This document shows, in pieces, positions 1 to 14,898 of a stretch of 14,898 bases of DNA. The notes beneath the pieces were generated by a model, which did no database searches, was not told the DNA's origin, and saw only the letters and a program-made list of their open reading frames with translations. Location of the stretch: contig CAXBPH010000174.1 in NCBI GenBank assembly GCA_963977445.1, forward strand, positions 1 to 14,898, read 5' to 3'. The translations under genes and the position numbers were made by a program. Numbering within the stretch: the first letter of the stretch is position 1; the number at the start of each line of letters is the position of its first letter. The DNA comes from an uncultured bacterium. Its GTDB lineage: Bacteria; Hydrogenedentota; Hydrogenedentia; Hydrogenedentales; JAEUWI01.

Positions 1-11
1 GTGGACTTAAC

Positions 12-28
12 AGCCCCTTTCAGGGGCT
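12..28. repeat. REP-like GC-rich hairpin
   Basis: AGCCCCT-TTC-AGGGGCT is a perfect 7-bp stem with a 3-nt loop, followed by TTCC. Confidence 0.35.
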
Positions 29-172
29 TTCCTCATACCCCTGGCTCTGCCGGTGCTTTCTGATTGCAAGCTAATCCACCGGCTCTGACGTGCCTGCGTA
101 TGCCACAGCGAATTTGGGCATCTATCAACGCGTGGGATTCCGAAGGTGCCCCGGCGGCGCACAGGAAATTCG

Positions 173-330
173 CAGCCCGTTGCAAAAGGCGCGCGAAGGC
201 GAGAACGAGAATTCTTGGCCGAAATCAAGGCGCGAGTCCACAGGAAATACCGGTATTTTCAAGGACTCGCAACGCTGAGTTCGGTCAAGAAGGCCGTTCG
301 TAGCCCGCGTTCGAGTTTTGCAACGGGCTG
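173..330. mobile_element. MITE-like non-autonomous element (158 bp) with 15-bp perfect terminal inverted repeats and 4-bp target-site duplication
   Basis: CAGCCCGTTGCAAAA (173-187) is the exact reverse complement of TTTTGCAACGGGCTG (316-330). TTCG flanks both sides (169-172, 331-334). The interior has nested inverted repeats (212-223/280-291, 232-239/263-270) and a central palindrome AAATACCGGTATTT (245-258). No transposase is encoded. Confidence 0.75.
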
Positions 331-600
331 TTCGCCCAGACAAATAGGTAGCGGTCTCCAGCTGTTCACGTGGGCGTTTGCCCTGGAGTTGGTACCCGGA
401 GATACGAACGCGGACCCCGCTGTCCTGTTGTTGACCACCGGTCTATCAGTTCTCTGGCCCGTCATTTATCCTTGAATACCCCGATTCAATAAAGTGCGAA
501 ATACACTTAATCATAGTGCCTCTTGGAGGAAGTCCAGGGCATAAATCTGCTGCAACCAGACATTGTTATACGTATTTCCGTAATCGGGATCTGAAGACCA

Positions 601-629
601 TTGACAAATCGCGAAAAATTTAAAATAAT
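601..629 (+). promoter_or_regulatory. sigma70-type promoter for the DUF1559 gene
   Basis: TTGACA (601-606), 17-nt spacer, AATAAT (624-629), in an AT-rich intergenic stretch. Confidence 0.65.
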
Positions 630-822
630 AGGAGAGTAGAATTCATTCTAAACAAGTCAACACAAGCGCGTTCGTATCAGGTAGAAAGGAGATTCAGGAG
701 TTGTTTGCGCCATCGATTGCGTAGACTACAACCCTATGAGAACGCGTTGAGTCCAATCGGTCATACGTTTCATTCATAACTGTTTTTTTGGTCAATGACA
801 TCATACACGAGGGAATACAATC

Positions 823-1854
823 ATGAAGAGAAAAGGATTTACACTGATAGAGTTGCTGGTGGTTATCGCAATCATCGGTATTTTAGCCGCAATCTTGCTA
901 CCTGCACTGGCCCGGGCTCGTGAAGCCGCACGCCGCGCACAGTGCCAGAATAACCTGAAGCAAATGGGTATTGTCTTTAAAATGTACGCGAACGAGTCGA
1001 AAGGCGAAAAATTTCCGATTAGTGAATTCGGCGGGCCGGTGGGATACAACTGCGAAGCCGGTAACAACGCTACGGTCCTGGCGACCATTACGGGCGGTCC
1101 GGGCAATGGTTCCGCCTTCGCGCCCAATATCAATGCCATCTACCCCGAGTATCTGACCGATATCCAGGTGCTGAGTTGTCCTTCCGAGGATGACCCGCCT
1201 GCGTTCCAAAACCCATCCACAGGGGAGAACATGGGGCACATCTGGTGTGATCAGAATAGCTTAGGTACCGCGCAAGCGGATGAGAGCTACGCGTATACCG
1301 GTTTCATGTTTAACCGGTATCTGGACAATGCGTCGCTTCAGGTTCCTGCATCCGCGGTTGCCGGTGCGACCGGATGGACGGACCTCAACGACCTCATCGC
1401 CGCTGGGTTTATCAACGGTACAGAGATGTTCTCTTTGGATCTCTTCGGTGCTTTTGCTGGCGTCTTAAGCCTTCAGGCGCCCATCACAACTGCCCTTGTT
1501 GCATCCGGGTTGAATCCTGCCACACAAACGGAAGAAGCCTATCAGGTCATGTTTAATGCCGCTGATGGCTTGGATAGTGTTAAGAATGCGGTCACGAACG
1601 AGACCGTTTATCGTTTTCGGGAAGGTATTGAACGCTTCCTGATTACCGATATTAATAACGCGGCTGCTAGCGCCGAGGCCCAAAGTACAATTTTTGTTTT
1701 GTATGACATTGCTGGTGCCAAGCCCGATCTTTTTAACCACGTTCCCGGTGGTTCCAACGTTCTGTACCTGGACGGACATGTGCAGTTCATCAAGTACAAA
1801 GAAGGCATCCCCGTCGACTTGTCGATGGCTCTGCTGGTTGGTGCGGCAGGCTGA
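823..1854 (+). CDS. DUF1559 family prepilin-type N-terminal cleavage/methylation protein with C-terminal H-X9-DG-type motif
   Basis: Class III signal [29 protein letters not shown], then ARE..RR..CQNNLKQ and C-terminal [26 protein letters not shown] lies upstream. Confidence 0.93.
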
Positions 1855-1890
1855 ACCAACACGGTTAACGGACAAATAACAACTTACAGT

Positions 1891-1938
1891 GCGGCTCCCG
1901 GCATTCACTTTGTGCCGGGAGCCGCTTTTCTATTTTCT
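1891..1938 (+). terminator. Rho-independent terminator
   Basis: 13-bp perfect stem GCGGCTCCCGGCA (1891-1903)/TGCCGGGAGCCGC (1913-1925) followed by TTTTCTATTTTCT. Confidence 0.88.
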
Positions 1939-2312
1939 TACACCCCACACGGTACTCGCTCGTTGGCATTTCCGAAAACCACACGAAGTCCTGCAAGAGG
2001 CCATTATCTTGCGCGACACCACCTTCGCCAACGACATGACCGTCACGCACTCAACGTTGAAATTGTGGGTGAGGCCCGTGGCCAGTTCGCCATCGAAACT
2101 GAAACTGGAGGTCGCGTGATAGTTGGTGTCCACGTGTCTATGGAGGGCACTTGACTCCCCGGAGAATGCCGGTGATACTGACGCTACGGGCAGGTCGCGC
2201 TTGTGTGCAGCCGCCCGTTGTGTTGTTGGACCGGCGATTAGAGTCCAATCCCACATTCCTATGTATGCCCAAAGCGGAACGTTCTCGTATATTCTAAGGG
2301 AGAGGCAACGAG

Positions 2313-2924
2313 GTGCTGGATAAAACCGTACAACTTGCAACGAAGTACAAGAGCTATCTTGTCGCCGCGGTTCTCGGTATTTCGATAGTTTTCGTCACTC
2401 CGTTGATACTCATCAATCAGTATTATTCGGAGAAAAACCTGTTCATGATGAACATACCCTTTGCCATCAGTGAATCTGATGGGTGTTCATCAATGAAGAT
2501 CGATTATGTGTTGCCGAAAGGCGTCTACAAATGTTTTCTACTTGTTGGGACCAATAATCCCGGCCCGATAGATTTGGAAGCGAACGAACTTTTGGTCCGC
2601 TGCAGTTTTTATGCGTCGGGATACAAAGTGGACGAAGAGGAAACGACAATACCGTTTAGTTCATCCTTGGTGGAACGATATCAGCAGGAACATGAGGACA
2701 ATCGTCGGATGTTTCTTGATACGGGTGAGCGGGTGCTTCCCCATCCGTGGGCCTATATGGAAAATGAAGTTGATGGCAATATGAAGTTCGCAATCGGATG
2801 GCTTTATCTTGATTCAGACGGTAGCCTCGGACAGATAGGGGTAAACTTGTGTGGCCTTGGCGGTATCGAGGCGAATAGCTTAAGCTATTCTTTCCGTATT
2901 GAGAAATTTATTGACGCGGTATAG
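2313..2924 (+). CDS. Hypothetical protein with one N-terminal transmembrane/signal-anchor helix
   Basis: 203-aa ORF with a GTG start after AGGGAGAGG. The hydrophobic stretch YLVAAVLGISIVFVTPLILI is preceded by lysines. No recognisable family motif. Confidence 0.6.
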   Translation: MLDKTVQLATKYKSYLVAAVLGISIVFVTPLILINQYYSEKNLFMMNIPFAISESDGCSSMKIDYVLPKGVYKCFLLVGTNNPGPIDLEANELLVRCSFYASGYKVDEEETTIPFSSSLVERYQQEHEDNRRMFLDTGERVLPHPWAYMENEVDGNMKFAIGWLYLDSDGSLGQIGVNLCGLGGIEANSLSYSFRIEKFIDAV

Positions 2925-2983
2925 AACCTGCCTTGCTGGGGAATGGCCGTGTCCTTTGCAACTGATTTTCCGGGAGCAACCTA

Positions 2984-4090
2984 TTGGATTATCGAAATCT
3001 TGAAGCGGCCATGAATGTGGCCGGTGTCGGTATCGCCCAACTTGGACCTGATGGGGTGCTTCAGGAAGTGAATGGCTCCCTGTGTGTGTTGCTTGGTTAT
3101 GAAGCCAGCGACCTGTTGGGCCGAAACATTCAGGATTTCATCCATCCCGAGGGCCTCGGAGAAAACGGGGCTGCGAAGGAGCCGTTACCGGAAGACCTGT
3201 CTGCCGGGGAGGGGGCCCTGAAATGTTACGTGCGCCAGGATGGACAGCTGGTCTGGGCGCGGGTGAGTGAAGGGCCATCGCAAACGGAGGAGGGGCAACC
3301 GGCGTCGAGCGTGGTCGTGTTTCAGGACATGAGCGAGACCAAGGCGGTGGAGGACAGGTGCGAGGCCCTGCGTGTGGCGTTGGAGCGCAGCAATCGGGAC
3401 TTGAAGAACTTTGCCTATGTAGCATCGCACGATTTGCAGGAACCACTCCGGATGGTCGTGAGTTACATGAAATTACTGGAGCAGCACCACCGAGGGAGTC
3501 TCGGTGCAGAGGCGGAACGGTGGATCGCCTACGCGGCGGATGGCGCGCTACGGATGAAGAGCCAGATCAACGACTTGCTGGCGTATTCGCGGATCGAGAC
3601 GGACGGCGAGTCGCCCGATGCGGTGCCTTCGGAGGCTGCGCTCGCCGATGCCCTGGATGAACTAGACGATTTGGTGCTTCTGACGTCGGCAGAAATCACC
3701 CATGACGCTCTGCCCGTCGTTTTAGCGGACCCTGCCCAGTTGGCGCAGGTGTTTCAGATTCTCATCGGCAATGCGATCAAGTTTCGTGGTTCCACGCGTC
3801 CCAGAATACACATCGATGCGGAGCGGAAGGGGGCTATCTGGCAATTTTCTGTGAGCGATAACGGCATCGGAGTAGACGAGCGCCATTTCGAGCGCGTATT
3901 TAAGGTTTTCCAGCGCCTCCATACGGCAGAAGAGTACGCTGGGAACGGCATTGGCCTGGCGATATTTCGAAAGATTATCGAGCGGCACGGCGGGCGCGCT
4001 TGGTTGGAATCCAATCCTGATGGGGGCTCTTTATTCCACTTCACCCTGTCGGAGCCGGTTACGGCATCCTCCAGTCGGTCGCTCCGTTGA
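2984..4090 (+). CDS. Cytoplasmic PAS-domain sensor histidine kinase (Cph1/phytochrome-type HisKA + HATPase_c, no photosensory module)
   Basis: PAS (GIAQLGPDG..VN..LC.LLGY...L.G...HPE), H-box FAYVASHDLQEPLRMV, N-box LIGNAIKF, G1 DNGIGVD, F-box FKVFQRLH, G2 GNGIGLAI. TTG start after GGGAG; ATG 3011 is an alternative. Confidence 0.93.
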   Translation: MDYRNLEAAMNVAGVGIAQLGPDGVLQEVNGSLCVLLGYEASDLLGRNIQDFIHPEGLGENGAAKEPLPEDLSAGEGALKCYVRQDGQLVWARVSEGPSQTEEGQPASSVVVFQDMSETKAVEDRCEALRVALERSNRDLKNFAYVASHDLQEPLRMVVSYMKLLEQHHRGSLGAEAERWIAYAADGALRMKSQINDLLAYSRIETDGESPDAVPSEAALADALDELDDLVLLTSAEITHDALPVVLADPAQLAQVFQILIGNAIKFRGSTRPRIHIDAERKGAIWQFSVSDNGIGVDERHFERVFKVFQRLHTAEEYAGNGIGLAIFRKIIERHGGRAWLESNPDGGSLFHFTLSEPVTASSSRSLR

Positions 4091-4355
4091 GGGAATTAGA
4101 TGGTCGTGGTGAGCGTTGATAAGGGAGACGCTACTATTGCGAAGTCGATAGCTCATTTTACCTATTGTAAATATTATTATAAGGGGTTGTCGTGTCCTCG
4201 AGTCCTTCTACAAGGGTGCCAACATAGGTTTGATCGCAAGTTTCCCAGAGCTCTGCCCATTAAACCCATCATTTCAATCCAGAAATTCCAGTTTATGGTC
4301 ATGGACATACCCCAAACTATTTGATAGACTCTTTACGGTGGAGTGGCTATCGAAA

Positions 4356-5222
4356 ATGGCGTCAAGTCAATTCAAAATATTACTGGTCGAAGATAATTTC
4401 GGCTACACGGAACTAATCCGGCGTATGCTCAAACGGGTTTGCGGTGAGGAATCGCTTGTTGTTGTGACCCGGCTTTCTGATGCGCGTGCTCAACTCAAAG
4501 TGAGTGACTTCGACCTGATTATCCTCGATCTCTCCCTGCCAGACAGTGCGGGCTTAGATACATTGGCCGGTATTCGAGACGAAGCTCCGTCTGTTCCGGT
4601 GGTGGTTACGACCGGAGGGGAAGACGATCTGATGGCCCTGAAGGCGGTCCAAATGGGTGCGCAGGACTACCTCTCGAAGGGAAATTTGACGAGCCACACG
4701 TTGATTCGCTCGGTCCGGTATGCGCTGGAGCGACAGCGACGTTTGCTGGAACTGGACAAGTCCCGGCAAAAGGAACTCAATGACCGTGAGCTGGAAGCCA
4801 TTGAGCGAATCCAGCGTGGCTCGGAGACTGGTGTCACCTCTCAGCCTCACGGACGGGCTTCACTGCGCGATGTGGCCCCCGATGAATTTGAACGTCTTGT
4901 TACACTTTACGGAACAATACTCGAGCATGCACTTGAAGTGAGGGGGTATCGGGCAGAGGCGAATTCCACCGGGGAACTTCGAATGATGTCTGACCGACTA
5001 GCCTTTCTGAAATCAGGTCCCCGTGATGTCATTGAGATTCATACAGCAAGCTTAAAAGAAAAGCTCGAATCTGTGGCACCACAAAAGGCCGGTGTATACG
5101 TCGACGAAGGGCGCTTTTTACTCCTTATGCTGATGGGGGAACTAGTGTCCACGTATCGGACTCAATCGTTGGGAACCAGGGGGATTTCCGATGCAACGGC
5201 TGAGCCTTCCCAAGGAGATTGA
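4356..5222 (+). CDS. kaiA3: REC domain + KaiA-like C-terminal domain protein (KaiA3-type response regulator)
   Basis: Likely start ATG 4356 (MASSQFKILLVEDN) downstream of GGAG. The receiver is intact (ED, DLSLPD, TTG, K). The C-terminus PRDVIEIH..x23..RFLLLMLMGELVSTYRTQS aligns by eye to KaiA IVEIH..RLTLIDILAHLCEMYRRS. It lies directly upstream of kaiB. Confidence 0.72.
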   Translation: MASSQFKILLVEDNFGYTELIRRMLKRVCGEESLVVVTRLSDARAQLKVSDFDLIILDLSLPDSAGLDTLAGIRDEAPSVPVVVTTGGEDDLMALKAVQMGAQDYLSKGNLTSHTLIRSVRYALERQRRLLELDKSRQKELNDRELEAIERIQRGSETGVTSQPHGRASLRDVAPDEFERLVTLYGTILEHALEVRGYRAEANSTGELRMMSDRLAFLKSGPRDVIEIHTASLKEKLESVAPQKAGVYVDEGRFLLLMLMGELVSTYRTQSLGTRGISDATAEPSQGD

Positions 5223-5226
5223 TGCT

Positions 5227-5541
5227 GTGTCAGAGAATGAGAAGCTCCAACTAAGGCTGTATGTGACCGGGCAGACACCCCGATCAGTACGTGCGATTAC
5301 CAATATCAACCGTCTATATGAGAGCAAACTACAGAAAAGTTTCGAGTTGGTCGTGATTGATGTGCTGGAAAACCCCCAACTGGCCGAAGACGAGAAAGTC
5401 GTCGCGACACCCACATTGATTAAAGAGCTGCCCCTACCCTTACGCCGTATTATTGGTGATTTTTCCGACGCAAAAAAAGTACTGCTTGGACTCGACCTTC
5501 TGCATTTAAATAATGAAAATGAAATAGAGCGACTATCATGA
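5227..5541 (+). CDS. kaiB: Circadian clock protein KaiB family
   Basis: LRLYVTGQTPRSVRAI..IDVLENPQLAEDEKVVATPTLIKELPLPLRRIIGDFSDAKKVLLGLDL is a canonical KaiB signature. GTG 5227 follows AAGGAG (5212-5217) and is preferred over the track's ATG 5191. Confidence 0.95.
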   Translation: MSENEKLQLRLYVTGQTPRSVRAITNINRLYESKLQKSFELVVIDVLENPQLAEDEKVVATPTLIKELPLPLRRIIGDFSDAKKVLLGLDLLHLNNENEIERLS

Positions 5542-5771
5542 AAACGGATACAACCGAGCGCCCCAAGACGGTTTATGCTGCCCAATGTCTGTTGTTGGTC
5601 TTCAAGGAAAGCCGCGACCAGTTAATCCGCAAGACTTTTGCCTGGGGGATGGTCCTCGCCATGACATTCCGAAATATCACGGGAATTTTAGTCGGAAACC
5701 TGATTCACGGGGAACCTATCGAGCTTGAACGGGGCCGCAGACTTCTTCAAGGCGAAACGATTAATGGATAG
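5538..5771 (+). pseudogene. kaiC: Internally deleted kaiC remnant preserved as an open 77-aa ORF ('mini-KaiC'); pseudogene or small functional protein
   Basis: ATGA overlap with the kaiB stop. QCLLLVFKESRDQLIRKTFAWGM resembles KaiC CII RAILFAYEESRAQLLRNAYSWGM. FRNITGILVGNLIH..ELERGRRL resembles the KaiC C-terminal FRNFERIISGSPT..ELSRI tail. No Walker A motif is present. Confidence 0.7.
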
Positions 5772-5823
5772 TCGTTCGAGAGCTCATCGTTGCGTGGCTA
5801 TGCAATTATCATGAAAGGTCCCG

Positions 5824-7752
5824 ATGGGCAGTGATCATCATATAAAGGTTTTACTCGTAGAAGATAATTCCGGCGATGCTGATCTGATAAAAATCATGCT
5901 CGCCGGGGAAAAGTCCTATCGATTTGCCGTAGCGCATGCAGATCGCCTCAGCACGGGACTGGCGCACCTCAAAAACATTGCTACCGATGTGCTCCTTCTG
6001 GATCTTTCCCTGCCCGATAGCGAAGGCAGTGATAGTTTTAGTATGGTGCACGACTGCTTTCCAGATATGCCCACCATCATTCTCACGGGCAATCATGATG
6101 AAACTCTGGCCCCTCAACTGGTTCGAGGTGGTGCGCAAGATTTCCTTGTAAAGAGTGACCTGAACACCGGGGAATTGGTGCGGGCTATTCGCTACGCCAT
6201 CCAACGACAACAGCTAACGCACGAACTGGAAGAGCGAAATAAGGAAATAGAGGCCAGTCGCTCTAGGCTTCATCAGATCATTACCGACAATGCCGATGCT
6301 ATCGTTTTGCTCGACCCCAACGGGGCTATACAATTCTCCAATCCTGCGGCCACACGGCTCCTGGGTCGGCGGTCAGACGATCTGCGGGGTGTTCCCTTCG
6401 GCTACCCGATTGTAGTCGATGGCGTGACAGAGCTCGATATCATTCGCCGAGACGGTCGACAGTGTATTGCGGAAATGCAGGTGGTGTGGACCAATTGGGA
6501 GGGGCACGAAGCCTATCTGGCAACGCTTCGTGATGTAACTGCACGAAAGAACCTGGAGGCCCAACTGCGCCAGACGCAGAAACTGGAGAGTCTCGGGGTC
6601 ATGGCATCCGGTATCGCCCACGACTTCAACAATATCCTCACCGGGATCCTTGGCTACGGCAATCTCGTTTTAGAAGACTTGGAACCCGGCACAACCCAAC
6701 GGGCGAATATGAAGACCTTAATAGAATCTGCGGAGCGGGCTGCCGAACTTTCCAAACTCATGTTGGCCTATACCGGGCAGGGGCTTCGTGCCACACTTTC
6801 TCTGGATATAAACATGCTCATACATGACATGGGCGATATCTTCGCGTCGATAATTCCGAATACGCACGACGTGTTCTATAGCTTGGACGATGAGAGTCCT
6901 TTCGTCGATGGGGACCCGTCACAGTTGCGACAGGTCATCGTAAACTTAATGCTCAACGCCTCGGAAGCGATCGGAGAATCAGACGGTCAAATTGAGATTA
7001 GTACGGGTGAAATAGAATGTACGGCGAGTGATCTCAAGCGTATCGTTTTCGGTGAGCAATTGGAGCCCGGGACCTACGTCTATTTTGAGGTACGCGATTC
7101 CGGATGTGGAATAGATGAAGTAAGCAGAACGAAGCTCTTCGATCCGTTTTTCACGACCAAGTTCACCGGTCGGGGCTTGGGCCTTGCGGCTACGTCTGGA
7201 ATTGTCCGGGCCCACGGCGGCGGCATTTTAGTAAGTAGTGAGCCTGGCAAAGGGGCTACGTTCACGGTCGTATTGTCGCCCTCCGCCAATCCAGTCCCTG
7301 AATCACCCCGACGGATGACCAGGAAAGGCGATTGGCACGGCAGCGGCACGATACTCGTAGTCGACGATGAGCCACCGATTCGTGACACCCTGAAAAGAAC
7401 GTTGGCGCGATTCGGATTTTCGGTTCTGCTCGCCGAAAACGGCGAACAAGGTGTCGATATTTTTCGCGCCCATAGTCATGAGATCGTTGCATCCATCATT
7501 GATATGACGATGCCAGGGCTGGACGGGCAGGAAACACTTTGCCAGATTCGCGAGATCTGTTCCGATGCGCGGGTAATTTTAAGTAGTGGATACAGCGAAG
7601 ACAATTGTGCTGAATACGATGCCGAACTCAAGCCAGATGCCTTTTTGCAAAAACCCTACCGGGCTATGGATTTTATCACTATGTTGCGCGGTGTGTTGGA
7701 AGGGAATGCTTCCACCGAAACGAGGGATACGTCCGACAGGCGGGATGGTTGA
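5824..7752 (+). CDS. Hybrid sensor histidine kinase REC-PAS-HisKA-HATPase_c-REC
   Basis: N-terminal REC (LLVEDN..LLLDLSLPD..LTG..K), PAS (DAIVLLDPNG..FSNPAA..LLG), H-box IAHDFNNIL, NASEA, DSGCGI, FDPFFTTK, GRGLGLA, and C-terminal REC (VVDDE..IDMTMP..SSGYS..QKPY). Confidence 0.95.
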   Translation: MGSDHHIKVLLVEDNSGDADLIKIMLAGEKSYRFAVAHADRLSTGLAHLKNIATDVLLLDLSLPDSEGSDSFSMVHDCFPDMPTIILTGNHDETLAPQLVRGGAQDFLVKSDLNTGELVRAIRYAIQRQQLTHELEERNKEIEASRSRLHQIITDNADAIVLLDPNGAIQFSNPAATRLLGRRSDDLRGVPFGYPIVVDGVTELDIIRRDGRQCIAEMQVVWTNWEGHEAYLATLRDVTARKNLEAQLRQTQKLESLGVMASGIAHDFNNILTGILGYGNLVLEDLEPGTTQRANMKTLIESAERAAELSKLMLAYTGQGLRATLSLDINMLIHDMGDIFASIIPNTHDVFYSLDDESPFVDGDPSQLRQVIVNLMLNASEAIGESDGQIEISTGEIECTASDLKRIVFGEQLEPGTYVYFEVRDSGCGIDEVSRTKLFDPFFTTKFTGRGLGLAATSGIVRAHGGGILVSSEPGKGATFTVVLSPSANPVPESPRRMTRKGDWHGSGTILVVDDEPPIRDTLKRTLARFGFSVLLAENGEQGVDIFRAHSHEIVASIIDMTMPGLDGQETLCQIREICSDARVILSSGYSEDNCAEYDAELKPDAFLQKPYRAMDFITMLRGVLEGNASTETRDTSDRRDG

Positions 7753-8012
7753 GTGGACGGGACGTCAGGGACGTACGCCCCCCTCCACGGCCCTCCCAGC
7801 GCCCTGGACGGAGGTGCGCGAAAAGGTATGGGCAGGCGCTTCGGCGGCACGTCGCGTTGCGCTTATGGGGAATTGTGCTAAATCGCTCATTGAGGGTGCC
7901 CTTCAACTTCGTCACCTGGTGTGCCGGTCGACGTTGAGTCTGGGCAGGTTTGTGTTCCATGTACTCCATCCGGTGGAGATTTCTATCATATTTTTGGGCA
8001 AAATGAAAAAAC

Positions 8013-8041
8013 TTGCAATATCTCGTACTTCGGGATATGAT
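8013..8041 (+). promoter_or_regulatory. sigma70-type promoter with an overlapping imperfect palindrome
   Basis: TTGCAA (8013-8018), 17 nt, TATGAT (8036-8041), preceded by an A-tract. ATATCTCG-N5-CGGGATAT spans the spacer. Confidence 0.6.
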
Positions 8042-8089
8042 TTCCCTTGGATCTAAATCGATTAAACCTATCAAAGTTGGGACTTAAGG

Positions 8090-8668
8090 ATGGAATCGAA
8101 GCAGTCTTTCAGTACCTCAGAGGTTGCAAAATATTGTCACGTAACCGCTGACACCATTCGGAAGTGGGCGGAAGCGGGTCGTATTCACGTTTTTAAGACG
8201 CCCGGTGGTCATCGACGAATTCGTCGGGACGACTTAGTCCGCTTTCTGCGGGAAAACAAGATACCCATTCACGAAGATTTGGATAATGCCGGTATTCGGG
8301 TACTTGTGGTGGACGACGAAAAGGCGGTGGTTTCGGTGATTCGTCGCTTTCTGGAACGATCGAGAACATCTTTCCAGATTGAAGTTGGGGCAGATGGGTT
8401 TGAGGCAGGGCACCACATGGCGACTTTCAGGCCCAATGTGGTGTTTTTGGATCTGCGCCTGCCGGGTATGGATGGTTTCGAAGTTTGCCGTCGGATTAAG
8501 TCGGACCCGGAAACCAGCAATTGCCAGATAATCGCTATGACGGGATACTACGAAGGCGATGTGGCCCAGCGTATCGTCGATATGGGGGCGGCCTTGCTGA
8601 TGCAGAAGCCCTTCACTCCGGATGATCTGCGTCGTGCCCTTGCCAAAGTCGGTGTGGAAGTGAACTAG
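8090..8668 (+). CDS. Response regulator with N-terminal excisionase/MerR-like HTH (HTH_17) and C-terminal REC domain
   Basis: FSTSEVAKYCHVTADTIRKWAEAGRI..KTPGGHRRI, followed by VLVVDDE..FLDLRLPGMDG..MTG..QKPF. Confidence 0.92.
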   Translation: MESKQSFSTSEVAKYCHVTADTIRKWAEAGRIHVFKTPGGHRRIRRDDLVRFLRENKIPIHEDLDNAGIRVLVVDDEKAVVSVIRRFLERSRTSFQIEVGADGFEAGHHMATFRPNVVFLDLRLPGMDGFEVCRRIKSDPETSNCQIIAMTGYYEGDVAQRIVDMGAALLMQKPFTPDDLRRALAKVGVEVN

Positions 8669-8717
8669 ACGTCGAAGAGCGTGGTCTTGATTTCCCGCAA
8701 CAGTTGCGGCAACTCGA

Positions 8718-9458
8718 TTAATCTTCGATGGTCGCGGCACTCGCGCGAAGCAATTCCTCGAGCTGATTGGCCAATTGACCATACTTTTCCCGATAATCCA
8801 GGTTGCTCCGCCGTATCACTTCCTTCGCTTCTTCCGCGCCATAGACGTGGGTAATTTCGCAGGCTTTACGCATGGCATCGGGTGCCTGCTTATAGGTGAG
8901 GAAGTAGTGTCGGAGCCGCTCAACCAGCATGGAAGGGCACTGACTGATATCCTGCCAGTAGCCATAGGAGGGGTCGCCTTCGAGGATGGCGATAATCTTG
9001 TCATCCGCTTCATCCCCATCGAGCATGCGGAGACCACCAATGGGGTGAGCGCGCATATAGACATTGACGTGGGCGATATGCTTTTCCGTTAACACGCATA
9101 CATCCAAGGGGTCGCCGTCACCGATGATATCTTCGCGACCGGTCTTCATGCGGCAGTATTCTGCGACCAATTCCCCACAGTAGGTCTGGGGTACGAATCC
9201 GTAGAGCTCCGGACACACGTTTGAAAAACGTTGGGGACGGTCAATCCGCAAGAGCCCCGTGGTCTTGTCCAATTCATACTTCACCGTGTCTGTCGGCAGG
9301 ATTTCGATATAGGCGTTTATGGTATCGGGCGCCTCGGGGCCGATGGAGATACCATGCCATGGATGGGCGCGAAAGAGGCGTGTTGAACCGCCCATAAGTG
9401 CGCCATTGGTGGCAGGGGTGGGCTGCGTATCGCCTTTGTCTGTGTGCTCACTGGACAT
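8718..9458 (-). CDS. ppa: Family I inorganic pyrophosphatase
   Basis: HPWHG, KYELDK.TG.L.IDR, YGFVPQTY, GDGDPLDVCVL, DGDEADDKIIA, YF.TYK. GGAGG RBS upstream. Confidence 0.95.
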   Translation of the reverse strand: MSSEHTDKGDTQPTPATNGALMGGSTRLFRAHPWHGISIGPEAPDTINAYIEILPTDTVKYELDKTTGLLRIDRPQRFSNVCPELYGFVPQTYCGELVAEYCRMKTGREDIIGDGDPLDVCVLTEKHIAHVNVYMRAHPIGGLRMLDGDEADDKIIAILEGDPSYGYWQDISQCPSMLVERLRHYFLTYKQAPDAMRKACEITHVYGAEEAKEVIRRSNLDYREKYGQLANQLEELLRASAATIED

Positions 9459-9485
9459 GTATAGTTCCTCCGCGTTAACTGCGCC

Positions 9486-9494
9486 ATTGTAGCA
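9486..9494 (-). promoter_or_regulatory. Extended -10 promoter element for ppa
   Basis: The minus strand reads TG-C-TACAAT, about 27 nt upstream of the ppa ATG. Confidence 0.45.
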
Positions 9495-9553
9495 CCGTCA
9501 TGGTATGTCGTGCCACCTCCACATCGCTAAAGATGCACGTTATAGTGCGAAAT

Positions 9554-9583
9554 TTGCACTGATCGAAGACCCCATGCTATCTT
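9554..9583 (+). promoter_or_regulatory. Putative promoter for the rfbA operon
   Basis: TTGCAC (9554-9559), 18 nt, TATCTT (9578-9583), with an extended TG at 9575-9576. Confidence 0.35.
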
Positions 9584-9664
9584 TCGATCTGGTCGGGATT
9601 TGTCAATCGTGGCGCACCGAACGTCGTCGAAGCGCGGCGCGGTGCCCTACCAATAGGAAGCGAT

Positions 9665-10528
9665 ATGAAGGGAATTATCCTCGCTGGCGGTGCTGGTACC
9701 CGTCTTCACCCGCTAACCCGGGTTGTAAGTAAACAGTTGCTGCCGATCTACGACAAGCCGATGATCTACTATCCCCTGAGCATCCTCATGCTCTCCGGTA
9801 TCCGGGAGGTCATGCTTATCTCTACCCCCGAGGATCTGCCGAACTTCAAGCGTCTGCTGGGCGACGGCAGCCGGTGGGGGATGAGCCTGTCCTATGCCGA
9901 ACAACCCAGCCCTGACGGATTGGCGCAGGCGTTCATTATCGGTGCCGATTTTATTGGGGAGAGCCCCGTGTGTCTCGTCCTGGGAGACAATATTTTTTAT
10001 GGTCATGGCCTGACGGGCCTTCTTCGTGAATCCGCGAAAATGACCGAGGGTGCCCAGATTTTCGGCTACTATGTAAGTGATCCCCAGCGCTATGGCGTGG
10101 TGGAGTTTGATTCCTCCGGCACGGCCATCAGTCTGGAAGAAAAGCCGACCCAGCCCAAGAGCCATTACGCCGTACCCGGCCTCTATTACTACGGGCCCGA
10201 GGTTGTGCCCATGGCGAGTGCACTGAAGCCGGGAGCCCGGGGTGAATTGGAAATTACCGATTTGAACCGCCTGTTTATGGAGCAAAAGCAGCTTCGGGTG
10301 GAAGTGTTGGGACGGGGTGTCGCCTGGCTCGACACGGGGACAAATCGCAGTCTCATGGAGGCCGGCCAATTCGTACAGGCCATTGAAGAGCGACAGGGGC
10401 TCAAGATTTCCTGTCTGGAAGAGATTGCCTGGAAACAAGGCTGGATAGGTCCGGAAGATGTCCAAAGAGAGGCCGATTCCATGGGAAAGAGCGCCTATGC
10501 TGAATACTTGCGTCAACTGTTGGCCTGA
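9665..10528 (+). CDS. rfbA: Glucose-1-phosphate thymidylyltransferase (RmlA/RfbA)
   Basis: [79 protein letters not shown]. Confidence 0.97.
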
Positions 10529-10554
10529 CGGCCCCCTATAGCGCCACGGCTCTC

Positions 10555-12372
10555 ATGAATATACTCGGTATCTCCGCATACTACCACGACAGCGCCGCGT
10601 GTCTGGTTCAAGATGGGCGCATTGTGTCGGCCGCCCAGGAAGAGCGCTTTACCCGGATCAAGCACGATTCAGCTTTTCCTGAGCATGCGGTGGCCTGGTG
10701 TCTGGCGGATGCCGGACTGACCACGGCCGACATCGATCTGGTGGCATTCTACGATAAGCCCTTCCTCAAATTTGAGCGTATATTGCAAACCCATCTGGCC
10801 TATGCGCCCCGGGGAATTCGCTCCTTTATCAAGGCTATTCCTGTCTGGCTCAAAGACAAAATATGGCTGAAGGACCACATCGCCGAGAATCTCGACTACG
10901 ACGGCACGATCCTTTTTCCCGAGCACCATGAATCCCACGCGGCCTCCGCATTTTATCCGTCGCCCTTTGACCGGGCCGCCTTCCTGACCATTGACGGCGT
11001 GGGAGAGTGGGCGACGACGAGCTACGGCGTTGGCGATACGAATCGTCTCCAGATGCACGGCGAAATCCATTTTCCCCATTCGCTGGGACTTCTCTACTCG
11101 GCCTTCACCTACTACACCGGCTTCAAGGTAAACTCGGGCGAGTACAAGGTCATGGGCCTGGCCCCCTACGGAGAGCCCACCTATGTAAAAACCATACTCG
11201 ACGAACTCATCGATCTGAAAGAGGACGGCTCTTTTCAGATGAACATGAAATATTTTAATTATTGTGCCGGTCTGACCATGACTAACCGTCACTTTGACAC
11301 CCTCTTTGGTGGCCCACCGCGAAAGGCGGAGTCCCAATTGACCCAACGGGAAATGGATTTAGCCCGTTCCGTGCAAGAGGTGACCGAGGAGGCCATGTTG
11401 CGGATGGGCCGTCATGTGCACCGCGAGACGGGAAGCAACAATCTCTGTCTCGCCGGGGGCGTGGCCCTTAATTGTGTGGCCAACGGACGCCTCCTCCGCG
11501 AAGGTCCCTTTGACAAACTCTGGATCCAGCCCGCCGCTGGGGATGCGGGCGGGGCCTTGGGTGCCGCCCTCTATGCCTGGCATCAATACCGCGACGAACC
11601 GCGCGTGGCCAACGGTGTGACGGACTCCCAGCGAGGCTCTTATCTCGGGCCCCACTATTCTGGAGAGACCATACGGGCCTTCCTCGACGCAGCGGGGTAT
11701 CCCTATACCCAGCTGGGCGAAGCGGAACTTGCCGATACCGTCGCCGGCCATCTGGCGCAGGAAAACGTCATTGGCTGGTTTCAGGGGGCCATGGAATTTG
11801 GCCCGAGGGCCCTGGGCGGCCGTTCCATACTTGGCGACCCGCGCTCGCCTAAAATGCAGGAAACCATGAACCTGAAAATTAAGTTTCGGGAAAGTTTTCG
11901 GCCCTTTGCCCCCTCGGTTCTTGCGGAGGATGTGTCGGACTACTTCGAGCAGGATGTGGAAAGTCCCTACATGCTGCTGGTGGCCCCCGTGAAAGAATCC
12001 CTTCGCCGGGACATGACCGAAGAAGAGCGGGCGCTCTTTGGGATTGAAAAACTCAACATCAGTCGCTCCACCATTCCCGCCATTACCCATGTGGACTATT
12101 CGGCGCGTATTCAAACAGTCCATCAGGAAACGAATCCCCAATATTACCGGCTGCTTCAGGCCTTCAAGGCGCAAACGGGGTGCTCGGTTTTGATAAACAC
12201 GTCCTTCAATGTTCGGGGGGAGCCCATCGTCTGTACCCCGGAAGATGCCTACCGCTGTTTCATGCGGACCGATATGGATTACCTCGTCCTGGAGGATTGT
12301 GTGTTAGCCAAATCGGCGCAGCCCGCCCTCGAAGGAGACACGGACTGGAAGCAGGAATTCGAACTGGATTGA
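10555..12372 (+). CDS. O-carbamoyltransferase, CmcH/NodU/TobZ (SxtI-like) family
   Basis: ILGISAYYHDSAA, AQEERFTRIKHD, EHHESHAASAF, IDGVGE, GEYKVMGLAPYG, LAGGVALNC, EFGPRALGGRSIL, KFRESFRPFAP, INTSFNVRGEPIV. Confidence 0.96.
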   Translation: MNILGISAYYHDSAACLVQDGRIVSAAQEERFTRIKHDSAFPEHAVAWCLADAGLTTADIDLVAFYDKPFLKFERILQTHLAYAPRGIRSFIKAIPVWLKDKIWLKDHIAENLDYDGTILFPEHHESHAASAFYPSPFDRAAFLTIDGVGEWATTSYGVGDTNRLQMHGEIHFPHSLGLLYSAFTYYTGFKVNSGEYKVMGLAPYGEPTYVKTILDELIDLKEDGSFQMNMKYFNYCAGLTMTNRHFDTLFGGPPRKAESQLTQREMDLARSVQEVTEEAMLRMGRHVHRETGSNNLCLAGGVALNCVANGRLLREGPFDKLWIQPAAGDAGGALGAALYAWHQYRDEPRVANGVTDSQRGSYLGPHYSGETIRAFLDAAGYPYTQLGEAELADTVAGHLAQENVIGWFQGAMEFGPRALGGRSILGDPRSPKMQETMNLKIKFRESFRPFAPSVLAEDVSDYFEQDVESPYMLLVAPVKESLRRDMTEEERALFGIEKLNISRSTIPAITHVDYSARIQTVHQETNPQYYRLLQAFKAQTGCSVLINTSFNVRGEPIVCTPEDAYRCFMRTDMDYLVLEDCVLAKSAQPALEGDTDWKQEFELD

Positions 12373-12376
12373 GCCC

Positions 12377-12814
12377 ATGATTCTGGAAGAACTGAAAACT
12401 ATCAAGAGCGGTCGCCATGAGCGACACCAGTTTGGCGTGGTTATGGCCATTGCTGCCTTTATCATCGGCGGCATATTGTGGTGGCGAAAGGACCTCTATT
12501 CCGGCATCTTCATCGCCGGGATTGTCTGTGTTGCCCCCGTTGTCTTTGACAAAATCTGCAAGACCGATGTTTCCATTGTGCTCTTGCCCTTTCAGAAAGT
12601 GTGGATGTCCATCGCCGTGGTCATGGGTACCATCGTATCCACCCTGTTCCTGTCCCTGTTTTTCTATGTGGTCTTTACGTCCATTCGTTTTGCGAACAGA
12701 TTTCTTGGAAAACCACTGCTCGAAAACGGTTGGGCACCGGAAAGCAAGGACAGCTACTGGATACGACGGGAAGGGGAGACCTATGATCCCCAACGGAGCG
12801 AAAAGCAGTATTGA
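12377..12814 (+). CDS. SxtJ family membrane protein
   Basis: Starts 4 nt after the carbamoyltransferase. Pattern FG..3 TM helices..P..K.WM.IA..MG.I.S...L...FY.VFT, ending SYWIRR..EKQY. Confidence 0.82.
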   Translation: MILEELKTIKSGRHERHQFGVVMAIAAFIIGGILWWRKDLYSGIFIAGIVCVAPVVFDKICKTDVSIVLLPFQKVWMSIAVVMGTIVSTLFLSLFFYVVFTSIRFANRFLGKPLLENGWAPESKDSYWIRREGETYDPQRSEKQY

Positions 12815-12949
12815 CGCACAGGCATAACGTACATGCCCTCGCGTAACCGCCCTTGCCCAGCTTCTCCAAATCTTCCACTGGCTCCCATGCCCCATGGTGG
12901 TTTATACTGCAAAGCGAAACGTGTGACTCTAAACGCAGGATAAACACCA

Positions 12950-13108
12950 ATGGCAAAATCGTCCATACTCCGCGAACTCTGGGATTTCGCCCGGGTGCGC
13001 AAAAAGTGGTGGCTCGGCCCCATCATCCTTTTTCTAGTCCTCTTTGGCGCGCTCATTGTGATCGCCAAGGGCTCCGCAGTAGCACCCTTTATTTATACCT
13101 TGTTCTAA
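12950..13108 (+). CDS. DUF5989 family (SxtK-like) small membrane protein, 52 aa, absent from the ORF track
   Basis: Translated by hand: MAKSSILRELWDFARVRKKWWLGPIILFLVLFGALIVIAKGSAVAPFIYTLF*. It has the RKKWWL.P and APFIYTLF signatures, with an AGGA RBS upstream. Confidence 0.92.
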   Translation: MAKSSILRELWDFARVRKKWWLGPIILFLVLFGALIVIAKGSAVAPFIYTLF

Positions 13109-13140
13109 TCGGCAGGCTTGGGGCGAGATAAGGTGGGGAT

Positions 13141-14418
13141 ATGACGCTCGAACAATTCTTACGTCGTAAAGACTTCGTCGTTGTCCCAAGTTTGCACCGA
13201 TTCTTTGTGTATCTGGTTGCCTTTCGGGTGATGCCCCTCGGGTGGCTTGTGGTGGGGGGCTGGCTGGCCACCACCTTCATGAGCGTCAGTGGCGTAGATC
13301 GACCGGTTTTTATTGCTGTTTGTGCGTGGACGGCCCCGGGTGTTATTGCCTTCCTCCTCGGCTGGGCGATTCGACCCCGCGTGACGGTGAAGGCCGATTT
13401 TCCAACCCGTGGTGCCGTGGACCAGCGGCTGAGCGTTCGGTGCGGTCTACAGAATACGTCGGTCCGTCCCCAGTTTTCTGTGGCGGCTGGTATGTTTCTC
13501 CTTCCGCTGGAGTTGGAGCGCGAGCGCAACGGTGCGGTTGTCGACGCAATCCCACCGGGCGAGACGGCCTTCAGCACGATCGACATTATCCCCCGACGGC
13601 GTGGCTACTATCGGATGCCCGGCCCCGTTGCCTATTCCACCTTTCCACTGAATTTTTACCGGACGCCTGCCGGAAAGGCCGATACGTGGCCCCTGCTGGT
13701 CCTGCCCACTTTTCACCCGATTCATCAGATCGATGTCCCCATTGGTACCCGCTATCAGCCCGGTGGCGTCGCCCTGACCTCGCACATCGGCGAGTCACCG
13801 GAATATATTGGCAACCGCGAATATGTGCCCGGCGATCCGATACGCCATATCGACTTTCGGGCCTGGGCACGCCTTTCCAAGCCGGCAGTCCGGGAATATC
13901 AGGAAGAGTACTATTGCCGCATTGCGCTGGTGCTCGATACCTTTACGGGAAAAGTGAATCCCCCTGCACCCGCCGGTTTTCCAGATTTCGAAGCGGCGGT
14001 TAGTCTGACGGCCGCCGTCGCCGACGCCTTGTCACGGGGGGAGTACCTGATAGACCTCTTTGCGGCGGGGCCCGAGCTCCACGTCTTTCGCGCCGGACGT
14101 CACACGGCCCATTTCGACAATGTATTGGAAATACTCGCCGGTGTCGGCCACACCGTGGATAATCCCTTTGAGCGTCTTGCCCCGGCACTCATGGAAGCGT
14201 TGAACAATATTTCCACCGTGGTCTGCCTCTTTCTGGATTGGGATAAGACCCGGGAGCATGTCGTTCGGGCGGCGGCAGAGGCGGGGTGCAGCCTGAAGGT
14301 GATTGTCGTGCGGGACGGGAATACGACAGTGCCCCTCGATAGTGCCTATGCCTGGACACCCCACGTGCAGCAAGTTTCCATTGCTGCGGTACGCGATGGT
14401 GGCGTGGATACCCTGTGA
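13141..14418 (+). CDS. DUF58 domain-containing protein (MoxR-associated, vWA-like)
   Basis: Two N-terminal TM helices, P.RRG.Y, G.S.EY.G.REY.PGD.IRHID.RAWAR, VREY.EE, LVLD, FEAAVSL.A. Confidence 0.9.
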   Translation: MTLEQFLRRKDFVVVPSLHRFFVYLVAFRVMPLGWLVVGGWLATTFMSVSGVDRPVFIAVCAWTAPGVIAFLLGWAIRPRVTVKADFPTRGAVDQRLSVRCGLQNTSVRPQFSVAAGMFLLPLELERERNGAVVDAIPPGETAFSTIDIIPRRRGYYRMPGPVAYSTFPLNFYRTPAGKADTWPLLVLPTFHPIHQIDVPIGTRYQPGGVALTSHIGESPEYIGNREYVPGDPIRHIDFRAWARLSKPAVREYQEEYYCRIALVLDTFTGKVNPPAPAGFPDFEAAVSLTAAVADALSRGEYLIDLFAAGPELHVFRAGRHTAHFDNVLEILAGVGHTVDNPFERLAPALMEALNNISTVVCLFLDWDKTREHVVRAAAEAGCSLKVIVVRDGNTTVPLDSAYAWTPHVQQVSIAAVRDGGVDTL

Positions 14419-14898
14419 TGACGGTTCGAATCATAGGGTTGATCATGTTGGTCGTCGAAGTGGGGCTGCTTCAGTTGACCATGGGCTACCCCATCGTGGC
14501 AGGCCTTGCGGTGCTTTTCGCCCTGCCTGGTTTTGTGCCACGGCTTCAGTTAGATTGGGGCTATCGGAAGAAATACCTGAGCGCCATCGCTATTGGGGCG
14601 TTGTATCTCGGATGGTGGTGGGTCGATCTGCAATACCGGGAGCCATCCCTATCCGCCCAGTTTGGCAACAACCTTTCCGTGGCCTTTGCCTTAGCGCTCA
14701 TGATGATGCAGGCCCTTCAGTTTTATTGGCGGGATTCTCGGGGATTGCCGGGAATCTATCCTTTTCTCGGGATTCTGGCCCTGGGCTTCGCGGCAGACCT
14801 TTACTTCAACAGCAAAATCGGCTATGCCCGGGTCGTTGTTGTAATAATGGCCTTTGGACTGCTAGTCGGGCTTTTCTATGCAGCGCACCACCGAGCAG
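14418..14898 (+). CDS. Polytopic membrane protein, runs off the window end; probably the N-terminus of a DUF3488/transglutaminase (TgpA-like) protein
   Basis: ATG overlaps the DUF58 stop (TGATG). The frame is open for 160 codons (MTVRIIGLIMLVVEVGLLQL...GLLVGLFYAAHHRA) with several hydrophobic helices. The product is guessed only from the usual DUF58 gene context. Confidence 0.6.
   Translation, partial: MTVRIIGLIMLVVEVGLLQLTMGYPIVAGLAVLFALPGFVPRLQLDWGYRKKYLSAIAIGALYLGWWWVDLQYREPSLSAQFGNNLSVAFALALMMMQALQFYWRDSRGLPGIYPFLGILALGFAADLYFNSKIGYARVVVVIMAFGLLVGLFYAAHHRA

Follow-up and report, generated by a model that had tools for sequence, protein, structure and literature searches.

A KaiA3-KaiB pair beside an apparent kaiC remnant in a two-component operon of a non-phototrophic bacterium

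The closest described relatives of the locus analysed here are the KaiA3-KaiB3-KaiC3 systems. In Synechocystis sp. PCC 6803 and in orthologues elsewhere, KaiA3 consists of a receiver domain with a phospho-acceptor aspartate and, at its C-terminus, a four-helix domain like that of KaiA. KaiA3 orthologues and kaiA3B3C3 synteny are described for the genus Roseiflexus, and five genera are listed as carrying orthologues outside the cyanobacteria (all Koebler et al. 2024, PMC11372060). Reduced Kai systems have also been described, namely Prochlorococcus without kaiA, and KaiA-independent KaiBC timers in Rhodobacter and Rhodopseudomonas (PMC8113500, PMC11372060, both in part). The present locus resembles these in that one Kai component is absent and the others are retained, but there KaiC stays, whereas here KaiC appears to be lost and the two regulators are left. 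To our knowledge, in all reduced Kai systems described so far KaiC is kept and the part dropped is a regulator. The locus thus reverses the described reductions, with the KaiC enzyme apparently gone and KaiA3 and KaiB intact between two histidine kinases. Our literature search found no paper pairing KaiA3 with Planctomycetes, no match to the phrases tried for kaiB without kaiC, and, among the titles listed, none on a kaiC remnant beside kaiA3 and kaiB.

The window, by which is meant the whole stretch of 14,898 nucleotides that was analysed, carries the genes of interest on its forward strand. The first gene of the cassette (2984–4090) encodes a sensor histidine kinase of 368 residues, with PAS, HisKA and HATPase_c domains identified by Pfam and an intact H-box, SHDLQEPLR. 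It is followed by a 74-residue ORF (4100–4324), a KaiA3-like protein of 288 residues (4356–5222), kaiB (5227–5541), a 77-codon ORF (5538–5771) and a 642-residue hybrid kinase (5824–7752), annotated by Pfam as REC-PAS-HisKA-HATPase_c-REC. The gene at 8090–8668 encodes a 192-residue protein with a MerR-type HTH and a receiver domain (Pfam), a candidate output regulator and putative member of the cassette, for which related loci give weak receiver-level matches only. The three central ORFs are tightly packed, and here the coordinates given in the first-pass annotation are borne out. The KaiA3-like ORF has its stop codon, TGA, at 5220–5222, leaving a gap of 4 nt before an in-frame GTG at 5227, and the kaiB stop (5539–5541) overlaps the ATG at 5538 as ATGA. 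The gap depends on GTG 5227, which gives a KaiB of 104 residues; the alternative start, ATG 5191, gives 116 residues and an overlap with the KaiA3-like ORF. Promoter and terminator scans gave results at chance level.

We hypothesise, with a probability of roughly three in four, that this is a KaiA3-KaiB3-KaiC3-type cassette within a two-component operon, that its kaiC has been gutted, and that KaiA3 and KaiB have been kept, possibly as accessories of the phosphorelay. The ancestral order would have been sensor kinase, (receiver), kaiA3, kaiB, kaiC and receiver-PAS kinase, in a non-phototrophic host, and kaiC would have been reduced by two in-frame deletions to a stub of 77 codons.

The KaiA3-like protein begins with a receiver domain (residues 8–109, nt 4377–4682; Response_reg, PF00072, E 2.3e-19). 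The acidic pair E12/D13, the phospho-acceptor D58, T86 and K108 are all kept, giving a complete phospho-acceptor site. In the predicted structure, one long helix forms a linker (residues 113–155), followed by a four-helix domain (residues 175–271, nt 4878–5168). The latter was modelled with a pLDDT of 90.4. A Foldseek search with this C-terminal domain returned KaiA C-domains at all of ranks 1–10, with weak E-values (0.06–0.2), a probability of at least 0.99 and TM-scores of 0.52–0.68, while the output for the whole model was dominated by receiver domains. When the domain was compared with 48,161 chains using VIA-align, the best three were again KaiA, at Z 11.2, 10.8 and 10.2, values to be read with the caveat that for helical bundles a Z below about 13 can reflect a common arrangement.

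At the sequence level, Pfam KaiA does not match the protein, the C-terminal part of which has no Pfam match at all, and a profile of the C-domain reached KaiA among PDB sequences only at E 0.8. Among 73 relatives, Pfam KaiA gives two weak matches (best E 0.029) and RsbU_N matches seven. With the C-domain as query, a word-based search for homologues recovered the protein alone. A metagenome scan (query P0001) yielded one locus, L141, whose contig end is identical over 48 residues, but otherwise nothing that both exceeded 50% identity and had usable context. The nearest relative, P0005, with 67% identity in the C-domain, is on record as a protein only. Homology is found to the ORF directly 5' of kaiB in Roseiflexus MAGs (39–41% identity, E down to 1e-34) and to a protein in the same position in the cyanobacterium Zarconia (43% identity), as measured in one direction. 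On the basis of the predicted fold and the homology to the Roseiflexus proteins, the product of 4356–5222 is here annotated as KaiA3-like, that is, a receiver domain followed by a KaiA-like C-domain. The first-pass annotation had read it in the same way from the sequence; a KaiA-like four-helix match does emerge, with KaiA first in both fold searches, and the position of the chimera directly 5' of kaiB, with a 4-nt gap or an overlap, agrees.

The next protein is a true KaiB, as had been claimed (PF07689, E 4.5e-27, 94 bits against a cut-off of 27). To the best KaiBs from Planctomycetota MAGs it is 66–72% identical. It falls just below the NCBIfam circadian equivalog cut-offs (NF006798, 108.7 against 110; TIGR02654, 99.9 against 145.3), scores that fit a KaiB3-like relative of circadian KaiB better than circadian KaiB itself. 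The locus as a whole shares with the KaiABC system of Synechococcus elongatus a PF07689 KaiB, the fold of the KaiA C-domain and the order kaiA-kaiB-kaiC; it differs in having no Pfam KaiA match, a true receiver in place of the pseudo-receiver of KaiA, and no functional KaiC. With the Synechocystis KaiA3-KaiB3-KaiC3 system and its orthologues it shares the KaiA3 architecture, kaiA3 directly 5' of kaiB, and a kaiC slot next. It differs from them in that the kaiC is a 77-codon stub with none elsewhere in the assembly, in that the host is a non-phototroph (the genome has no match to Photo_RC), and in that the cassette lies between two histidine kinases.

Related loci show what the kaiC slot normally holds. 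The C-domain matches the ORF directly 5' of kaiB in 41 of 80 KaiB loci, and in 40 of these 41 a KaiC ORF comes directly after kaiB: 35 are full length (at least 480 residues), four are truncated where the contig stops, and one has 407 residues. The kaiB/kaiC ATGA overlap is also found in L047, L049, L051 and Roseiflexus loci. The order in relatives is kinase, receiver, kaiA3, kaiB, kaiC and receiver-PAS kinase, which matches the window; homologues of the kinase at 2984–4090 (39–53% identity) occupy the same upstream position, and the position of 5824–7752, after kaiC, is taken by a REC-PAS-kinase or REC-PAS-GGDEF gene. The slot of the 74-residue ORF, which has no Pfam match, is occupied in relatives by a single-domain receiver of about 147 residues. 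We considered whether this ORF is a deleted remnant of that receiver, and found no support for it: a profile built from 13 slot receivers gives it –0.6 bits, a score equalled by 219 of 2000 shuffles, and tblastn gives two weak colinear pieces, at E 3.9 and 8.8.

The 77-codon ORF scores 32.9 bits against a profile of 23 KaiCs, while the maximum among 2000 shuffles is 9.1, which rules out a chance resemblance. Two pieces are colinear with KaiC: ORF residues 15–38 (nt 5580–5651) correspond to KaiC CII 304–327, and residues 37–73 (nt 5646–5756) to KaiC 470–506, the C-terminal tail. On the protein alignment they abut at a G-M common to both, and against the KaiC columns the alignment shows ...CLLLVFKESRDQLIRKTFAWGM... 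and ...FRNITGILVGN...IELER... The ORF thus joins in frame a start that is coupled through ATGA, 24 CII-core residues and about 40 residues from the very end of the protein, and it stops approximately where a KaiC ends. Relative to a kaiC of about 510 codons, approximately codons 12–303 and 328–469 are gone, a loss that takes in the whole of CI, each of the two P-loops and residues 328–469 of the CII core. A tblastn search of all frames of the window with the 23 KaiCs found no further KaiC-like sequence. From these alignments we conclude that the ORF is a real kaiC remnant.

A KaiC has two RecA-like domains, each with a Walker A motif and catalytic glutamates, and the stub is not a KaiC in this sense. 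Since it has no P-loop, CI or phosphorylation loop, its sequence predicts no ATP hydrolysis, no autophosphorylation and no KaiB binding on CI. What is left has also changed at conserved KaiC positions: the first catalytic glutamate is substituted (E to K), along with N to K and G to A, and outside the first 16 residues seven of about 28 conserved residues are lost. The first-pass annotation had proposed a kaiA3-kaiB3-kaiC3-type operon from which the KaiC ATPase was lost and in which kaiA3 and kaiB remained whole, the 77-residue ORF being built from KaiC-like pieces. This picture is upheld by the C-domain fold and homology, by the KaiC ORFs in 40 of 41 equivalent slots (35 of them full length), and by the two pieces aligned to KaiC at 32.9 bits; no full KaiC is present at the locus.

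The stub could in principle be an artefact of assembly or population, the contig being a collapsed or minority deletion variant in an organism whose kaiC is intact. The genome is indeed a fragmented assembly of metagenome type, in 464 contigs. However, as the one independent line of support for the junctions, the exact 77-residue protein is on record on three contigs from two archives, the longest of 110,563 bases. Moreover, the two pieces share only the two residues G-M at the protein level, whereas we would expect assemblers to collapse long repeats, and the substitutions at invariant KaiC positions are not those expected from a fresh collapse of an intact gene. We therefore regard this explanation as very improbable.

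A second possibility is that the genome has a full-length kaiC at another site, in which case the local stub would be no more than the trace of a second copy since lost. There is precedent, as kaiA3-kaiB3 lies apart from kaiC3 in Synechocystis, Microcystis NIES-843 and Chloroflexus aggregans (PMC11372060, in the part available). The assembly is only 94% complete, and KaiA3 and KaiB look constrained (see below), both of which leave room for such a gene. Against it, PF06745 and NF006799, searched against the entire assembly, gave no kaiC, only weak RecA-superfamily matches. The best genome score against the KaiC equivalog is 37.2 bits, where the cut-off is 408, and the best-scoring KaiC-family matches are RadA, DnaB, RecA and the alpha and beta subunits of ATP synthase. 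An ORF at the end of contig C221 (E 4e-9 to the KaiC model) was considered as a truncated kaiC and proved instead to be RadA, with a Zn ribbon and AAA_25. In addition, there is only one KaiB over the cut-off in the genome, and none of the 134 further genomes of the clade that were searched has a KaiA3-like domain, suggesting a lineage with no native Kai system of the KaiA3 type. The split system that the first-pass annotation had offered as an option thus finds no support in the assembly, and appears improbable.

Kai timing depends on KaiC. Given no working KaiC at the locus and none in the assembly, a Kai oscillator or hourglass is probably out of action in this genome. The biochemical activity that defines KaiA3, stimulation of KaiC3 autophosphorylation, would lack its KaiC partner here.

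It is worth adding that a locus of histidine kinase, receiver and hybrid histidine kinase in two congeners, G008 and G006, was examined as a positional orthologue that would mark an insertion site, and rejected because the flanking genes differ; identities are only 45% and 34%, indicating a paralogous cassette. The genome, which resembles those of Planctomycetota, carries 30 DUF1559 genes.

A different view of the stub is that it is still translated and offers its KaiC tail to the KaiA-like domain of KaiA3, forming an ATPase-free switch of KaiA3, KaiB and mini-KaiC that modulates the flanking kinases. KaiB and receiver phosphorylation would control docking of the tail, the Kai regulators would have been re-used as a two-component switch, and selection would account for the kaiC 3' end having persisted beside an intact kaiB in three unrelated lineages. 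The stub keeps its original coupled start and its stop, and both deletions are in frame, which could mean that it is not simply dead, although two random deletions would both be in frame once in nine cases. The retained KaiC 470–506 is the C-terminal end, the type of peptide that is bound by cyanobacterial KaiA (PDB 5c5e, from its title), and the apparent constraint on KaiA3 and KaiB is also as this view would have it.

The comparison with other loci bears on it in both directions. In L031 and L098, an intact kaiB is followed by only the C-terminal 56 and about 35 residues of KaiC, respectively, so that in three independent loci, including the window, the 3' end of kaiC is kept and almost none of the 5' end. 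However, considering ATG starts only, the remnant frame in both loci opens directly behind a stop; in L031 the first ATG is that of an internal Met, and in L098 there is none at all. The absence of a coupled ATG fits deletion geometry or protected downstream signals rather than a selected peptide. Furthermore, no homologue of the stub was found among proteins of 42–135 residues in 5.8 billion sequences, and there is therefore no sign of a conserved mini-protein family. With the loss of seven of its conserved residues added to this, a working mini-KaiC seems unlikely.

L098 is from a Rhodospirillaceae MAG; like L031, it shows the pattern of the window, with a kaiC remnant immediately behind an intact, coupled kaiB in a kaiA3-type cassette that adjoins a sensor kinase.

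We return to our preferred hypothesis, a gutted kaiC beside KaiA3 and KaiB that have been kept. Where a column is at least 90% conserved, the conserved residue is present in 38 of 40 cases in KaiB, in 22 of 26 in KaiA3 and in 21 of 32 in the stub. The difference between stub and KaiB is significant by Fisher's test (p 0.027 without the first 16 residues of the stub, 0.0017 with them), whereas that between KaiA3 and the stub is not (p 0.50). Within their own families neither protein is unusual: KaiB departs in two of 30 columns, and 18 of 78 KaiBs (itself counted) have at least two departures; KaiA3 departs in three of 32 columns, and 53 of 73 family members (again itself counted) have as many or more. 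Their divergence ranks 24 of 78 and 12 of 30, respectively, so neither is an outlier. Normal conservation of the two beside a decayed stub leans towards continued use, and suggests, indirectly, that KaiA3 and KaiB outlived kaiC under continued constraint.

kaiB is smaller and so a smaller target for decay, a point that bears on the comparison of constraint.

If KaiA3 and KaiB are still in use, they would most likely serve as accessory parts of the flanking phosphorelay, and some KaiC-independent activity must exist. A flanking kinase would phosphorylate KaiA3 at D58, and KaiB, by analogy with the solved ternary complex in which fold-switched KaiB binds KaiA, may bind the KaiA-like domain or a receiver domain. 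It is just as conceivable that kaiA3 and kaiB have simply not yet decayed; as mere relics, they would be a neat example of operon erosion, but an ordinary one.

The GC content of the Kai genes is 0.48–0.54, against 0.52–0.61 in the flanks, a difference that is not decisive as a sign of transfer.

Finally, an exhaustive HMMER search for the KaiA3-type domain family found 1381 clusters at 50% identity, and the record titles of its loci come from many phyla. This domain would thus appear to be spread much more widely than the published list of five non-cyanobacterial genera suggests. The usual fixed cassette of kinase, receiver, kaiA3, kaiB, kaiC and kinase, moreover, points to the input and output of KaiA3B3C3 systems.

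The locus consists of three closely packed genes, at the positions predicted by the first-pass annotation. The first (4356–5222, forward strand, stop codon TGA at 5220–5222) encodes a KaiA3-like protein of 288 residues. The second has an in-frame GTG start at 5227, 4 nt past the first ORF (an alternative ATG is found at 5191), and was correctly recognised as kaiB, with a Pfam KaiB score of 94 bits against a cut-off of 27. The third, of 77 residues (5538–5771, forward strand), has an ATG that overlaps the kaiB stop codon as ATGA. It has no significant match in Pfam, and its sole match in NCBIfam covers 28 residues of KaiC (E 0.0076).

The 77-residue ORF had been described as built from KaiC-like pieces, and this is borne out by its score of 32.9 bits against a profile of 23 KaiCs, where the maximum for shuffled sequences was 9.1 (n=2000). 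BLASTP against the ORFs of the KaiB loci shows two colinear pieces that match the full-length KaiCs following kaiB. Residues 15–38 correspond to KaiC 304–327, the strand of CII that carries the catalytic glutamates, and residues 37–73 to KaiC 470–506, the C-terminal end. The pieces abut at G-M, which is present at both KaiC sites and suggests that the junction arose by microhomology deletion. The stub ends about where KaiCs of 503–511 aa end, and its ATGA coupling is that of kaiB and kaiC in L047, L049, L051 and the Roseiflexus loci. The original kaiC start and stop would thus appear to have been kept, with the loss of about 290 and 142 codons, each in frame. No further KaiC-like stretch was found in any frame of the window (tblastn, 23 KaiCs). 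Support for the junctions comes from the contig itself and from the exact stub protein being on record on three contigs from two archives. Since the stub lacks both P-loops, the CII core and CI, to which KaiB binds in the solved structure 5jwr, it cannot act as an ATPase or kinase.

In related loci the gene order is a sensor kinase, a receiver of ~147 aa, kaiA3, kaiB, kaiC, and a REC-PAS-kinase (or REC-PAS-GGDEF). The window has the same order, from the sensor kinase (2984–4090) to the hybrid kinase (REC-PAS-HisKA-HATPase_c-REC, 5824–7752), except that a 74-residue ORF occupies the receiver slot and the stub the kaiC slot. There are 41 loci in which a KaiA3-like gene precedes kaiB, and in 35 of them a KaiC of at least 480 aa lies directly 3' of kaiB; of the remainder, KaiC is cut by the contig end in four, has 407 aa in one and is absent from one (L098). 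This upholds the earlier description of a kaiA3B3C3-type operon without the KaiC enzyme, and supports the reading of the locus as a KaiA3B3C3 cassette from which the enzyme has been lost. The ORF in the receiver slot (4100–4324) belongs to no family. There is a loose resemblance between its two ends and the first strand and the last helix of the slot receivers, but it is not significant: 219 of 2000 shuffles scored equally well, and an origin as a receiver remnant is not supported.

The first-pass annotation also considered a split system, using a kaiC elsewhere in the genome. The assembly (7.1 Mb, 464 contigs, 94% complete) argues against this: searches with PF06745 and with NF006799, the KaiC equivalog, yield weak matches only, the best-scoring being RadA, DnaB, RecA and ATP synthase alpha/beta. 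The genome has only one KaiB over the cut-off, and no Pfam KaiA.

The KaiA3-like protein has a receiver domain at residues 8–109 (Pfam), with E12, D13, D58, T86 and K108, and a C-terminal half with no Pfam match. The AlphaFold model contains, besides the receiver, one long helix and a set of four helices (pLDDT 91.4, and 90.4 for the C-terminal domain alone). The C-terminal domain was proposed to be KaiA-like, and Foldseek with the model of that domain agrees, ranks 1–10 all being KaiA C-terminal domains (E 0.06–0.2, probability at least 0.99, TM 0.52–0.68). Using VIA-align against 48,161 chains, the top three are KaiA entries with Z of 11.2, 10.8 and 10.2, values which by the tool's own warning can arise among helical bundles, so that the weight rests on the agreement of two methods and on KaiA occupying the top ranks. 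RsbR_N ranks below these (Z 9.3). Of 73 aligned relatives, only 7 match Pfam RsbU_N (best E 0.0049) and 2 Pfam KaiA (best E 0.029), and hence at the sequence level the domain is not Pfam's KaiA.

A word-based search with residues 135–288 found only the protein itself; an exhaustive HMMER search over 1.84 billion representatives recovered 1381 clusters (50% identity) at E ≤0.001, and 894 at ≤1e-10. The family has 14 residues that are invariant or almost so, and the C-terminal domain here has all of them. A receiver precedes the domain in 53 of the 73 relatives and PAS in 18. Among the 150 best hits (P0005–P0154) the domain is almost always C-terminal, and its fusion partners are receivers, PAS domains and longer N-terminal regions, giving proteins of up to 744 aa. 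It matches the ORF immediately 5' of kaiB in 41 of 80 KaiB loci, including Roseiflexus MAGs (40% identity, E 1e-34) and the cyanobacterium Zarconia (43% identity). Koebler et al. (2024; PMC11372060) name five genera outside the cyanobacteria, Roseiflexus being one, that have KaiA3 orthologues and show kaiA3B3C3 synteny. The spread of the domain far exceeds these five genera, although the supplements of that paper may name more taxa. In six Planctomycetota/Gemmataceae MAGs (L029, L030, L033, L036, L040, L046), the ORF just upstream of kaiB encodes the four-helix domain alone, without a receiver (157–176 aa), resembling the single-domain KaiA of some cyanobacteria.

Conservation was compared over those columns that are at least 90% conserved in a set of 26 relatives. 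Of these columns KaiB retains 38 of 40, KaiA3 22 of 26 and the stub 21 of 32; if the first 16 stub residues, where the alignment is doubtful, are set aside, the stub retains 21 of 28. Among the residues it has lost are the catalytic Glu (now Lys), an Asn (now Lys) and a Gly (now Ala). By Fisher's test the difference between stub and KaiB is significant (p 0.027; 0.0017 when all residues are counted), whereas that between stub and KaiA3 is not (p 0.50). In leave-one-out comparisons, KaiB departs at 2 of 30 columns (two or more departures are found in 18 of 78 KaiBs, itself included) and KaiA3 at 3 of 32 (a number equalled or exceeded by 53 of the 73 family members, of which it is one). Neither is a divergence outlier. 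By these counts the stub has drifted and its neighbours have not, which weakly favours continued constraint on kaiA3 and kaiB, given that small genes decay later by chance.

Similar erosion is seen elsewhere. Immediately after an intact kaiB, nothing of KaiC but the final 56 residues is left in L031 (Desulfovibrionaceae MAG; 470–652), and the final ~35 in L098 (Rhodospirillaceae MAG; 5301–5399), both without the coupled ATG found in the window; in L074 kaiC is wholly absent. The L098 KaiA3-like gene is likewise shrunk, to a 93-aa fragment. The remnants in the window, L031 and L098 all have a tiny 5' stub and a surviving kaiC 3' end, perhaps because the 3' end holds signals needed by the next gene or because the tail is under selection, indistinguishable at n=3. 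A translated stub serving as a tail that binds KaiA3 is improbable.

The Kai phosphorylation cycle requires KaiC, and without the cycle there is no oscillator or hourglass. With no KaiC enzyme encoded, the locus would therefore support neither. KaiA3 may still be phosphorylated at D58 by a flanking kinase, and KaiB may bind the KaiA-like domain, by analogy with 5jwr, where fold-switched KaiB contacts KaiA, or else one of the hybrid kinase's receiver domains. In that case KaiA3 and KaiB would serve as phosphorelay accessories. Operon erosion is itself ordinary; what is notable is that the regulators are intact and conserved although KaiC is gone, that the KaiA3-type domain is so widespread, and that its kinase-flanked cassette is fixed. 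In the literature searched, neither the retention of KaiA3 and KaiB next to a deleted kaiC nor KaiA3 in Planctomycetes is reported.

The host was rightly judged to be probably non-cyanobacterial: it has 30 DUF1559 genes and no photosynthetic reaction-centre protein, and the best KaiB matches are from Planctomycetota MAGs (66–72% identity), which suggests a Planctomycetota-like genome. The KaiA3-type domain is found in none of 134 other genomes of the clade, and the cassette is therefore probably foreign to the lineage and acquired by transfer; GC content is not decisive. KaiB occurs in 18 of the 134, often as tandem pairs. Tandem kaiB-kaiB without a KaiA3-type domain (G066:C128:6508–7128, G102:C130, G049:C556, G044:C196, G115:C774) suggests that the lineage has a Kai arrangement of another kind.

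It is worth adding some observations on the flanking genes and on other cassettes. A MerR-type HTH-receiver fusion (8090–8668), an unusual output regulator, lies directly 3' of the hybrid kinase and could be part of the same phosphorelay. The KaiA3 receiver and linker are 37% identical over 163 residues to the first receiver and linker of the hybrid kinase (5839–6327), their best non-self match in the genome. Two congeners (L020, G008:C1:564995–568369; and G006:C135) have a sensor kinase, a 150-aa receiver and a REC-PAS hybrid kinase with no Kai genes between; these cassettes are paralogous (45% and 34% identity to the kinases of the window), with different flanking genes. L044 (Anaerolineae MAG) and L045 (unclassified bacterium) may have duplicated cassettes, since a stretch of 5 kb in each holds two KaiC genes and another KaiA3-like ORF. 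The KaiC that lies upstream of kaiB in a Thermoleophilia MAG from long reads (L057:3220–4615) has its matches spread over three frames, and is either a frameshifted pseudogene or the product of sequencing errors.

Follow-up and report, generated by a model that had tools for sequence, protein, structure and literature searches.

A 77-codon open reading frame in a bacterial kai operon is probably a decaying relic of kaiC3

We found that a 77-codon open reading frame (ORF) at positions 5538 to 5771 (forward strand, stop codon included) of the 14,898-nucleotide stretch of DNA analysed here, hereafter the window, is derived from kaiC and occupies the kaiC3 slot of a conserved operon consisting of a histidine kinase (HK) gene, kaiA3, kaiB3, kaiC3 and a second HK gene. 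We consider it probable that kaiC3 has decayed here to a relic, most of the gene having been lost in three internal deletions of about 30, 256 and 144 codons. For at least two of them the probable cause is slippage or recombination at pairs of 7-nt direct repeats. As both copies of a pair encode an identical dipeptide in one and the same phase, the product would likely have stayed in frame. The relic retains a native start that is coupled to the stop of kaiB, seven residues of the CI Walker A Lys-Thr and helix, the CII Glu-Glu strand and helix, and the C-terminal strand, A-loop and tail, and would have drifted afterwards. Most likely it has no function of its own.

The ORF runs from an ATG to a TAG without interruption, and the coordinates, length, start and stop given in a preliminary description of this DNA agree with the ORF list. 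Using a KaiC3 profile of 508 nodes derived from 59 syntenic relatives, we searched all six frames of the whole window and found the frame of the ORF to be the sole match (E=2.2e-10, 34.5 bits, with 6.5 for the runner-up frame). This match is composed of two collinear domains corresponding to nodes 300-327 and 470-505, and each of these segments also matches single KaiC3 proteins by BLASTP with E=2e-7 to 2e-6. The ORF remains below the cut-offs of the curated NCBIfam KaiC models (14.9 bits for a cut-off of 408 and 11.6 for a cut-off of 546), and no Pfam KaiC or ATPase domain was found in it at E<=1. The collinear similarity to KaiC3 together with the position in the kaiC3 slot identifies the ORF as KaiC-derived. 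The preliminary description had proposed an origin from KaiC by in-frame deletions with retention of the coupled start and the stop, and this proposal is well supported by both the profile match and the exact synteny.

Alignment to KaiC3 shows that the ORF is made of four pieces, not three, joined at three deletions. The first piece (codons 1-11, 5538 to 5570, forward strand as for all features below) is the native KaiC3 N-terminus, M...TERPKT. A weak likeness of TERPKT to the KaiC motif EKLPTG had been pointed out before, and it is strengthened by a KaiC3 from Planctomycetales (L048) that has LERVKTG at codons 10-16 and, read in the same phase, shares 14 of 16 bases with the DNA of this piece, a match equalled by 2 of 200 shuffles. 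The second piece, KTVYAAQ (codons 10-16, 5565 to 5585), corresponds to the Lys-Thr of the CI Walker A motif and the start of the following helix. It was placed on GSAKTVFAAQ by MAFFT and its top profile match is at nodes 39-50, with 1 of 500 shuffles scoring equally well. The K, T, A and Q of this piece are each at least 97 % conserved in the 59 KaiC3 sequences, for which the consensus is KTVFAAQ. An origin of these residues from the CII P-loop is less likely; the CI consensus is matched at five of the seven positions and a sixth has Tyr for Phe.

The third piece (codons 17-37, 5586 to 5648) corresponds to the CII strand and helix that carry the catalytic Glu-Glu, now Lys-Glu. It matches profile nodes 304-327 with a score that 0 of 500 shuffles reach. 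In alignments with PDB chains, residues 16-41 correspond to residues 311-336 of S. elongatus KaiC with K23-E24 on positions 318-319, and the NCBIfam KaiC model matches the region of residues 16-40 (E=0.0076), where the same strand and helix had been recognised initially. The K23 codon is at 5604-5606, and both Glu of the pair are invariant in 59 of 59 KaiC3 sequences. The fourth piece (codons 37-77 plus stop, 5646 to 5771) corresponds to the last CII strand, the A-loop and the C-terminal tail. Its residues 37-72, a wider range than the 44-70 first claimed, match nodes 470-505 of the 508, again with 0 of 500 shuffles reaching the score, and BLASTP gives E=6e-7 with L048 and 2e-7 with a second KaiC3, L001.

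The deletion junctions were placed by the same KaiC3 alignments. At the first (5565 to 5571), the stretch from the N-terminal K-T to the Walker A K-T, about 30 codons, would have been lost across the microhomology AAGACGG, which is present in L048 at both sites and in phase. The second junction lies between Q16 and C17 (5585/5586) and corresponds to the loss of about 256 codons covering the rest of CI, the linker and the CII Walker A motif; no clear case of microhomology at this junction was found among the relatives. The third (5644 to 5650) would have removed about 144 codons, including the phosphorylation-site region, across the microhomology GGGGGAT within TGG GGG ATG. Here the two profile domains share a G-M overlap, and GGGGGAT is present in phase at both sites in two relatives (L001 and L015). 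Altogether the three deletions amount to about 430 of about 510 codons. The preliminary description had counted about two deletions, with junctions at 5570-5585 and 5655-5670; residues 10-16, read as a separate CI Walker A piece, raise this number to three, and both junction intervals have been revised.

The genes surrounding the ORF are those of a kai operon, in a genome that is probably from a planctomycete. Immediately upstream, a KaiB3-type kaiB gene at 5191 to 5541 appears intact (Pfam KaiB E=4.5e-27, 94 bits for a cut-off of 27; NCBIfam KaiB E=1.3e-31). It is preceded at 4356 to 5222 by a kaiA3-like gene, assigned from synteny and a Pfam receiver domain (Response_reg, E=3.1e-19), for which a TTG at 4230 is an alternative start. 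Homologues of this gene include cyanobacterial proteins. Following the receiver, the structural model of KaiA3 has four helices at residues 175-271 (pLDDT 86.7) that form a KaiA-like C-domain. A profile of this C-domain built from 31 sequences ranks KaiA structures first, yet at E=0.087; a fold search with the KaiA3 model returned receiver-domain matches only, and a single-sequence PDB search with the C-domain returned nothing relevant. On either side are histidine kinase genes identified by Pfam domains and synteny, namely a PAS histidine kinase at 2984 to 4090 and a hybrid kinase (HK2) with the domain order REC-PAS-HisKA-HATPase-REC at 5824 to 7752. No Rfam family and no tRNA was found in the window.

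To place this arrangement in context, 80 related loci were collected with a query alignment of 10 sequences. In 79 of the 80, kaiB follows kaiA3, and a KaiC3 follows kaiB in 63 loci, with two further copies frameshifted and two cut by contig ends. Many loci have a homologue of the PAS histidine kinase at a distance of 2.5-5.4 kb upstream from the end of kaiB. For HK2, 20 of the 25 best-scoring homologues start 1387-1752 nt past the kaiB end, right behind kaiC3. The start codon of the relic overlaps the kaiB stop (ATGA), as kaiC3 does with kaiB in 14 of the 59 relatives. We also considered that the KaiC N-terminus might be hidden out of frame in the KaiB tail (…NEIERLS). We rejected this idea because KaiB of relatives normally has 10-14 residues after LGLDL and because no other frame matches the profile.

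What is left of the gene cannot encode a KaiC enzyme. The ORF has no complete P-loop: the CI Lys-Thr is present, while the Gly-rich part and the whole CII motif are deleted. The catalytic Glu-Glu of CII is replaced by K23-E24, and the KaiB-binding region of CI and the CII Walker motifs fall within the deleted spans. Nothing in the ORF corresponds to profile nodes 328-469, the phosphorylation-site region; in Synechocystis KaiC3 the phosphorylation sites in CII are Ser423/Thr424 (PMC11372060). A functional KaiC is distinguished by its size, two RecA-like domains (about 500 residues), Walker A, Glu-Glu and Ser/Thr sites, and the ORF has none of these. Judged by its sequence, the 77-residue product cannot serve as an ATPase, as a kinase or in a hexamer.

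What is retained has diverged beyond the range of the family. Over the retained columns, the identity of the relic to KaiC3 sequences is 0.44 on average and 0.56 at most, while every real KaiC3 (n=59) is at 0.58-0.74. Of the 32 columns with a conservation of 90 % or more, 9 are altered in the relic, including the invariant positions changed by E23K, N32K and F70L; real members alter 0.75 such columns on average and 7 at most. The relic shows several marks of a pseudogene, namely large loss of coding sequence, loss of essential residues and a divergence faster than that of family members and neighbours. No stop or frameshift interrupts the reading frame itself, which ends close to where native KaiC does, and GC by codon position (0.53/0.40/0.58) is still like that of neighbouring genes. 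The neighbours are at the level of other isolated lineages, with identities of 0.38 for KaiA3 and 0.53 for KaiB. Of 38 conserved columns, 4 are changed in KaiB, each by a conservative replacement, and 8 of the 59 real members have lost as many. KaiA3, KaiB and both kinases look to be still under constraint, which suggests that the Kai system is not simply dying; presumably these proteins act with a KaiC encoded elsewhere or without any.

The Shine-Dalgarno site typical of coupled kaiC3 genes also appears to be missing from the relic. Its pairing energy is -2.1 kcal/mol. In the 25 relatives where kaiB and kaiC3 are separated by a gap between -8 and +4, this energy is -2.9 or lower throughout, and -6.6 kcal/mol or lower in 24 of them. 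Weak sites are seen elsewhere in the window as well (-3.4 for HK2 and -1.7 for a carbamoyltransferase gene). Reinitiation through the ATGA overlap could permit translation of the relic despite its weak site.

It is conceivable that the short gene is an artefact of assembly or of a mixed population and that a full-length kaiC3 is really present at this locus, and the window is probably from a metagenomic contig. We consider this highly improbable. The identical 77-residue protein is on record in three contigs, the longest of 110,563 bases, 7-nt repeats do not make assemblers collapse, and the divergence of the retained pieces goes far beyond that of any real KaiC3, which would not be expected of a mis-joined intact gene.

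Short repeats in kaiC3 itself can account for the in-frame deletions. We examined exact 7-nt direct repeats separated by 60 nt or more across the 59 kaiC3 genes, and 66.6 % of the 7783 pairs are in phase. The chance of three in-frame microhomology deletions is therefore about 0.3, not 1/27, and a frame kept after the deletions is not very surprising. Starting from the ORF, a neutral simulation gave a probability of 0.34 for no stop at 25 % extra amino-acid change, and the joint probability of an intact frame ranged from 0.16 to 0.002 when indel-to-substitution ratios between 0.03 and 0.2 were assumed. With the factor of about 0.3 for the deletions included, this comes to roughly 0.0006 to 0.05, and pure chance looks an uncomfortable explanation for a fully open frame. 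The preliminary description had cautiously named chance or selection against polarity as alternatives to a function of the peptide, and with two thirds of the repeats in phase these fit best.

Under selection against polarity the peptide would be irrelevant, and the frame would have been kept open for reinitiating ribosomes that shield the operon mRNA from Rho-dependent polarity and keep the downstream kinase expressed. Since the kinase gene is directly behind kaiC3 in 20 of the 25 best matches, the two are probably co-transcribed. Promoter-like and terminator-like sites between the relic and the kinase (5 and 6, compared to 3.7 and 4.0 in shuffles) show no excess, and the ATGA overlap is preserved. 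An out-of-frame product of the first deletions would moreover have left more than 1 kb untranslated. The relic is however now just 234 nt long and 52 nt from the kinase, and either of the other frames would stay readable to 5726 or 5762, so that present-day polarity pressure would be weak. Nor is the region rich in C (C 0.24, G 0.27), and the in-phase repeats already account for in-frame deletions. We therefore regard polarity protection as rather unlikely. It is a variant of the decaying relic that we favour.

The A-loop and tail at the C-terminus of canonical KaiC form the region that KaiA binds. Here such a region may have been exapted into a free KaiC3 tail peptide that would be made through translational coupling to kaiB and would bind the KaiA3 dimer as a putative decoy or adaptor without a KaiC hexamer. 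It would then occupy or tune KaiA3 and, via the receiver domain of KaiA3, the flanking kinases. KaiA3 has been described to bind KaiC3 and to stimulate its phosphorylation (Koebler et al. 2024, PMC11372060). The 41 C-terminal residues retained would correspond to this KaiA-binding region, with I50, L51, G53, E62 and R65 of the tail kept. KaiA3 is intact, the start of the relic is coupled to kaiB, and the frame is open despite drift with a neutral retention estimate of 0.002-0.16. The tail, however, does not stand out clearly from the rest by its conservation: 1 of 6 conserved columns is lost there compared to 8 of 22 in residues 17-49, and the tail column lost is the invariant Phe70, leaving E62 as the other family-invariant residue of the tail, while Pro55, present in 53 of 59 relatives, is also gone.

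Conservation of the short ORF in relatives, which would have favoured such a role, was looked for and no orthologue was found. Among 1.84 billion representatives the search returned the ORF itself and a repetitive 1188-residue artefact (P0122) only, and a word-indexed search of 5.8 billion clusters returned the ORF itself alone at near length and no longer proteins. The relatives used in the locus comparison come from a genome collection in which the closest KaiA3 is 47 % identical; the nearest relative of KaiA3 overall (P0002, 70 % identity) is on a contig of 6796 bases. Nor is there a stable fold in the models of the ORF: AF2 in single-sequence mode predicts one long helix (pLDDT 79, pTM 0.43), and the Atlas model (pTM 0.23) has generic helical structural neighbours only, neither being informative. 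Together with the apparent lack of a Shine-Dalgarno site, these results lend no support to the decoy or adaptor proposed in the preliminary description, and we consider such a role quite unlikely.

The decaying relic provides a clear and dissectable case of a 1.5-kb clock ATPase gene that has collapsed within an otherwise maintained operon, with relatives that carry in-phase 7-nt repeats at two of the three junctions. A general caution follows as well: two thirds of the short direct repeats in kaiC3 are in phase, and a reading frame that stays open after such deletions therefore says little about function. If the retained tail did serve KaiA3, the locus would hold a natural KaiA3-binding mini-protein, a clock component cut down to its partner-binding tail, and KaiA3 and KaiB3 would make up a signalling module that works without KaiC and is linked to the histidine kinases on both sides.

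Several known systems can be compared to this locus. In PDB entries 1SUY and 5C5E, the C-domain dimer of KaiA is in complex with a peptide from the C-terminus of KaiC. The relic keeps the homologous C-terminal stretch, and the C-domain of the neighbouring KaiA3 matches the KaiA chains of these entries weakly (E=0.087-0.4). Interface residues are described as poorly conserved between KaiA/KaiC and KaiA3/KaiC3 in PMC11372060. With the KaiA3-KaiB3-KaiC3 system of Synechocystis and other bacteria, as presented there, the relic shares the locus position, and its sequence is significantly similar to four collinear parts of KaiC3. It differs in having 77 residues instead of about 505-515, with the CI ring and the phosphorylation-site region deleted.

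Among the listed titles and abstracts on kaiC pseudogenes and in-frame deletion we found no KaiC mini-ORF relic described, a weak negative result. A close parallel is KaiA of some Prochlorococcus, where drastically truncated homologues of 62-66 residues are found and a stepwise loss of kaiA is debated (Dvornyk and Mei 2021, PMC8113500). In both cases a short ORF is all that is left of a clock gene at its original place in the operon, raising the same question of relic or mini-protein. The Prochlorococcus fragments are highly conserved across strains according to that text, whereas the KaiC relic is diverged and its orthologue was not detected in the databases searched. The Prochlorococcus truncation moreover concerns the accessory protein KaiA, and the relic concerns the central ATPase.

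The arrangement in Microcystis resembles this locus in that KaiA3 and KaiB3 persist with no intact kaiC3 behind them. In 12 Microcystis loci no trace of KaiC was found in the flanks examined (best E=1.3), whereas here a 77-codon trace is still in place. The locus stands beside Microcystis as a non-cyanobacterial example in which KaiA3, KaiB3 and the kinases persist without a cis-encoded KaiC3.

The ORF of 77 codons at 5538..5771 (+ strand) is KaiC-derived and is not itself a KaiC, being without any functional hallmark and below every curated score. Its ATG shares the bases ATGA with the stop of kaiB directly upstream (5191..5541, Pfam KaiB E = 4.5e-27). Before kaiB lies a KaiA3-like receiver-domain protein (4356..5222, or from 4230 with a TTG start), whose homologues include cyanobacterial response regulators of about 295 aa. 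The annotated ends of kaiA3 (stop 5222) and kaiB (ATG 5191) share 32 nt, 5191..5222, and the annotated kaiB start is tentative because the KaiB domain begins only at residue 22. Pfam identifies a PAS histidine kinase before kaiA3-kaiB (2984..4090) and, after the ORF, a hybrid histidine kinase (5824..7752) followed by a MerR-HTH receiver protein (8090..8668). It also identifies a prepilin/DUF1559 protein at 823..1854, which suggests that the host is a planctomycete, as DUF1559 is characteristic of planctomycetes. An ORF of 203 aa before the PAS kinase (2313..2924) has no Pfam match and no homologue in 80 related loci. Further downstream, a carbamoyltransferase (10555..12372) is directly followed by an unnamed hydrophobic ORF of 145 aa (12377..12814) and then by a DUF5989 ORF of 52 aa (12950..13108, E = 2.5e-25), and the two resemble a small, conserved pair of accessory genes.

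Curated models gave weak hints only: NCBIfam KaiC aligned ORF residues 15-42 to model positions 302-329 (E = 0.0076), and PDB KaiC chains aligned residues 16-41 to S. elongatus KaiC 311-336 (E = 0.006-0.15), the best-matching chain, 8ZN5, being described as a reconstructed ancestral KaiC (PMC12081879). We therefore built our own KaiC3 profile (59 proteins, 508 nodes) and used it to search the complete set of 502 stop-to-stop segments in the window. Only the ORF frame matched (E = 2.2e-10, 34.5 bits; next segment E = 6.5), with two domains: residues 11-38 align with nodes 300-327, and residues 37-72 with nodes 470-505. For both domains, none of 500 shuffles reached the observed score, and BLASTP against single KaiC3 proteins gave E = 2e-7 to 2e-6 for each piece. 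These results bear out the KaiC resemblance proposed in the preliminary description, together with its assignment of residues 16-40 to the CII catalytic Glu-Glu strand and helix and of residues 44-70 to the C-terminal A-loop and tail.

The ORF consists of four KaiC3-derived pieces, a to d, separated by three deletion junctions. Piece a, TERPKT, is the counterpart of the N-terminal motif conserved in KaiC3, as had been weakly suspected: L048, a homologue from Planctomycetales, has LERVKTG here, and 14 of 16 bases of its DNA are identical to the window in the same codon phase, the best 16-mer match of the whole gene (2 of 200 shuffles equal it). Piece b (residues 10-16, KTVYAAQ) corresponds to the CI Walker A Lys-Thr and the next helix (family consensus KTVFAAQ), with K, T, A and Q each at least 97 % conserved in the KaiC3 family; its assignment is likely, though less secure, as 1 of 500 shuffles matches equally well. 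Piece c (residues 17-37) is the CII strand and helix that carry the catalytic Glu-Glu, in the ORF Lys-Glu. Piece d (residues 37-77) comprises the last strand, A-loop and tail and stops at most a few residues from where the family ends. Instead of the two or so deletions first proposed there are three, all in-frame, with missing spans of about 30, 256 and 144 codons in L048 numbering. They take almost all of CI, both P-loops save one Lys-Thr, and the region of the phosphorylation sites, given as Ser423/Thr424 in Synechocystis KaiC3 (PMC11372060).

The profile domains share Gly-Met at junction 3; the window reads TGG GGG ATG at 5643-5651, and GGGGGAT occurs at both the W-G-I and G-M-H sites in L001 and L015, the relatives closest to the window in KaiA3. 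At junction 1 the window reads AAG ACG G (5565-5571), and L048 carries AAGACGG after the N-terminal motif and again in Walker A. The relatives have no clear repeat at junction 2 (5585/5586). Junctions 1 and 3 fit deletion between short direct repeats, which may be how these two deletions arose, as judged from relatives of at most 47 % KaiA3 identity and not from the ancestor. Of 7783 pairs of exact 7-nt direct repeats separated by at least 60 nt in the 59 kaiC3 genes, 66.6 % share the codon phase; for 6-nt and 8-nt repeats the values are 60 % and 73 %. Because short repeats are mostly in codon phase, microhomology deletions in kaiC3 genes are biased to in-frame outcomes, and the chance of three in-frame deletions is therefore about 0.3, not 1/27.

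The reference loci were retrieved from the genome collection with a 10-sequence alignment of KaiA3-like proteins, and their KaiA3 is at most 47 % identical to that of the window in all 80. kaiB directly follows the KaiA3-like gene in 79/80 loci, and a full-length KaiC3 follows kaiB in 59 (first pass). The profile found KaiC3 in four further loci (L017, L054, L074 and, cut by the contig end, L009). Contig ends also cut kaiC3 in L047 and L049, and one frameshift each splits it in L045 (near 10433) and L046 (near 2868), reflecting either sequencing error or a young pseudogene. KaiC3 is missing from twelve Microcystis loci and from L012. The KaiA3-like match in L012 is followed by neither kaiB nor kaiC, and this region is overlapped by an ORF of 1900 aa that resembles receivers. 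KaiA3-KaiB3-KaiC3 synteny is reported to reach beyond cyanobacteria, with Synechocystis, Microcystis aeruginosa NIES-843 and Chloroflexus aggregans named as exceptions (Koebler et al., PMC11372060).

In the retained columns, mean identity of the ORF to the 59 KaiC3 is 44 % (maximum 56 %), compared to 58-74 % for every real KaiC3 against members with KaiA3 at most 50 % identical. The window's KaiA3 (38 %) and KaiB (53 %) match the level of conservation seen in L077, L048 and other isolated lineages, and the window's end branch in the KaiA3+KaiB tree (0.95) is similar to those of L048 (1.01) and L062 (1.04). Nine of the 32 columns in residues 10-77 that are at least 90 % conserved in the 59 KaiC3 are changed in the ORF (A21V, E23K, N32K, A33T, G35A, H39V, I40L, G41A, F70L), against a mean of 0.75 and a maximum of 7 changes in real members; the raw count, 13/37, includes N-terminal residues misplaced by MAFFT. 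KaiA3 lost 3/33 and KaiB 4/38 conserved columns, all conservatively and within the range of real members. Shine-Dalgarno pairing is -2.1 kcal/mol for the ORF and -9.4 for the window's own kaiB; in relatives with a kaiB-kaiC3 gap of -8 to +4 it is at most -2.9 kcal/mol in 25/25 and at most -6.6 in 24/25, so that the ORF lacks the ribosome-binding site that tightly coupled kaiC3 genes usually have. The divergence and the conserved-residue losses point to decay of the relic, as may the absent ribosome-binding site. No orthologue was found in 1.84 billion representatives or 5.8 billion clusters, a weak negative given that the related loci are all at most 47 % identical in KaiA3.

The reading frame is open, GC by codon position is still gene-like, and the identical 77-aa protein is recorded on three contigs. 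In a neutral simulation started from the ORF, P(no stop) is 0.34 when 25 % more amino acids change; for indel-to-substitution ratios assumed to lie between 0.03 and 0.2, the joint chance that the frame stays intact is 0.16 to 0.002. The frame may thus be under some selection. A further, modest alternative is that polarity on the downstream kinase is selected against: of the 25 best-scoring homologues of this kinase, 20 lie directly behind kaiC3. Such pressure seems weak today, however, as a shift into another frame would leave reading open as far as 5726 or 5762.

It is also conceivable, if improbable, that the relic was kept as a decoy whose retained KaiC3 tail would bind KaiA3. KaiA3 is reported to bind KaiC3 and stimulate its phosphorylation, and the KaiA/KaiC interface residues are described as poorly conserved in KaiA3/KaiC3 (Koebler et al., PMC11372060). 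The window's KaiA3 shows the architecture expected of it, with a receiver domain and, in a model of good confidence (pLDDT 86.7), four helices at the C-terminus; its C-domain profile ranked KaiA C-domain structures first, at only E = 0.087. The tail region is indeed retained, but the conservation pattern does not single it out: changes are spread along the ORF (piece b 0/4, residues 17-36 5/14, 37-49 3/8, 50-72 1/6), and in the tail the family-invariant Phe and the Pro (53/59) are both replaced.

That the ORF is a gene relic of kaiC3 with instructive deletion anatomy is well supported; it is of moderate interest for Kai evolution and of low general surprise. The Microcystis loci (L031-L036, L038, L039, L041, L042, L075, L078) differ in having no KaiC-like sequence in the flanks retrieved (E = 1.3 for the best profile match), so the kaiA3-kaiB3 pair is able to persist with no kaiC3 beside it. 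The gene after kaiB3 differs between Microcystis species. The nearest precedent in kind for the KaiC relic is the very short KaiA homologues described in some Prochlorococcus, for which relic or mini-protein is debated (PMC8113500).
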